In this document: positions 1-64,000 of the stretch, one piece after another
How the letters are laid out: each line of letters starts with the position of its first letter
How positions within the stretch are numbered: position 1 is the first letter of the stretch
Origin: Escherichia coli
GTDB taxonomy: Bacteria > Pseudomonadota > Gammaproteobacteria > Enterobacterales > Enterobacteriaceae
Length of the DNA stretch: 64,000 nt
Strand: one strand, 5' to 3'
Assembly: GCF_017348835.2 (NCBI RefSeq)
Contig: NZ_CP071375.1
The notes under the pieces: generated by a model
What the model was told of the DNA's origin: nothing
Database searches by the model: none
Seen by the model: the letters and a program-made list of their open reading frames with translations, nothing else
Made by a program: the position numbers and the translations under genes

Positions 1-164
1 CCAAACCGGAGTTTCAGGTGCGCTGGCGCTGGCAACCAAATGATATTGCGATTTGGGATAACCGCGTGACCCAGCACTATGCCAATGCCGATTACCTGCC
101 ACAGCGACGGATAATGCATCGGGCGACGATTCTTGGGGATAAACCGTTTTATCGGGCGGGGTAA
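1..164 (+). CDS. tauD: Taurine dioxygenase, 3' end (partial; runs off the window start)
   Basis: Open frame from the window edge ending ...[11 protein letters not shown], stop at 162-164; matches the TauD/TfdA family C-terminus and the K-12 neighbour of hemB. Confidence 0.7.
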
Positions 165-322
165 TACGAGAGTGGACGGTCCCCTTGAGCGGCGAAAGAA
201 CGTTGATATAGATGAAGCGAGTGCGGACGGTCCACTCGCCCCCTTGGGGAGAGGGTTAGGGTGAGGGGGAGTTCACTGTACTTTCAATAGGTTAACTCCC
301 CCAACCGGAAGGCGTAAAAGTA

Positions 323-1297
323 TTAACGCAGAATCTTCTTCTCAGCCAGATCCAGCGCAAAGTAGCTGAAAATCAGATCCGCACCTGCACGCTTAATCGA
401 ACCTAAGCTTTCGAGCACCACTTTCTCTTCATCTATAGCACCCGCCAGCGCGGCGAACTTAATCATCGCGTACTCACCGCTCACCTGATACGCGCCAATC
501 GGCAATTCAGTACGTTCACGCAGCTCACGCACGATGTCGAGGTACGCTCCAGCAGGTTTAACCATCAGGCAGTCTGCGCCCTGGGCTTCATCCAGCAGTG
601 ACTCACGAATCGCCTCACGACGGTTCATTGGGTTCATCTGATAGCTTTTGCGGTCGCCTTTTAATGCGCTTCCGGCAGCTTCACGGAACGGACCATAAAA
701 GGAGGAGGCGAACTTGGTCGAATACGACATAATCGCCGTATCTTTAAAGCCAGCAGCGTCCAGCGCCTGGCGAATCGCCTGTACCTGGCCATCCATCGCG
801 GCGGAAGGGGCGATGAAGTCTGCACCTGCAGCAGCTGCAACCACGGCTTGCTTGCCTAAATTTTCCAGAGTCGCGTCGTTGTCGACGCCATGCTCGCACA
901 GCACACCGCAGTGACCGTGAGAAGTGTATTCACAGAAGCAGGTGTCTGACATGACAATCATTTCTGGCACTGTCTGCTTGCAGATGCGCGACATACGCGC
1001 CACCAGTCCATCTTCCCGCCAGGCATCGCTGCCGGTTTCATCGGTATGGTGAGAGATGCCAAAAGTCATCACGGAACGAATACCGGCGTTGGCGATGCGT
1101 TCAATTTCGCGTGCCAGATGTTTCTCTGGAATGCGCATCACGCCTGGCATGGCTTCAACGGCTTTGTAGTCGTCAATTTCTTCTTCAACAAAGATCGGCA
1201 ACACCAGGTCGTTAAGGCTAAGTGTTGTCTCTTCAAACATAGCGCGCAGCGCAGGAGATTTGCGCAGGCGACGAGGGCGTTGGATTAAGTCTGTCAT
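323..1297 (-). CDS. hemB: Porphobilinogen synthase (delta-aminolevulinate dehydratase)
   Basis: 335-aa ORF recognised as HemB; start placed at the internal Met ([13 protein letters not shown]...) giving 324 aa. Confidence 0.93.
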
Positions 1298-1820
1298 GGT
1301 CTGCCTGATGTTTGTGGAATCGAGGGGCATAGTATACCTGAAGCAGGGTAGGGATGTTTTACGAAAGTTGTCGCGATGTTGACAAGAAGAGAATGGAAGA
1401 GAGGCCAGGACATCTTTTTAATAGAAACAGCAATAATTTTATATTCACTGAAAATATTTTTAATCTTTATTTATAGCTATTGGTTATTATTCTTTGGAGT
1501 TTGGTTGCGCTGCTATAAATTGAATAATTAAAACTTTGTTGCATATTCATAGGATATTTATCTGGTTTGTGTTTGTGATATTTATTATGCGAATGTTTCA
1601 AAAATAAAATTATCTGCAACATGTTGAAATACTATGCTTTTATGAATTTGATGCGTGTTTTTCTCCATAAATTATATATGTCCACATTCGGACTTAGGGG
1701 AAAGAATAATTGAACCATTCGTCTGTAACGCAGCATAATCGTTAGCGCGAAACATAAGATGTTTTCTATGCATTGATAATTGATGGATCAACTTATTACG
1801 TCCCTGAGGAGGGATGACAA

Positions 1821-4796
<2,976 letters not shown>

Positions 4797-4797
4797 A

Positions 4798-5486
<689 letters not shown>

Positions 5487-6644
5487 TCAGGATGCGGGGA
5501 TAACCAACGGTTTATTCCCGCTTAGCTCGGTCACCAGATCATTGATGCCATCGCTCATATTTTTAAAGCGCGTCAACGGCGAACGAGTGACCACCACAAA
5601 CGCGCCAATATTCTTCTGTGGGATCATCGCCATATAGGTAATGAAACCGCCACCACCACCTGTCTTCTGAATAATCCCCGGACGACCCTCTTTCGGGGCC
5701 ATATATACCCAGCCTAAACCAAGCGCATCCGCTTTGCCGGGGACATCCATGCCAATCACTTTCGTAAACTGCGCGCGCTGATAAATCAACGTCTGCATGC
5801 GATCTGCCTGGTTACTGCGCTGATAAAAATCAGATGACAAATACTGCTGCATCCAGCGCATCATATCGCCAGGCGTGGAATAGACGCCGCCGCTGCCAAT
5901 TGCCGCCAGCGTGTTATTGCACGGACTGGCACCGCGCTCAGCAACCATTAAACGGCGGCACTGATCCGGTGAGGGGGTGTAGGTGGTGTCTTTCATCCCC
6001 AATGGACGGGTAATCTGCTCTTCAAACAACTGGGTATAAGGCTTGCCGGACGCATTCGCCAGTGCATCTGCCAGCAGGTCGAACGCAAGGTTAGAGTACG
6101 CCGCCTGACTGCCTGGCGCGGCTTTCAGCTTCGCCGTAGAAAGGTATTTCCAGCGTTGCTCGCGCGTTGGCCAGACAAACACCGGACGATGTGCCGCGCC
6201 ACCGGGCTGTTCACGGGGCAGGGCGCTGGTATGGGTTGCCAGATTGACCAGCGTAATGGGCGTCCCATTGTAGGTTGGCACGCGTGCGCCTGGCGGAGCA
6301 TATTTACTTAGCGGATCGTTTAACTTCACGGTCCCCTGGTCGAGCAATTTCACCAGCATCTCACTGGTCATTAGCTTGGTGAGGGAAGCAATACGCACGA
6401 CCGAATCCAGCTGCGGGCGAACGTTATTACCAGGTCGCGTTTCGCCATAACTGCGAAAGACGCGCTGGTTACCGTCGATAACAACCAGCGCCATCCCCGT
6501 GGCACCGCTTCCGTAAAAAATATGATCGGCATAACGATCGACAATATCAGAGGCAAACTCCGGTTCAGTGATCGGCTGCGCCGCATGGACGGAGGTCAAT
6601 GACGCCGCACACAGCACGGCAGAAAAAAGCAGACTACGTTTCAA
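5487..6644 (-). CDS. ampH: Penicillin-binding protein AmpH (class C beta-lactamase-like DD-peptidase)
   Basis: 385-aa ORF with signal peptide and SxxK-type motif (IASLTK); conserved synteny. Confidence 0.9.
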   Translation of the reverse strand: MKRSLLFSAVLCAASLTSVHAAQPITEPEFASDIVDRYADHIFYGSGATGMALVVIDGNQRVFRSYGETRPGNNVRPQLDSVVRIASLTKLMTSEMLVKLLDQGTVKLNDPLSKYAPPGARVPTYNGTPITLVNLATHTSALPREQPGGAAHRPVFVWPTREQRWKYLSTAKLKAAPGSQAAYSNLAFDLLADALANASGKPYTQLFEEQITRPLGMKDTTYTPSPDQCRRLMVAERGASPCNNTLAAIGSGGVYSTPGDMMRWMQQYLSSDFYQRSNQADRMQTLIYQRAQFTKVIGMDVPGKADALGLGWVYMAPKEGRPGIIQKTGGGGGFITYMAMIPQKNIGAFVVVTRSPLTRFKNMSDGINDLVTELSGNKPLVIPAS

Positions 6645-6995
6645 CGGTGGTGTCCATAAATTGAATGAAGGTAACTGAGCGTATTTATACTACTCATTGA
6701 TGGATTGCAAAGGGCGAATTAGTGCAATAATAGTGTTAAAAACGTAACGGCGCGTAAACACGATCTTTTTCCTGCTCACCAATGCCTGCATTTGTGATCC
6801 TGCGCGTGTTAATCCGCTTATGTAAACAATCTTTGGTTTGTGAAATCCGTCGAAACAATTCTTATGGCCAGGCTGGCGAACTAAGCGCCTTGCTATGGGT
6901 CACAATGGGCGGTTTCATTTGGCTGACGCTTTGTAGCGGTCATGCGGTTAATACACAGCAGTTGTTAAAACGATAAGAAGTTAGCAGGAGTGCAT

Positions 6996-8216
6996 ATGTT
7001 TAAGTCTTTTTTCCCAAAGCCGGGAACGTTTTTTCTCTCGGCCTTTGTTTGGGCATTGATTGCCGTTATCTTCTGGCAAGCCGGTGGGGGTGACTGGGTG
7101 GCGCGTATCACCGGCGCTTCCGGGCAGATCCCGATTAGCGCCGCGCGTTTCTGGTCGTTGGATTTCCTGATTTTTTACGCTTACTACATTGTTTGCGTAG
7201 GACTTTTTGCATTGTTCTGGTTTATCTACAGCCCGCACCGTTGGCAATACTGGTCAATACTCGGTACTGCGCTGATTATCTTCGTCACCTGGTTTTTAGT
7301 GGAAGTCGGGGTTGCCGTCAACGCCTGGTATGCGCCGTTCTATGATCTGATTCAAACCGCGCTAAGTTCGCCGCATAAAGTCACTATCGAACAATTTTAC
7401 CGCGAAGTGGGCGTCTTTCTGGGGATTGCGCTGATCGCGGTGGTGATCAGTGTACTGAACAACTTCTTTGTCAGTCACTACGTGTTCCGCTGGCGTACAG
7501 CGATGAACGAATATTACATGGCGAACTGGCAACAACTGCGTCATATCGAAGGGGCCGCGCAGCGTGTGCAGGAAGACACCATGCGTTTTGCTTCAACGCT
7601 GGAGAATATGGGCGTCAGTTTTATCAACGCTATCATGACGTTGATCGCCTTCCTGCCGGTGCTGGTAACGCTCTCTGCGCATGTGCCGGAGCTGCCGATT
7701 ATCGGGCACATTCCGTATGGTCTGGTGATTGCCGCTATCGTCTGGTCGCTGATGGGGACCGGATTACTGGCAGTGGTAGGGATTAAACTGCCGGGGCTGG
7801 AGTTTAAAAACCAGCGAGTAGAGGCTGCCTACCGTAAAGAGCTGGTTTATGGTGAAGATGATGCCACGCGCGCGACGCCGCCTACGGTACGCGAGCTGTT
7901 TAGCGCCGTACGGAAAAACTATTTCCGCCTCTATTTTCACTATATGTATTTCAACATCGCCCGCATTCTCTATTTGCAGGTCGATAACGTTTTCGGTTTG
8001 TTCTTGCTGTTTCCGTCAATTGTTGCCGGTACGATTACGCTCGGCCTGATGACGCAGATTACCAACGTTTTTGGTCAGGTTCGCGGTGCTTTCCAGTACC
8101 TGATTAACTCATGGACCACACTGGTTGAGTTGATGTCTATCTACAAACGTCTGCGCAGCTTTGAACATGAGCTGGATGGTGACAAAATTCAGGAAGTAAC
8201 CCATACCTTGAGCTAA
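6996..8216 (+). CDS. sbmA: Peptide antibiotic / microcin transporter SbmA
   Basis: Multi-pass membrane protein beginning [15 protein letters not shown] (ATG at 6996, in frame with the upstream GTG at 6990); 406 aa. Confidence 0.92.
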
Positions 8217-8228
8217 AAAGGAGAAGTA

Positions 8229-9323
8229 ATGTCGCGCGTCAATCCTCTATCTTCGCTGTCATTGTTGGCGGTTCTGGTTTTAGCGGGGTGCAGTAGTCAG
8301 GCTCCGCAATCGTTGAAAAAGGGCGAAAAAGCGATAGATGTGGCGAGCGTCGTGCGGCAGAAGATGCCTGCGAACGTGAAAGACCGCGATGCCTGGGCGA
8401 AAGATCTCGCCACCACCTTTGAAAGTCAGGGGCTGGCACCGACGCTGGAAAACGTCTGCTCGGTGCTGGCGGTGGCGCAGCAGGAGTCAAATTATCAGGC
8501 AGATCCGGCCGTTCCGGGCTTAAGCAAAATCGCCTGGCAAGAGATTGACCGTCGTGCTGAACGGATGCACATTCCTCCTTTTCTGGTTCATACCGCGCTA
8601 AAAATCAAATCGCCAAACGGCAAAAGTTATAGCGAACGGTTAGATTCGGTGCGTACAGAAAAGCAATTGAGCGCGATTTTTGACGATCTGATCAGCATGG
8701 TGCCAATGGGGCAGACGCTGTTTGGTTCGCTTAATCCGGTGCGCACCGGTGGGCCGATGCAGTTCAGCATTGCTTTTGCCGAACAGCATACCAAAGGGTA
8801 TCCGTGGAAAATGGACGGTACAGTCCGTCAGGAAGTCTTTAGTCGCCGCGGCGGGTTGTGGTTTGGTACTTACCATTTACTGAATTATCCCGCCAGTTAT
8901 AGCGCACCGATATACCGTTTTGCTGATTTTAACGCTGGCTGGTACGCCAGCCGTAATGCCGCGTTTCAGAACGCGGTCAGTAAGGCCAGCGGCGTGAAGC
9001 TGGCACTGGACGGTGATTTAATTCGTTACGACAGTAAAGAACCCGGGAAAACCGAACTGGCAACGCGCAAACTGGCGGCAAAACTGGGGATGAGCGACAG
9101 CGAAATTCGTCGTCAGCTAGAGAAAGGTGACAGCTTCTCTTTTGAGGAGACGGCGCTGTACAAGAAAGTTTATCAACTTGCCGAAGCGAAAACGGGTAAA
9201 TCACTCCCCCGCGAAATGTTGCCTGGCATTCAACTGGAAAGCCCGAAAATCACCCGCAACCTGACTACGGCCTGGTTTGCGAAGCGCGTAGACGAACGGC
9301 GGGCGCGTTGTATGAAACAGTGA
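8229..9323 (+). CDS. yaiW: Lipoprotein YaiW
   Basis: 364 aa; lipobox LAGC after signal peptide; directly downstream of sbmA. Confidence 0.88.
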   Translation: MSRVNPLSSLSLLAVLVLAGCSSQAPQSLKKGEKAIDVASVVRQKMPANVKDRDAWAKDLATTFESQGLAPTLENVCSVLAVAQQESNYQADPAVPGLSKIAWQEIDRRAERMHIPPFLVHTALKIKSPNGKSYSERLDSVRTEKQLSAIFDDLISMVPMGQTLFGSLNPVRTGGPMQFSIAFAEQHTKGYPWKMDGTVRQEVFSRRGGLWFGTYHLLNYPASYSAPIYRFADFNAGWYASRNAAFQNAVSKASGVKLALDGDLIRYDSKEPGKTELATRKLAAKLGMSDSEIRRQLEKGDSFSFEETALYKKVYQLAEAKTGKSLPREMLPGIQLESPKITRNLTTAWFAKRVDERRARCMKQ

Positions 9324-9381
9324 TCAAACAGGAATGTCATGCCAGATAAGGCGTTTTAGGCCGTATCTGGCAACGTAAATC

Positions 9382-9690
9382 TTACTGGCGGCGATGTCGC
9401 CAGTGCAGCCATAGCGCCACCACTGCAAAAATGAGGCAGCCTACTAAAAACGGGATCAGCCCGAAAATGGTGCCGACACCTAAACCAATTTCCACCCGTG
9501 GGCGACCTGTTTCCTGGACCTGCATTAAACGCTCATAGACGCCGGGCGCATGCACTAACAGGTTCAGCAATTGCGCCCCAGCCCAAAAGCAAAACAGCAC
9601 AAACAACGCATAGGCAATGTTGCCAGGCGTTGAAGAGGCATTGCGATATTTTCCGCTAAACAGCGATTTTGACAGGGTGAAATCAGCCAT
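9382..9690 (-). CDS. yaiY: Inner membrane protein YaiY
   Basis: 102-aa hydrophobic ORF in the conserved position. Confidence 0.8.
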
Positions 9691-9949
9691 AAAAACCTCC
9701 GGAAGTCATCTGCTTCTCTTCTGGTGTGATACCAGCGGCTTATGGCAAGTCTGACAGGTCATTTAGATTGTCAATATCAGAATCATGGTAAATTGATGTT
9801 GGGAATATTCCCGAAGCGTGAATCTTCGTTGTGAGTCACAAAATGGCAACCTTAAGTTAAATTTATTAACAATCACGAAAATGTTGTCTACACCACAGAC
9901 AGTTGTTACAGAATATGCAAGGATGTTGTTTTTCGTTAACGGAGCTGCC

Positions 9950-10162
9950 ATGAATCTGCCTGTAAAAATCCGCCGTGACTGGCACTACTATGCGTTCGCC
10001 ATTGGCCTTATATTCATTCTTAATGGCGTGGTGGGTTTACTGGGATTTGAAGCAAAAGGTTGGCAGACCTATGCCGTCGGTCTGGTGACGTGGGTGATTA
10101 GTTTCTGGCTGGCGGGGCTGATTATTCGTCGTCGCGATGAAGAAACTGAAAACGCCCAATAA
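9950..10162 (+). CDS. yaiZ: Small membrane protein YaiZ
   Basis: Start placed at MNLPVKIRRDW (70 aa) rather than the longer 114-aa ORF; two hydrophobic segments. Confidence 0.75.
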   Translation: MNLPVKIRRDWHYYAFAIGLIFILNGVVGLLGFEAKGWQTYAVGLVTWVISFWLAGLIIRRRDEETENAQ

Positions 10163-10185
10163 GAATATTATCGGGCGTTTAAATA

Positions 10186-11280
10186 TTACATTGTGGTTTT
10201 CAATGCGTTATCCGCAGCGTGACGCTCCAGCGCCAGTTCAATCAAACGTGTGATCAGATCGGTGTAACTGAGACCGCTGGCTTGCCACAGCTTCGGATAC
10301 ATACTGATGTTGGTGAAGCCAGGCAGGGTGTTGATCTCGTTGATCACCACTTCGTTCTCTGGGGTTAAAAACACGTCTACACGCGCCATGCCTGCGCATC
10401 CCAACGTCTGATAAGCGTGAACGGCAATCGCCCGGATCTTATCGTTGATTTCTGGCGCAATGGCTGCCGGAACTACCACTTTTGCGCCATCTTCGTCAAT
10501 GTACTTGGTGTCGTAGGCATAGAAATCGCTGGTGAGTACGATCTCGCCACAGGTGCTGGCTTGCGGATTGTCGTTGCCCAGAACTGCGCATTCGATCTCA
10601 CGACCTTTGATCCCTTGCTCAACGATCACTTTATGATCGAACTCGAACGCCAGATCGACGGCAATTGCGTACTGTTCTTCACTGGTTACTTTGCTGACAC
10701 CAACAGAAGAGCCCTGATTAGCCGGTTTTACAAACAGTGGTAACCCCAGTTTAGACTCCACTTCGGCAAAACTGATGTTGTGACGATTAGCGCGCGTCAG
10801 GGTAATAAATGGCGCAATGTTCAGCCCGGCATCGCGTAGCAGACGTTTGGTGACATCTTTATCCATACAGGCTGCTGAAGCCAGAACATCAGAACCTACA
10901 AACGGTAAATTGGCGACCCGCAGCATTCCCTGCAAGGAACCATCTTCGCCCAGCGTACCGTGGACAATCGGGAAAATGACATCCACCGTCGGCAACGGCT
11001 GACCGTTTTGCGCGTCGATAAGCTGATGCTCATGTTTACCTGGCACCTGCGCAAGGCTGGTCGCCGAAGGGCGCAACGCAATATGGGCAGGATCGTCTGC
11101 ATTTAGCAGATAATTGCTGGCATCGCTGACGTGCCATTGCCCTTGTTTATCAATGCCCAGCAGCACAACGTCGAAGCGACTTTTATCAATGGCATCGACA
11201 ATGTTTTTTGCCGATTGCAGAGACACTTCATGTTCCGCTGATTTACCACCAAAAACGATTCCTACCCGCAGTTTTTCCAT
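10186..11280 (-). CDS. ddlA: D-alanine--D-alanine ligase A
   Basis: 364-aa ORF beginning [24 protein letters not shown]; ATP-grasp family. Confidence 0.93.
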
Positions 11281-11742
11281 CTTAAAAACCTATCCCGTCT
11301 AACACAAAGTGCATACATTACCACGACAAAACGGGGGATTCGCGGCCTTCTGAAAGATTGTTGCAATCTTCTGCTGACAAAGCGTGCAACGTACTGGTGA
11401 AGAAAGTGTGTTATCTCAAAGATGTGCGCAAGATCACAAAAATGATGAACGGGAAGCTAATTTATTCCTGGCTTAAATGGCAATGCGGTGAGTTTTTTTC
11501 TCTTAATTATAAGTTAACGAAGAGAATATATTTCATAACTTTTATTTATAATAAAGATTGATAATTAAAAGCCTATATTTTGTGTGGGTAATTATTTAAA
11601 TAAGAGAAACGTTTCGCTGGTAATCAAACAAAAAATATTTGCGCAAAGTATTTCCTTTGTCATAAAAATAATACTTCCAGACACTATGAAGTTGTGAAAC
11701 ATAATGTTAACTTCTCCATACTTTGGATAAGGAAATACAGAC

Positions 11743-12003
11743 ATGAAAAATCTCATTGCTGAGTTGTTATTTAAGCTTGCCCAAAAAGAAGAAGAGTCGA
11801 AAGAACTGTGTGCGCAGGTAGAAGCTTTGGAGATTATCGTCACTGCAATGCTTCGCAATATGGCGCAAAATGACCAACAGCGGTTGATTGATCAGGTAGA
11901 GGGGGCGCTGTACGAGGTAAAGCCCGATGCCAGCATTCCTGACGACGATACGGAGCTGCTGCGCGATTACGTAAAGAAGTTATTGAAGCATCCTCGTCAG
12001 TAA
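11743..12003 (+). CDS. iraP: Anti-adaptor protein IraP (RpoS stabiliser)
   Basis: 86-aa ORF immediately upstream of the phoA Pho box. Confidence 0.85.
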
Positions 12004-12023
12004 AAAGTTAATCTTTTCAACAG

Positions 12024-12041
12024 CTGTCATAAAGTTGTCAC
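12024..12041 (+). promoter_or_regulatory. phoA Pho box (PhoB binding site) with -10 TATAGT at 12052-12057
   Basis: Sequence CTGTCATAAAGTTGTCAC directly upstream of the phoA start; classic Pho box. Confidence 0.85.
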
Positions 12042-12103
12042 CGCCGAGACTTATAGTCGCTTTGTTTTTATTTTTTAATGTATTTGTACATGGAGAAAAT
12101 AAA

Positions 12104-13519
12104 GTGAAACAAAGCACTATTGCACTGGCACTCTTACCGTTACTGTTTACCCCTGTGACAAAAGCCCGGACACCAGAAATGCCTGTTCTGGAAAACCGGG
12201 CTGCTCAGGGCGATATTACTGCACCCGGCGGTGCTCGCCGCTTAACGGCTGATCAGACCGCCGCTCTGCGTGATTCTCTTAGCGATAAACCTGCAAAAAA
12301 TATTATTTTGCTGATTGGCGATGGGATGGGGGATTCGGAAATTACTGCCGCACGTAATTATGCCGAAGGTGCGGGCGGCTTTTTTAAAGGTATCGATGCC
12401 TTACCGCTTACCGGGCAATACACTCACTATGCGCTGAATAAAAAAACCGGCAAACCGGACTACGTCACCGACTCGGCTGCATCAGCAACCGCCTGGTCAA
12501 CCGGTGTCAAAACCTATAACGGCGCGCTGGGCGTCGATATTCACGAAAAAGATCACCCAACGATTCTGGAAATGGCAAAAGCCGCAGGTCTGGCGACCGG
12601 TAACGTTTCTACCGCAGAGTTGCAGGATGCCACGCCCGCTGCGCTGGTGGCACATGTGACCTCGCGCAAATGCTACGGTCCGAGCGCGACCAGTGAAAAA
12701 TGTCCGGGTAACGCTCTGGAAAAAGGCGGAAAAGGATCGATTACCGAACAGCTGCTTAACGCTCGTGCCGACGTTACGCTTGGCGGCGGCGCAAAAACCT
12801 TTGCTGAAACGGCAACCGCTGGTGAATGGCAGGGAAAAACGCTGCGTGAACAGGCACAGGCGCGTGGTTATCAGTTGGTGAGCGATGCTGCCTCACTGAA
12901 TTCGGTGACGGAAGCGAATCAGCAAAAACCCCTGCTTGGCCTGTTTGCTGACGGCAATATGCCAGTGCGCTGGCTAGGACCGAAAGCAACGTACCATGGC
13001 AATATCGATAAGCCCGCAGTCACCTGTACGCCTAATCCGCAATGTAATGACAGTGTACCAACCCTGGCGCAGATGACCGACAAAGCCATTGAATTGTTGA
13101 GTAAAAATGAGAAAGGCTTTTTCCTGCAAGTTGAAGGTGCGTCAATCGATAAACAGGATCATGCTGCGAATCCTTGTGGGCAAATTGGCGAGACGGTCGA
13201 TCTCGATGAAGCCGTACAACGGGCGCTGGAATTCGCTAAAAAGGAGGGTAACACGCTGGTCATAGTCACCGCTGATCACGCCCACGCCAGCCAGATTGTT
13301 GCGCCGGATACCAAAGCTCCGGGCCTCACCCAGGCGCTAAATACCAAAGATGGCGCAGTGATGGTGATGAGTTACGGGAACTCCGAAGAGGATTCACAAG
13401 AACATACAGGCAGTCAGTTGCGTATTGCGGCGTATGGCCCGCATGCCGCCAATGTTGTTGGACTGACCGACCAGACCGATCTCTTCTACACCATGAAAGC
13501 CGCTCTGGGGCTGAAATAA
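12104..13519 (+). CDS. phoA: Alkaline phosphatase
   Basis: GTG start ([21 protein letters not shown] signal peptide) chosen over the upstream ATG of the ORF track; active-site DSAASAT motif. Confidence 0.95.
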
Positions 13520-13526
13520 AACCGCT

Positions 13527-13562
13527 CCCGGCAGTGAATTTTCGCTGCCGGGTGGTTTTTTT
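13527..13562 (+). terminator. Rho-independent terminator of phoA
   Basis: Hairpin CCCGGCAGTGAATTTTCGCTGCCGGG followed by a T-run. Confidence 0.85.
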
Positions 13563-13637
13563 GCTGTTAGCAACCAGACTTAATGGCAGATCACGGGCGC
13601 ATACGCTCATGGTTAAAACATGAAGAGGGATGGTGCT

Positions 13638-13958
13638 ATGAAAATTACATTACTGGTTACCTTGCTTTTCGGTCTGGTTTTTTTAACCACCGTCGGCGCT
13701 GCCGAGAGAACCTTAACCCCACAACAACAGCGTATGACCTCCTGTAATCAGCAGGCGACGGCACAGGCGTTGAAAGGGGATGCTCGTAAGACCTACATGA
13801 GTGATTGCCTGAAGAACAGCAAGTCTGCGCCTGGTGAAAAAAGTTTGACGCCACAGCAGCAAAAGATGCGCGAATGTAATAATCAAGCAACGCAACAATC
13901 TCTGAAAGGTGATGATCGTAATAAGTTTATGAGCGCCTGCCTCAAGAAAGCCGCCTGA
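13638..13958 (+). CDS. psiF: Phosphate starvation-inducible protein PsiF
   Basis: Start at MKITLLVTLLFGL (signal peptide); internally duplicated LTPQQQ(R/K)M..C(N/L)..AT motif. Confidence 0.88.
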   Translation: MKITLLVTLLFGLVFLTTVGAAERTLTPQQQRMTSCNQQATAQALKGDARKTYMSDCLKNSKSAPGEKSLTPQQQKMRECNNQATQQSLKGDDRNKFMSACLKKAA

Positions 13959-14059
13959 CACCTGATAGTGCTAACGGGTGAGCTACGAAAATGGCTCACC
14001 CGAAATTTCATACTTCTGCCTTTAGCCCCGTCTCTATAATTTGGGAAAATTGTTTCTGA

Positions 14060-15175
14060 ATGTTCCCAAAAATAATGAATGATGAAAACTTTTTCAAAAA
14101 AGCGGCGGCGCATGGGGAGGAACCTCCTTTAACTCCTCAAAACGAACATCAGCGGTCCGGGCTGCGCTTCGCCCGTCGCGTCAGACTACCCCGCGCGGTT
14201 GGTCTGGCTGGCATGTTCTTACCGATTGCTTCAACGCTGGTTTCGCACCCGCCGCCGGGCTGGTGGTGGCTGGTGTTGGTCGGCTGGGCGTTCGTCTGGC
14301 CGCATTTAGCCTGGCAGATAGCGAGCAGGGCCGTCGATCCGCTTAGCCGGGAAATTTACAACTTAAAAACCGATGCAGTATTAGCGGGAATGTGGGTAGG
14401 CGTAATGGGCGTAAACGTGCTGCCTTCCACCGCGATGTTGATGATTATGTGTCTGAATTTGATGGGGGCAGGCGGCCCCCGTCTGTTTGTCGCGGGTCTG
14501 GTGTTGATGGTGGTTTCCTGCCTTGTCACCCTCGAGCTGACGGGCATCACCGTGTCGTTCAATAGTGCGCCGCTGGAATGGTGGCTCTCCCTTCCCATTA
14601 TTGTCATTTATCCTCTGCTGTTTGGCTGGGTCAGCTACCAGACGGCGACTAAACTGGCGGAACATAAACGCAGGTTGCAGGTCATGAGTACCCGTGACGG
14701 CATGACGGGCGTGTATAACCGACGTCATTGGGAAACTATGTTACGCAATGAATTTGATAACTGTCGGCGGCATAATCGCGATGCAACGTTACTGATTATC
14801 GATATCGACCATTTCAAGAGCATCAACGATACCTGGGGCCATGATGTGGGCGATGAAGCGATTGTGGCGCTTACCCGACAGTTACAAATTACCCTGCGCG
14901 GTAGCGATGTGATTGGTCGGTTTGGCGGCGATGAGTTTGCAGTAATCATGTCCGGTACGCCAGCTGAGAGCGCCATTACCGCCATGTTACGGGTGCATGA
15001 AGGGCTAAATACATTACGTTTGCCGAATACGCCACAGGTAACTTTACGGATTAGTGTGGGGGTTGCGCCGCTGAACCCACAAATGAGTCACTATCGTGAG
15101 TGGTTGAAATCGGCAGATTTGGCGCTTTACAAAGCAAAGAAAGCCGGACGTAACCGCACCGAAGTGGCGGCCTGA
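14060..15175 (+). CDS. dgcC: Diguanylate cyclase (AdrA/YaiC)
   Basis: 371 aa; N-terminal membrane domain plus C-terminal GGDEF domain (RFGGDEFAV). Confidence 0.92.
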   Translation: MFPKIMNDENFFKKAAAHGEEPPLTPQNEHQRSGLRFARRVRLPRAVGLAGMFLPIASTLVSHPPPGWWWLVLVGWAFVWPHLAWQIASRAVDPLSREIYNLKTDAVLAGMWVGVMGVNVLPSTAMLMIMCLNLMGAGGPRLFVAGLVLMVVSCLVTLELTGITVSFNSAPLEWWLSLPIIVIYPLLFGWVSYQTATKLAEHKRRLQVMSTRDGMTGVYNRRHWETMLRNEFDNCRRHNRDATLLIIDIDHFKSINDTWGHDVGDEAIVALTRQLQITLRGSDVIGRFGGDEFAVIMSGTPAESAITAMLRVHEGLNTLRLPNTPQVTLRISVGVAPLNPQMSHYREWLKSADLALYKAKKAGRNRTEVAA

Positions 15176-15191
15176 CGTCCGGCGAAAGTCA

Positions 15192-16001
15192 TCAGGATTT
15201 GCTGAGTTTTTCTGATTTTTCCATACACTTCGTCATCGCTTCGATCACTGCAGCACGGAAGCCTTTCTCTTCCAGTACGCGTACCGCTTCAATGGTGGTG
15301 CCTCCCGGTGAGCAGACCATATCTTTCAGTGCCCCCGGATGTTCTCCCGTTTCCAGCACCATTTTTGCGGAACCCATTACTGCCTGAGCGGCAAATTTAT
15401 ACGCCTGGGCGCGTGGCATCCCGCCCAGCACGGCGGCGTCGGCCATCGCTTCGATAAACATAAATACGTAGGCTGGCGAAGAACCGCTCACACCGACCAC
15501 CGGGTGGATCATCGGCTCAGCAATTACTTCCGCTTCGCCAAAGCAGCGGAAAATATTCAGCACATCAGCGGTATCTTCTGGGGTTACCAGCGCGTTTGGC
15601 GTTACGGAGGTCATCCCGGCATTAACCAGCGCGGGAGTGTTCGGCATGGCGCGGATAATTTTCCGGTCATGGCCCAGCGCGCGGGCAAGCTGGTCGAGCG
15701 TGACACCTGCAGCAATAGAAACGACCAGAGAGTCTTTATTCAGGCTGGAGGTGATTTCGCTAAGCACTTTAATCATGATGCCAGGTTTAACGGCAGCAAA
15801 AATGATGTCGGCGATTTGCGCCACTTCTTGCGCCGATTCTGCGGCGTTGATACCGAACTGGTCATGCAGGGCGGCGACTTTATCCGGGGAGGGGGTATAT
15901 ACCCAGATTTGCCCTGGAAGCACCTGACCGCTGGCAATCAGACCGCCGAGAATGGCTTTTCCCATATTGCCGCAGCCAATAAAACCGATTTTCTTTTCCA
16001 T
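15192..16001 (-). CDS. proC: Pyrroline-5-carboxylate reductase
   Basis: Start at [21 protein letters not shown] (269 aa); Rossmann GxGxxG motif. Confidence 0.93.
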
Positions 16002-16120
16002 TGCCTCACTCCTGCCGTGAAATTCATTGTTTTGATAATCGCTGGCAGAAGCATAAACAGAACTATGCCGGAAGGCAAAAGCGCGACACAATAGAGGATT
16101 ACCCAACAAAGGATGACTTT

Positions 16121-16579
16121 ATGACAATTTGGGTGGATGCCGACGCGTGTCCCAATGTAATTAAAGAGATTTTGTATCGCGCGGCGGAACGTATGCAGAT
16201 GCCGCTGGTACTGGTAGCAAACCAGAGTTTACGCGTGCCGCCATCGCGATTTATTCGTACGCTGCGCGTCGCGGCAGGTTTCGACGTTGCCGATAACGAA
16301 ATTGTCCGGCAGTGTGAAGCGGGCGATTTGGTGATCACCGCAGATATACCTTTGGCTGCTGAAGCCATCGAGAAAGGCGCTGCGGCGCTTAATCCGCGCG
16401 GTGAACGTTACACGCCAGCGACCATTCGTGAGCGCCTGACGATGCGCGATTTTATGGATACCTTACGTGCCAGTGGGATCCAGACCGGCGGACCAGATAG
16501 CCTTTCACAACGTGACCGCCAGGCCTTTGCCGCGGAGCTGGAGAAGTGGTGGCTGGAAGTGCAACGTAGTCGTGGCTAA
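16121..16579 (+). CDS. yaiI: UPF0178 protein YaiI
   Basis: Start at [18 protein letters not shown] (152 aa), internal Met of the longer ORF. Confidence 0.85.
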
Positions 16580-16580
16580 A

Positions 16581-16598
16581 TGTAATTTATTATTTACA
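16581..16598 (+). promoter_or_regulatory. TyrR box upstream of aroL
   Basis: TGTAATTTATTATTTACA fits TGTAAA-N6-TTTACA. Confidence 0.65.
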
Positions 16599-16656
16599 CT
16601 TCATTCTTGAATATTTATTGGTATAGTAAGGGATGTATTGAGATTTTCACTTTAAG

Positions 16657-16674
16657 TGGAATTTTTTCTTTACA
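16657..16674 (+). promoter_or_regulatory. Second (weaker) TyrR box upstream of aroL
   Basis: TGGAATTTTTTCTTTACA; partial match to the TyrR box consensus. Confidence 0.5.
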
Positions 16675-16683
16675 ATCGAAATT

Positions 16684-16692
16684 GTACTAGTT
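16684..16692 (+). promoter_or_regulatory. Candidate TrpR operator core upstream of aroL
   Basis: GTACTAGTT (CTAG core) between the TyrR boxes and the aroL start; aroL is TyrR- and TrpR-regulated. Confidence 0.5.
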
Positions 16693-16761
16693 TGATGGTA
16701 TGATCGCTATTCTCATGACACCGGCTTTCGCCGCATTGCGACCTATTGGGGAAAACCCACG

Positions 16762-17286
16762 ATGACACAACCTCTTTTTCTGATCGGGCCTCGGGGCTGT
16801 GGTAAAACAACGGTCGGAATGGCCCTTGCCGATTCGCTTAACCGTCGGTTTGTCGATACCGATCAGTGGTTGCAATCACAGCTCAATATGACGGTCGCGG
16901 AGATCGTCGAAAGGGAAGAGTGGGCGGGATTTCGCGCCAGAGAAACGGCGGCGCTGGAAGCGGTAACTGCGCCATCCACCGTTATCGCTACAGGCGGCGG
17001 CATTATTCTGACGGAATTTAATCGTCACTTCATGCAAAATAACGGGATCGTGGTTTATTTGTGTGCGCCAGTATCAGTCCTGGTTAACCGACTGCAAGCT
17101 GCACCGGAAGAAGATTTACGGCCAACCTTAACGGGAAAACCGCTGAGCGAAGAAGTTCAGGAAGTGCTGGAAGAACGCGATGCGCTATATCGCGAAGTTG
17201 CGCATATTATCATCGACGCAACAAACGAACCCAGCCAGGTGATTTCTGAAATTCGCAGCGCCCTGGCACAGACGATCAATTGTTGA
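16762..17286 (+). CDS. aroL: Shikimate kinase II
   Basis: 174 aa with Walker [10 protein letters not shown]. Confidence 0.93.
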
Positions 17287-17326
17287 TCTTAGAGCGCCTA
17301 TACTTAACGTTCATCCCGTGAAATAA

Positions 17327-17527
<201 letters not shown>

Positions 17528-17784
17528 CCGCATCAGACTGCTCGGAAGGGATTCTGAGTGCCACTACAAGGGATCTGCGTCACATTTTTCATAATTCATG
17601 TTTTTCAAATAATTAGAATATTAAACAATAACAATCCATTACTGGAATCATTTGGAATCTTTACATTATGCCGTGCACGTCTGCTGCTACGCTTTTTGTC
17701 ATTTGTAGCACAAGTAAGTGTCAGCAGTGGTGCTTAACACTTGCCCGGTAATTAACGACGAAATAAAAGTAAGGTGGAAGAACA

Positions 17785-18462
17785 ATGAGTGCGTCGTTGG
17801 CGATCCTGACCATCGGCATTGTACCTATGCAGGAAGTTTTGCCGCTCCTGACAGAATACATTGACGAAGATAATATTTCCCATCATAGCCTGCTGGGGAA
17901 GTTAAGCCGCGAAGAAGTGATGGCGGAGTACGCGCCAGAAGCAGGCGAAGACACCATTCTCACATTATTAAATGACAACCAGCTGGCCCATGTTTCGCGT
18001 CGCAAAGTAGAGCGTGACCTGCAAGGTGTGGTTGAAGTGCTCGATAATCAGGGCTACGACGTCATTATATTAATGAGTACGGCAAACATTAGTAGTATGA
18101 CTGCGCGTAATACGATCTTTCTTGAGCCGTCGCGGATATTGCCACCGCTGGTTTCCTCTATTGTTGAAGATCATCAGGTGGGGGTTATCGTACCGGTTGA
18201 GGAGTTGCTGACCGTTCAGGCGCAAAAATGGCAAATTTTGCAGAAACCGCCGGTATTTTCATTGGGTAACCCCATTCATGATTCAGAACAAAAAATCATT
18301 GATGCCGGGAAAGAATTACTGGCGAAAGGCGCAGATGTCATCATGCTGGATTGTTTGGGATTTAACCAGCGTCATCGCGATTTACTGCAAAAACAGCTCG
18401 ATGTTCCTGTCTTGCTCTCTAACGTATTGATTGCACGGCTGGCTGCGGAATTACTGGTGTAA
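17785..18462 (+). CDS. aroM: Protein AroM
   Basis: 225-aa ORF in the conserved aroL-yaiA-aroM arrangement. Confidence 0.88.
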
Positions 18463-18533
18463 TTTTGCGTGACAGCCAGCGCCTCTGGCCCCTATAGTGA
18501 AGTAGATGTTCAACTACCAGACAGGGCCAGTTT

Positions 18534-18818
18534 ATGCTTCAAAGTAATGAGTACTTTTCCGGCAAAGTGAAATCGATCGGCTTTTCCAGCAGCAGCACTG
18601 GTCGCGCCAGCGTGGGTGTTATGGTTGAAGGCGAATACACCTTCAGCACCGCTGAGCCGGAAGAGATGACGGTAATCAGTGGCGCGCTGAATGTGTTACT
18701 GCCTGACGCGACCGACTGGCAAGTGTATGAAGCCGGTTCGGTGTTTAATGTTCCCGGTCACAGTGAGTTTCATCTGCAAGTTGCCGAACCCACCTCTTAT
18801 CTGTGCCGCTATCTGTAA
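18534..18818 (+). CDS. ppnP: Pyrimidine/purine nucleoside phosphorylase PpnP (YaiE)
   Basis: 94-aa ORF beginning [17 protein letters not shown]. Confidence 0.88.
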
Positions 18819-18961
18819 TTCCTCGCCTTCCCCTTGAACGGGAGGGCATTTTTCTGAAATATCCTCTCTTTAACCCATAATAATATTTCCTTTGCTGCGA
18901 TTTTTTCAATTTCCGATATATTCATAATTCATCAAGGTTGATATAAATATCATTGAAGATT

Positions 18962-21241
18962 ATGAATAGAATTAATATATTGGTCATCTGTATGGACGTA
19001 TTTTTTATGACTGGCAATGCATGTGCCACAGAGTGGATCAGTAGCGAGGACCTTATCACCTCTGACTTTCATCTTATGACGGCAGATGAGCGCAACGTGG
19101 TTAAAGCGGCAACCGACGATAGTATGGAAGCTGCTTATATGCTAAAAGATAATATCCGCTGGTATTATCATAATGGTGACCTATCATTACCCGCTAACTT
19201 CAGCAATCAAAATAAACTGGTGGTGAACGGTAATTTAACGATTTCCGGCGATTATGATGATTATCTGTCAGGTAATGGTCATCTGATTGTATTAGGTAAT
19301 GTTATTGTCGATAACTTTATTAATCATGATTTCGCGTATGTCAAAGGACAGATGACAGCGAAAGGTTTAGTTTATGCTGATTACAATGATCATAACTTTG
19401 AAGTGATGAAGGGAATTAGTGCGCGAGGCATTATTGTTTCCGATAAAGCAACGCAATTTGAAGTCATTAAAGCTGAATTTTATATCAATGAAGATGGAAG
19501 TGGTGAAGGATATAACTGGGATGAGAATATTCAAAAAGCCTATTCACTGGTGACTGCCGATCTTTATGATCACACTGAAATCGAAACCGATAACATTTCC
19601 AATGCGTATCCTGACTATGATAGCGTCGCAGACAACATCGTTCAGGGTTTACCGCTTTTTCGAGATAAAGCCGCTCCTGAAATTAATGAGAAATTAAAAT
19701 GGATTGAAACGGGGAAACTCGATAATTTCCCAGCGAATAAAATAAAGCATCAAGATCCACTGGTGGCACGTTTTCTGACTCATACAGAGAGTTTATCACC
19801 CGCCGTTATGCTGCAACTGTTACAGCACCCCGATGACCAGACGCGTGAATCGATGGCGCAGTCCTGGCCCGCTCAACAGATGCATTTGCTTACCGATGAA
19901 TTAATTAAAGATGAGGCTGTTGCCAGAGGGCTGGTTAAAAACAGTAATATTTCCGCCGATGTGAATAAAAAATTAATGTCTGTACCCGTCGAGAGCGTAC
20001 AGCTGGAGCAGGCCAGACAGGATAATCTTTCTCCAGATATTGTTGCGTCGTTAAGTCATAGCCCCTTTCTCAGTGTACGCAAGACATTACTCAGCCATTA
20101 CGATTACGCCTGGCTGGTTCCGACTGCAGTGGCCGATGAGTTGATAAATAACGAAGACCCGGAGTTACGTGAAAGAATTACCGGAGCAGATTTAACCGCA
20201 CAACAAGCAGTGATGTTGAGTAAAGATAAATCACTGAAAGTTCGTGAAGCATTAGCCCGGACGCTTACTGAATTAAAAATTACCAAACTGTCAGCAACCC
20301 TGCGTACAGAGGATATTGAACGTATCGCAGAACAAATGTATCTGGATAATAAAGAAAATAAAAATATCGTAAAGGCGTTATTGATAGCGTTGCCGGAGAT
20401 GCGTCAACTGTCTCTGGCAAAAGAAGATGTGCACAATTTGCGCGAAGGTGCGCGTTATCTGACATCGAGGGAAGTGATTAGTTATCTACTGACTCAGCAT
20501 GATATTCCCACCGTCTGGGGTGAGCTGGCACGCGATAAATTATTGCCGCTGGAATATAAGAAACAATTATGGCAACGCACATTAAATTTAATGATGAGCA
20601 AACGGCAAGAAGATCAAGAGCAAGCCTACGAAGTACAGCTGGCGCTGATTGATAATGGTGTTGTTGACGAAGAGATGTTAAATAATGCCATTGATTTACT
20701 GGTTGATTTACCCGCTGAATACCGCTATCGAATGCGTAACCAATTATTTGATAATAAAGATTTATCTTCCGGAATTATCAACAAACTCGATCAACAGTAT
20801 CGCTTCAACTCTGACTGGGCGCTGGCTGTTGTCAGTCTGAAAAATAGCACCCGTAGGCAAAGTGAAAGAGGATTACACCGCTGGAACAGTGAGGATAGCG
20901 ATATTTTTGCGGAACTGGCGACGATAAAAGATAAATCAGATGATGAATGGTGGCGTGCATTGCTGCAAAGTCGCAATGATCATTTGCGCCAAACGGCATT
21001 ACGCAACGCACATACCCCGGCGTCGTTGTTAATGACATTGACTGAGCCTCAGGATCGGTCGCTGGCTATTAATAATCCACAGCTGGCTGCCGATGTGAAA
21101 ACGGCGTGGTTAAAAGAGGATCCATCATTACTCTTATTTGTCGATCAACCCGATCTTTCGCAGTTACGTGATTTAGTGAAAACCGGGGCAACGCGGAAAA
21201 TTCGCAGTGAAGCGCGTCACCGGCTTGAGGAAAAACAATGA
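18962..21241 (+). CDS. Hypothetical large repeat protein (about 759 aa): hydrophobic N-terminus, beta-rich Asn/Gly/Asp region, C-terminal HEAT/LRV-like alpha-helical repeats
   Basis: Long ORF in an AT-rich stretch; ATG at 18962 (ORF track gives TTG at 18953); N-terminus [22 protein letters not shown]; repeated L..L..HPD/SP/DP...R/V...L blocks in the C-terminal two thirds; 4-bp overlap with the next ORF. Confidence 0.8.
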
Positions 21242-21693
21242 CACAACGTCCATGGAGCAAGTTACAGCGGGAGATCTATGACTTACTGACGCCAACGATC
21301 AACCTGCAAATTCACTGTACCCGTTATCCCATGCGCAGCCAAAATGGTGGAAGCACCGATTTACCGCGTTATTGGATCACGTTGGATAAAAACGTGATCT
21401 GGGATTACCCGAAAGACTTTATTGCAGGTAACGGTGGAGTGCGTAATTTTCACGGTGAAACTTGCTGGTATCCTTACCTGACGGATATTTGTTCAATTTC
21501 TGATTTATTGCGTGAATATATTGATACCCCAAAAGCGGAGCTGTTAACAAAACAATTTACCAGCGATAAATGGGGGTTAGTGAATATTCTGCGTGCTGCT
21601 GACAGGCGAATAGGGATGAGGCGATTAGATCAGTTACGGCGTAAAACGCATAATATTGCTGCGCTAAAAATTATTGCCCGCCGTAGCGAATAA
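21238..21693 (+). CDS. Hypothetical 151-aa protein, translationally coupled to the upstream repeat protein
   Basis: ATGA start/stop overlap with the preceding ORF; no signal peptide; followed by a REP element. Confidence 0.7.
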
Positions 21694-21710
21694 TTATATC
21701 CCTGGTGTGG

Positions 21711-21752
21711 CTTCGTACGCCGGATAAGACGCGGCAGGCGTCGCATCCGGCA
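21711..21752. repeat. REP (repetitive extragenic palindrome)-like element
   Basis: GCCGGATAAGACGCGGCAGGCGTCGCATCCGGC-type palindromic unit between convergent genes. Confidence 0.7.
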
Positions 21753-21770
21753 TTAAAGGAAAATCAGCAA

Positions 21771-22682
21771 TTAACGTTGTGCTTCGCCACCTAATCCTTC
21801 AATCAGGTTTTGAATTAACGCTGCCAGTTCACCAGTCATCAGGATGAAATCGGCATCAAAACGCTGGGCGAAATCTTCACGGTCAATATCTTCGTTTTGA
21901 TCGCGCAGCTCGTCGCAGAACTTCAGACGCTTGAGCGAACCATCGTCGCACATCACAAACTGAATGCGCTGCTGCCAGTCGAGCGCCAGTTTAGTCACCA
22001 CTTTTCCGGCTTCAATGTGATTGGTGATTTCTTCGCTGGTCAGATCTTGTTTCTTCGCGCGGATCACTCCGCCATCTTCCAGCAACGATTTCAGCTCGGC
22101 TTCATCAAGCAGCTGGAAGCCCTGTGCCGCACTACCGGAACGTACCCATTCGGTCAGCGTCAGTTCAATCGGGTTTTCCATGCTCAATGGTACAACCGGT
22201 AACGACCCCAGGCTTTTACGCAGCAGTGCCAGCGTATCTTCCGCTTTTTTGGCACTGGCGCAGTCCACCATAATCAAACCGTTAACCGTGTCGATCCACA
22301 TCATTGTCTGGCTAAAACGGCTGAAAGCACGCGGCAACAGAGAGTGCAGCACTTCGTCTTTCAGCGAATCTTTTTCGGTTTTCTTCAGCTTACGCGCCTG
22401 TTCCGCTTCCAGTTTGGCGATTTTCGCTTCCAGCGCCTGTTTAATCACCGGAGACGGTAGGATTTTTTCTTCTTTGCGCGCGCAGATAACAATTTGACCA
22501 TTGGCAACGTGCGTTAACGCATCGCTGTGCGATCCCATCGGAGGAACCCAGCCCATCTTCGCCATGTCCTGGCTGCCGCATGGGGTAAATGCCATCGAGG
22601 CTAGCTGTTTTTCCATCTCTTCTGCACGCAGCGAAATCTCGCGGCTAAGACGGTAAACCATTAAATTTTTGAACCACAGCAT
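21771..22682 (-). CDS. rdgC: Recombination-associated protein RdgC
   Basis: Start at [16 protein letters not shown] (303 aa). Confidence 0.92.
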
Positions 22683-22806
22683 GATAATTTCCACGGCCTT
22701 GTCGTTAAATTTAGCGGGCATGATAACGAATTGTCGGCGGCCTTGCATTGCCAATCCGGTTGTCCGTCTCTACGCTATTGATATTGAAAAAAATAAGGAG
22801 AGTACC

Positions 22807-23715
22807 GTGCGTATAGGTATCGATTTAGGCGGCACCAAAACTGAAGTGATTGCACTGGGCGATGCAGGGGAGCAGTTGTACCGCCATCGTCTGCCCACGC
22901 CGCGTGATGATTACCGGCAGACTATTGAAACGATCGCCACGTTGGTTGATATGGCGGAGCAGGCGACAGGGCAGCGCGGAACGGTAGGTATGGGCATTCC
23001 TGGCTCAATTTCGCCTTACACCGGTGTGGTGAAGAATGCCAATTCAACCTGGCTCAACGGTCAGCCATTCGATAAAGACTTAAGCGCGCGGTTGCAGCGG
23101 GAAGTGCGGCTGGCAAATGACGCCAACTGTCTGGCGGTTTCAGAAGCAGTAGATGGCGCGGCAGCGGGAGCGCAGACGGTATTTGCCGTGATTATCGGCA
23201 CGGGATGCGGCGCGGGCGTGGCATTCAATGGGCGGGCGCATATCGGCGGCAATGGCACGGCAGGTGAGTGGGGACACAATCCGCTACCGTGGATGGACGA
23301 AGACGAACTGCGTTATCGCGAGGAAGTCCCTTGTTATTGCGGTAAACAAGGTTGTATTGAAACCTTTATTTCGGGCACGGGATTCGCGACGGATTATCGT
23401 CGTTTGAGCGGACATGCGCTGAAAGGCAGTGAAATTATCCGCCTGGTTGAAGAAAGCGATCCGGTAGCGGAACTGGCATTGCGTCGCTACGAGCTGCGGC
23501 TGGCAAAATCGCTGGCACATGTCGTGAATATTCTCGATCCGGATGTGATTGTCCTGGGGGGCGGGATGAGCAATGTAGACCGTTTATATCAAACGGTTCC
23601 GCAGTTGATTAAACAATTTGTCTTCGGCGGCGAATGTGAAACGCCGGTGCGTAAGGCGAAGCACGGTGATTCCAGCGGCGTACGCGGCGCTGCGTGGTTA
23701 TGGCCACAAGAGTAA
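22807..23715 (+). CDS. mak: Fructokinase / manno(fructo)kinase (ROK family)
   Basis: GTG start at [14 protein letters not shown] (302 aa); ROK-family Cys motif CYCGKQGC. Confidence 0.9.
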
Positions 23716-23734
23716 AAAACCCAGGCAATTGGCG

Positions 23735-23835
23735 CATCATGCCTGATGCGACGCTTGCCGCGTCTTATCAGGCCTACAAAATGTGCCAGAACCGCGTAGG
23801 GCGGATAAGGCGTTCACGCCGCATCCGGCAATAAG
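23735..23835. repeat. REP element cluster (BIME-like)
   Basis: Two inverted REP units (GCCTGATGCGACGC...CTTATCAGGCCTAC and GCGGATAAGGCG...GCCGCATCCGGCA) between mak and araJ. Confidence 0.8.
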
Positions 23836-23857
23836 CAACGCGCACCGTGACAGTAAT

Positions 23858-25042
23858 CTACCCCAGTGGTTTCGCCAGCACCGGACTATCCGCCGCTTGC
23901 TGGCGCTTATAGCGACCATACAGCAACAACGATGACATCGCAGCAAACGAAAGCAGGGCGGCAGGCTGCGCCACGTAATTATATGCCAGCCCCAGCGTCA
24001 GCATCATACCTCCGCAATATGCGCCGACAGCGCTACCGAGGTTAAACGCTATTTGCCCACCTGCGGCACCTAATAACTCTCCGCCTTTGGCATTTTGCAG
24101 TAACAATATTTGCAGAGGTGCTGAAAGGGCAAATAATCCCGCGCAACAAATAAAAGCAAAAATAAGCGACGTTGTTTTCATGCCGCCGCAGAAAAAGAGC
24201 ATCAGCAGTGCCAGTACAATTATAAAGTCAGTCACTGCTGCAATGCGCAGTGGTGAATAACGTCCTGAAATCCTGCCACTTAGCATATTTCCCAGCACCA
24301 TCCCTAGCCCAACTAACATCATAATAAAGGTCATCGCCGTTTCCGAAAAACCGGAAATAAACATCATGTATGGCTTTACGTAGCTGAACCAGGCAAACAC
24401 ACCTGCGTTGCCAAACATGGTGGCGGCGAAAATTAACCACGGGGCCGGGCTGCGCAAAAAGTGAAATTGTTCGCGCAGCTTTCCTTTCGCCTCGTCGCGA
24501 ATATCCGGCACCCAAAAATAGACCGATGCCATCACCGCAATATTAAAAACAGCGATCAATAAAAAGGTGTAACGCCAGCTAAATTCCTGACTTAAATACG
24601 TTCCCAGCGGAATGCCCAGCAAATTGGCGACTGTCATCCCGGAAACCATCCCCGCCACGGCGGCGGTGACTTTTCCGGGTTTGATAATTTTTGATAACAC
24701 GATCGCTCCGACGCCAAAAAATGCGCCATGCGGAAAGCCGGAAACCAGGCGACCAATGGCAAGCATCAGGTAAGACGAAGAGAGCGTGAACATGGCGTTG
24801 CCAATGACGCACAACGCCACCAGAAACAACAAGATATGTTTGAGTGAGTAGCGGCTGGAAAAGAGTGCGATGATTGGCGCACCGACCACCACCCCCAGCG
24901 CATAATACGAGATCATATGCCCGGCAGCAGGAATCGAAATTCCTACGTTATGCGCCAGCTCCGTGAGCACGCCCATAATGCCAAATTCGGCCATCCCCAA
25001 ACCAAACGTGCCCAGAGCCAAAGATAAAATGACTTTTTTCAT
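23858..25042 (-). CDS. araJ: MFS transporter AraJ
   Basis: Start at MKKVILSLALGTFGLG (394 aa); 12-TM MFS-like hydrophobicity. Confidence 0.9.
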   Translation of the reverse strand: MKKVILSLALGTFGLGMAEFGIMGVLTELAHNVGISIPAAGHMISYYALGVVVGAPIIALFSSRYSLKHILLFLVALCVIGNAMFTLSSSYLMLAIGRLVSGFPHGAFFGVGAIVLSKIIKPGKVTAAVAGMVSGMTVANLLGIPLGTYLSQEFSWRYTFLLIAVFNIAVMASVYFWVPDIRDEAKGKLREQFHFLRSPAPWLIFAATMFGNAGVFAWFSYVKPYMMFISGFSETAMTFIMMLVGLGMVLGNMLSGRISGRYSPLRIAAVTDFIIVLALLMLFFCGGMKTTSLIFAFICCAGLFALSAPLQILLLQNAKGGELLGAAGGQIAFNLGSAVGAYCGGMMLTLGLAYNYVAQPAALLSFAAMSSLLLYGRYKRQQAADSPVLAKPLG

Positions 25043-25167
25043 ACCACCATCACAACCACCAGAACGGCTACCAATCACCGTAGCCAATAAAGTGATAGCT
25101 TGCAGGATAACGACCAGCAAGGCCAAGAGATAATTCGCCCCTGTGTATTCATTATCCTGCTGAATAG

Positions 25168-28100
25168 TTATTTCACTGCAAACGTACTTTCCAGTTTGCT
25201 GTAGCCCAGGCCGTTGATCTTTTTCACTTTGATCTGCACCGGAATACGCTCTTTCATCGCTTCTACGTGGCTAATCACACCGATGGTTTTGCCACTGGCG
25301 TTCAGGGCATCCAGCGCATCAAGGGCGGTATCCAGCGTTTCGCTATCCAGCGTGCCAAAACCTTCATCAAGGAACAGCGAGTCAATACGTGTTTTATGGC
25401 TGACCAGATCCGAAAGCGCCAGCGCCAGCGCCAGACTGACGAGGAAACTTTCGCCGCCAGAAAGGGTACGGGTGTCACGTACCGCATCTGCCTGCCAGGT
25501 ATCAACAACCTCGACTTCCAGCGCCTCGCTGGCTTTGCGCTGTAACAGATAGCGCCCGTGCAGTCGGGTAAGTTGCTGATTAGCGAGATGGACTAAATTA
25601 TCCAGCGTCAGCCCCTGCGCAAACTTGCGGAATTTATCGCCCTCTTTGGAACCTATTAGCGAATTCAGATATCCCCAGTCCTCAACCTGCTGCGTCATTT
25701 GAGCAATTTGCTGCATTAAGGTTTGTTGTTGCTGACGGTTATCTGTATCCTGCTTCAGCTGCTGGCGAATCTCGCCTTGACTCGTGGTGTTCTCACGCAA
25801 TTTTTGGTGAGTTTGCGCTAACTCTTGCTGAATCTGCTCCACCGTCACAGTGAGAGCCAACCCGTCAGGTCGGTGTTGCTGATGCTGTGCCAGCGTTTCT
25901 GCTGTCTGAGTGACCAGCGTTTGCGCCTGACGGCGCTGGTTTTCCAGATTCTGCTTGAGCTGTTCCAGCTGCGTTAGTGTTTGTTCATCCACTAGCGTCG
26001 CAAGGAACGCCTGCTGATCGTCAAAGACGCTGGCCTGTAGCGCGGTGTCAAACTGCGCCTGGGCTTTTTGCAGACTTTGCGCCGCCAGAACATCCTGTTG
26101 CTGTAACGTCTGCTGCTGGCTGTGTAATGCGAGACATTGTTCATGAACCTGCCGCCAGTTTTCCAGCGCCACAGTTTCTTCGCTGTGCGGGAGCTCATCA
26201 CTTTGCGGCAACGTTTCCAGAATCGGCGTCAGCTGCTGAATACGGTTTTGCAGCGCGGTTAATTCGTTCTGGCGTTGCTGCCAGCTCTGCGCTTCTTGCT
26301 GACGTGTCGCCAACCAGCTCTCTTCTTCATCTTCCTGTGGCAATGTCAGTGCATAACCCGTCAATGCCGTTAAGAGTTGCTGCTGGCGTTGTTCAATTTG
26401 CTGTTGATACTGGATAATTTGCTGATTATGCGCGGCAATCTGCCCTTGTAATTCATGCCGTTGGCTGAGTAACCGCAGCTGGCGTTCGTGTTCATCTTGT
26501 GCATCTAGCCACGGTTGAATATCGTCCTGTGGCTGCAAGGTGATATTGAGGCTGGCCGTGACGGCTTGCCATTGTTGAGTAAGTGCCTGCTCATCTTGTC
26601 GGAGGCTTTGCGCTTCGTTTTCATCACGCTGAAGCTGCTTTGTTAAGGCGTCCAGTTGCCCACGTAGCGCCGCACCTTCTTCACCGAGCTTTTTAACTTC
26701 GTTTTCCAGCACCAGTAATCGAGACTGATTAACGCCAGGCTCCAGCGCCTGATACGCCTCGACCGCCGGGTGGCTGGTGGAACCACAAAGTGGACAAGGC
26801 TGACCCGCCTGTAACTGTGCACGTTGAGCTTCCAGCGTTTTGATGCGCGCTTCCTGCTCGCAAATGGTTTTGACATCGGCAAGTTGCTGCGTCTTTTCTT
26901 TATAACGCTGGCGCATTTCGTTAAGTGCGGCATTACGTTGCGTCTGTTCCAGAGTGACATTCTGGATAGTGACCATTAACTGCGCCAGACGTTTTTGTTG
27001 GGGAACAATCTGCCCATGCAGCGCGACCAGGCGCTGACGCAGTGGGCGTTGCTCAGCATGTTGCGCCAGGGCGGTAGCAACTTCATCGGCGGTTAACGTC
27101 AACGTGATCGCCGCAAGCGCATTAAGTTTTTGCTCAGCATGGGTTAACTGTTGCTGCCATTGCCGCAGATGCTCGCGATCGCTGGTTTGTTGGGAGAACT
27201 GCGCACGCCAACCCGCCAGTTCGTTGTTCCACTGACGGAAGCGGTCGTGTTCCTGTAACCAGGTATTCAGGCTTTGTTGCTGCTGCTGTAATTCTGCTGA
27301 CTGCTTCGCCGCGTGGTGGCGAATGCTCGCGCGAAGCGCCATTGTGCCCTGTAAGCGAGTATTTACTTCTTCAATCTGCTGGCGAGTATGCGCCAGCGCC
27401 GCGCTGTGTTCTGCGATGCGTTCCCAGTGCGGACGAAGATTTCGTGCCGGTTGTGCCAGACTGAGCGCCGCCAGTTGAGGTTGCGCTTTTTCTTCTTCGG
27501 CTAACGCCTGTTGCAAGGCCTGCTGACGGCGGCTGGCTTCTTGCTGCAATTCGTCCAGACGCGTTAACCAGTTTAGTGATTGTTGTTCTTGCTGCTGCGC
27601 GGTAAGTAACTGTTTTTCTTCGTCAGTAAGTACCTGCAAACTCGCTGTCAGCGATTGCACTTGTTCCGGCGTGAGCAACGCGACGCCGCTGGCCTGCGCT
27701 TGCAGCTTCACCAGCTCAGTGCGGGCCGATTTGTGCTGCTCAAAAACCATCGCCGAGATTTGCCCGTAGATTTCAGTGCCGGTTAACTCCTCGAGCAATT
27801 CCGCGCGTTCTTTGGGTTTGGCATTCAGGAAGGCAGCAAATTGCCCCTGCGAAAGCAGCATCGAACGGGTGAAGCGCCCGTAATCCAGCCCGGTTAACGT
27901 CGCTGTCAGTTCCAGCTTATCTTTCACTTTGTCGGCGAGAATTTTGCCGTCGGCGCAGCGCGCCAGCTCTACGCGTGGCACCTGCAAATTACCGTCGGGT
28001 TGGTTACGCGCCCGATTCTGGCTCCAGAACGCGCGATACGCTTCACCTTTCACTTCAAACTCCACCTCCGCCAGACATTCAGCGGTATCGCGGGTCATGA

Positions 28101-39284: not shown

Positions 39285-40355
39285 ATGCGCGTTACCGATT
39301 TCTCCTTTGAATTGCCCGAATCCCTGATTGCCCACTATCCGATGCCTGAACGCAGTAGCTGTCGTTTACTGTCGCTGGACGGGCCGACGGGCGCGCTGAC
39401 GCACGGTACTTTCACCGATTTACTCGATAAGCTCAACCCCGGCGACCTTCTGGTTTTTAACAATACCCGCGTGATCCCGGCGCGTCTGTTTGGGCGTAAA
39501 GCCAGCGGCGGCAAGATTGAAGTGCTGGTTGAGCGGATGCTCGACGACAAACGCATTCTTGCGCATATTCGCGCCTCGAAAGCGCCAAAACCTGGCGCAG
39601 AACTGCTGCTGGGCGATGACGAAAGTATCAACGCAACAATGACCGCGCGCCACGGCGCACTGTTTGAAGTCGAATTTAATGATGAACGCTCGGTACTGGA
39701 TATCCTCAACAGCATCGGCCATATGCCGCTGCCGCCGTATATCGACCGTCCGGACGAAGACGCTGACCGCGAACTTTATCAAACCGTTTATAGCGAAAAA
39801 CCGGGCGCGGTTGCAGCCCCGACCGCTGGTCTGCATTTTGACGAGCCTTTGCTGGAAAAATTACGCGCCAAAGGCGTGGAGATGGCGTTTGTGACGTTGC
39901 ACGTTGGTGCGGGCACCTTCCAGCCGGTGCGCGTCGACACCATTGAAGATCACATCATGCACTCGGAATACGCTGAAGTACCGCAGGATGTGGTAGACGC
40001 GGTACTGGCGGCGAAAGCGCGCGGTAACCGGGTGATTGCGGTTGGCACCACCTCAGTACGTTCGCTGGAAAGCGCGGCTCAGGCGGCGAAAAACGATCTC
40101 ATCGAACCGTTCTTTGACGATACCCAAATCTTTATCTATCCGGGCTTCCAGTACAAAGTGGTCGATGCGCTGGTGACAAACTTCCACTTGCCAGAGTCGA
40201 CGCTGATTATGCTGGTTTCGGCCTTTGCCGGTTATCAACACACCATGAACGCCTATAAAGCAGCGGTAGAAGAGAAATATCGCTTTTTTAGTTACGGTGA
40301 TGCGATGTTTATCACGTACAATCCGCAGGCAATTAATGAGCGCGTCGGGGAGTAA
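39285..40355 (+). CDS. queA: S-adenosylmethionine:tRNA ribosyltransferase-isomerase
   Basis: 356 aa beginning [19 protein letters not shown]. Confidence 0.95.
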
Positions 40356-40395
40356 TTCCGCGGCGCTGGTTTAAAACGTTGGACTGTTTTTCTGA

Positions 40396-41538
<1,143 letters not shown>

Positions 41539-41560
41539 TATTAATAATGAGGGAAATTTA

Positions 41561-41893
41561 ATGAGCTTTTTTATTTCTGATGCGGTAGCGGCAACGGGTG
41601 CACCGGCGCAAGGTAGCCCGATGTCTTTGATTTTGATGCTGGTGGTATTCGGTCTGATTTTCTATTTCATGATCCTGCGTCCACAGCAGAAGCGCACCAA
41701 AGAACACAAAAAGCTGATGGACTCCATTGCCAAAGGTGATGAAGTTCTGACGAACGGTGGCCTGGTCGGTCGCGTAACCAAAGTAGCGGAAAACGGCTAC
41801 ATTGCTATCGCGCTGAATGACACCACTGAAGTAGTTATTAAACGTGACTTCGTAGCTGCCGTCCTGCCGAAAGGCACCATGAAGGCGCTGTAA
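41561..41893 (+). CDS. yajC: Sec translocon accessory subunit YajC
   Basis: Start at MSFFISDAVAATGAPAQG (110 aa), internal Met of the longer ORF. Confidence 0.9.
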   Translation: MSFFISDAVAATGAPAQGSPMSLILMLVVFGLIFYFMILRPQQKRTKEHKKLMDSIAKGDEVLTNGGLVGRVTKVAENGYIAIALNDTTEVVIKRDFVAAVLPKGTMKAL

Positions 41894-41920
41894 TTAAAAT
41901 TTTTCCCTAAGGGAATTGCC

Positions 41921-43768
41921 GTGTTAAACCGTTATCCTTTGTGGAAGTACGTCATGCTGATCGTGGTGATTGTCATCGGTCTGCTGTATGCGCTTCCCAA
42001 CCTGTTTGGTGAGGATCCGGCTGTTCAGATCACTGGTGCGCGCGGAGTCGCCGCCAGTGAGCAAACGCTGATCCAGGTCCAGAAAACGTTACAAGAAGAA
42101 AAAATAACTGCTAAGTCTGTGGCACTGGAAGAGGGCGCTATTCTTGCGCGCTTCGACTCCACTGACACCCAGCTGCGCGCTCGTGAAGCATTAATGGGCG
42201 TTATGGGTGACAAATACGTCGTGGCGCTTAACCTTGCCCCGGCAACGCCGCGCTGGCTGGCAGCTATTCACGCTGAGCCGATGAAGCTCGGCCTTGACCT
42301 GCGTGGCGGCGTTCACTTCCTGATGGAAGTGGATATGGACACCGCGCTTGGCAAACTCCAGGAACAAAATATCGATAGCCTGCGCAGCGACCTGCGTGAA
42401 AAGGGCATCCCGTATACCACCGTTCGTAAAGAAAACAACTACGGCCTGAGCATTACTTTCCGCGATGCTAAAGCTCGTGATGAAGCCATTGCGTATCTGA
42501 GCAAGCGCCATCCGGACCTGGTGATTAGTAGCCAGGGCAGCAACCAGCTGCGTGCGGTAATGAGCGATGCTCGTCTGAGTGAAGCGCGTGAATATGCGGT
42601 GCAGCAGAACATCAATATCCTGCGTAACCGTGTAAACCAACTTGGCGTGGCGGAGCCGGTGGTTCAGCGTCAGGGTGCTGACCGTATCGTTGTTGAACTG
42701 CCAGGTATTCAGGACACTGCGCGTGCGAAAGAGATTCTGGGTGCGACGGCAACGCTGGAATTCCGTCTGGTAAACACCAACGTTGATCAGGCCGCTGCGG
42801 CATCCGGTCGCGTACCGGGCGACTCTGAAGTGAAACAGACCCGCGAAGGTCAGCCGGTTGTGCTGTACAAACGCGTAATTCTGACCGGTGACCATATCAC
42901 CGACTCCACTTCCAGCCAGGACGAATACAACCAGCCGCAGGTTAACATCTCGCTCGATAGCGCTGGTGGCAACATTATGTCTAACTTCACCAAGGACAAC
43001 ATCGGCAAACCGATGGCAACCCTGTTTGTGGAGTACAAAGACAGCGGTAAGAAAGATGCAAATGGTCGTGCGGTTCTGGTGAAACAGGAAGAGGTGATTA
43101 ACATCGCCAACATCCAGTCTCGTCTGGGTAACAGCTTCCGTATCACCGGCATCAACAACCCGAACGAAGCCCGTCAGCTGTCACTGCTGCTGCGTGCCGG
43201 TGCGTTGATCGCGCCGATTCAGATTGTTGAAGAACGTACAATTGGCCCGACCTTGGGTATGCAGAACATTGAGCAGGGGCTGGAGGCTTGCCTTGCCGGT
43301 CTGCTGGTTTCTATTCTGTTCATGATCATCTTCTATAAGAAGTTTGGTCTGATTGCGACCAGTGCTCTGATTGCCAACTTGATCTTGATCGTCGGTATTA
43401 TGTCGCTGTTGCCAGGCGCAACACTGAGTATGCCAGGTATCGCGGGTATCGTCTTAACCCTTGCGGTAGCGGTCGATGCGAACGTACTGATCAACGAACG
43501 TATTAAAGAAGAGCTGAGCAACGGACGTACTGTTCAACAGGCAATTGATGAAGGTTATCGTGGCGCATTCAGTTCTATCTTCGATGCGAACATCACCACG
43601 CTGATTAAAGTCATCATCCTGTATGCAGTGGGTACCGGGGCAATTAAAGGGTTCGCGATTACTACCGGTATCGGTGTGGCGACGTCGATGTTTACCGCGA
43701 TTGTCGGTACGCGTGCCATCGTAAACCTGCTATATGGCGGCAAGCGCGTCAAGAAGCTGTCAATCTGA
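41921..43768 (+). CDS. secD: Protein translocase subunit SecD
   Basis: 615 aa with large periplasmic domain and C-terminal TM bundle. Confidence 0.95.
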
Positions 43769-43778
43769 GGAGTGCGAT

Positions 43779-44750
43779 GTGGCACAGGAATATACTGTTG
43801 AACAACTAAACCACGGCCGTAAAGTCTATGACTTTATGCGCTGGGACTACTGGGCTTTCGGCATCTCTGGTCTGCTGTTAATCGCCGCTATCGTTATTAT
43901 GGGCGTGCGCGGCTTTAACTGGGGGCTGGATTTTACCGGTGGTACGGTTATTGAAATTACGCTCGAAAAACCGGCTGAAATTGACGTAATGCGTGATGCA
44001 TTGCAAAAAGCCGGTTTTGAAGAGCCGATGCTGCAAAACTTTGGTAGCAGCCACGACATCATGGTCCGTATGCCGCCTGCTGACGGCGAAACCGGCGGTC
44101 AGGTGCTGGGCAGCCAGGTTCTGAAGGTGATTAACGAATCCACCAATCAGAATGCGGCAGTGAAGCGTATTGAGTTCGTCGGTCCGAGCGTGGGGGCAGA
44201 CCTTGCGCAAACCGGTGCGATGGCGTTGATGGCGGCGCTGCTGTCTATCCTCGTGTACGTAGGTTTCCGCTTTGAGTGGCGACTGGCGGCAGGGGTGGTT
44301 ATTGCGCTGGCGCACGACGTTATCATTACGCTGGGTATTTTGTCGTTATTCCATATCGAGATTGACCTGACCATTGTGGCATCGTTGATGTCGGTTATCG
44401 GTTACTCGCTTAACGACAGTATCGTGGTATCGGACCGTATTCGTGAAAACTTCCGCAAGATCCGTCGCGGTACGCCTTACGAAATCTTTAACGTGTCCTT
44501 GACCCAGACGCTGCACCGTACCTTGATCACATCCGGTACTACCTTGATGGTTATCCTGATGCTGTATCTCTTCGGTGGTCCGGTACTGGAAGGCTTCTCG
44601 CTGACCATGCTTATCGGTGTTTCCATCGGCACTGCATCTTCCATCTACGTAGCATCTGCGTTGGCTCTGAAACTGGGTATGAAGCGCGAACACATGTTGC
44701 AGCAGAAAGTGGAAAAAGAAGGGGCGGATCAGCCGTCAATTCTGCCGTAA
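43779..44750 (+). CDS. secF: Protein translocase subunit SecF
   Basis: GTG start at (M)[18 protein letters not shown] (323 aa). Confidence 0.93.
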
Positions 44751-44773
44751 TGGTGTTTTAAATCCGTTCTGTT

Positions 44774-44810
44774 AAAAAAACCGTGGCGTATTTGCGCTGC
44801 GGTTTTTTTT
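44774..44810 (+). terminator. Rho-independent terminator after secF
   Basis: A-run, hairpin AACCGTGGCG...GCGCTGCGGTT, then T8. Confidence 0.7.
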
Positions 44811-44870
44811 GCCTGTTTCACAGGCAACTGAATACGGTTTGGTTGTAGAAAGCGTTCTGACATATACTTT

Positions 44871-44887
44871 GTATTAATAGTTAATAC
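44871..44887 (+). promoter_or_regulatory. Perfect palindrome (candidate antitoxin operator) in the parD promoter region
   Basis: GTATTAA-TAG-TTAATAC about 14 bp upstream of the parD start, next to the SD GGAG. Confidence 0.5.
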
Positions 44888-44900
44888 CTGGAGATCGCTT

Positions 44901-45131
44901 ATGCGCAAAATTACCTCAGTAAGCGTTGGCGAACAATTAGATAGTTTTATTACCCGGATGGTCCAGTCTGGTCGTTATGGCTCGGCCAGTGAAGTAATGC
45001 GTTCGGCACTTCGTCTATTGGAACAACAGGAATCCAGGGATGAAGCTGTCAGAAATGCTGTTATTGAAGGTCTTGAGAGCGGTGAAAGTTCGATGACGCT
45101 TCGTGATATCGCAGCAGAAAGGAAGCAATGA
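44901..45131 (+). CDS. parD: ParD-like RHH antitoxin (COG3609-type), C-terminus replaced by an IS629 end (last 4 codons lost, stop supplied by the IS terminus)
   Basis: SVSVGEQLDSFITRMVQSGRYGSASEVMRSALRLLEQQE...GLESGES matches the ParD/CopG-like antitoxin pattern; stop TGA at 45129-45131 is the first 3 nt of the IS inverted repeat. Confidence 0.8.
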   Translation: MRKITSVSVGEQLDSFITRMVQSGRYGSASEVMRSALRLLEQQESRDEAVRNAVIEGLESGESSMTLRDIAAERKQ

Positions 45132-45155
45132 ACCGCCCCGGGTTTCCTGGAGAGT
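45129..45155. repeat. IS629 copy A terminal inverted repeat (right end)
   Basis: TGAACCGCCCCGGGTTTCCTGGAGAGT. Confidence 0.85.
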
Positions 45156-45170
45156 GTTTTATCTGTGAAC

Positions 45171-46058
45171 TCAGGCTGCCAGATCATTATTTCCGATGGA
45201 AGCATAATAAGCTTTTTCTGCTTCTGCCGGAGGAATATGGCCCAGCCTTTCCAGCAATCGTCGATTGTTATACCAGTCCACCCACGTGAGTGTGGCCAGT
45301 TCCACTTCTGTCCGGTTTTTCCAGCTCTTACGGTGTATTACCTCCGCTTTGTAAAGACCATTGATGCTCTCAGCCATCGCGTTGTCATACGAGTCGCCAG
45401 TACTCCCTGTTGATGCCAGTAATCCGGCTTCCTTAAGCCGCTGCGTGTAGGCCAGCGATACATACTGAGAACCTTTATCACTGTGATGGATTGTGCCGGA
45501 CGGCCGACGGGCCCACAACGCCTGCTCCAGTGCATCCAGCACGAATGTTGTTTCCATGGATGATGAGACCTGCCATCCCACGATGTATCCGGCGAACACA
45601 TCAATGATGAACGCCACATAAACGAAGCCCTGCCATGTGCTTACCCAGGTAAAATCAGCCACCCACAACTGGTCTGGACGTTCTGCCACGAACTGACGGT
45701 TTACGCGGTCGCATGCGGCAACGGCTTTCCGGCTGACGGTAGTGCGGACCTTTTTACCCCGGAGAACACCGGCAAGTCCCATAACTGCCATGAGACGTGC
45801 CACAGTGCATCTGGCCACTCTGATACCTTCCCGTAACAACTGACGCCAGACTTTACGCACACCGTATACCTGGTGATTTTCATCGTATACGCGCTGTATC
45901 TCTTTCTTCAGCCAGTCATCGTGCTGCGCACGGGCACTGCGTTTATCCGGATGATGTCGCTGTTGCTGACAATGGTAATACGTTGACGGGGCAATATGCA
46001 GTTCGCTGCATACCGGTCCGCCCCCGTACTGCTCACGCAGCTTATCCAGCAGTGGCAT
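45171..46058 (-). CDS. IS629 transposase OrfB (DDE catalytic domain)
   Basis: 295 aa in -1 frame relative to orfA; integrase-core DDE region (ADFTWV...HHSDKGSQY...DNAMAES). Confidence 0.9.
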   Translation of the reverse strand: MPLLDKLREQYGGGPVCSELHIAPSTYYHCQQQRHHPDKRSARAQHDDWLKKEIQRVYDENHQVYGVRKVWRQLLREGIRVARCTVARLMAVMGLAGVLRGKKVRTTVSRKAVAACDRVNRQFVAERPDQLWVADFTWVSTWQGFVYVAFIIDVFAGYIVGWQVSSSMETTFVLDALEQALWARRPSGTIHHSDKGSQYVSLAYTQRLKEAGLLASTGSTGDSYDNAMAESINGLYKAEVIHRKSWKNRTEVELATLTWVDWYNNRRLLERLGHIPPAEAEKAYYASIGNNDLAA

Positions 46059-46384
46059 TATTTTTTCCAGAGGCGGTCGAACTCCGCCTTCGCAAAATAA
46101 GCGGAAGCCTGGCGAAGGATATCGTTACTGCGGCGCAGTTCACGATTTTCACGTTCCAGCTCTTTCAGACGCTGACGTTCAGCGGTGGTGAGTCCACCAT
46201 CACCACTCCCGGTATCCCGCTCATGCTGGCGAACCCAGACACGCAGAGTCTCCGGCGTACAGCCAATCTTTGGGGCAATGGAACAAATTGCCGTCCACTG
46301 TGAGTCATATTCATCCTGACTTTCCAGAACCATACGAATCGCCCGCTGACGGACTTCGGGGGAAAAACGAGTATTTTTAGTCAT
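46058..46384 (-). CDS. IS629 transposase OrfA (HTH)
   Basis: 108 aa [23 protein letters not shown]...; IS3-family OrfA with leucine-zipper-like C-terminus. Confidence 0.9.
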
Positions 46385-46411
46385 CCTGTTTACCTCTTTC
46401 TCAGGGAGTTT

Positions 46412-46438
46412 AGTCTCCAGGATTTCCGGGGCGGTTCA
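46412..46438. repeat. IS629 copy A terminal inverted repeat (left end)
   Basis: Reverse complement reads TGAACCGCCCCGGAAATCCTGGAGACT. Confidence 0.85.
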
Positions 46439-46449
46439 GCAAAAACATC

Positions 46450-46731
46450 GTGTATAAGCTTAGCGGAAAAGCTGTTGAAGATTTCAGAGGGATCTATGAC
46501 TACACGCTGGGAAAGTTTGGTGAGGAGCAGGCGGATCGCTATACCGACTCTCTCGGCACTTTTCTGGATACACTCTCTCAAATGCCCGAGATAGGGCAAG
46601 ACTATGATGCGATTCCAGAGGTAAAGAAGATCGCATTTAGGTTTCACACTGTTTATTACGTTATAAGAGTCGATGACATTCTCATTGCGCGCATTCTTCA
46701 TCAGTTGATGGAACCTCGCCGTCACTGGTAA
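46450..46731 (+). CDS. parE: ParE-like toxin (RelE/ParE superfamily), intact but separated from parD by IS629
   Basis: GTG start; YKLSGKAVEDFRGIYDYT...FHTVYYVIRVDDILIARILHQLMEP matches conserved ParE N- and C-terminal motifs. Confidence 0.8.
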   Translation: MYKLSGKAVEDFRGIYDYTLGKFGEEQADRYTDSLGTFLDTLSQMPEIGQDYDAIPEVKKIAFRFHTVYYVIRVDDILIARILHQLMEPRRHW

Positions 46732-46818
46732 TGTGAGAATTTCTTGACTCAGGATTGCGAAAATCCCCGCATCTTGGGAAACTGCGCGTAACCCTACATT
46801 TCATCCAGGTAACTTTTC

Positions 46819-47166
46819 ATGGCTATCATCCCAAAAAACTATGCGCGGTTAGAAAGCGGCTATCGCGAAAAAGCATTAAAAATATATCCGTGGGTCTGCG
46901 GTCGCTGTTCCCGCGAGTTTGTTTATTCCAACCTGCGTGAACTTACTGTTCACCACATTGATCACGACCATACCAATAACCCGGAAGATGGCAGTAACTG
47001 GGAATTGCTTTGTCTCTATTGCCACGATCATGAGCATTCGAAATATACCGAAGCGGATCAGTATGGTACGACCGTTATCGCAGGGGAAGATGCGCAGAAA
47101 GATGTCGGTGAAGCGAAGTACAACCCATTCGCTGACCTGAAAGCGATGATGAACAAGAAGAAGTGA
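46819..47166 (+). CDS. yajD: HNH-nuclease-family protein YajD
   Basis: 115 aa with HNH/Zn motif (CGRCSREF...HHIDHDHTNNPEDGSNWELLCLYCHDHEH). Confidence 0.9.
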   Translation: MAIIPKNYARLESGYREKALKIYPWVCGRCSREFVYSNLRELTVHHIDHDHTNNPEDGSNWELLCLYCHDHEHSKYTEADQYGTTVIAGEDAQKDVGEAKYNPFADLKAMMNKKK

Positions 47167-47181
47167 TTAAAACGTAAAATT

Positions 47182-47280
47182 GCCTGATGCGCTACGCTTA
47201 TCAGGCCTACGTTATTTCAGCAATATATTGAATTTACGTGCTTTTGTGGGCCGGACAAAGCGTTTACGCCGCATCCGGCA
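47182..47280. repeat. REP element pair (BIME-like) between yajD and tsx
   Basis: GCCTGATGCGCTACGCTTATCAGGCCTAC and GGGCCGGACAAAGCGTTTACGCCGCATCCGGCA. Confidence 0.8.
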
Positions 47281-47312
47281 TGAACAAAGCGCACGTTGTT
47301 AACAATCAGAAA

Positions 47313-47340
47313 TGCCGGGAATAAATCCCGGCATTTTCAT
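47313..47340. terminator. Hairpin between convergent yajD and tsx (possible bidirectional terminator)
   Basis: ATGCCGGGAATAAATCCCGGCAT followed by TTTTCAT on the plus strand. Confidence 0.6.
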
Positions 47341-47342
47341 AA

Positions 47343-48227
47343 TCAGAAGTTGTAACCTACTACCAGGTAACCACCCCAGCCGGTAGAGCGAACGTTGAAG
47401 TTGCCGTTGCCGAAGTTCAGTTCTGCATCGTCGTTCCACTGACCACCGTCGTGCCAGTAACGAGCTACGACAGAGTAGTGCCAGTGATCATAGTTCAGAG
47501 CCAGAATATGGCTGGAAGCGATAGAGTTATTAGTACGGGTCTTAATACCGTTGATTGCGTTACCGCTGTCATCCCCTAAATCGGAACCCCAGTCGAAGTT
47601 GGTGAAGCCGATGTAGCTCAGCTGACCGCCCCACAGATCGGTAATCGGCACAAAGTATTTAATTTTGAAACGGTAACCGTCCCACTCGTTTTCGTTCGCT
47701 GCGCCATAGTTCTGCCACTGGTATTTCGCATAGACGTTCATGGACAGACTCATCGGCAGACCAGTATCGATGTCGGTACCCAGACCCATGTACCAGGTGC
47801 TCTGGCGACCATCTTTATTACGACCCATGTCGTAAATGTAGTTGTTCGCGAAGTACCACTCTTTGAACGGACCGAAGCTAAGGTCAGTATTGGTCAGCTT
47901 GTCGATGGAGAAACGTGGTTCGATTTCCATAAACAGCGGAGAACCGTGGTTCCAGATACCTTTTGCATCGGAGTTACCGCCGAAGAATACCGGCGCATCC
48001 GCATAACCATAGAAGTCGAACCAGTCTTTTTTAGCGAATGCTTCGTACTCAAGGTAGGTATCGTTGCGGATCTGCGGTCCGAAACGGGTGTGATAGCTTC
48101 CGACAACGTTAACGCTCTGGTGCCACCAGTCGGAAAGATACTGCGGTTTGTCGTTTTCAGCTGCGTTGACAGTAAAAGACGAAGAGAGCGCCAGTACCGC
48201 ACCGGCTGCCAGTAATGTTTTTTTCAT
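47343..48227 (-). CDS. tsx: Nucleoside-specific outer membrane channel Tsx (phage T6 / colicin K receptor)
   Basis: Start at [22 protein letters not shown] (294 aa); C-terminal ...VVGYNF beta-barrel signature. Confidence 0.95.
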
Positions 48228-48525
48228 ATGTATGCCACTGTTTGAAAATCCCTTGCGGGAGTGAAAAAGGCGCAAATTGCGTTTCTAAATATTTCGTATA
48301 CAGAGGAGCCTATTATAAAAATCATTGCTCACAAAAATATGTTTCGTTTCACAGTTCTATCATTTACGTAATCGATTGCGTTCACGTTTACACACATTCG
48401 GGCGGGGATTGTACTGACTTTCGCCCTTGTTGCAAACTTTTACTATCAATCTGGGTTATGTAAGCGGAGTAACAAAATGATGGGGAAGGATGTTGCGGGA
48501 CGCACAAAATCGCCCCGCTATACGT

Positions 48526-48819
48526 TTACTGCATAACAGGTTGAATGTCGTGGATACGTACAAAGCCTAACTGATCCACAGAAATCCCCTTTAACTGTAA
48601 CGGAATATCAACATCGCTGGGGGCGAGGACGCTGGCAGGGGCATTAATCAATTGATTCTGCACATTGATTTCCTGAAAGTTGTCTATTGTTCCCTGAATT
48701 TGCCCATATTCAACGGTTCCGCTGAATGCGGGCAAGGGATCATTCGACTCGCCCTGAATACGTAGCGTCAGGGTGGTGCCATCTGTATCAGGCGTAATAT
48801 TCACCAGCGACATACGTAA
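48526..48819 (-). pseudogene. yajI: yajI lipoprotein gene, C-terminal fragment (3' part of the gene split by IS629 copy B)
   Basis: Reading frame continues without a stop across the IS boundary; joins in frame with the N-terminal fragment at 50130-50378 through the duplicated TAA/Leu codon. Confidence 0.8.
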
Positions 48820-48846
48820 TGAACCGCCCCGGAAATCCTGGAGACT
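48820..48846. repeat. IS629 copy B left terminal inverted repeat
   Basis: TGAACCGCCCCGGAAATCCTGGAGACT. Confidence 0.85.
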
Positions 48847-48873
48847 AAACTCCCTGAGAAAGAGGTAAACAGG

Positions 48874-49200
48874 ATGACTAAAAATACTCGTTTTTCCCCC
48901 GAAGTCCGTCAGCGGGCGATTCGTATGGTTCTGGAAAGTCAGGATGAATATGACTCACAGTGGGCGGCAATTTGTTCCATTGCCCCAAAGATTGGCTGTA
49001 CGCCGGAGACTCTGCGTGTCTGGGTTCGCCAGCATGAGCGGGATACCGGGAGTGGTGATGGTGGACTCACCACCGCTGAACGTCAGCGTCTGAAAGAGCT
49101 GGAACGTGAAAATCGTGAACTGCGCCGCAGTAACGATATCCTTCGCCAGGCTTCCGCTTATTTTGCGAAGGCGGAGTTCGACCGCCTCTGGAAAAAATAA
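48874..49200 (+). CDS. IS629 transposase OrfA
   Basis: 108 aa; differs from copy A OrfA at one residue (A vs T); ends in an A6 run next to the orfB start. Confidence 0.9.
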
Positions 49201-50087
49201 TGCCACTGCTGGATAAGCTGCGTGAGCAGTACGGGGTCGGACCGGTATGCAGCGAACTGCATATTGCCCCGTCAACGTATTACCATTGTCAGCAACAGCG
49301 ACATCATCCGGATAAACGCAGTGCCCGTGCGCAGCACGATGACTGGCTGAAGAAAGAGATACAGCGCGTATACGATGAAAATCACCAGGTATACGGTGTG
49401 CGTAAAGTCTGGCGTCAGTTGTTACGGGAAGGTATCAGAGTGGCCAGATGCACTGTGGCACGTCTCATGGCAGTTATGGGACTTGCCGGTGTTCTCCGGG
49501 GTAAAAAGGTCCGCACTACCGTCAGCCGGAAAGCCGTTGCCGCATGCGACCGCGTAAACCGTCAGTTCGTGGCAGAACGTCCAGACCAGTTGTGGGTGGC
49601 TGATTTTACCTGGGTAAGCACATGGCAGGGCTTCGTTTATGTGGCGTTCATCATTGATGTGTTCGCCGGATACATCGTGGGATGGCAGGTCTCATCATCC
49701 ATGGAAACAACATTCGTGCTGGATGCACTGGAGCAGGCGTTGTGGGCCCGTCGGCCGTCCGGCACAATCCATCACAGTGATAAAGGTTCTCAGTATGTAT
49801 CGCTGGCCTACACGCAGCGGCTTAAGGAAGCCGGATTACTGGCATCAACAGGGAGTACTGGCGACTCGTATGACAACGCGATGGCGGAGAGCATCAATGG
49901 TCTTTACAAAGCGGAGGTAATACACCGTAAGAGCTGGAAAAACCGTGCAGAAGTGGAACTGGCCACACTCACGTGGGTGGACTGGTATAACAATCGACGA
50001 TTGCTGGAAAGGCTGGGCCATATTCCTCCGGCAGAAGCAGAAAAAGCTTATTATGCTTCCATCGGAAATAATGATCTGGCAGCCTGA
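49200..50087 (+). CDS. IS629 transposase OrfB (DDE)
   Basis: 295 aa; -1 frame relative to orfA and open upstream of its ATG; 3 aa differences from copy A (V13G, A/T near the C-terminus, R/L). Confidence 0.9.
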   Translation: MPLLDKLREQYGVGPVCSELHIAPSTYYHCQQQRHHPDKRSARAQHDDWLKKEIQRVYDENHQVYGVRKVWRQLLREGIRVARCTVARLMAVMGLAGVLRGKKVRTTVSRKAVAACDRVNRQFVAERPDQLWVADFTWVSTWQGFVYVAFIIDVFAGYIVGWQVSSSMETTFVLDALEQALWARRPSGTIHHSDKGSQYVSLAYTQRLKEAGLLASTGSTGDSYDNAMAESINGLYKAEVIHRKSWKNRAEVELATLTWVDWYNNRRLLERLGHIPPAEAEKAYYASIGNNDLAA

Positions 50088-50102
50088 GTTCACAGATAAA
50101 AC

Positions 50103-50129
50103 ACTCTCCAGGAAACCCGGGGCGGTTCA
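50103..50129. repeat. IS629 copy B right terminal inverted repeat
   Basis: ACTCTCCAGGAAACCCGGGGCGGTTCA. Confidence 0.85.
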
Positions 50130-50378
50130 TAAAGTACCGATCTGGCTTTCCAGTCTTGCCGGTGTTTTCGCTTCAGGCAGAAGGTAAACCCCACTGCTGG
50201 ATTTTGCATTCAGCCTGTTTTGCTGAGTGATTTTGACCGTTTCTTTATTGAGTTGCGTCATCTCCTGGTTCAGCGTGCTGACGCTGTGTTTCATCTGTCG
50301 CACTTCGCTTTGCTGCACACAGGCGCTAAGGCTGAACAGGCTTCCCAGCAGGAGCAGTCGAAAAACGTTAGTATTCAT
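50130..50378 (-). pseudogene. yajI: yajI lipoprotein gene, N-terminal fragment (signal peptide plus lipobox LSAC), truncated by IS629 copy B
   Basis: MNTNVFRLLLLGSLFSLSAC...; stop codon is supplied by the IS terminus (TGA at 50127-50129 on the minus strand). Confidence 0.8.
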
Positions 50379-50492
50379 AGGTCGTCCCTTTCTCGTCGCA
50401 ATTAGCCTAATGGTAGAGGGTAAAAGCAGCGAAAGCATCGATCCTTTATCTCAAAAGCGTTGCGCCTTTGTTGTATCGTCAGTTCAGGGTAA

Positions 50493-50978
<486 letters not shown>

Positions 50979-50981
50979 GCC

Positions 50982-64000: not shown

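Follow-up and report, generated by a model that had tools for sequence, protein, structure and literature searches.

In the window analyzed here (a stretch of 64,000 nt of Escherichia coli DNA, one strand, numbered from its first nucleotide), the convergent genes tauD and hemB enclose a spacer that contains a BoxC element, a member of a family of short intergenic repeats. BoxC at tauD-hemB is already known and has been catalogued at this exact site, and the finding is real but ordinary. By far the most probable explanation of the spacer, in our judgment, is one complete BoxC with a tandem 51-bp unit based on the BoxC arm, together making up a slippage-prone, structure-prone 3' sequence that has no dedicated regulatory role. 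The arm is arranged in tandem, the number of units differs from strain to strain, and BoxC itself is present at this site in some E. coli genomes and absent from others. The 51-bp arm-based minisatellite and the series of four spacer alleles are modest new details within a known phenomenon.

Genomic context of the spacer

The spacer is 158 nt long (positions 165-322) and is bounded by the tauD stop codon (TAA, 162-164, plus strand; ORF 18..164) on the left and by the hemB stop codon (323-325, minus strand; ORF 323..1330) on the right. Both gene names come from E. coli records: region 150-335 occurs at 100% identity in four complete E. coli genomes (megablast), where the flanks are annotated as tauD and hemB. 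The hemB ORF encodes 335 aa when counted from the first ATG; the K-12 hemB gene measures 975 bp including the stop codon (324 aa), and the true start is probably an internal ATG (MTDLIQRP...).

The only small ORFs in the spacer (22-43 aa) are out of frame and overlap the gene ends, and none of them is credible; a promoter consensus scan of the spacer likewise returned no sites. The K-12 record has no repeat feature annotated under the tauD-hemB spacer, and a literature search on the tauD/hemB intergenic region yielded no report of an sRNA or of a typing locus.

Two other features of the window deserve a record. Downstream of hemB, an uninterrupted autotransporter ORF of 984 aa occupies 1821-4775 on the plus strand; the K-12 MG1655 gene at this position is yaiT, a split pseudogene by its annotation (flags j2p), and yaiT may be intact in this strain. 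An A-rich tandem array of ~130 bp is found at 37916-38047, with a period of 12, 35 or 46, a unit of approximately GGAAAAAATTGC and 75-86% matches.

Repeats and motifs in the spacer

The first-pass annotation, made from the letters alone, had reported partner sequences and a G-rich run in the spacer, and all of these are present as placed: GAGTGGACGGTCC at 170-182, GCGGACGGTCCACTC at 223-237 and the G-rich run CCCTTGGGGAGAGGGTTAGGGTGAGGGGGAG at 241-271. They resolve into a 19-nt direct repeat (167-185 and 218-236; 84% identity, 51 nt from start to start), an inverted repeat of 13 nt (170-182 and 225-237; 92% complementarity) and another inverted repeat at 265-276 and 291-302. These exceed chance expectation: none of 300 mononucleotide shuffles of the spacer equaled the 16/19 matches of the direct repeat or the 12/13 of the inverted repeat, and the G-rich 22-mer occurs once in the window, with 0 occurrences expected. 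The direct and inverted repeats are therefore real; what had gone unseen is that the partners are one BoxC arm in tandem.

The G-rich portion also includes a canonical G-quadruplex motif at 246-269 on the plus strand, with four G3+ tracts separated by 3-nt loops, which contains the HPG1 sequence GGGAGAGGGTTAGGGTGAGGG of Kaplan 2016. In a regular-expression scan it was the only motif on either strand of the 64 kb to satisfy the G3+N1-7 x4 rule. With the G-quadruplex term of ViennaRNA switched on, hairpins outcompete the G-quadruplex in the context of the spacer.

Identification of the BoxC element

A complete type A BoxC element occupies 218-270 on the plus strand, and consists of a 5' arm (218-236, hereafter L2) followed by a three-block core. 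Within the family, the core is laid out as a C-rich block, a short loop, GGGGAGAGGG, a second loop (TTA in type A or CCG in type B) and GGGTGAGGGG (PMC4666352), and the 36-nt TMECO/PIT core at 233-268 (plus strand) reads CACTCGCCCC-CTT-GGGGAGAGGG-TTA-GGGTGAGGGG. TMECO motifs are the elements earlier named BoxC and PIT, and 23 copies have been catalogued in MG1655, one of them at tauD-hemB (PMC4666352). This last copy is TMECO no. 5 in Table 1 of Holder 2015 (PMC4666352), given as CCCTCGCCCCCTTGGGGAGAGGGTTAGGGTGAGGGG, MG1655 388,664-388,699, type 'A mm', sense strand. The core in the window differs from it at one base, a private C->A change at position 234 in the first C block. The same locus is HPG1 no. 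13 of Kaplan 2016 (PMC5100583), with its midpoint at 388,688, the sequence GGGAGAGGGTTAGGGTGAGGG and a placement 31 nt from tauD and 54 nt from hemB, the two genes pointing toward it. A full-text search for the core strings GGGTGAGGG and GGGAGAGGG matched two papers, both of which name the tauD-hemB locus. In alignment, the K-12 spacer is collinear with that of the window, save for the 51-bp difference and the other differences noted here.

Membership of the family was also assessed with a hidden Markov model (HMM) built from 14 type A copies at other K-12 loci, the tauD-hemB copy being excluded. Using nhmmer, the model matches 215-280 with 54 bits (E 3.8e-16). Across the whole 64 kb it gave one further match only, a weak one at 163-185 (6 bits, E 0.28), which aligns to HMM positions 13-35, the identical positions to which the true arm aligns.

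When 18 further copies from 14 other K-12 loci are stacked on the core, BoxC homology continues for ~20 nt beyond the left edge of the 36-nt core (..GCGCAC-GGAC-GGTCCCCTCGCCCC..). The left consensus of type A is roughly aaGnGCaC-(g/a)(g/a)(a/t)C-(g/a)GTCCCCTCGCCCC, and the right is GAAmAG..GCAC. Since family homology continues to the left of the core, GAGTGGACGGTCC is the BoxC 5' arm itself. The stack and the HMM exclude the case that would tell against membership, namely other BoxC copies lacking the arm and core found here. All of the 19 copies inspected among the 23 catalogued in MG1655 are intergenic.

The suggestion that the spacer holds a member of a small intergenic repeat family is thus borne out, the family being BoxC/PIT/TMECO, and a search for other copies, which the same annotation had proposed, finds many of them dispersed: blastn with region 236-305 gave matches in 5,409 of 5,426 complete E. 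coli genomes, at a median of 17 and a maximum of 32 places per genome. This count fits the 22-32 BoxC copies published.

The 51-bp tandem repeat

Upstream of the complete BoxC lies a tandem repeat, the 51-bp unit of which is made of a 19-nt arm and a further 32 nt. The first, partial unit begins with an orphan BoxC 5' arm (L1, CGAGAGTGGACGGTCCCCT, 167-185, plus strand), recognized from the direct repeat, the weak HMM alignment (E 0.28) and the K-12 stack. It is followed by a locus-specific 32-nt part (U, TGAGCGGCGAAAGAACGTTGATATAGATGAAG, 186-217, plus strand), which K-12 lacks and of which FDAARGOS_944 and Escherichia sp. E1V33 each have two. The number of unit copies is 0.4 in K-12, 1.4 in the window and 2.4 in both FDAARGOS_944 and E1V33. 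In an alignment of the spacers of eight genomes, K-12 is exactly 51 bp shorter than the window and FDAARGOS_944 is 51 bp longer.

Tandem Repeats Finder (TRF) called a repeat in FDAARGOS_944 (period 51, 2.4 copies, 87% matches) and no tandem repeat in the window. Because 1.4 copies fall below the TRF threshold, the 51-bp repeat becomes evident only from the comparison of strains. The units stand head to tail and their copy number varies between strains, as is expected of a tandem repeat or VNTR.

The unit is uncommon. It was detected in 238 of the 5,426 E. coli genomes, at a single locus in each (blastn, 11-nt words, E <= 1), and is absent from 96%. About 227 of the carriers have a diverged version (90% identity, the E. 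coli C type), and eight have one that is at least 99% identical to that of the window. An exact-pattern scan of ~100,000 GTDB species representatives added one further genome, Escherichia sp. E1V33, at the same locus. Its 2.4 unit copies are mutually diverged and its hemB is ~93% identical to that of the window; given such diverged copies at the same locus, the 51-bp repeat is old.

A 32-nt segment between 19-nt direct repeats could also be read as a miniature transposable element with a 19-bp target-site duplication, or as a CRISPR-like repeat-spacer remnant. We consider either extremely improbable. A transposon would be expected at several sites, with terminal inverted repeats and a target-site duplication; however, the segment is confined to one locus among the 5,426 E. 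coli genomes and, outside E. coli, to the same locus of a single Escherichia species among the GTDB representatives, and the repeats on either side are copies of an arm that belongs to the neighboring BoxC, with only 84% identity. In a CRISPR-like array the spacers would be unrelated, whereas the "spacers" of successive units here are homologous to each other, which makes the array a tandem repeat. We also considered the 32-nt U part as a decayed BoxC core or a duplicated 3' end of tauD, and dropped both ideas, as its local alignments with the end of tauD and with the BoxC core are no better than those of shuffles (p 0.1-0.98).

To return to the tandem repeat, K-12 looks to have acquired its short form by a collapse between direct arms. 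This short form is found on both haplotypes of the 3' tail (Eco_24-2013 compared with the window; K-12 compared with E. coli C), which would imply recurrent loss or recombination between haplotypes.

In K-12, the left flank of the BoxC locus between yjdP and phnP contains a partial BoxC right end (GGGGAGAGGGAGAAAAC) and then, in a short duplication, the beginning of the arm (CGAGCGCAAT ... CGAGCACAAT, at a distance of 19 nt). Duplicated arms beside BoxC may therefore not be unique to tauD-hemB.

Spacer alleles across E. coli

Allele classes were defined with a 411-nt query spanning the spacer in the 5,426 genomes. A BoxC-bearing spacer is found in 3,596 of them; the majority resemble that of K-12 (MG1655, 106 bp; Eco_24-2013, 107 bp), and the extra unit occurs in 238. 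In ~1,830 genomes, about a third (~34%), the match is 292 nt long only, and these form the class that lacks BoxC. One genome of this class has a 39-bp spacer (226-264 of its extracted locus), TAA-GGGGGAAATGCCGGGTTGGATAACCCGGCATAATGATCA-TTA, which forms a hairpin of 10 perfectly matched base pairs (-17 kcal/mol; z between about -3.4 and -4.0, depending on the strand). This spacer and the BoxC allele have no sequence in common, so that between lineages the spacer as a whole has been replaced, in contrast to a simple insertion. In E. coli the spacer thus has at least four lengths, namely 39, about 106, about 158 and about 203 bp; the outgroup comparison covered one genome, and either the 39-bp hairpin allele or the BoxC allele may be ancestral.

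Smaller changes accompany these. The tail of the spacer (303-322) is hypervariable, and alignments separate two sharply different haplotypes, AACCGGAAGGCGTAAAAGTA here and TTTCTGAGAGGAAACAAAA in K-12. Deletions of 6 nt in the core have removed GGGAGA in FDAARGOS_943/944 and GTGAGG or TGAGGG in E1V33; they differ, are independent, and each takes out one of the four G tracts. We attribute them, with moderate confidence, to slippage in the G tracts. Such variation matches the statistics of Holder 2015 (PMC4666352), in which TMECO loci are unusually rearranged among E. coli strains.

In the case of E. coli OkiPb01697 (NZ_AP042583.1), the spacer and part of each gene are replaced, in a "complete" genome, by ~830 bp of GGAAT satellite, long poly-T and CCTGG repeats lying between a truncated tauD and hemB (1555-2390 of the extracted locus). 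This insert is almost certainly an assembly artefact or the product of contaminating reads.

Predicted structure and the question of a structured RNA

The arm contains the palindrome GGACNGTCC (GGAC-N-GTCC), and two direct copies of it are consequently partly complementary. The private C->A change at 234 (CCCCT to CCACT) extends this complementarity (GAGTGG/CCACTC), and it is the palindrome together with this change that makes the partners look inverted as well as direct. The same change costs the canonical BoxC stem one base pair.

As an alternative to a repeat, the first-pass annotation had proposed a structured RNA, to be checked by structure prediction and an Rfam scan. On this reading the spacer would be a structured non-coding RNA or a cis-regulatory element of the 3' UTR, with the fold (a hairpin of L1, U and L2 plus the hairpins downstream) as its functional unit. 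The fold of the whole spacer does surpass those of shuffles on either strand (z -3.35 and -3.65), and the hairpin predicted for 165-240 is strong in this rare haplotype (-29.4 kcal/mol, z -3.29). However, the equivalent region of the commoner E. coli C-type allele, which is that of ~227 of the 238 unit carriers, reaches only -17.7 kcal/mol (z +0.34), no better than shuffles, and the alignment of alleles reveals no compensatory changes in the arms; the fold is not kept across variants. The 51-bp unit is missing from 96% of genomes and the whole element from ~34%, and the spacer offers no promoter-like site. Rfam, searched over 1-2000, has no match in the spacer even at E <= 10. A dedicated structured RNA is unlikely, since the fold is not conserved, Rfam is empty and there is no plausible small ORF, and we give very little credence to the fold as a functional unit.

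At the gathering threshold, Rfam identified across the whole window only two elements, both elsewhere. These are full-length matches to the ALIL pseudoknot (RF01497) at 45987-46103 (minus strand) and 49155-49271 (plus strand), with 116 and 120 bits, in inverted orientation and ~3 kb apart. IS3-family insertion sequences use ALIL as a frameshift signal, and the pair may mark two IS copies bracketing a short segment.

Distal hairpin and transcription termination

A consensus scan of 165-322 on both strands found no hairpin followed by a T run, and it was fair of the earlier reading to describe the spacer as something other than a simple terminator. There is nonetheless a distal hairpin at 265-302, formed by the second inverted repeat (arms 265-276 and 291-302). 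Its left side takes in the last G tract of BoxC; the loop and the right arm are specific to this locus and fall outside the BoxC family in the K-12 stack. Predicted over 260-306, the fold is stable whichever strand is taken (plus, -21.3 kcal/mol, z -3.2; minus, -20.3 kcal/mol, z -2.9), and it is possible that this predicted structure is a 3'-end hairpin common to both convergent genes. We also compared it with an inverted remnant of type B BoxC, as is found in five paired K-12 loci; the length of the linker (28 nt) and the terminal TTAA agree, but 10 of 28 positions match by eye, and the identification is unsupported.

The hairpin, alone or together with that of BoxC, might act as a bidirectional terminator or 3'-end stabilizer for tauD and hemB. 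Beyond its stability on both strands, this idea can draw on the retention of the hairpin in every BoxC-bearing allele examined, on the TTTCT that follows it in the K-12 haplotype, and on the 10-bp hairpin at the equivalent place in the BoxC-free allele, which suggests that a hairpin is wanted here. Against it, what comes after the hairpin in the window is AACCGG (plus strand) or TCACCC (minus strand) and no U tract, the scan for terminators is negative, and the K-12 variant weakens the stem with no compensatory change. Transcription data from K-12 also indicate that the hemB strand is read through. In supplementary file 2 of Adams et al. 2021 (eLife), a region of Rho termination that is sensitive to bicyclomycin is placed at MG1655 388,499, minus strand (Rho score 3.8, p 2e-9). 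As this region lies on the hemB strand beyond the stop codon, K-12 hemB transcription appears to cross the spacer. A shared terminator or stabilizer is, in our view, a possible if rather doubtful reading.

The same Rho region raises the question of whether the C-rich complement of BoxC is a rut site on the hemB transcript, with Rho ending hemB transcription after it has read through the spacer into antisense tauD. The region is antisense to tauD, ~250 nt past the hemB stop codon and ~165 nt past BoxC. In the hemB-strand RNA, C makes up 60% and G 3% of the 30 nt across 272-243, where the excess of C over G is the largest in the 3' region, and neither strand of the spacer has a site resembling an intrinsic terminator. 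Rho-region calls, however, use 800-nt windows and do not map a rut site. Rut sites need unstructured RNA, whereas complementary G tracts border this C-rich tract, and the predicted fold has it base-paired. Roughly one E. coli genome in three does without BoxC at this site, and PIT elements are reported to have neither promoter nor terminator activity (Hoyne and Maher 2002, as cited in Holder 2015, PMC4666352). We regard a rut site here as unlikely.

Interpretation

Our preferred reading remains that of a complete BoxC with a tandem arm-based unit. By default, BoxC at tauD-hemB would be largely neutral, and would provide only structure-prone 3' untranslated sequence for both genes. Its core, with one C-rich and two G-rich blocks, could fold back on itself into a hairpin, intrastrand triplex or G-quadruplex; the family accounts in PMC4666352 and PMC5100583 describe the formation of intrastrand triplexes or G-quadruplexes in vitro (CD, NMR). 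Units of 51 bp would be gained and lost by replication slippage or by short-homology recombination between the 19-nt arms, and G tracts would be lost by slippage, with the non-B-DNA potential of the core probably contributing to the instability. We hold these three steps with moderate confidence.

A bolder version would make the BoxC 5' arm an active substrate of recombination or slippage that seeds local minisatellites, while the C-rich strand doubles as the hemB rut site for Rho. We think this combination decidedly unlikely. Were it true, BoxC would be a repeat with a strand-specific role in termination between convergent genes, and the minisatellites that it seeds would include the 0.4 to 2.4 copies described here and the smaller arm duplication at yjdP-phnP in K-12.

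The value added by the present analysis is descriptive, and comprises the extension of the family by ~20 nt to the left, the copy-variable 51-bp arm repeat and the series of alleles of four lengths. Holder et al. had described "instability around triplex motifs" in statistical terms, and the tauD-hemB spacer becomes a concrete, well-resolved case of it; its alleles could be used as a natural series for any effect of BoxC on 3'-end formation in convergent genes.

Comparison with known systems

The closest system is BoxC itself, described as 56 bp long with ~32 copies in E. coli in the survey of Bachellier, Clement and Hofnung 1999; Petrillo et al. 2008 (PMC2267715) recovered it, with 22 copies, as a model of 50 nt. 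The spacer element shares its character as a GC-rich, imperfectly palindromic, strictly intergenic dispersed repeat; its copy number agrees, and arm plus core measure ~53 nt here (218-270) against the published 50-56 bp. What sets the tauD-hemB copy apart is that its first C block has the private C->A change and that an orphan 5' arm lies 51 bp upstream, neither of which touches anything essential.

The PIT/TMECO literature (Hoyne et al. 2000; Hoyne and Maher 2002; Holder et al. 2015, PMC4666352) covers the ortholog as TMECO no. 5 and describes the same kind of strain-to-strain intergenic rearrangement. The published motif is the 36-nt core only, however, and the main text of PMC4666352 does not mention the 51-bp arm repeat. 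HPG1, described as a switch between G-quadruplex, hairpin and duplex (PMC5100583), corresponds through the identical 21-nt GGGAGAGGGTTAGGGTGAGGG, the conserved C-rich 5' flank and locus no. 13; in the window, unlike in HPG1, a second C-rich partner downstream (CTCCCCC, 296-302) can sequester the last G tract.

REP/BIME and ERIC (IRU) elements resemble the spacer element in being short, structure-prone, intergenic enterobacterial repeats, often between convergent genes. They belong to a different sequence family, the arm and core consensus here being that of BoxC.

To our knowledge, the tauD-hemB repeat is not in use as a typing locus. It is nevertheless comparable to minisatellites, or VNTRs, in being a tandem repeat of period 51 with 0.4, 1.4 or 2.4 copies according to the strain, and it is set apart from them by a unit that is built in part from the arm of a dispersed repeat.

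Follow-up and report, generated by a model that had tools for sequence, protein, structure and literature searches.

The 182-bp spacer between yaiI and aroL is, very probably, the promoter-operator of the E. coli aroL-yaiA-aroM operon, a feature that is already known. Two strong TyrR boxes stand on either side of its main promoter, P1, and a TrpR-type operator lies in the leader that P1 transcribes. The only point at this locus that is possibly new is a second transcription start, that of a candidate promoter P2, which sits on the TrpR operator.

Identity of the aroL control region

The spacer was analyzed within a 64,000-nucleotide stretch of DNA, referred to as the window, whose coordinates are converted to those of NC_000913.3 by adding 389643. 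Its features and those at its borders are as follows.

16577-16579: 3' end of yaiI (stop codon), upstream of the spacer
16581-16598 (K-12 406224-406241), plus strand: strong TyrR box TGTAATTTATTATTTACA, one mismatch to TGTAAA-N6-TTTACA
16600-16605, plus strand: putative -35-like hexamer of P1, TTCATT, with 3/6 matches and a 16-bp spacer, adjoining the TyrR box
16619-16627, plus strand: extended -10 element of P1, TGGTATAGT, whose hexamer occupies -13 to -8; the mapped start follows 8 nt further on
16635, plus strand: transcription start of P1 (G), giving a 127-nt leader; K-12 NC_000913.2 405502, NC_000913.3 406278
16634-16651 (K-12 406277-406294), plus strand: candidate weak TyrR box TGTATTGAGATTTTCACT, four mismatches (8/12 to the consensus), a putative assignment
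16657-16674 (K-12 406300-406317), plus strand: strong TyrR box TGGAATTTTTTCTTTACA, two mismatches
16676-16681, plus strand: -35-like hexamer of candidate P2, TCGAAA, from the promoter scan, with 4/6 matches and a 17-bp spacer; T16676 is invariant in the alignment
16684-16701 (K-12 406327-406344), plus strand: TrpR-type operator GTACTAGTTTGATGGTAT, the top weight-matrix score in the window
16696-16704, plus strand: extended -10 element of candidate P2, TGGTATGAT, with its hexamer TATGAT at -13 to -8, overlapping the right half of the TrpR operator
16711-16712, plus strand: transcription start of candidate P2, giving a leader of ~50 nt, from Cappable-seq and SMRT-Cappable-seq
16762-17286, plus strand: coding sequence of the gene under control, aroL, which specifies shikimate kinase II (174 aa); from the ORF list and from RefSeq, where DNA of the same sequence is annotated

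The aroL ATG is at 16762, and yaiA and aroM follow downstream. A 381-bp query spanning the spacer showed 100% identity to O157:H7 E. coli genomes, where the gene is annotated aroL, and at least 80% of this query was found at 95% identity or more in 5424 of the 5426 complete genomes of E. coli, with yaiI and aroL as the annotation in every case. The wider gene order is also that of O157:H7, and the strain background is O157:H7-like. The original prediction had proposed an alignment to the characterized K-12 aroL operator, and we carried it out: positions 16540-16800 align to K-12 MG1655 gaplessly, with 260 of 261 bases identical. The sole difference, at 16633, is an A here and a G in K-12, and the A also occurs in other Escherichia lineages. 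This position is -2 of P1, 1 nt beyond the candidate weak box, and is not part of either strong box, either -10 element, or the CTAG site. With 260 of 261 bases identical, the K-12 footprints transfer base for base to this strain.

The K-12 aroL promoter-operator is said to have been described by DeFeyter et al. in 1986, Heatwole and Somerville in 1992, and Lawley and Pittard in 1994. The present locus is the same one: it has the genes of K-12 aroL, its TyrR boxes and CTAG site, and also its P1 start, and differs from it by the base at 16633. This O157:H7-like strain therefore carries the K-12 aroL operator unchanged, and control of shikimate kinase II by TyrR and TrpR should work as it does in K-12. 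We see the use of this result mainly in annotation and in strain engineering of the shikimate pathway; otherwise, it is of minor importance.

The main promoter and the TyrR boxes

P1 is an extended -10 promoter with its start at 16635, on which three data sets agree. Its TGGTATAGT agrees with the TGnTAnnnT motif of sigma-70 extended -10 promoters, placed 6-8 nt ahead of a primary 5' end, and the same holds for TGGTATGAT of candidate P2, whose start is found in two data sets. Kim 2012 (Table S1) places the aroL start at NC_000913.2 405502, with 136 reads and a 5' UTR of 127 nt. In Cappable-seq, which takes triphosphate 5' ends only, P1 has an RRS of 4.7 and an enrichment of 6.2, and SMRT-Cappable-seq gives 406277 as the start of the aroL-yaiA-aroM operon, flagged "same" as RegulonDB. 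The second strong TyrR box and the TrpR site sit in the transcribed leader, downstream of this main start. The predicted location of the sites "upstream of aroL" is thus right for the gene but not for the promoter.

We took as TyrR boxes 18-bp palindromes of the form TGTAAA-N6-TTTACA that keep the outer TG...CA, which both strong boxes retain. The original prediction had named two such boxes and a TrpR-type CTAG string within about 180 bp of aroL, and all three strings were found on the plus strand of the region, the boxes beginning 181 nt and 105 nt ahead of the aroL start codon, in the control region of a gene of aromatic amino acid biosynthesis. The range given, 16581-16700, covers the boxes but omits the last base of the 18-bp TrpR-type site, and the candidate weak third box at 16634-16651 had been missed.

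We take TGTAATTTATTATTTACA to be box 3 of the literature, TGGAATTTTTTCTTTACA to be box 1, and TGTATTGAGATTTTCACT to be box 2. Box 3 starts 2 nt past the yaiI stop codon and occupies -54 to -37 of P1, with its center at -45.5. Box 1 covers +23 to +40, with its center at +30.5 of P1 and at -46.5 relative to the P2 start. The P1 start is therefore located between the two strong boxes, whose centers are 76 bp apart. The candidate weak box extends from -1 to +17 of P1, and its center is 23 bp from that of box 1.

A comparable set of boxes is found in the aroF-tyrA operator, which, like aroL, has two strong boxes and one weak box, the distant strong box cooperating with the strong-weak pair. The aroF-tyrA operator has three TyrR boxes and is repressed by tyrosine-dependent TyrR hexamers, as known from the TyrR regulon reviewed by Pittard et al. 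in 2005. Unlike at aroF-tyrA, the strong-weak pair of aroL lies downstream of the main start, the boxes enclose the promoter, and a TrpR site is attached.

The TrpR-type operator

As a TrpR operator we counted an 18-bp near-palindrome of the type GNACTAGTTNACTAGTNC, whose two halves are each centered on CTAG. At aroL, the CTAG 9-mer GTACTAGTT occupies 16684-16692 on the plus strand, and the full site matches the consensus at 9/9 positions in the left half and at 4/9 in the right half, which is the degenerate TGATGGTAT. The site is 27 bp downstream of the leader box TGGAATTTTTTCTTTACA. Using a TrpR weight matrix trained on four K-12 operators (trp, aroH, trpR, and mtr), we obtained rank 1 for 16684-16701 among the 63,983 positions of the window, with a score of 14.3 bits versus 21-25 bits for the training sites. 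The site is thus 7 bits under the weakest canonical TrpR site, and the runner-up, in phoA, comes close at 13.9 bits. The sequence on its own suggests a TrpR site without proving it.

The runner-up, GCACTATTGCACTGGCAC at 12114-12131, lies in codons of the phoA signal peptide and looks like a chance match.

The trp, aroH, trpR, and mtr operators share the GTACTAG half-site with aroL, and each matches it at 10-13 of 18 positions in the 18-bp frame; the aroL site differs from these canonical operators in its degenerate right half. The mtr operator, GTACTCGTGTACTGGTAC, has the TGGTA of its right half in common with aroL. Relative to the curated P1, the aroL site is at +50 to +67, where it does not overlap the core promoter and where a lone repressor is not expected to block initiation. 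Relative to P2, it is at -28 to -11, so that, if P2 is real, it overlaps the -10 element and the spacer, as at trp. Besides aroL, mtr is the other E. coli promoter under both TyrR and TrpR; there, TyrR activates and TrpR dominates, whereas at aroL TyrR represses and dominates (bioRxiv 10.64898/2025.12.20.695731).

Clustering and conservation of the elements

Could the motifs be random matches in an A+T-rich spacer, with no regulatory role in this strain? The window-wide counts would agree with this, since TyrR boxes with at most two mismatches number 3 in the 64-kb window compared with an expectation of 3.1 ± 2.0, and neither the 9-mer GTACTAGTT nor the generic GNACT-N8-AGTNC pattern is enriched in the window. 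The spacer core, moreover, is 75% A+T. As the window-wide counts of TyrR and TrpR motifs are at chance, our argument rests on clustering, on the weight-matrix rank, and on conservation. Two boxes in the 182-bp spacer were obtained in none of 5000 dinucleotide-preserving shuffles and, from the 75% A+T spacer core, in 3 of 5000; any pair of boxes within 100 bp arose in 2 of 200 shuffles of the whole window. It is the pairing of the TyrR boxes, not their window-wide number, that is nonrandom. In addition, at least five genera keep these elements, their sequence as well as their spacing, whereas the flanks drift, and the sequence equals the experimentally studied K-12 region at 260 of 261 positions. 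We consider random matches refuted by the conservation and extremely improbable, and retain the explanation of a functional operator.

Apart from the two strong boxes, the window has a single TyrR-like box with no more than two mismatches, TGTAAGCGAGTATTTACT at 27350-27367; it is inside sbcC and looks like a chance match.

The genome scan with the AroL peptide yielded Escherichia spp., ~18 Citrobacter spp., and one member of the Erwiniaceae, and loci from Salmonella, Enterobacter, Kosakonia, and Intestinirhabdus were added by exact-protein look-up. We calculated column identities from a 20-sequence alignment of Escherichia and Citrobacter, with the following results.

Upstream box TGTAATTTATTATTTACA, arms: 1.00 / 0.98
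P1 -10 element TGGTATAGT: 0.96
Candidate weak box: 0.57-0.67, the background level
Downstream box TGGAATTTTTTCTTTACA, arms: 0.92 / 0.92, versus 0.76 for its 6-bp spacer
CTAG operator, halves: 0.97 / 0.94
P2 -10 element TGGTATGAT: 0.97
DNA between elements: 0.57-0.78

The arms of the strong boxes (0.92-1.00) thus stand out from the box spacers (0.76-0.89) and the flanks (0.57-0.78), a contrast that the weak box does not show. The TTGnTATAGT of P1 is invariant in the 20 sequences, and a neighboring CACTT, near -35, is also conserved. All Escherichia and Citrobacter loci have a box with at most two mismatches at -179 to -183 relative to aroL and a second one, with one to three mismatches, at -104 to -107; CTAG is found at -74 or -75 in all of them but C. 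sedlakii. Salmonella enterica and Intestinirhabdus alba retain the whole layout, with the upstream box at an equal distance, and the downstream box of Salmonella is a perfect TyrR consensus. Both strong boxes and the CTAG block are therefore phylogenetic footprints in Escherichia, Citrobacter, Salmonella, and Intestinirhabdus. The box-to-box center spacing is 74-77 bp in the other genera, compared with 76 bp here, and the spacing from box 1 to the TrpR site is 27-28 bp in every genus with a TrpR site. Kosakonia retains part of the layout, namely the downstream box together with the CTAG site and the -10 element. In Klebsiella and in the Enterobacter cloacae complex, the layout of the aroL operator is rebuilt; a locus of the latter (L045, 646-663) lacks CTAG and carries just one box, TGCAATCATTTCTTTACA, at -55, similar to that of Klebsiella given below.

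For K. pneumoniae, Table S1 of Kim 2012 lists an aroL start at NC_009648 371238, with a 144-nt leader, 3 nt after a TyrR-like box, TGCAATGATAAGTTTACA.

Repression by TyrR and TrpR

Work of Lawley and Pittard from 1994 and of Heatwole and Somerville from 1992 reportedly established that aroL has three TyrR boxes and that two of these, boxes 1 and 3, are essential, in contrast to the dispensable box 2. The same studies are said to have detected phased DNase I hypersensitivity under hexamer-forming conditions, suggesting a loop, as well as a TrpR footprint on the CTAG site and an effect of TrpR only in tyrR+ cells. The lack of conservation of the weak box fits the dispensability reported for box 2, and the anatomy seen here, with P1 between strong boxes whose distance is constant and with a constant TrpR spacing, likewise fits the known looping account. 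An integration host factor (IHF) site has reportedly been proposed for the aroL control region; the IHF consensus WATCAANNNNTTR, allowing at most one mismatch, had no match in 16580-16760.

The looping account can be written out with steps taken from established work on TyrR. TyrR dimers would occupy the two strong boxes flanking P1. With tyrosine and ATP, TyrR would assemble into a hexamer, the weak box over the P1 start would be filled, and the strong boxes would be bridged. This bridge would enclose P1 in a small loop, and the promoter, trapped or occluded, would be shut. Tryptophan-bound TrpR on GTACTAGTTTGATGGTAT would add a modest repression, only when TyrR is present. What we show for aroL is sequence, identity to K-12, conservation, and transcription starts; binding, looping, and the contribution of TrpR are drawn from the literature or deduced.

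The dual repression by TyrR and TrpR expected from the original prediction is supported by the identity of the gene, by the identity to K-12, and by a published report of repression of aroL(-yaiA-aroM) by both regulators in E. coli (PMC5343134). In the same report, regulation of aroL was predicted in 10 Enterobacteriales genomes for TyrR and in only 4 for TrpR. Our loci, such as that of Enterobacter without CTAG and that of C. sedlakii with its loss, agree with TrpR control of aroL in fewer genomes than TyrR control. In a CRISPRi study of 2025, knockdown of tyrR derepressed aroL, whereas knockdown of trpR alone was without effect (bioRxiv 10.64898/2025.12.20.695731), and in a Y. pestis tyrR mutant aroL was up 4.7-fold (PMC4325908). 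TrpR is thus a minor, conditional partner of TyrR at aroL. The low score of the TrpR site with its poor right half, the weak box without conservation, the missing IHF match, and the silence of the trpR knockdown alone count against the known model, which we still regard as highly likely to be correct.

A candidate second promoter on the TrpR operator

P2 was the only consensus promoter match of the promoter scan in 16450-16850, in which P1 was not matched. In Cappable-seq of cells grown in M9 glucose, triphosphate ends define a start at 405579 of NC_000913.2 (window 16712), with an RRS of 7.35 and an enrichment of 3.9, a level similar to that of P1. SMRT-Cappable-seq contains full-length aroL-yaiA transcripts from 406353 of NC_000913.3, as opposed to 406277 for P1. 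These starts raise a reading of the locus that we put forward tentatively and rate as less probable than the looping account: P2 might be a conserved, apparently uncurated promoter starting at 16711/12, the CTAG site would be mainly the operator of P2, and TrpR would act there as a plain steric repressor. The dependence of the TrpR effect on TyrR would then be promoter arithmetic, a switch from P1 to P2, with no need for a contact between TyrR and TrpR. As long as the stronger P1 is open, the TrpR-sensitive P2 would be too small a part of aroL transcription to be measured, and it would show up after TyrR has closed P1.

Conservation speaks for such a promoter. The TGnTATGAT of P2 is conserved at 0.97, the GAT that extends past the operator is invariant, and the element survives in C. 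sedlakii, which has no CTAG. Kosakonia keeps box 1, CTAG, and the -10 element as a module. The geometry of P2 relative to box 1 is also that of P1 relative to box 3, with the -10 hexamer at -13 to -8 and the box center at about -46. An insertion of 4 bp between box 1 and the TrpR site, made by Lawley and Pittard in 1994, reportedly increased repression by tyrosine and abolished the effect of tryptophan. Four extra base pairs there would disrupt the P2 -35 element or stretch its spacer and so kill P2, which would explain both of these phenotypes.

Several observations argue against P2. Kim 2012 gives the P1 start alone for aroL. Both supporting data sets come from one laboratory, and an RRS of 7.35 is weak, with about 1 position in 270 called a transcription start site. 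The start base is a C. Knockdown of trpR in tyrR+ cells, furthermore, did not raise aroL, either in transcripts or with a P_aroL reporter, in the single-cell and reporter data of the 2025 study (bioRxiv 10.64898/2025.12.20.695731). As to its curation, a 2022 preprint names a single, unnumbered "aroLp" while it numbers the promoters of other genes, which suggests that P2 is not curated. Were P2 real, it would offer a simpler account of a 30-year-old apparent synergy between repressors and would add one promoter to the curated aroL map.

The similar geometry of the two promoters also raises the idea that modules 16581-16656 and 16657-16733 are tandem copies of one TyrR-controlled promoter. Both modules have the same layout, with an 18-bp box, ~20 bp, and TGGTAT(A/G)(G/A)T, and the period is ~76 bp. 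The alignment score of their non-box parts, however, was matched by 1002 of 2000 shuffles, with no similarity beyond the box and the -10 element, and among the genera examined we found no outgroup having a single module with flanks alignable to both halves. We judged a tandem duplication very unlikely and dropped it, as there is no likeness outside the motifs and shared functional motifs suffice as an explanation.

One of the 5426 complete genomes, that of E. coli 18AR0366 (NZ_CM132283.1; L048, 1733-2500), carries an IS1 in the aroL control region. Its 9-bp target duplication, TAGTAAGGG, corresponds to window positions 16624-16632, between the -10 element and the start of P1. By this insertion, the -10 element of P1 and the TyrR box upstream of it are parted from all that follows, namely the weak box, box 1, P2, and the TrpR site, which amounts to a natural "P2-only" configuration.

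The aroL leader and neighboring transcription

A search of the leader RNA against Rfam returned nothing at E ≤ 1. The leader contains a hairpin, TCGC-CGCATT-GCGA, at 16728-16741, ~25 nt upstream of the aroL ATG. The corresponding stems are CCGC...GCGG in Citrobacter, CTGCG...CGCAG in Salmonella, and CCTGCA...TGCAGG in Kosakonia, and covariation is weak (3/7 pairs). A GGG/CCC pairing (16748-16758) could mask the aroL Shine-Dalgarno sequence, GGGGAA.

Transcription of the neighboring genes adds further starts. Cappable-seq shows a very strong one at 17311 (K-12 NC_000913.2 406178), in the aroL-yaiA spacer 25 nt upstream of yaiA, with an RRS of 719 versus 5-7 for the aroL starts. Such a start suggests that yaiA is mostly transcribed on its own and not from the aroL promoters. 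Kim 2012 reports a weak yaiA start elsewhere, at 406145 of NC_000913.2 (window 17278). The same source has a weak antisense start on the minus strand at 16673 (NC_000913.2 405540; 4 reads), assigned to proC; it sits in the right arm of TyrR box 1 and is directed toward yaiI. In SMRT-Cappable-seq, read-through from the yaiI promoter (NC_000913.3 405741, window 16098) covers yaiI-aroL-yaiA, and some of these transcripts extend to aroM-ppnP and the next gene. By this read-through, some aroL mRNA may bypass the promoters controlled by TyrR and TrpR.

Downstream of ppnP, the window contains an ORF of 762 aa (18953-21241), for which the RefSeq DUF2773 coding sequence starts 9 nt later (~759 aa). This ORF is intact in only 443 of the 5426 complete E. 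coli genomes; in most genomes, including K-12-like ones, ~18% of it is left as remnants (ykiD and a DUF2773 fragment).

Follow-up and report, generated by a model that had tools for sequence, protein, structure and literature searches.

The ykiA locus of Escherichia coli: an ancestral two-gene cassette repeatedly lost by deletion

The interval between ppnP and rdgC in Escherichia coli contig NZ_CP071375.1 holds two intact genes, one encoding a 759-aa protein and the other a 151-aa protein of the SF0329 family, and the variability of this interval reflects repeated loss of an ancestral Escherichia cassette and not insertion. Our best explanation, to which we give about an even chance, is that this is the intact ancestral ykiA locus, a single transcription unit that makes two functionally unrelated products and is dispensable in most E. 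coli. The evidence comes from gene structure, family membership, protein folds, population states, independent losses and gene neighbourhoods. All coordinates refer to the window, which is the whole 64,000-nucleotide stretch of DNA that was analysed.

Locus structure and expression

The main features of the locus are listed here.

18534-18818: ppnP, left flank of the cassette
18825-18847, plus strand: terminator-like hairpin of ppnP (8-pair stem with 6 G-C pairs, then a T-run)
18840-21770: cassette block between ppnP and rdgC, with two genes on the plus strand
18848-18961, plus strand: AT-rich promoter/5' region of the large gene, corresponding to the K-12 yaiE(ppnP)-ykiA intergenic region
18962-21241, plus strand: gene for the 759-aa protein, the full-length ykiA (ECs0442 in O157:H7 Sakai, annotated 'DUF2773 domain-containing protein')
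18962-19027, plus strand: codons 1-22 of the large gene, a Sec-type signal-peptide-like N-terminus with an A-x-A site followed by a conserved (T/A)EW
19163-19489, plus strand: predicted bactofilin-like beta-helix (residues 68-176)
19517-21235, plus strand: predicted alpha-solenoid of about 45 helices, HEAT/LRV/alphaRep-like (residues 186-758)
21227-21231 and 21238-21241, plus strand: GAGGA Shine-Dalgarno sequence and ATGA stop/start overlap (ATG 21238-21240, TGA 21239-21241)
21238-21693, plus strand: gene for the 151-aa SF0329-family protein (ECs0443 in Sakai), without a signal peptide
21719-21751: REP-like palindrome GCCGGATAAGACGCGGCAGGCGTCGCATCCGGC, where the SF0329 and rdgC genes converge
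from 21771, minus strand: rdgC, right flank, convergent with the SF0329 gene

The block is 42.5% G+C, whereas the window as a whole has 50.0% and the flanks have 50-52%, and only 3.9% of equal-sized windows are as low. A preliminary description made from the sequence had picked it out as an AT-rich two-gene unit between ppnP and rdgC, and both open reading frames are as it gave them. The large protein has 759 residues from the ATG used by RefSeq and 762 if translation starts at an upstream TTG at 18953. The ppnP hairpin is the boundary where the cassette's own regulatory region begins. At the other end the palindrome, a putative REP element, is also kept in Escherichia sp. E4930 and is likely to be the 3' end of the cassette transcript.

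A K-12-type genome aligns to positions 18401-18960 of the window with 98.6% identity, up to just before the ATG of the large gene. The ykiA promoter and its BglJ-RcsB site have been mapped in the K-12 fragment, where PykiA is activated by BglJ-RcsB (PMC3950696). The probable promoter of the two-gene unit would be the equivalent of PykiA and would likewise be activated by BglJ-RcsB; a consensus promoter scan of 18848-18961 scored no better than shuffled sequence.

The stop codon of the large gene and the start codon of the SF0329 gene overlap in ATGA, as had been noticed at the outset, and this overlap and the Shine-Dalgarno sequence are kept in three Escherichia lineages, including E. albertii and Escherichia sp. 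E4930. The sequence of the K-12 protein YkiD has been reported and the protein listed among the small proteins detected in that strain (PMC6001520 Table 1). The retained overlap and Shine-Dalgarno sequence, together with the detection of YkiD, make the coupled expression first proposed plausible. The two genes are probably co-transcribed, and the ATGA overlap would couple translation of SF0329 to that of the large gene, as an expression arrangement and not as the sign of a complex.

Loss of the cassette across Escherichia

Three states of the locus occur among 5,426 complete E. coli genomes, in keeping with the earlier view of a lineage-variable unit of unassigned function. The cassette is intact in 443 of them, mostly O157:H7, and in these the 2,280-bp frame of the large gene is unbroken. 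The large gene is deleted in about 92% of the genomes, and the SF0329 gene, which is at least 80% covered in 920, persists intact without it in about 477. Every E. coli copy of the large gene has SF0329 beside it. Two segments of the window are absent from K-12-type genomes.

18961-20886: deletion 1, junction microhomology tgaagat/tgaggat, leaving ykiA (the last 113 codons of the large gene)
21270-21631: deletion 2, microhomology GTTACAGCG/GTTACGGCG, leaving ykiD

The K-12 genes ykiA (b0392) and ykiD share their locus, promoter region and reading frames with the window genes, but they are deletion relics, whereas the window holds the intact ancestral genes. The short ykiA named in the preliminary description as the K-12 occupant of this site is the 3' remnant of the large gene, and RefSeq flags it as 'missing N-terminus'. 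The 27-aa YkiD consists of SF0329 residues 1-10, one junction Arg that may derive from either side, and residues 136-151. K-12 has thus kept neither gene intact. In the literature searched, no paper was found to treat ykiA or ykiD as what is left of larger genes.

In the third E. coli state the deletion-1 junction was re-used and the ykiA remnant was then removed. Escherichia sp. MOD1-EC7003 is an intermediate, with a 93-aa remnant and an intact SF0329 gene. E. albertii lost the large gene independently, through a different internal deletion, and kept SF0329 intact. Escherichia sp. E4930 has an intact large gene (74% identical) at the same ppnP-rdgC site and an SF0329 gene deleted to a relic of its own. 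Among natural lineages, some retain just the large gene, others just the small one, and others have lost both.

The large protein

Pfam DUF2773 (PF10971) matches residues 679-759 of the large protein (E 8.4e-42, full model 1-81), and these last 81 residues are the only part of the protein covered by a Pfam model. DUF2773 spans just the C-terminal tenth, the K-12 remnant having evidently been the sequence on which the model was based. By a crude heuristic of hydropathy and charge, the N-terminus is signal-peptide-like in the window protein and in 27 of 42 relatives of full length, with the ACA/TEW site located by eye, and in the relatives a conserved EW follows. Several of the relatives that fail the heuristic look like mis-called starts, but a few are without a signal. 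In the AlphaFold2 model (pLDDT 91) the N-terminal signal segment is a detached helix of low confidence. The Asp that had been pointed out within this possible export signal is a substitution of the window allele, V12D, which places a charge inside the hydrophobic core (h-region) of the candidate signal peptide; the position is Val or Leu in O157:H7 Sakai, MA11 and clusters P0001, P0002 and P0003. From these features the large protein, of roughly 85 kDa, would be exported through Sec and its signal peptide cleaved.

The beta-rich Asn/Gly/Asp segment thought to form a beta-helix is modelled as such at residues 68-176, and the HEAT/LRV-like helical repeats extend over residues 186-758, about 570 aa where about 450 had been estimated. 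Structure matches of the model are bactofilin-like and alphaRep/HEAT only, with no enzyme-specific match among them, and sequence searches of both proteins against solved structures returned no match. The mature protein is predicted to be a bactofilin-like beta-helix capping a long HEAT/LRV-like alpha-solenoid, an architecture that would suit a scaffold or binding protein of the envelope or periplasm with no catalytic role.

Bactofilins are small proteins that form polymers in the cytoplasm, a location that, like the few relatives without a signal, speaks against export of the large protein. The likeness of the large protein's beta-helix to them (BacA, PDB 2n3d; Thermus bactofilin, 6ria) is at the level of the fold only: the Pfam bactofilin model (PF04519) gives no match to the large protein at E values up to 10, and here the beta-helix is one domain, fused to a solenoid, in a 759-aa protein with an export-type N-terminus. 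The solenoid similarly resembles HEAT, LRV and alphaRep proteins with no significant repeat-family sequence match (HEAT E 8.5).

Searches with the large protein returned 283 matches by exhaustive profile search, whereas a word-indexed homologue search found Escherichia plus two others only; a profile search with the beta-helix domain alone gave no further annotated relatives. Pseudomonas, Tahibacter and many metagenomes still have full-length relatives, which argues against the possible but rather doubtful view that the large gene in E. coli is a functionless relic heading to pseudogenisation and already crippled in the window strain. Its deletion from most E. coli and from E. albertii is what that view would predict, as is the V12D charge, seen only in the window allele among those inspected. 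Comparison of the window allele with the O157-type allele of strain MA11 gives a dN/dS of about 0.9, which points the same way, but this ratio rests on very few substitutions (~19 non-synonymous, ~6 synonymous), and over the longer term, against E4930, dN/dS is 0.13. The reading frame, moreover, is open in all 443 genomes with the cassette.

The SF0329 protein

The 151-aa protein, at first thought to have no recognisable motif, belongs to the SF0329 family (Pfam PF25753, E 3.8e-22; NCBIfam NF049912, 94.6 bits with a cut-off of 60). It is a full member, with the same length and motifs as 542 relatives. Both annotated families of the cassette, DUF2773 and SF0329, had already been named, but neither is characterised, so the homology to a well-characterised family with known function that the preliminary description had set against its own reading was found for the name and not for the function; for SF0329 no paper was found in the literature searched. 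Identity within the family is 50-68% across phyla, and 17 mostly polar or aromatic positions are invariant, including S7, K8, Q24, R44, D56, D110, D122 and R124, with H26 and C27 near-invariant. The dN/dS against E. albertii is 0.066.

The predicted fold of SF0329 has no match among solved structures. Foldseek aligns it to proteins of the AFDB annotated as DUF4304 (32-34% identity, probability 1.0, TM about 0.78), and a DUF4304 (PF14137) gene shares one Bacteroides array with SF0329. The Pfam DUF4304 model does not match SF0329, and hhalign of the SF0329 alignment against one Bacteroides DUF4304 protein gave no match. DUF4304 is itself an uncharacterised family for which the literature searched held no paper.

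The neighbourhoods of SF0329 genes were collected in a genome scan of 80 loci. At 16 of 34 informative loci at least four of the six nearest genes are small and co-directional, and about half are solitary, with core genes around them. Two metagenome loci (L007 and L008) have a tyrosine recombinase gene followed by a long co-directional array with SF0329, Imm10 and Macro genes, and these arrays are 34% G+C, below the 41% criterion for rAID-1. Arrays in Bacteroides and Parabacteroides include Imm43 (E 7.7e-71), DUF4240, DUF4304, SMI1/KNR4 and DUF1963. In Deferribacteraceae the neighbours are GAD-like plus T6SS_Tdi1_C, DUF3916 and endonuclease V, in Paenibacillus SUKH-3, DUF2314 and Macro, and in Leminorella WGR-DUF4240. 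These neighbourhoods match the features described for polyimmunity loci (PMC3482391) and rAID-1 arrays (bioRxiv 10.1101/471110).

No neighbour is conserved across phyla on clustering the neighbours of the 80 loci; one apparent cluster was an artefact of single linkage, which had joined genes of unrelated length and position. The genes tightly linked upstream of SF0329 are, on reading their sequences, those of a histidine kinase, an aminotransferase and a glutamyl-tRNA synthetase, and because these are unrelated housekeeping genes there is no cognate toxin beside any SF0329 gene examined. A 1,731-aa gene that follows SF0329 in Mediterranea was considered as a toxin and rejected, as it encodes a TPR protein.

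The E. coli cassette resembles a polyimmunity locus in co-direction, tight spacing, low G+C, strain variability and lack of a toxin gene. It differs in having two genes, the minimum size, which overlap by 4 bp and lie between ppnP and rdgC, in that neither gene falls in a curated Imm family (DUF2773 and SF0329 being the only Pfam and NCBIfam assignments), and in that one of its products has a predicted export signal. Gene content varies within species in polyimmunity loci and in the E. coli cassette alike, but in the latter by deletion. The XerD-like tyrosine recombinase gene that stands at the 5' end of rAID-1 arrays has no counterpart at the window locus.

SF0329 is recurrent cargo of polyimmunity arrays in other phyla, and its relatives lie within arrays of this type in Bacteroidales, Deferribacteraceae, Paenibacillus and Leminorella. 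For this reason, which is one of gene neighbourhood, an orphan immunity-type protein is the best reading of it. The protein, of roughly 17 kDa, would be cytoplasmic and would bind and neutralise a cytoplasm-acting toxin delivered by other bacteria.

SF0329 is in no curated Imm family and is unusually conserved for an immunity protein, its sequence fitting an enzyme or nucleic-acid binder as well. The alternative that it is a small enzyme or nucleic-acid binder for RNA repair or ADP-ribose metabolism, which rides in variable arrays, has perhaps one chance in its favour for every three against. Its invariant positions and near-invariant H26 and C27, its strong purifying selection and identity across phyla, and the solitary half of its loci are all arguments for such an activity. 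In one Bacilli MAG, moreover, SF0329 is fused to an RNA 2'-phosphotransferase, KptA/Tpt1 (NF002014, 241.7 bits with a cut-off of 239), Macro-domain genes occur at 4 loci and endonuclease V adjoins SF0329 at two; the KptA association, at 1 locus, and the Macro association are both rare.

The same fusion and neighbours hint at damage reversal as a way in which an immunity protein could act. A fuller reading, which we regard as improbable, is that SF0329 is a new-fold immunity protein, conserved across phyla, against a widespread interbacterial toxin that acts in the cytoplasm, working by toxin binding or damage reversal, with the translated YkiD of K-12 as its fossil, and that the 759-aa protein is the first exported bactofilin-like beta-helix/solenoid, a BglJ-RcsB-inducible periplasmic scaffold.

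Relationship between the two genes

HEAT-repeat proteins are a listed immunity class (PMC3482391), and the large gene is AT-rich and strain-variable, is co-directional with a candidate immunity gene and overlaps it. On these grounds the large protein might act in the periplasm, as an immunity protein or a decoy, against envelope-acting toxins, and the cassette might be a miniature two-gene polyimmunity locus, a reading we consider slightly more improbable still. One distant cytoplasmic relative of the large protein does adjoin a Tle1-like lipase gene, but this relative has no signal peptide, the neighbour did not recur at further relatives, and the other seven non-Escherichia contexts contain no toxin or immunity genes; nor does any SF0329 array examined include a relative of the large protein.

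An obligate pair is not supported, because each gene is kept without the other, the two were never found together outside Escherichia and only the large protein has a predicted export signal. For 8 relatives of the large protein from outside Escherichia, the 5-6 kb flanks were examined and contain no called SF0329 gene, and within the 80-locus scan no SF0329 locus outside Escherichia has a relative of the large protein. The preliminary description had called the 151-aa protein a small obligate partner, which every deletion combination contradicts: E4930, E. albertii, the ~477 E. coli genomes and K-12. It had also likened the genes to a defence or effector-immunity pair. PADLOC-DB 2.0 gives no defence family for either protein at E values up to 1, the genes are lost separately, and the proteins are not predicted to occupy one compartment. 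Toxin and antitoxin, or effector and immunity protein, are expected to be inherited together, the toxic member not being retained once its neutralising partner is lost, and here each gene persists intact without the other. A defence or effector-immunity pair is not supported.

A single functional system made up of both proteins (effector-immunity, toxin-antitoxin or anti-phage), with SF0329 as obligate partner, is thus the least probable reading of all and very unlikely, for although the ATGA and Shine-Dalgarno sequences have been kept since the Escherichia ancestor, the region is AT-rich and strain-variable and every large-gene copy in E. coli is accompanied by SF0329, the evidence of separate loss, separate occurrence and a predicted export signal on one protein only goes against it, as do the lack of any significant match for either protein in PHROGs and the absence of SF0329 from 50,697 phage records.

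Significance

The independent deletions are a natural experiment, which shows that a functional pair is not to be assumed from a stop/start overlap alone. The locus leaves the current understanding of defence and immunity systems unchanged. SF0329 may be a further family of polyimmunity and rAID arrays, and its predicted fold is unseen among solved structures. For E. coli itself, in-frame deletion accounts for two K-12 genes: ykiA, a BglJ-RcsB target, and ykiD, whose 27-aa product has been detected, are relics. Work on either gene in K-12 deals with a fragment, and it is O157:H7 (ECs0442/ECs0443) that has the real genes.

Organisation of the ppnP-rdgC locus

K-12 ykiA and ykiD have their intact form in the AT-rich block between ppnP and rdgC. 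RefSeq labels the block's large gene 'DUF2773 domain-containing protein' and its small gene 'SF0329 family protein', and the O157:H7 Sakai counterparts are ECs0442 and ECs0443, respectively. The locus is laid out as follows:

18534-18818, ppnP, upstream neighbour of the cassette
18825-18847, terminator-like hairpin 3' of ppnP
18962-21241, plus strand, large gene, 759 aa counted from RefSeq's ATG
21238-21241, ATGA stop/start overlap of the large gene and the SF0329 gene
21238-21693, plus strand, SF0329 gene, 151 aa
21719-21751, imperfect palindrome between the convergent SF0329 gene and rdgC
from 21771, minus strand, rdgC, convergent downstream neighbour

The block has a G+C content of 42.5%; the window as a whole has 50.0% and the flanks have 50-52%, and just 3.9% of equal-sized windows are as low. 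The ORFs, composition and overlap uphold the preliminary description of an AT-rich two-gene block whose stop and start overlap in ATGA. A GAGGA Shine-Dalgarno sequence lies 6 nt 5' of the SF0329 gene start; the overlap is best explained by translational coupling inside an operon, and the two genes are probably co-transcribed. A simple terminator scan found no canonical terminator 3' of the SF0329 gene on the plus strand. The palindrome, which we take to be REP-like, is also kept in Escherichia sp. E4930.

Elsewhere in the window, positions 700-4300 have a G+C content of about 42.4%, as low as that of the cassette region, and the lowest stretch (about 40%) includes an AT-rich accessory gene (54808-56379, minus strand) between pgpA and a yajO-like aldo-keto reductase gene. 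Its 523-aa ORF has pentapeptide repeats and matches the NCBIfam type III secretion effectors PipB2 and PipB weakly (E 1e-6, far under cut-offs). A 59-aa ORF between yaiA and aroM (17558-17737, plus strand) is also called as a gene in the E4930 assembly (contig L093, 1600-1779).

Within the large protein Pfam DUF2773 is confined to residues 679-759 (E 8.4e-42), and the large gene is the full-length context of this domain. The small protein matches Pfam PF25753 (E 3.8e-22) and NF049912 (94.6 bits, cut-off 60) and is a bona fide SF0329 family member. Both genes therefore belong to families already named, yet without functional characterisation: the literature searched makes no mention of DUF2773, the SF0329 protein family or the O157 locus tags. 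Neither protein had a significant match in PHROGs, and sequence searches of solved structures with both found no match.

Distribution and loss of the two genes

Among 5,426 complete E. coli genomes the locus is variable, as the preliminary description had anticipated for the ppnP-rdgC junction. The entire 3.5-kb stretch is present in 443 genomes, chiefly O157:H7, and the large-gene interior in 446; SF0329 is at least 80% covered in 920, so it occurs without the large gene in about 477. Both genes are lost in about 83%. K-12-type genomes carry two deletions, each flanked by about 10 bp of microhomology:

18961-20886 of the window absent, leaving the last 113 codons of the large gene, 'ykiA'
21270-21631 of the window absent, leaving the 27-codon 'ykiD'

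RefSeq flags K-12 ykiA as 'missing N-terminus'. YkiD ([27 protein letters not shown]) consists of SF0329 residues 1-10 joined in frame to the last 16-17. PMC6001520 (Table 1) lists it with the small proteins that have been detected in K-12, so translation still begins at the SF0329 start site in this relic. Genomes in the 'SF0329-only' state have the junction of the first K-12 deletion followed by a second deletion reaching the SF0329 ATG, and Escherichia sp. MOD1-EC7003 is intermediate, with a 93-aa remnant and an intact SF0329.

In E. albertii SF0329 is intact and the large gene has a different internal deletion that leaves 'MNR' plus the last ~30 codons. Escherichia sp. E4930 has an intact, 74% identical large gene at the same site and its own YkiD-like SF0329 relic, positioned differently from that of K-12. 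From these states and those of E. coli it follows that the pair was in place, ATGA overlap included, before these lineages diverged. In them the cassette is ancestral and under ongoing deletion, each gene having been lost separately since the divergence.

The preliminary description had also suggested a small obligate partner within a defence or effector-immunity pair, and natural lineages that keep the large gene alone, SF0329 alone or neither speak against this. Of eight non-Escherichia relatives of the large protein whose 5-6 kb flanks were examined, five of them full-length and three distant, none has a called SF0329 gene there, and a scan of 80 SF0329 genome loci found a large-protein relative in Escherichia only, as a remnant. 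The families are very unequal in size: exhaustive search gave 283 matches for the large protein, about 50 full length, and 542 for SF0329 at ~55-70% identity across many phyla. An export signal is predicted in the large protein and is missing from SF0329. Separate loss, lack of co-occurrence, unequal families and the difference in predicted export signal together speak against the two genes being a toxin-antitoxin, effector-immunity or two-component defence unit. The cassette does not fit the criteria for a toxin-antitoxin or effector-immunity pair, nor those for known defence systems, PADLOC giving no match for either protein.

The large protein

The N-terminus ([22 protein letters not shown], then TEW) is laid out like a Sec signal: its start is basic, its core is hydrophobic, and there is an A-x-A site. 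By a crude home-made heuristic, 27 of 42 full-length relatives have a signal peptide, and a conserved EW follows the signal-like N-terminus in most. Several failures are evidently mis-called starts; in one relative, P0005, an upstream ATG restores the signal. The possible export signal noted earlier stands in its layout; its Asp is a V12D substitution of the window allele (codon 12, 18995-18997) within the hydrophobic core and is not general, residue 12 being Val or Leu in Sakai, strain MA11 and clusters P0001, P0002 and P0003. V12D may impair export. The RefSeq genome of strain PE164 (pig) is 100% identical to the window across the locus.

In a confident AlphaFold2 model built on 42 relatives (pLDDT 91, pTM 0.79) the N-terminal helix is detached, residues 68-176 form a beta-helix and about 45 helices span 186-758, which supports the beta-helix-type segment and helical repeats proposed from the sequence. 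Named relatives occur in Tahibacter ('polymer-forming cytoskeletal protein') and Pseudomonas. More distant ones share only the beta-helix; they have no signal, and their repeats are of the LRV, TPR or PARCEL type. Neighbourhoods of the relatives have no consistent pattern. On one metagenome contig (L094, 1136-7174) a distant signal-less relative of 1,012 aa, with beta-helix and LRV repeats, lies directly 5' of an 889-aa protein containing a T6SS Tle1-like lipase domain; such a neighbour is absent at the two other distant relatives checked.

The large-gene dN/dS is 0.13 between the window and E4930, and about 0.9 between the window and the O157-type allele of strain MA11, the latter from about 25 substitutions (~19 non-synonymous, ~6 synonymous); this fits relaxed constraint in a lineage that has mostly deleted the gene. 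In K-12 the retained ykiA promoter is activated by BglJ-RcsB, and the H-NS-tested loci of that study did not include ykiA (PMC3950696). We read the large protein as a probably exported, presumably non-catalytic binding or scaffold protein of the envelope.

SF0329 and its neighbourhoods

Comparison of SF0329 with its E. albertii counterpart gives a dN/dS of 0.066, showing strong purifying selection. Across 57 aligned relatives 17 positions are invariant and 36 near-invariant, and the conserved motifs include [29 protein letters not shown], NDxWGL and AADRRIG. The model (pLDDT 86.5) places a three-stranded sheet against helices and matches in AFDB only its own family and DUF4304-annotated proteins (32-34% identity, probability 1.0). 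SF0329 was absent from 50,697 phage records and had one genuine plasmid match.

Neighbours at the 80 loci were called by a simple longest-ORF rule, with Pfam scans run on concatenated proteins. No cross-phylum conserved neighbour was found, and the genes tightly linked 5' are unrelated housekeeping genes. At 16 of 34 informative loci at least four of the six nearest genes are small, heterogeneous and co-directional, and the nameable neighbours are polyimmunity-locus components:

L007 1726-12483 and L008 635-8756 (gut metagenome contigs), tyrosine recombinase, then array
Bacteroides/Parabacteroides, Imm43 (E 7.7e-71), DUF4240, DUF4304, SMI1/KNR4, DUF1963, pentapeptide proteins
Deferribacteraceae, GAD-like plus T6SS_Tdi1_C, DUF3916, endonuclease V
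Paenibacillus, SUKH-3, DUF2314, Macro
Leminorella, WGR-DUF4240

The L007 and L008 arrays are 13 to 19 or more genes long. These genes are small and co-directional, most have no Pfam family, and Imm10, Macro, DUF7716 and SF0329 are among them; G+C is 40% in the recombinase and 34% in the array, and the layout matches rAID-1. In Leminorella grimontii (L005, 3238-8470) a ~5-kb small-gene island between tol-pal cpoB and an aroG-like DAHP synthase gene holds HTH_35, two unannotated genes, WGR-DUF4240, a 109-aa gene and SF0329, with a 285-aa lipoprotein-like gene on the opposite strand; the whole resembles a small island of polyimmunity type in an enterobacterium.

These array features agree with polyimmunity loci (PMC3482391) and rAID-1 arrays (bioRxiv 10.1101/471110), and SF0329 is therefore read as a cytoplasmic orphan protein of immunity type, with a putative immunity function. 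A serious rival is that it is an enzyme or 'repair-type' protein, given its unusually high conservation with mainly polar or aromatic invariant residues, the solitary position of about half of its loci, the failure to find a cognate toxin, and a fusion to RNA 2'-phosphotransferase. This single 345-aa ORF (L085 2162-3199, plus strand; uncultured Bacilli MAG CAKPLX010000079.1) joins an SF0329 domain (86.8 bits) to a full KptA/Tpt1 domain (NF002014, 241.7 bits, cut-off 239); it is the only SF0329 fusion seen and might be an assembly artefact.

Relation to known systems

In layout, composition and variability the cassette resembles a polyimmunity locus of minimal size, but its genes fall outside the recognised immunity families that define such loci, and unlike rAID-1 it has no recombinase. 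The novelty is one of interpretation: ykiA and ykiD as relics, the series of independent losses, the bactofilin-like/solenoid architecture of a probably exported large protein, and the association of SF0329 with immunity arrays.

Follow-up and report, generated by a model that had tools for sequence, protein, structure and literature searches.

An IS629 insertion in parD separates the genes of a chromosomal parDE toxin–antitoxin pair in Escherichia coli PE164

INTRODUCTION

IS629 of EHEC and Shigella, together with its isoforms IS1203 and IS3411, is a 1310-bp element with termini that begin TGAACCGCCCCGG. Its orfA and orfB are connected by a −1 frameshift, and in IS3-family transposases the ALIL pseudoknot is the stimulator of such programmed frameshifting. 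The polarity of IS insertions upon operons is textbook knowledge. The primers specific for IS629, and its habit of duplicating 3–4 bp of the target, are given in the published IS629 survey (PMC3271280).

The ParD and ParE families include the Vibrio cholerae pair VcParD2–ParE2 (PDB 7B22 and 7R5A) and the Caulobacter pair ParD1–ParE1 (3KXE). In VcParD2 the helix of residues 41–60 initiates the binding of ParE, and the last residues 79–81 are treated as flexible, the ParE-bound chains included (PMC10776004; bioRxiv 10.1101/2025.07.24.666505). The entire C-terminus of VcParD2 is required for full neutralization (bioRxiv 10.1101/2025.07.24.666505). Autoregulation is known for antitoxins of the ParD family (PMC10776004). 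In E. coli a parDE pair forms a small chromosomal toxin–antitoxin (TA) islet between secF and yajD (secF–parDE–yajD). The literature that we examined contains neither a functional study of this ParDE pair nor an experimental report of toxicity or gyrase poisoning by its ParE. Those reviews on ParE systems that we consulted discuss only the three-component PaaR–PaaA–ParE systems.

We have analyzed this islet in E. coli PE164, an isolate from pig, using a stretch of 64 000 nt of its chromosome that we call the window. A 1310-bp isoform of IS629 has transposed into codon 77 of parD, producing a 4-bp GCAA duplication. The insertion is real but ordinary, since the mobile element is common and the strain is full of its copies, and the locus shows a chromosomal TA module decaying through IS activity in a routine way, with parts and mechanism that are already known. 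We consider it likely that the insertion was a neutral hit by which the synthesis of ParE has been strongly cut, while the shortened antitoxin ParD′ is still made.

RESULTS

The inserted element is an isoform of IS629. Its terminal inverted repeats, of the TG...CA type, are imperfect, with 25 nt that are 88% complementary (TGAACCGCCCCGGGTTTCCTGGAGA and TCTCCAGGATTTCCGGGGCGGTTCA), and it is oriented so that the orfB-side end (IRR) adjoins parD′ and the orfA-side end (IRL) adjoins parE. The DDE transposase, encoded in two overlapping ORFs, matches the profile NF033516 (transpos_IS3) at 307.9 bits (cut-off 160), and is annotated by PGAP with a programmed frameshift. The two primers published as specific for IS629 have perfect matches in the element, at 46159–46180 and 45400–45419. 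The name IS629 is supported by these primers; plasmid records searched for copies bearing that name yielded ‘IS3 family transposase’ names alone, which is how the database copies are labeled. Copies on the chromosomes of O103:H2 strains, and on those of many other E. coli as well as on plasmids, are 98.9–99.8% identical to the element. Length, termini, orfA/orfB frameshift, pseudoknot, size of target duplication and primer matches are shared with IS629 of EHEC and Shigella, and the one difference noted is the site of insertion. The names secF and yajD are absent from the main text of the IS629 survey (PMC3271280). The boundaries, inverted repeats, duplication, IS-free relatives and family profiles all agree with the original prediction, made from the sequence, of an IS629-like element lying inside parDE.

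Table 1. Features of the parDE locus of E. coli PE164, in coordinates of the window
Feature	Position	Strand	Description
Candidate parD promoter	44839–44868	+	−35 TTGGTT 44839–44844, 18-nt spacer, −10 TATACT 44863–44868
Perfect palindrome	44871–44887		GTATTAA-N3-TTAATAC, just 3′ of the −10
parD′ (truncated)	44901–45131	+	ORF, 76 aa versus 80; RefSeq WP_153645598.1
Target site duplication, left copy	45125–45128		GCAA, 4 bp
IS629 isoform (IS3 family)	45129–46438	− (transposase strand)	1310 bp; inverted repeats, ORFs, profile, primers
orfB	45171–46058	−	ORF, 295 aa
ALIL pseudoknot RF01497	45987–46103	−	Rfam 116.1 bits, gathering score 50
orfA	46058–46384	−	ORF, 108 aa
Target site duplication, right copy	46439–46442		GCAA, 4 bp
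parE	46450–46731	+	ORF, GTG start, 93 aa

Could the IS have been misplaced in the assembly of PE164? Nothing points that way beyond the general risk that comes with repeats, while a full-length element is flanked by a perfect 4-bp target duplication, and the identical left junction is found in at least two drafts, the independent assemblies GCA_034296255.1 and GCA_019365205.1. We give an artefact next to no chance. Nor is the junction the product of recombination or inversion between copies of the element. A second, inverted copy of IS629 lies at 48820–50129 in yajI, 2.4 kb away, but each copy retains its own matching duplication (GCAA and TAA), showing that there has been no exchange between them.

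The state of the locus before the insertion can be reconstructed. It had been predicted that removal of the IS and one copy of GCAA would restore a ParD ending ...AAERKQKHRV, with a stop codon overlapping the parE GTG by 8 nt (GTGTATAA). Such excision in silico gives exactly this arrangement, and it exists in nature: over 757 nt the reconstruction agrees at every position (100% identity) with E. coli F2_81, whose locus has no IS and for which RefSeq gives an 80-aa ParD (WP_001226938.1) and a 93-aa ParE (WP_053883267.1) with the 8-nt overlap. In the IS-free relatives ParD ends ...KQKHRV and parE lies directly downstream, rather than ParD ending at ...RKQ ahead of a different gene. The same architecture, overlap included, is present in O157:H7 and other lineages. 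Compared with the O157:H7 pair (UniRef name PARD_ECO57), which occupies the same chromosomal position, residues 1–76 of ParD are identical and ParE differs in one residue, E25D; ParE is identical to that of F2_81, with which it shares its accession. The PE164 operon differs from that of O157:H7 in being split by the IS, in the absence of KHRV from ParD and in the absence of the native upstream sequence from parE.

How general is the insertion? Among 5426 complete genomes of E. coli, 425 have the islet intact, O157:H7 included, and PE164 is the one with the insertion. The 76-aa ParD′ product is present on 19 contigs. Exact look-up of a protein misleads at contig ends: four Logan contigs with an exact 76-aa ParD′ end at ...GCAAAA, and are IS-free sequence cut by the end of the contig, which leaves the true junction to the two NCBI drafts. 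The insertion is stably inherited, its junction being common to several isolates.

The antitoxin gene has been left almost whole. Its TGA stop codon is formed by the first three nucleotides of the IS, as had been recognized, and from the toxin-binding tail ParD′ lacks no more than the four C-terminal residues, KHRV, in accord with the predicted loss of four codons. Upstream, parD′ retains its promoter region, a palindromic operator candidate and a GGAG Shine–Dalgarno sequence at 44890–44893. In a scan of the window with a position weight matrix (PWM) the candidate promoter scores 8.92, within the top 0.011% of all sites. A strict sigma-70 consensus scan of 44700–46900 returned no promoter, that of parD included; its stringency left it uninformative, and the PWM scan took its place. 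The palindrome is a candidate operator for ParD, a ribbon–helix–helix protein, in view of the autoregulation exerted by antitoxins of its family. The N-terminal ribbon–helix–helix domain is present in ParD′, which matches TIGR02606 with 95.7 bits (cut-off 46.2) and PF03693 with E = 1.9e-22. VcParD2 is the closest solved homologue of ParD; both are 80 aa in length, and align without gaps over residues 1–69 (7B22, E = 2.9e-19). Given the position of the ParE-binding helix and the flexible end of VcParD2, ParD(1–76) is likely to be still competent as an antitoxin, but full neutralization by VcParD2 needs the entire C-terminus, which makes it uncertain what the lack of KHRV entails.

The toxin gene is full length, as had been claimed. 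Its 93-aa product matches PF05016 over positions 1–88 of 89 (E = 1e-14), and so both members of the pair belong to the expected families by profile. Relatives of ParE in the PDB are 7YCS, 8C24, 3KXE and 7R5A; it aligns end to end with the first three, at modest identity (E about 1e-7 to 3e-4). The pair belongs to the same Pfam families as VcParD2–ParE2 and ParD1–ParE1. A ribbon–helix–helix antitoxin with a disordered tail around the toxin, and a toxin that poisons gyrase, would be expected by analogy, and from the complexes 7R5A, 3KXE and 8C24 we infer that ParD neutralizes ParE by direct binding. Both reading frames are near-intact, which is a coincidence of the landing site.

Is ParE nevertheless an irrelevant toxin, attenuated or non-toxic in E. 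coli, such that the insertion was neutral whatever its expression? Such behavior has been reported for several ParE proteins encoded on chromosomes. The potency of ParE proteins varies widely, and some are non-toxic when over-expressed (PMC6813445; PMC10886550). By manual comparison of the ‘K-F-G’ motif of this ParE with ‘R-W-G’ of VcParE2, a phenylalanine apparently replaces the key Trp25, a position at which only tyrosine retained full toxicity in VcParE2 (bioRxiv 10.1101/2025.07.24.666505). No NCBIfam model matches ParE at E ≤ 1e-3. Yet the Pfam match covers the full length of the protein and the operon is intact in those 425 complete genomes. The pair also looks to be under constraint across diverged E. 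coli alleles, with all six nucleotide changes in parD and four of five in parE synonymous at the most distant E. coli locus checked. An irrelevant toxin is unlikely in our estimation.

What the insertion has changed is the context of parE. The predicted displacement by 1.3 kb is borne out: the 1310-bp element stands between parD′ and parE, which now lies 1314 bp 3′ of its native upstream sequence, with 11 nt of native DNA left before it. As in other polar IS insertions and IS-mediated TA decay, promoter and coupling site no longer adjoin the downstream gene, while the upstream reading frame finishes in the IS terminus, and we see no difference of principle. The gene had been described as stripped of both promoter and Shine–Dalgarno sequence. 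The loss of the promoter and of translational coupling is the clearer part, that of the Shine–Dalgarno the less certain one. The native AGGAAG is indeed at 45120–45125, with an anti-Shine–Dalgarno energy of −5.6 kcal/mol, but in the native arrangement it ends 10 nt before the GTG, a poor spacing. The 8-nt overlap points to coupling as the main native mechanism for translation of parE. The IS end in turn brings a G-rich run, GGGGCGG, of comparable complementarity (−7.1 kcal/mol), 15 nt 5′ of the GTG.

From the arrangement of the locus, parE would be deprived of the sole promoter in evidence and uncoupled from the translation of parD. Transcription could arrive at the gene only by way of 1.3 kb of C-rich RNA that is not translated and is antisense to the transposase, and this RNA would be a good substrate for Rho-dependent polarity; the C/G ratio of the plus-strand IS RNA is 1.5–2.0 in many segments of 78 nt. 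Given the loss of promoter and coupling, and the Rho-prone RNA between the genes, parE is probably strongly down-regulated. A strong fall in ParE synthesis while production of ParD′ continues would be the ‘safe’ order of TA decay, and this could explain why the insertion was tolerated and inherited.

The alternative is a pair that is split yet working, in which parE is transcribed across the IS from a parD promoter that may be de-repressed, or else from some weak promoter facing outward near the orfA-side IS end, its GTG start served by the G-rich IS terminus, and its product neutralized in trans by ParD(1–76), with both ratio and regulation altered. There is no strong plus-strand terminator within the IS, where terminator-like hairpins are weak and as numerous as expected by chance. 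If ParE is missing as co-repressor, the parD promoter could become de-repressed and read-through could rise, and the complementarity of GGGGCGG to the anti-Shine–Dalgarno makes it possible that such a transcript is translatable, though 15 nt separate this run from the GTG. The long C-rich untranslated RNA favors Rho termination before parE is reached. A promoter-like sequence, TTTACC-16-TAGTCT, is found at 46389–46416, 34 nt from the IS end, but it is no better than chance for 1.3 kb. On the plus strand of the IS, the highest PWM score of any promoter-like site is 6.34, which is reached by 0.07% of sites, so that several would be expected by chance in this length; ranked against the whole window, the scan reveals no convincing outward promoter in the IS end. 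ParD′ keeps residues 1–76, spanning the equivalent of the primary ParE-binding helix of VcParD2, and the parE reading frame is unchanged relative to intact operons, but this would be equally expected after a recent insertion. The original proposal of a toxin gene either silenced or relying on read-out from the IS end, with the toxin–antitoxin stoichiometry uncoupled in both cases, is a reasonable one. On balance we regard a split but functional pair as doubtful, if quite conceivable, and prefer to view parE as largely silenced.

A more active role for the locus can be imagined. An IS-excision enhancer in EHEC promotes precise excision of IS elements. If the parD promoter, de-repressed by the loss of ParE, gave a long RNA that covered the entire transposase gene in antisense and continued into parE, and if excision of the IS restored the operon, then TA autoregulation would be tied to the silencing of an IS copy with a low-level, IS-dependent supply of toxin, and precise excision would be a reversible switch of TA activity. 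We think this very unlikely.

DISCUSSION

Might the insertion have been selected, either for a changed TA output (relief from the cost of ParE, or rewired defence or persistence) or for the antisense taming of the IS? Several isolates share the junction, consistent with stable inheritance, and the parD promoter is directed antisense into the transposase gene. Yet this is one of 5426 complete genomes, and independent recurrence was not seen among them. Moreover the PE164 chromosome contains about 30 matches to the IS (32 matching places), and the neighboring yajI has also been struck, as expected for random insertions carried in a clone. An adaptive origin is highly improbable, and the insertion is most likely a neutral event in a lineage undergoing IS629 expansion.

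The locus has little importance beyond PE164. It is nevertheless a clean natural example of the disabling of a TA module without the death of the cell, which is explained if the antitoxin gene still has its promoter and the toxin gene has been severed from the one it used. The naturally truncated ParD(1–76) and the promoterless parE allele are possible controls for work on the secF–yajD ParDE pair. For annotation, the 76-aa ‘ParD’ WP_153645598.1 is an antitoxin cut short by an IS insertion rather than a natural variant. The components of the locus were already annotated in the same way by RefSeq.

The insertion and the operon that it interrupts

The secF-parDE-yajD islet is a toxin-antitoxin locus within the core block tgt-yajC-secD-secF ... 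yajD-tsx-yajI-nrdR, and here it is split by an IS629 element. The window matches the chromosome of E. coli PE164 (NZ_CP114128.1) in reverse orientation, with 100% identity over the queried region; the strain record gives an isolate from pig, diarrhoea and blood, Nanjing. The shortened antitoxin gene (parD′), the IS and parE are already annotated correctly in RefSeq.

Features of the interrupted parDE locus
Feature	Position	Description
secF	end at 44750	
parD′ ORF	44901-45131	76 aa
IS element	45129-46438	1310 bp
parE ORF	46450-46731	GTG start; 93 aa
yajD	start at 46819	

The element has terminal inverted repeats of 25 nt that are 88% complementary, and lies between direct copies of GCAA (45125-45128 and 46439-46442). 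Its first three bases are the TGA that terminates parD′. Removal in silico of the IS and one GCAA generates an 80-aa protein ending ...AAERKQKHRV, with the parD TAA overlapping the parE GTG by 8 nt, and this 757-nt reconstruction shows 100% identity to the locus as it occurs naturally in the IS-free strain F2_81. In RefSeq that locus encodes an 80-aa ParD-family antitoxin (WP_001226938.1), and the 93-aa RelE/ParE-family toxin (WP_053883267.1) is common to F2_81 and PE164. The same parD-parE architecture is present in O157:H7, in a more distant lineage (96% nucleotide identity) and in seven further assemblies; in K-12 the secF-yajD site is empty. Boundaries, repeats, excision and the F2_81 allele all bear out the operon reconstruction of the original prediction, whose coordinates are all correct, and IS-free relatives keep parDE rather than a parD ending naturally at ...RKQ ahead of a different gene.

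The IS minus strand codes for orfA (108 aa) and orfB (295 aa), the latter scoring 307.9 bits against the NCBIfam IS3 transposase model (cut-off 160), and contains an ALIL frameshift pseudoknot at 45987-46103 (Rfam, 116 bits). Exact matches to the IS629-specific primers of Rump et al. (after Ooka et al.) lie at 46159-46180 and 45400-45419, and IS629 is reported to make 3-4 bp duplications (PMC3271280). Copies that are 98.9-99.8% identical occur in O103:H2 genomes and on numerous other chromosomes and plasmids of E. coli.

The antitoxin matches TIGR02606 (95.7 bits, cut-off 46.2) and PF03693 (1.9e-22), and the intact protein has the UniRef name PARD_ECO57. The nearest relative with a solved structure is V. 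cholerae ParD2 (E = 2.9e-19), likewise 80 aa long. The toxin covers positions 1-88 of 89 of PF05016 (E = 1e-14) and can be aligned from one end to the other with ParE chains 7YCS, 8C24 and 3KXE; it matched no NCBIfam model. The profiles thus uphold the proposed ParD and ParE assignments, including the toxin-family homology of parE.

Expression of parE and function of the shortened antitoxin

The best promoter-like site upstream of parD (TTGGTT-18-TATACT, 44839-44868) falls in the top 0.011% of window sites, and is directly followed by a perfect palindrome, GTATTAA-N3-TTAATAC (44871-44887). GGAG lies seven nt ahead of the parD ATG. All three elements remain with parD′, leaving parE only 11 nt of native upstream sequence. 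No promoter-like site on the parE-directed strand of the IS rises above chance expectation, the best being TTTACC-16-TAGTCT (46389-46416, score 6.34). On balance neither promoter nor coupling appears to be left to parE, and its expression is most likely strongly reduced.

It had been proposed that parE was stripped of both promoter and Shine-Dalgarno sequence. Promoter loss stands, as deduced from this layout; the second part holds less clearly. The end of the native AGGAAG is 10 nt away from the parE GTG, a poor spacing, so that translational coupling through the 8-nt overlap probably mattered more. The IS terminus brings GGGGCGG, with similar anti-SD complementarity, but 15 nt from the GTG.

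Residual parE expression could arise by read-through of the IS. Intrinsic terminator-like hairpins in its plus strand are weak and no commoner than in shuffled sequence, by a scan whose limit is shown by the secF terminator hairpin that it overlooked (44768-44810). Beyond the parD′ stop the plus-strand IS RNA is untranslated, and it contains numerous stretches rich in C and poor in G, making Rho-dependent polarity plausible. A 53-aa ORF (45128-45289, plus strand), whose ATG overlaps the new parD′ stop (ATGA), extends into the element on the strand opposite orfB. This is almost certainly a chance reading frame; were re-initiation to lead to its translation, the first 160 nt of a read-through transcript would be protected from Rho. 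The secF hairpin itself (AAAAAAACCGTGGCG...CGCTGCGGTTTTTTTT) has a bidirectional look, with an A-run and a T-run flanking its two sides, and escaped the scan because its stem contains two internal mismatches.

ParD′ retains the complete ribbon-helix-helix domain and tail residues 41-76. In V. cholerae ParD2, helix 41-60 initiates binding, S76 points away from the toxin, and residues 79-81 stay flexible even when the chain has the toxin bound (PMC10776004; bioRxiv 10.1101/2025.07.24.666505); complete neutralisation needs the full C-terminal domain (bioRxiv 10.1101/2025.07.24.666505). By this analogy the effect of losing KHRV is probably mild. That the insertion has survived and been inherited would fit either a low production of ParE or its continued neutralisation by ParD′. 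In the most distant locus the changes are synonymous at 6/6 positions in parD and 4/5 in parE. Both genes look constrained across diverged alleles, so that in E. coli at large the intact module probably works. PE164 parE shows no change relative to the intact allele, as would fit a recent insertion.

Distribution and IS629 expansion

How widespread is the interrupted locus? The islet is essentially intact in 425 of 5426 complete E. coli genomes, among which PE164 alone has the interrupted form. The 76-aa product is on record for 19 contigs, and in the drafts GCA_034296255.1 and GCA_019365205.1 the parD′-IS junction was verified as identical; the insertion is not private to one assembly. Four Logan contigs from the same look-up were rejected as contig-end artefacts of the IS-free allele.

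The query matches at 32 places on the PE164 chromosome, and almost every one is an IS copy. A second full IS629 copy (48820-50129, plus strand, 1310 bp) lies inside yajI, a DUF3251 lipoprotein gene. It differs from the first at 5/1310 positions, has the opposite orientation and carries its own 3-bp TAA duplication (48817-48819 and 50130-50132). The intervening 2381 bp (parE, yajD, tsx and the 3′ part of yajI) is thus bracketed by inverted copies, a composite-transposon-like or invertible arrangement. Since matching duplications are kept at each copy, no recombination between them has occurred. The picture is of a clone with expanded IS629 that took a single hit at this locus and has passed the insertion on. 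A reversible toxin-antitoxin switch gated by the IS, in which read-through from the promoter runs antisense to the transposase, is very improbable.

IS629, the ParD and ParE families, the chromosomal islet and polar IS insertions are all already known; the sole new fact is the insertion site. The main text of the IS629 survey (PMC3271280) makes no mention of it, and a literature search found no link of IS629 to this locus. The observation is correct, and the insertion itself is an ordinary event.

Other accessory genes in the window

Further accessory genes were seen (PE164 record coordinates in brackets). Between acpH and malZ, which are presumably adjacent in K-12, lies a 1.5-kb ‘hypothetical protein’ gene annotated as a frameshifted pseudogene, at 37075-38591 (3780901-3782417); this would then be another small accessory islet in decay. 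A 523-aa pentapeptide-repeat protein is encoded between yajO and pgpA at 54808-56379 (3763113-3764684), a position where K-12 presumably has no such gene. The genes for a 759-aa DUF2773-domain protein and a 151-aa hypothetical protein between rdgC and ppnP, at 18960-21691 (3797801-3800532), are an accessory pair. Lastly, iprA and hemB have an intact autotransporter gene (984 aa) between them at 1819-4773 (3814719-3817673), where K-12 presumably has the disrupted yaiT pseudogene.

Follow-up and report, generated by a model that had tools for sequence, protein, structure and literature searches.

A putative ParD-binding operator at the promoter of an IS-interrupted parDE module in Escherichia coli

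The palindrome GTATTAA-TAG-TTAATAC at positions 44871-44887 is, with high probability, the operator of the parDE promoter, at which ParD would bind for autorepression. We favor this reading because a like site stands in front of parD in dozens of genera while the flanking DNA is unrelated. A preliminary description had put the palindrome forward as a candidate autoregulatory operator of ParD, and this proposal gains support from the identity of ParD as an RHH protein, the presence of the site in 64 of 80 ParD loci, its position relative to the -10 element, and a symmetric change in its arms that accompanies a change in the ParD β-strand. These features, all read from sequences, point to ParD as the protein that recognizes the site.

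Operator autorepression is how type II toxin-antitoxin modules set the ratio of antitoxin to toxin. The element described here is an ordinary regulatory element of a well-known kind and leaves the view of toxin-antitoxin regulation unchanged. What the comparison provides is a testable operator consensus for a large ParD subfamily, together with a switch of specificity that occurs in nature (K3/I4 paired with GTAT, R3/T4 with GTGT). The operator also offers a contrast with the only well-studied relative, that of Vibrio cholerae. No description of the E. coli parDE control region or of its operator sequences was found in the searchable literature, which covers few subscription journals. A 2025 review of E. 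coli toxin-antitoxin systems lists ParDE only as plasmid-borne, and where a V. cholerae preprint mentions O157, the system meant is PaaA2-ParE2 and not this one.

The parDE islet and its palindrome

The gene order in the window (the whole 64,000-nucleotide stretch of E. coli DNA that was analyzed) is secD, secF, parD, a minus-strand insertion sequence, parE, yajD, and tsx. The secF stop codon is at 44748-44750. Between secF and yajD lies an accessory parDE islet (44752-46752, plus strand), made up of 687 bp, a 1310-bp insertion sequence, and the 4-bp duplication of the latter. The islet junctions, read against MC4100 (L093) and NZRM4165 (L001), indicate that it stands in place of the 62-bp secF-yajD spacer of K-12-type strains, their secF terminator included. 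Of 5426 complete E. coli genomes, 412-426 (~8%) have the islet, many of these being O157:H7; 5422 match only as far as the secF stop. The terminator-like hairpin downstream of secF in the window, AAAAAAACCGTGGCG-TATTTG-CGCTGCGGTTTTTTTT (44774-44810, plus strand), has 15-nt arms that are 87% complementary, is followed by a T-run, and is part of the islet.

The parD gene (44901-45131, plus strand) encodes an RHH antitoxin of 76 amino acids that matches PF03693 over profile positions 1-64 of 81 (79.7 bits, E 2e-22); the match to RHH_1 is weak. Its closest solved relative is V. cholerae ParD2 (7B22/7R5A), with E 3e-19 over residues 1-69. This ParD keeps a complete N-terminal DNA-binding domain, but its PF03693 match falls short of full length, and its last four residues are missing owing to the insertion sequence. 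Intact ParD has 80 amino acids, and its gene overlaps parE by 8 bp (NZRM4165, CUVET17, IAI39, GF4-3, and 86-24). The ParD of the window lacks the C-terminal KHRV, and the end of the insertion sequence provides its TGA stop. The parE toxin gene (46450-46731, plus strand) has an intact frame of 93 codons with a GTG start and matches PF05016 (55.5 bits). The order of an antitoxin with an RHH domain followed by a toxin is that of a toxin-antitoxin module, as identified from PF03693 in ParD, homology to VcParD2 and CcParD1, and PF05016 in ParE.

The insertion sequence (45129-46438, minus strand) belongs to the IS3 family, with orfA and orfB matching Pfam HTH_Tnp_1 and rve, and its ends were placed by comparison of the junctions with intact alleles. 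It entered four codons ahead of the parD stop and is flanked by a 4-bp target duplication, GCAA, at 45125-45128 and 46439-46442. Its terminal sequence presumably resembles IS629/IS1203. The junction between it and parD occurs in only one of the 5426 complete E. coli genomes, that of the pig strain PE164; this genome matches the window exactly, and the element is annotated in it as an IS3 family transposase with a programmed frameshift. About 32 places in PE164 match the end of the insertion sequence. As a consequence of the insertion, a distance of 1.3 kb now separates parE from the parD promoter, and the Shine-Dalgarno sequence that parE had in the 3' end of parD is gone. An RHH-encoding parD does lie downstream of the palindrome, as had been described, but the operon itself is no longer whole: parD is four codons short through the insertion, and parE stands outside it.

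The palindrome, GTATTAATAGTTAATAC, was confirmed in the sequence and by an inverted-repeat scan. It has perfect 7-nt arms at 44871-44877 and 44881-44887 separated by a 3-nt spacer, exactly as first described, and its two 7-bp half-sites, to which no strand is assigned, are 10 bp apart from center to center. Its position immediately upstream of the ribosome-binding and start signals of parD was likewise stated correctly: 2 nt separate it from the Shine-Dalgarno sequence GGAG (44890-44893, plus strand, read from the sequence) and 13 nt from the ATG at 44901. The statement that it lies just after the secF terminator was loosely worded, for the palindrome is downstream of the hairpin but 60 nt away from it.

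Within the window and by itself, the palindrome is statistically unremarkable. Perfect inverted repeats with 7-nt arms and a 3-nt spacer occur five times in the 64 kb. Perfect 7-bp repeats with spacers of 0-6 nt occur 48 times (~0.075 per 100 bp), and those with spacers of 0-10 nt 81 times; about 0.08-0.13 such repeats are therefore expected by chance per 100-bp promoter region. The exact palindrome pattern with up to two mismatches is found once in the window against 0.18 expected, and 16 of 100 shuffles also reach one. That the palindrome is more than a chance repeat follows from the comparison across species, not from these window statistics.

In most alleles and species, the dyad extends by one more pair, T...A (44870-44888), the A matching 44888 being present in 54 of 57 homologous contexts. 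Base 44888 is A in IAI39, GF4-3, and CUVET17, G in O157-type strains, and C in the window. Among five aligned E. coli alleles it is the sole variable base from the -10 element to the start codon; promoter and palindrome, -10 included, are invariant. The base at 44888 might tune repression.

A second perfect inverted repeat of 8 bp, TTGCCTGT-TTC-ACAGGCAA (44809-44827), lies 44 nt upstream of the palindrome, directly after the T-run of the terminator. It was considered as a further operator and dropped, since a G-to-T change breaks it in CUVET17 and the segment 44808-44828 is replaced in IAI39. This repeat appears to be unconstrained, and the replacement in IAI39 serves as an internal control for the absence of constraint beside an invariant palindrome.

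Conservation of the site in homologous ParD loci

Three E. coli alleles are 97% alike, too similar to test constraint, and other species were used instead. An alignment of ParD homologues, used as the query against species-representative genomes, brought up 80 loci with 47-84% identity. The pattern GTRT-N9-AYAC is present in 64 of the 80 zones of 70 nt upstream of parD, once per zone where found, and its place is always downstream of a -10-like hexamer and upstream of the Shine-Dalgarno sequence. Elsewhere it occurs nine times in 239,774 nt, which amounts to 0.002 expected per zone. An anchor-free search for the best palindrome of the 70-nt zone centered it on the motif in 55 of the 68 loci whose ParD is not of the AKNT type (the V. 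cholerae type described below). With upstream regions anchored on the start codon, nearly every non-Vibrio-type locus shows a palindrome at this same location.

The 17-mer has a mean pairwise identity of 0.78 among 56 distinct contexts, or of 0.70 if only the 11 positions left free by the pattern are counted; the values are 0.26-0.35 for 17-nt blocks upstream and 0.63 for a block of coding sequence. The consensus across the homologues is TGT(A/G)T(T/G)AA-N3-TT(A/C)A(T/C)ACA. Its conserved core consists of two half-sites, (T)GTRTKA and TMAYAC(A), with centers 10-11 bp apart, roughly the spacing of a helical turn. The perfect 7-bp arms reported earlier do occur in the window, but what is conserved is a pair of half-sites and not a 7-bp stem.

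The hosts of the site include Enterobacterales, Vibrio, Shewanella, Acinetobacter, Halomonas, Rheinheimera, and others, and the genomic contexts are unrelated. parE is detectable in 62 of the 80 loci, at an offset of +235 in nearly all of them. Six loci (L010, L025, L036, L041, L055, and L066) have kept parD and the palindrome; in these, tblastn (E 1e-3) found no ParE homologue within ~1.7 kb downstream of the parD start. Partial ParE matches alone were seen in L047, L065, and possibly L005. The loci that lack a ParE match may carry orphan autoregulated antitoxins or a swapped toxin.

Three loci are unusual in other respects. The modules of L005 (on the megaplasmid p1 of a Pseudomonas sp.) and L043 (in a Bacteroidetes-labelled MAG) are nearly identical to Enterobacterales or gammaproteobacterial ones, which suggests horizontal transfer or mis-binning. 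In Photorhabdus asymbiotica (L031, ~1443-1497), the operator is the center of a perfect palindrome of ~55 bp, TACCTCTATGCTATACTTTGTGTGAAT-A-ATTCACACAAAGTATAGCATAGAGGTA. The arms of this palindrome contain a -10-like TATACT and an SD-like GAGG, and the whole control region is mirrored.

Arms of the putative operator and the ParD β-strand

The ParD proteins fall into three classes by the sequence of their N-terminal ribbon, and the arms of the site differ among them. The ribbon MRKITS/TVS (RKIT) is found in E. coli, Salmonella, Yokenella, Xenorhabdus, Pantoea/Erwinia/Enterobacter, and Photorhabdus, in six unrelated genomic contexts, and is always accompanied by a perfect GTATTAA-N3-TTAATAC. The ribbon M(A/P/G/S)RTTS(V/I)T (xRTT) occurs in many genera and is accompanied by GTGT...ACAC in 47 loci, mixed arms in 3, and degenerate arms in 3. 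The V. cholerae-type ribbon MAKNTSIT (AKNT) goes with the footprinted ATACCATAATTAGGTAC-N5-GGTAT and never with the 17-mer. That arrangement is limited to the AKNT-type loci L068-L079 and L083, and GTRT-N9-AYAC was found in none of the 13 AKNT-type loci.

Both arms vary together with the DNA-reading β-strand, being GTATTAA/TTAATAC with RKIT proteins and GTGTTAA/TTAACAC with xRTT proteins. Positions 3 and 15 are A and T in 12 of 12 RKIT sites, as well as in Salmonella, Xenorhabdus, and Yokenella, and G and C in 47 xRTT sites. The Cedecea site (L015), GTGTTAATAGTTAACAC, differs from that of E. coli only at a symmetric pair, by A-to-G and T-to-C. The site is in this sense both conserved with and specific to its cognate antitoxin, being present in 64 of 80 loci with a base pair 3/15 that tracks the β-strand class. 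Exceptions are xRTT proteins with GTAT or mixed arms (L022/L023, L055/L056/L060, and L065) and an R3 protein with GTAT in L080. The latter locus, from Providencia alcalifaciens (~1440-1495), encodes the ribbon MARVTSVT and has a site, GTATGACTGAGTAATAC, next to a V. cholerae-like palindrome, TACCAT-TCG-ATGGTA. This locus may stand midway in the evolution of one operator type into another.

The RKIT proteins form one clade nested within the xRTT proteins in a neighbor-joining tree. Repeated independent co-variation of arms and ribbon was considered and dropped because of this monophyly, which implies that the arm swap and the ribbon change were a single evolutionary event that was thereafter maintained.

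Lys3 proteins (RKIT and AKNT) accompany GTA boxes, and Arg3 proteins accompany GTG. Arginine generally prefers guanine, and the pairing of Lys3 with GTA and Arg3 with GTG fits this preference. We infer that ribbon residue 3 probably reads base pair 3/15, lysine with A·T (GTA) and arginine with G·C (GTG). If true, such a rule would insulate co-resident parDE modules from one another and could be re-engineered.

The same observations bear on whether the site serves another protein, either a host global regulator or only a complex that contains ParE, and not ParD itself. This we regard as very unlikely: the site travels with parD across unrelated contexts and hosts, switches with the ParD β-strand, and is kept in the six loci in which parE is not detectable. 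The precedent for it comes from V. cholerae, where DNase I footprinting showed protection by the 6:2 ParD2:ParE2 complex alone and none by free ParD2, although the ParE of that system has no DNA-binding activity (PMC10776004).

Promoter geometry, proposed repression, and related operators

The best pair of promoter hexamers upstream of the palindrome consists of a candidate -35 element, TTGGTT (44839-44844, plus strand; three of six consensus matches), and a candidate -10 element, TATACT (44863-44868, plus strand; five of six), separated by an 18-bp spacer. The -10 element ends 2 nt (TT) before the palindrome. A scan of 44600-45200 for σ70 promoter and terminator consensus sequences reported no promoter over threshold and did not call the secF hairpin either; the hexamers were subsequently scored by relaxed matching across the homologues. 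Transcription is predicted to start around 44874-44877, inside the left arm and ~7 nt after the -10 element, and relative to the predicted promoter, TTGGTT-18-TATACT, the palindrome would extend from about -4 to +13. The overlap with the parD promoter that had been claimed for it holds for the predicted transcription start; the palindrome lies between the -10 element and the Shine-Dalgarno sequence and not on the hexamers.

A like geometry is found in the homologous loci. All 65 strict-site loci have a -10-like hexamer (A2, T6) that ends 0-5 nt before the palindrome, or 6 nt in a single locus, and a G-rich block occupies the place of the Shine-Dalgarno sequence. A good -35 element often accompanies the hexamer, as in Shimwellia, Serratia, and Pectobacterium, which have the near-consensus arrangement TTGACA-17-TATCAT-T-GTGTT. 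By eye, the TTGGnn-N17/18 arrangement is also seen in Photorhabdus (TTGGTA-18-TATACT), Salmonella (TTGGCA), and Xenorhabdus (TTGGGG), whose DNA is otherwise unrelated. The sequence ATAC at 44864-44867 was considered as a third box of the V. cholerae kind and dropped, since in class-1 homologues it is conserved merely as part of the -10 element.

A position downstream of the -10 element raises the possibility that the arms do not work as a DNA site but fold into a stem-loop near the start of the parD transcript that affects its stability or translation. The arms are complementary and lie on the transcribed side of the -10 element, a 21-nt fold has z = -3.9 against shuffles, and pairs 1-4 and 6 stay complementary across homologues. 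The fold is worth just -2.6 kcal/mol, however, longer contexts fold no better than shuffles, and a search of Rfam gave nothing with E up to 1. All seven pairs are kept in only 15 of 57 distinct contexts, inner substitutions that abolish pairing being found in the other 42; of 28 distinct sites, 10 have T·C or G·A at pair 5-13 and 10 have A·A or T·T at pair 7-11, changes that would disrupt a stem. The outer four bases are invariant in sequence and do not co-vary freely. In addition, the predicted transcription start inside the left arm means that the full stem would not be transcribed. The element does not have the features of a structured 5'-UTR RNA, and a role as an RNA stem is very unlikely.

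Equally improbable as an RNA stem is a core promoter element (an alternative -10, an extended -10, or a discriminator) conserved for RNA polymerase. The left arm does contain TATTAA, and TTGAGC-16-TATTAA can be drawn in the Pantoea/Erwinia group, but in the xRTT class the corresponding sequence is GTGTTAA or GTGTGAA, which is not -10-like, and a separate -10 element is always present just upstream. Neither dyad symmetry nor a conserved right arm beside the Shine-Dalgarno sequence plays a part in σ70 recognition. The least probable reading of all, a functionless chance palindrome in AT-rich intergenic DNA, can point to the ~0.75-1.3 perfect 7-bp repeats per kb of the window and to the unconstrained repeat 44 nt upstream, but not account for the recurrence of the site at one position in 64 of 80 loci whose flanks are unrelated, where 0.002 per zone would be the background, or for an identity of 0.70-0.78 against 0.26-0.35 in the flanks.

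If the palindrome is the ParD operator, each half-site would take up one of two ParD dimers, and the N-terminal β-ribbons of these dimers would enter adjacent major grooves on the same side of the helix. With the predicted promoter covered from about -4 to +13, open-complex formation or promoter escape would be blocked, and ParD would thereby repress the operon to which it belongs. ParE probably modulates this repression in intact alleles, as it does in V. cholerae. The stoichiometry of the repressor and the role of ParE are extrapolated here from the V. cholerae system, in which the architecture of the operator is different. In the strain of the window, the operator would govern just the truncated parD, since the insertion sequence removed four C-terminal residues and detached parE. 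A more tentative proposal, which may well prove wrong, is that ParD proteins of the RKIT and xRTT classes use a minimal operator of two half-sites, and hence a tetramer or dimer-of-dimers repressor, unlike in mechanism the three-box 6:2 "ruler" of V. cholerae ParDE2, with the Lys/Arg rule at residue 3. Equally tentative is the separate idea that in this strain the insertion left ParD as an autoregulated repressor that stands alone, parE being either silent or expressed from the insertion sequence.

The V. cholerae ParD2:ParE2 complex protects -21 to +13 of its own promoter through GGTA and GTA[C/T] boxes, its β-sheets lying in consecutive major grooves (PMC10776004). That operator and the E. 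coli site are alike in having a homologous antitoxin, a location between the -10 element and the Shine-Dalgarno sequence that spans the transcription start, GTA boxes read by the N-terminal ribbon, and autorepression, the last three being predictions for E. coli. They differ in that the V. cholerae operator has a 33-bp footprint, three GGTA or GTA[C/T] boxes, and a 6:2 complex with three ParD dimers, whereas the E. coli site has two half-sites in one dyad of 17-19 bp; the β-strand is AKNT in VcParD2 and RKIT in E. coli ParD. The predicted span of the E. coli site, -4 to +13, corresponds to the lower half of the V. cholerae footprint. No third conserved box of the V. cholerae type was found, the flanking columns of the matrix showing only the -10 element and the Shine-Dalgarno sequence.

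For Arc, Mnt, and CopG, a pair of RHH dimers occupies neighboring half-sites that lie about a helical turn from each other, with β-ribbons in the major groove and asymmetric base contacts in each half-site. The binding proposed for two ParD dimers repeats the Arc/CopG pattern and would suit the 7-3-7 operator of CopA_SO as well. Arc, Mnt, and CopG are phage or plasmid repressors and not antitoxins, have no toxin co-regulator, and recognize other sequences. The RK2 parDE system is the founding one, and its RHH ParD autorepresses; this ParD presumably belongs to a sequence family other than PF03693. The Shewanella oneidensis antitoxin CopA_SO, described as a CopG-like RHH protein, binds with nM affinity to a 17-bp 7-3-7 site, GTATTAC-CTA-GTAGTAC, in the promoter of its toxin-antitoxin module, and the inverted repeats are required (PMC8706911). 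It shares with the E. coli site the 17-bp 7-3-7 layout, the GTA...TAC ends, and an RHH antitoxin. The CopA_SO 7-mers are each palindromic (GTANTAC), whereas those of the E. coli site are mirror halves of one dyad (GTATTAA and TTAATAC).

Follow-up and report, generated by a model that had tools for sequence, protein, structure and literature searches.

Does a stretch of chromosome enclosed by two inverted copies of one insertion sequence form a mobile or invertible unit, or have two copies only come to rest near each other? The question is raised by a locus in the chromosome of Escherichia coli PE164 (serotype O108:H9, from pig), which we analysed within a window of 64,000 nucleotides. A first-pass annotation of this window had claimed that two IS629 copies bracket parE, yajD, tsx, and the 3' part of yajI, and the bracketed genes are indeed these. 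The locus is very probably the outcome of two separate IS629 insertions in the porcine lineage, from different donors, with the segment between them unmoved. It is an ordinary, already understood feature and represents routine insertion-sequence activity. The locus comprises the following features (window positions):

44901-45131, + strand: parD antitoxin gene, shortened to 76 codons (TIGR02606, E 1e-27; PDB ParD2 7b22, E 3e-19)
45125-45128: GCAA target duplication of copy A, left (single GCAA at the empty sites)
45129-46438, - strand: IS629 copy A, 1310 bp (IRR 45129-45153; IRL 46414-46438)
within copy A: orfA 46058-46384; orfB 45171-46058; ALIL frameshift pseudoknot 45987-46103
46439-46442: GCAA target duplication of copy A, right (single GCAA at the empty sites)
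46450-46731, + strand: parE toxin gene, intact, 93 aa (RelE/ParE toxin by PGAP; PF05016; PDB ParE matches)
46819-47166, + strand: yajD (HNH nuclease), intact (NF008448, E 5e-63)
47343-48227, - strand: tsx (nucleoside channel; T6 and colicin K receptor), intact (NF011686, E 1e-172)
48526-48819, - strand: yajI 3' fragment (DUF3251 lipoprotein), codon 84 to end (NF008575 profile positions 85-179; pseudogene by PGAP)
48817-48819: TAA target duplication of copy B, left (single TAA at the empty sites)
48820-50129, + strand: IS629 copy B, 1310 bp (IRL 48820-48844; IRR 50105-50129)
within copy B: orfA 48874-49200; orfB 49200-50087; ALIL pseudoknot 49155-49271
50130-50132: TAA target duplication of copy B, right (single TAA at the empty sites)
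50130-50378, - strand: yajI 5' fragment, 83 codons (NF008575 profile positions 1-82; pseudogene by PGAP)

Identity of the elements

The two 1310-bp copies lie in inverted orientation, as had been described (45129-46438 on the - strand and 48820-50129 on the + strand), and appear as a 1311-nt inverted repeat with arms 2381 nt apart. The pair is arranged head to head, so that both IRL ends face the 2.4-kb parE-yajD-tsx-yajI' segment and both outer ends are IRR. The terminal repeats are alike, with one 25-bp repeat type at all four ends (none expected by chance); the repeats are 88% complementary and have the TG...CA ends of the IS3 family (TGAACC...GGTTCA). Each copy encodes an OrfA of 108 aa and an OrfB of 295 aa matching the NCBIfam family transpos_IS3 over profile positions 1-86 and 93-369. 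An ALIL pseudoknot (RF01497, 116-120 bits) is found at the orfA/orfB overlap of both copies, and PGAP annotates a programmed frameshift, predicted for reading frames that stand in 0/-1 phase. The identity is 99.2% to the element annotated as IS629 in phage BP-4795 and 98.5% to the copies in Stx2a phages, both values referring to these phage copies. Under the ISfinder rule, an isoform shares at least 95% nucleotide identity with the named element. Because the length, the TG...CA ends, the frameshift layout of orfA and orfB, the duplication of 3-4 bp, and an identity of at least 95% all agree, both elements are, as far as sequence defines them, IS629 of the IS3 family.

The IS629 of E. coli O157:H7 and non-O157 EHEC (IS3 family; isoforms IS1203 / IS3411-like) has the same 1310 bp, 25-bp imperfect repeats, TG...CA ends, 0/-1 arrangement of orfA and orfB, ALIL pseudoknot, and 3-4 bp duplications, and it is likewise present in many copies per genome; about 30 places in PE164 match IS629. 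There is no difference in kind from these elements; what has not been discussed before is only where the two copies sit, namely in parD and yajI of a pig strain of type O108:H9. IS elements go unmentioned in the genome paper on PE164 (PMC12233904).

The copies had been noted as differing at a few codons, and five nucleotides do differ between them, at positions 145, 418, 1067, 1127, and 1128 in IS orientation. The effects on the coding sequence are T31A in OrfA, G13V in OrfB, silent changes at A229 and R249, and T250A in OrfB. Four of the differences are robust, since the one at window position 46021 depends on the assembly version and is missing from RefSeq NZ_CP114128.1, in which copy A carries the base of copy B. 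Between the window and the current RefSeq version there are five differing sites in 64 kb, including one within copy A, and the fine detail may in small part be consensus error. At IS positions 1067/1127/1128 copy A carries the haplotype T-G-A, which it has in common with the copy on plasmid pPE164, a copy in F2_81, and BP-4795. Copy B carries G-T-G, as does the PE164 copy at record positions 767657-768966, with which its identity is 100%. Judging by these haplotypes, copies A and B are two IS629 sub-variants that co-reside in PE164 and come from different donor sub-variants.

Target duplications and empty sites

Each copy had been assigned a target duplication of its own, and copy A is found as GCAA|IS|GCAA (4 bp), copy B as TAA|IS|TAA (3 bp). 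The target duplication of IS629 is reported to be 3-4 bp long (PMC3271280), and the other IS629 copies that we examined have GTT, GTGG, and GGT duplications. A comparison with related genomes, which the first-pass annotation had proposed as a check, was done with O157 Sakai and the pig strain F2_81, and both sites are empty in both strains. Each empty site has a single GCAA or a single TAA, respectively, and the flanking repeats are therefore true target duplications. For alignment to the empty sites, the IS copies and one copy of each duplication were removed from the window. The IS-less sequence is gap-free and colinear with Sakai, with 26 mismatches in 3274 bp, and differs from F2_81 by one mismatch and one 5-T indel in 14.25 kb. 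The separate direct duplications, the colinear IS-less locus, and the different haplotypes that are found elsewhere in PE164 support two independent insertions, as had been suggested. The accompanying claim that the 2.4-kb segment has not been inverted also holds, because the locus is colinear with Sakai and F2_81 and each copy has a direct duplication. A single assembly could look the same after gene conversion between the two copies or after past inversions in even number.

The copies are inverted and only 2.4 kb apart, and this could suggest that only one copy came from elsewhere and then gave rise to the inverted second copy by local hopping or intramolecular replicative transposition. However, the intramolecular replicative route would invert the intervening DNA and leave no direct duplication at each copy, whereas the segment is uninverted here and direct duplications are present at both copies. 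In addition, the copies differ at four to five sites, and either haplotype recurs in further copies in the genome. With about 20-30 copies in 5.03 Mb, chance alone would also place two of them within 3.7 kb with P about 0.25-0.5. Such an origin of the second copy is thus very unlikely, and the closeness of the copies as a sign of local hopping or of a hot spot was rejected because of the differing haplotypes and this chance expectation.

Two separate insertions would have proceeded as follows. In the pig lineage of PE164 (E. coli O108:H9, phylogroup E), IS629 would have transposed twice by the copy-out-paste-in route, the transposase OrfAB presumably being made by -1 frameshifting at the ALIL pseudoknot. 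Membership in the family suggests this mechanism, including a circular copy-out intermediate. Copy A would have entered the end of parD, duplicating GCAA, shortening ParD by four residues, and disconnecting parE from the operon promoter. Copy B would have entered yajI, duplicating TAA and inactivating the gene. The inverted arrangement would then be fortuitous, and the bracketed segment has kept its ancestral position and orientation.

The interrupted genes

Copy A interrupts the last codons of parD, and its IRL end lies 11 bp before the start of parE. The ParD stop codon TGA (45129-45131) consists of the first three bases of copy A. ParD has 76 of 80 codons here and keeps the entire conserved ParD core; in Sakai and F2_81 the protein is intact with 80 aa and ends with KHRV. 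The ParE protein accession is identical in PE164 and F2_81. The term orphaned, which had been used for parE, does not fit, as parD is found just across copy A and is short by only four codons. Homology to ParDE systems is evident for ParD (RHH) through TIGR02606 and PF03693 and for ParE (RelE fold) through PF05016, with PDB matches 7b22, 3kxe, 7ycs, and 8c24. The two genes form an adjacent antitoxin-toxin pair as in ParDE type II systems. They would not be co-transcribed as one autoregulated operon, since 1310 bp of oppositely oriented IS629 separate parD from parE. A consensus scan found no promoter-like site upstream of parE or directed outward from IRL toward parE.

The ParD and ParE sequences match those of chromosomal parDE operons (ECs_0461/ECs_0462 of O157 Sakai, ParD2/ParE2 of Vibrio cholerae, and ParD1/ParE1 of Caulobacter). 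The operon is intact in F2_81 and Sakai, and the genes overlap by 8 nt in the intact allele. In PE164, in contrast, IS629 divides the operon, the final four residues of ParD are gone, and parE has lost its promoter and its translational coupling. The toxin gene parE may be silent, or its product may still be neutralised by the 76-residue ParD, and both insertions may be neutral. The locus is a tidy natural case of an insertion sequence that disarms a toxin-antitoxin operon: the toxin gene is cut off from its promoter, and the antitoxin stays nearly whole.

Copy B sits at codon 83/84 of the lipoprotein gene yajI, and the stop codon of the yajI 5' fragment comes from the IRR end of the copy. The neighbouring tsx has its own promoter-like site at 48408-48436, within the bracketed segment.

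Unlikely reading as a composite transposon or invertible segment

The arrangement had been called composite-transposon-like. The resemblance is only formal, and since the outer flanks are GCAA and TAA, the unit did not arrive as one block. That the copies are a substrate for homologous recombination is trivially true of inverted repeats of 1.3 kb, which can in principle recombine. A functional composite transposon or invertible cassette would mean that IS629 transposase or RecA moves or flips parE-yajD-tsx-yajI', with effects such as phage-receptor variation. In favour of such a unit, both IS629 copies are intact, with complete ends and undamaged orfA and orfB, and stand inverted around the segment, and recombination between them is possible in principle. 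Compound transposons flanked by copy-out-paste-in insertion sequences exist in general and are known from other work (bioRxiv 10.1101/2023.06.07.543989). However, neither the place nor the orientation of the segment departs from the native state, and the outer flanks carry unlike duplications, GCAA and TAA, instead of a shared one. Nor is there a second location or a foreign passenger: the inner segment has no genuine plasmid match, and there is essentially one full-length copy of it per E. coli genome. In a search of a plasmid collection with the inner segment, the full-length matches were only records of 1.2-4.9 Mb, which are chromosomes filed as plasmids, and the other matches were only distant tsx or yajD homologues. 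To judge by IS911/IS2/IS3 biology, a circle junction of the type IRR-IRR, as expected from the two outer ends, would be missing that half of the junction promoter which IRL provides. An inversion would also not switch tsx, whose promoter lies inside the segment. Altogether, a functional unit of this kind is very unlikely.

Tn10, Tn5, and Tn6330 are compound transposons that likewise have two near-identical inverted IS copies around passenger genes. In contrast to these, the PE164 unit has no common target duplication, second location, or plasmid copy, its passenger is native chromosome in native position, and both its outer ends are the IRR of an IS3-family element. The mobilisation of tsx that had been envisaged is speculation. 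It is likewise very improbable that the locus is an active module, in which the segment flips by recombination within cell populations or an IRR-IRR compound transposon is copied out, yielding a mobile T6/colicin-K receptor gene together with a promoter-less ParE. Nothing indicates that the bracketed genes ever moved or flipped. A search of the literature on IS629 with composite transposons or inversions yielded nothing on this locus.

Junctions in other assemblies

One copy could also be an artefact, if the hybrid assembler had collapsed or duplicated a repeat and put it in the wrong place. The PE164 genome was assembled with Unicycler (PMC12233904), and one of the five sites that differ from the current RefSeq version lies in copy A, as would be conceivable for an artefact. 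However, both copies have their own target duplications matching the empty sites and distinct haplotypes, and assemblies of other samples end in or cross exactly the same parD-IRR and yajI-IRR junctions. An artefact, which had been named as a finding that would overturn the observation, is ruled out by the presence of these junctions in independent draft assemblies; its probability is next to nil, and this reading is already effectively refuted. Carriers were sought by exact look-up of the IS-shortened 76-aa ParD, and two NCBI assemblies were confirmed: GCA_034296255.1 also has the parD::IS629 junction with the copy-A-specific bases, and GCA_019365205.1 has both junctions. The yajI::IS629 junction is found in four Logan assemblies. 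The 76-residue ParD is present on 19 contigs and the 83-codon YajI fragment on 10 contigs.

The parD::IS629 and yajI::IS629 junctions can serve as clean markers of a lineage, a clone of O108:H9 E. coli of the aEPEC/ExPEC type from pigs, much as IS629 printing does for O157. The importance beyond strain typing is small; the locus reveals no new mechanism and raises no open question. Four Logan contigs (L006-L009) that had seemed to carry the 76-aa ParD were false, because they have the native GCAAAA end and it is the end of the contig that shortens the product to 76 aa. The 95-aa C-terminal YajI reading frame was rejected as a marker, as it occurs in 3879 blocks and is not diagnostic. In the ten places shown for it, this IS629 insertion is absent, and on most of these contigs an unrelated element of the IS200/IS605 family interrupts yajI. 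In the look-up of ParE, the loci are intact in all matches listed. The junction sequences of parD::IS629 and yajI::IS629 are GGAAGCAATGAACCGCCCC and GGTACTTTATGAACCGCCCC.

Anatomy and identity of the two IS629 copies

Across the 64 kb of the window, the repeat search revealed a single long repeat, a 1311-nt inverted repeat, and each of its arms comprises a 1310-bp element:

45128-46438 and 48820-50130, arms of the inverted repeat, separated by a 2381-nt spacer (repeat search)
45129-46438, minus strand, IS629 copy A, in parD
48820-50129, plus strand, IS629 copy B, in yajI

The elements end in 25-bp imperfect inverted repeats, TGAACCGCCCCGG(GTT/AAA)TCCTGGAGA, an end type found four times in the window and never in shuffled sequences. 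Each copy has a 108-aa OrfA and a 295-aa OrfB, which match one half each of the NCBIfam IS3-family transposase model. Where orfA and orfB overlap, each copy also contains an ALIL frameshift pseudoknot in full length (RF01497; 116 and 120 bits). RefSeq annotates both as IS3-family transposases with programmed frameshift, and the nearest named element is IS629 of phage BP-4795 (99.2% identity). The element matches 32 places on the chromosome of strain PE164 and two on its plasmid; PE164 is thus rich in IS629, as is O157:H7.

In the window, copies A and B differ at five nucleotides, which cause the changes T31A in OrfA and G13V and T250A in OrfB and are otherwise silent (two in OrfB). At the G13V site, position 46021, copy A carries the base of copy B in RefSeq, and the base in the window falls within the ALIL element and reduces its score by 4 bits. 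Because this difference is absent from RefSeq, the robust number of differences between the copies is four. The coordinates, length and inverted orientation proposed in the first-pass annotation, and its view that the copies differ at a few codons, are thus all right.

The inward-facing ends are both left terminal repeats (IRL) and the outward-facing ends both right terminal repeats (IRR). Host transcription, from parD on the left and from yajI on the right, enters through the IRR ends at 45129 and 50129, antisense to the transposase genes. As there are just two such cases, the shared IRR-first orientation relative to the host gene may be a coincidence.

Reliability of the sequence

The window corresponds, in reverse complement, to a stretch of the PE164 chromosome (NZ_CP114128.1). 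PE164 comes from Nanjing, from a pig that had diarrhoea and bloody stool, and was published, with a Unicycler assembly, as an O108:H9 hybrid aEPEC/ExPEC; the same study assigns most strains sharing its O108 gene cluster to phylogroup E and makes no mention of insertion sequences (PMC12233904). Compared with the current RefSeq record (assembly version.2), the 64-kb window deviates at five sites, of which three are substitutions and two are single-base gaps:

37043, 37988, 38010, 38825 and 46021, sites differing between window and RefSeq

These look like polishing differences, and the window may derive from an earlier assembly version. Both gaps are inside a gene at about 37075-38591 for which the RefSeq annotation is a hypothetical protein with a frameshift.

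Further carriers of the junctions were found by exact look-up of the IS-truncated proteins ParD76 and YajI83 (76 and 83 codons), which are on record in 19 and 10 contigs, respectively. GCA_034296255.1 contains the parD|TGAACCGCC... junction followed by 371 bp of the IS with the bases specific to copy A, and GCA_019365205.1 contains both junctions on two contigs. The yajI|IS629 junction is present in four Logan assemblies (ERR3970200, SRR14865169, SRR33453117 and SRR22895632), with flanks differing at 0-2 bases. An assembly artefact is ruled out by these identical junctions. The NCBI accession prefixes EFC668... and ELX1825... are common to both protein lists, which suggests that the two insertions co-occur in further genomes. 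Among 5,426 complete E. coli genomes the arrangement is found in PE164 alone. The IS629 pair is useful as a clonal marker.

Two independent insertions

GCAA stands on both sides of copy A, and TAA on both sides of copy B. The corresponding empty sites of O157 Sakai, GGAAGCAAAAACAT and ACGTAAAGTACC, contain a single GCAA and a single TAA, which confirms these as target duplications; duplications of 3-4 bp have been reported for IS629 (PMC3271280), and those extracted at other copies are GTT, GTGG and GGT. After removal of both elements and of one copy of each duplication, the window aligns to Sakai over 3274 bp with 26 mismatches and no gap. In F2_81, a far closer relative from a pig in Australia, parD and yajI are intact and the inner segment is identical at 2381 of 2381 bases; over 14.25 kb a single substitution and a 5-T indel are all that separate the IS-free reconstruction from F2_81. 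The backbone being otherwise unchanged, both insertions must be recent, and the comparison with F2_81 and Sakai means that the bracketed segment keeps its ancestral orientation.

At IS positions 1067/1127/1128, copy A reads T-G-A, as do the copy on plasmid pPE164, the F2_81 copy in dprA and BP-4795, while copy B reads G-T-G and has a 100% identical twin elsewhere in PE164 (record 767657-768966). The variant at IS position 145 is private to copy A. Because these haplotypes are common to other copies, A and B represent two sub-variants co-residing in the genome, which speaks against descent of one copy from the other. The haplotypes fit two separate transpositions from different donors. An intramolecular replicative event would invert the segment and leave no direct duplications, neither of which matches the observed locus. 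Nor can the whole unit have arrived as a compound transposon, since its outer flanks are unlike (GCAA versus TAA) and its passenger DNA is native. Two independent insertions without inversion, as had been proposed beforehand, are thus upheld by the separate duplications, the differing sub-variants and the ancestral orientation. For about 20-30 randomly placed copies in 5.03 Mb, the calculated chance of a pair within 3.7 kb is roughly 0.25-0.5, and the closeness of the copies therefore needs no special explanation.

The twin of copy B (locus L030, PE164 record 767597-769026) lacks a matching target duplication, its two flanks being ATG and CTC, and lies directly against a truncated phage integrase gene. 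An IS-mediated deletion or recombination event may thus have taken place there in the past.

It had also been considered that the pair could mobilise tsx. This is unsupported: a compound transposon should have one target duplication around the whole unit and should also occur elsewhere, and of these two testable properties the structure has neither. The inner segment was not found on genuine plasmids, the full-length matches in the plasmid collection being chromosomes of megabase size. In essentially all E. coli genomes, one full-length copy occupies the native site. Homologous inversion between copies A and B is physically possible; if it occurred, all junction sequences would stay unchanged and tsx would not be switched. 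Overall, these are two ordinary IS629 insertions of a familiar kind, with nothing surprising about them.

Consequences for parDE, yajI and tsx

In the intact allele parD has 80 codons and overlaps parE, at its GTG start, by 8 nt. Copy A is inserted after parD codon 76, 11 bp upstream of the parE start, and the IS end provides the TGA stop. The 76 retained residues cover the entire region of the ParD family model (residues 5-71) and also that of the alignment to Vibrio cholerae ParD2 (residues 1-69). Since the family-model region is retained, the truncated ParD is probably still a functional antitoxin. ParE is intact, with the same protein accession as in F2_81; its gene now adjoins the IRL of copy A, the IS is transcribed away from it, and a consensus scan found no promoter-like site in front of it. 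Most likely, parE would be silent or weakly expressed. Calling parE "orphaned", as the first-pass annotation did, is wrong: the toxin gene lost its promoter and keeps its antitoxin, 76 of 80 parD codons remaining to the left of copy A. The locus illustrates on a small scale how an IS can uncouple a toxin-antitoxin operon. parDE forms an accessory islet between secF and yajD (window 44751-46818) that is present in PE164, F2_81, O157:H7 and O55:H7 and absent from CUPF12, where secF is directly followed by yajD.

Copy B interrupts yajI, which encodes a DUF3251 lipoprotein, after codon 83; the YajI model matches both resulting parts. tsx and yajD are unaffected, and a promoter-like site for tsx lies within the inner segment. 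yajI is a recurrent landing place of unrelated IS elements. In most of the ten contigs listed (L016-L022, about 2190-4000) from the 3879 blocks in which that yajI ORF is on record, the gene is interrupted by an IS200/IS605-family element (Y1 transposase and TnpB). CUPF12, also from a pig, carries a different IS629 subtype (96.3% identical) near yajI codon 12 with a 3-bp duplication (locus L002, 6279-7588). The repeated insertion is probably explained by yajI being dispensable rather than by a hot spot. A pentapeptide-repeat protein gene between yajO and pgpA (54808-56379, minus strand) is intact in PE164; its F2_81 counterpart is annotated as frameshifted, with five extra T in a T-run (around window position 55128).

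Follow-up and report, generated by a model that had tools for sequence, protein, structure and literature searches.

The window, by which we mean the whole 64,000-nt stretch of DNA analyzed here, carries a yajI gene that lies between tsx and nrdR-ribD and is split by a complete IS629-type element (table 1). K-12 shares the gene order tsx-yajI-nrdR-ribD, and this context of yajI has also been described in the literature, where yajI and tsx are reported not to share an operon (PMC3953254). YajI is a paralogue of the Salmonella lipoprotein SadB, has no known function, and comprises a predicted N-terminal coiled coil and a C-terminal beta-sandwich domain (PMC3953254). The original prediction, made from the letters of the window, was that yajI had been divided by an IS629-type element flanked by a 3-bp TAA duplication; the boundaries, both TAA copies, and the identity of the element to named IS629 copies all bear this out.

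Table 1. Features of the interrupted yajI locus and of the second IS629 copy (positions in the window)
Feature	Position	Strand	Basis or remarks
Second IS629 copy in the window	45129-46438	-	Flanks 44901-45131 and ~46440-46780; 5 mismatches to the copy in yajI
yajI C-terminal fragment, codons 83-179 and stop	48526-48819	-	Translation and alignment; RefSeq DUF3251 pseudogene lacking the N-terminus
Target-site duplication TAA, left copy, 3 bp	48817-48819	.	Single TAA in empty sites
IS629-type element, complete, IS3 family, 1310 bp, TG...CA ends	48820-50129	+	Inside yajI
Left terminal inverted repeat of the yajI IS629	48820-48844	+	Comparison of IS ends
orfA, 108 aa, HTH_Tnp_1 domain	48874-49200	+	Open reading frame and domain match
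ALIL pseudoknot, frameshift-stimulating RNA of IS3-family elements	49155-49271	+	Rfam RF01497, full length
A6 run, putative -1 frameshift site giving an OrfAB fusion	49192-49197	+	Just before the orfA stop
orfB, 295 aa, DDE integrase core	49200-50087	+	Pfam rve, HTH_21, rve_3
Right terminal inverted repeat of the yajI IS629	50105-50129	+	Last 3 bases are TGA on the yajI strand
Target-site duplication TAA, right copy, 3 bp	50130-50132	.	Single TAA in empty sites
yajI N-terminal fragment, codons 1-83	50130-50378	-	Translation and alignment; RefSeq DUF3251 pseudogene lacking the C-terminus

The N-terminal fragment of yajI translates to 83 amino acids ending in QIGTL and is closed by a TGA codon that is the reverse complement of IS bases 50127-50129. 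A signal peptide, a lipobox whose cysteine is Cys20 (L-S-A-C, residues 17-20), and the predicted coiled-coil region all lie in it; the first two, read from the translation as MNTNVFRLLLLGSLFSLSAC, are the same as in K-12 YajI. The C-terminal fragment, translated on the minus strand from 48819 to 48526, reads LRMSLVNITPD...PVMQ followed by a stop codon; it opens with the duplicated Leu83 codon TTA (48819..48817) and has its first ATG at 48813. The junctions of the occupied site are ACATACGTAA/TGAACCGCCCC and GGGGCGGTTCA/TAAAGTACCG, whereas TAA occurs once in F2_81 and K-12, whose empty sites have the sequence ...ACATACGTAAAGTACCG...; chance repetition of the triplet (1 in 64) is thereby excluded, and the duplication is genuine. 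When the IS and one TAA were removed in silico, a yajI gene of 540 nt encoding 179 amino acids was obtained, and its product agrees with F2_81 YajI at every residue (100% identity) and with K-12 YajI at 98%. Profile and structure matches for this protein are Pfam DUF3251 (PF11622, 5.5e-89), NCBIfam PRK11530 (316.7 bits, cut-off 158), and PDB entry 2JWY, named 'lipoprotein yajI' (uncharacterized lipoprotein YajI; 6.4e-97).

Aligned with intact YajI, the two fragments correspond to residues 1-83 and 83-179, share Leu83 as their sole overlap, show 98-99% identity to K-12, and are thus contiguous parts of one protein, the opposite of the outcome that would have refuted the original prediction. The predicted details of the junctions, namely an N-terminal fragment with signal peptide and lipobox that ends in QIGTL at a stop donated by the IS, a C-terminal fragment opening with LRMSLVNITPD, and a duplicated TAA that reads as a Leu codon on both sides (TTA, the whole of codon 83), agree with these translations. 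The prediction that precise excision would restore an intact 179-aa gene also stands, as the rebuilt sequence is identical to the intact F2_81 allele. The description of the reading frame as preserved across the duplication is right in that the duplication coincides with codon 83, but the two halves lie 1313 bp apart and are not in one frame in the genome, because this offset leaves a remainder of 2 on division by 3. In this sense frame preservation is trivial, since precise excision of any simple insertion restores its gene.

The ends of the element in yajI are set by the second copy in the window, with which the alignment spans exactly positions 1-1310 with 5 mismatches. Its terminal repeats are imperfect, agreeing at 22 of 25 positions (TGAACC... 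versus ...GGTTCA). OrfA shares 106 of 108 residues with OrfA of the IS629 on pO157 Sakai, and orfB lies in the -1 frame relative to orfA, with the overlap at the A6 run; a programmed frameshift is annotated at this transposase by RefSeq. The pseudoknot scores 120.3 bits against a gathering score of 50 (RF01497, E = 1e-31). In OrfB, the second D and the E of the DD(35)E motif are separated by 35 residues as counted from the translation, and the transposase matches Pfam rve (E = 8.8e-25), HTH_21 and HTH_Tnp_1, as well as the NCBIfam IS3 transposase model transpos_IS3 (312.6 bits, cut-off 160). Ungapped alignments over 1310 nt give 99.2% identity to the element of phage BP-4795, named IS629 by its depositors, and 95.6% to the IS629 of pO157 Sakai. 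It is known that IS629 subtypes differ from one another by 4-5% and that their target duplications are 3-4 bp long (PMC3271280). The name IS629 is therefore justified by the anatomy of the element together with its 95.6-99.2% identity to copies bearing that name.

IS629 belongs to the IS3 family, has the isoforms IS1203 and IS3411, and is found in E. coli O157:H7, O103 and O26 and in Shigella; its type sequence is said to come from Shigella sonnei and to have been reported by Matsutani and Ohtsubo in 1990. The window element resembles the IS629 copies of O157:H7, O103, O26 and Shigella in its length of 1310 bp, its imperfect TG...CA repeats, and its predicted -1 frameshift between orfA and orfB, and, again as in known IS629, it shows the ALIL pseudoknot, a DDE transposase, and a target duplication within the 3- or 4-bp range. 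Its subtype is nearest to the copies of BP-4795 and O103:H2 (99.2-99.9%), and the pO157 Sakai copy is more distant (95.6%). The host is a porcine O108:H9 strain instead of an O157 strain, and there is no difference in kind. As all parts needed for transposition are seemingly intact, the copy in yajI is probably active.

The second IS629 copy is flanked by a 4-bp GCAA duplication, and GCAA is single in the empty site. It lies in the 3' end of the parD antitoxin gene and shortens ParD from 80 to 76 amino acids, with a TGA at the edge of the IS serving as the stop codon, as it does in yajI; the element also puts 1.3 kb between parD and the parE toxin gene. The parD site is empty in F2_81. Truncated ParD is present on at least 24 contigs, with index entries in 30 blocks, which exceeds the number for truncated YajI, and one draft genome carries both truncated products. 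Because truncated ParD occurs on more public contigs than truncated YajI, the parD insertion is probably the older of the two, with the yajI insertion nested within it. The two inverted copies (45129-50129) bracket 2.4 kb that contain parE, yajD, tsx, and the 3' part of yajI. In this arrangement the pair resembles a composite transposon and a substrate for inversion; the genes stand in the order seen in F2_81, which shows that the segment has not been rearranged. The pair could act as a composite unit that inverts, deletes, or moves these 2.4 kb.

Over 2101 nt around the yajI insertion, the window shows 100% identity to the chromosome of E. coli PE164 (NZ_CP114128.1; pig, Nanjing), which has been described as a hybrid aEPEC/ExPEC strain of serotype O108:H9 from a piglet (PMC12233904). 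The rebuilt locus of 788 nt has no mismatch to that of the Australian pig isolate F2_81 (100% identity), and about 34 kb around the insertion are collinear with F2_81, differing by about 10 substitutions and a few indels, with no deletion or inversion. Among 5426 complete E. coli genomes, PE164 is the only one with the IS629-type element at this position of yajI. An exact look-up of the 83-aa truncated product identified 12 contigs elsewhere, from one NCBI draft genome and several Logan runs. Of the five contigs examined first, four run from ...GGTACTTTA into the right end of IS629 and the fifth breaks off at the junction itself. In three contigs, whose flanking sequence reaches 7.5-10 kb, there are 1-2 SNPs or indels relative to the window, and these differences of their own indicate that they come from different isolates. 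For comparison, the exact intact yajI allele is present on 79 contigs, against 10 listed for the truncated 83-aa product. The 95-aa C-terminal ORF was also tried as a probe for the left junction and was uninformative, because its exact sequence occurs on at least 1000 contigs and is common to many yajI alleles.

Interruption of yajI is not confined to this lineage. Uninterrupted yajI is found in 5081 of the 5426 complete E. coli genomes, and about 340 (~6%) are without it; in each of three genomes sampled from these ~340, the break falls at nt 130 of yajI. In KTa008 (about 4411-6160 of locus L006) and ECE204 (about 4411-6159 of locus L007), the interrupting sequence is an element of the IS200/IS605 family; its tnpA has decayed, and its tnpB, which encodes an RNA-guided endonuclease, is intact. 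These cases are like the window in that a mobile element disables yajI and the remains are annotated as two DUF3251 pseudogene halves, but they differ in the element family and in the position (nt 130), and the interrupted state is far commoner (~340 of 5426 genomes, three of them examined). A further case was found in CUPF12 from pig faeces in Thailand, in which an IS629 of a different subtype (2632-3941 of locus L002) interrupts yajI near codon 12 and is flanked by a CTT duplication. This element is 96.3% identical to the window copy and has the same orientation, and its insertion is independent of the one in the window.

The structure of the locus could in principle reflect an error of assembly, by which a multi-copy IS was misplaced inside yajI in PE164. 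About 30 places in PE164 match the IS (32 for the 2101-nt query), and such repeats often cause misassembly. However, the same junction between yajI and the right end of the IS recurs on 12 contigs of other public assemblies, the first five of them 100% identical to the window across the flank and the three with longer flanks bearing SNPs of their own; moreover, the duplication of 3 bp is perfect and the flanks rejoin as an exact intact allele. As independent contigs share the junction, we rejected an artefact, which we regard as extremely improbable. Homologous recombination between the copies at 45129-46438 and 48820-50129, leading to inversion or deletion, also deserves consideration, as the two are 99.6% identical, inverted, and only 2.4 kb apart. 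An inversion would have swapped the target duplications between the copies, yet each copy is flanked by a matching pair (TAA/TAA and GCAA/GCAA), and F2_81, which is without both copies, has the intervening segment and the two outer flanks in the same order and on the same strand. The matching duplications and this collinearity led us to reject recombination between the copies too, and its probability is likewise negligible. A single simple transposition of IS629 into codon 83 of yajI in an O108:H9 lineage is thus almost certainly the origin of the locus.

It might also be supposed that the insertion is adaptive, with selection acting for loss of YajI, for the truncated coiled-coil lipoprotein, or for transcription running outward from the IS to nrdR-ribD. 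The gene has been broken at least three separate times (by IS629 at codon 83, by another IS629 subtype at codon 12, and by an IS200/IS605-TnpB element at nt 130), about 340 of the 5426 complete genomes lack an uninterrupted copy, and the insertion described here persists in several non-identical isolates. Repeated hits are, however, also expected for a dispensable gene without known function in IS-rich genomes, and 5081 of the 5426 genomes have kept yajI uninterrupted. A promoter and terminator scan of 48200-50600 picked out 2 promoter-like sites, no more than chance would give (2.5 expected); neither lies in the IS or in yajI, and the scan lends no support to an outward promoter effect. An adaptive insertion at this site therefore seems very unlikely to us, and we consider it improbable, too, that yajI has been disabled repeatedly because its loss was favoured, and not just tolerated, in some animal-associated E. 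coli lineages.

Under a simple transposition, an intact IS629-type element would have entered codon 83 of chromosomal yajI in an E. coli O108:H9 lineage in one event. The transposase would have made a staggered cut at TAA, the repair of which would have duplicated the triplet; flanking DNA was neither lost nor rearranged. Residues 1-83, with the signal peptide, the lipobox, and the predicted coiled coil, are now closed by the TGA of the IS and parted from the C-terminal beta-sandwich domain. As the latter is left with neither promoter nor export signal, full-length YajI can no longer be made.

The function of YajI is likely lost, because the IS parts the export signal and the coiled coil from most or all of the beta-sandwich domain. 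The original prediction spoke of a clean insertional inactivation, and it is correct that the gene is split; loss of function is the likely consequence of the split instead of an observed one, since an 83-aa fragment with a signal peptide could still be made. Indeed, a truncated lipoprotein of 83 amino acids may be produced from the intact native promoter, signal peptide, and lipobox, and translation might conceivably begin at the ATG at 48813 and yield a C-terminal fragment confined to the cytoplasm. The neighbouring genes are presumably unaffected by the yajI insertion. No phenotype is predictable, because YajI has no known function (PMC3953254).

The use of the insertion as a lineage marker, as originally predicted, is supported by its distribution. 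F2_81 has the empty site, whereas PE164 and 12 other contigs have the insertion, and of the 12 the three long enough for comparison are not identical to the window. Given this rarity (1 of 5426 complete genomes plus 12 contigs, some non-identical), the evidence supports yajI::IS629 as a marker of a small pig-associated sub-lineage. The expectation that the insertion would be datable goes too far: it can be bracketed as later than the split from F2_81 (~10 SNPs in 34 kb), but this bracket does not give a measurable age. It is probably also later than the more widespread IS629 insertion in parD. The approach is like IS-printing of O157, which tells close strains apart by whether a given chromosomal site carries an IS629 (PMC3271280); the yajI site differs in being absent from the published O157 typing sites and in belonging to another lineage. 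The IEE protein promotes excision of IS629 (PMC9943667), and such excision could erase the marker.

In the RefSeq annotation, the site appears as two pseudogene halves of a "DUF3251 domain-containing protein", an "IS3 family transposase", and an ALIL pseudoknot. The paper on PE164 (PMC12233904) mentions neither insertion sequences nor yajI, and of three literature matches for IS629 together with yajI, the two examined were false, caused by the author name 'Yajima'. The insertion is an ordinary knockout by a well-known IS and is already flagged in public annotation. Its main value is that the site separates a porcine O108:H9-like sub-lineage, including the hybrid aEPEC/ExPEC strain PE164, from relatives such as F2_81, and that the more widespread parD insertion and the yajI insertion form a nested pair of IS markers. 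It is also a further sign that natural strains can do without yajI, which is conserved, encodes a lipoprotein of solved structure, and has no known function. Beyond strain typing, the insertion is of little importance.

Two other differences between PE164 and F2_81 were observed. At about 55129, a pentapeptide-repeat gene shows a 5-T length difference between the two strains and is frameshifted in the F2_81 annotation. At about 37074-38590, in the acpH/malZ interval, the hypothetical protein gene LZG51_RS18545 is frameshifted in the PE164 annotation and intact in F2_81.
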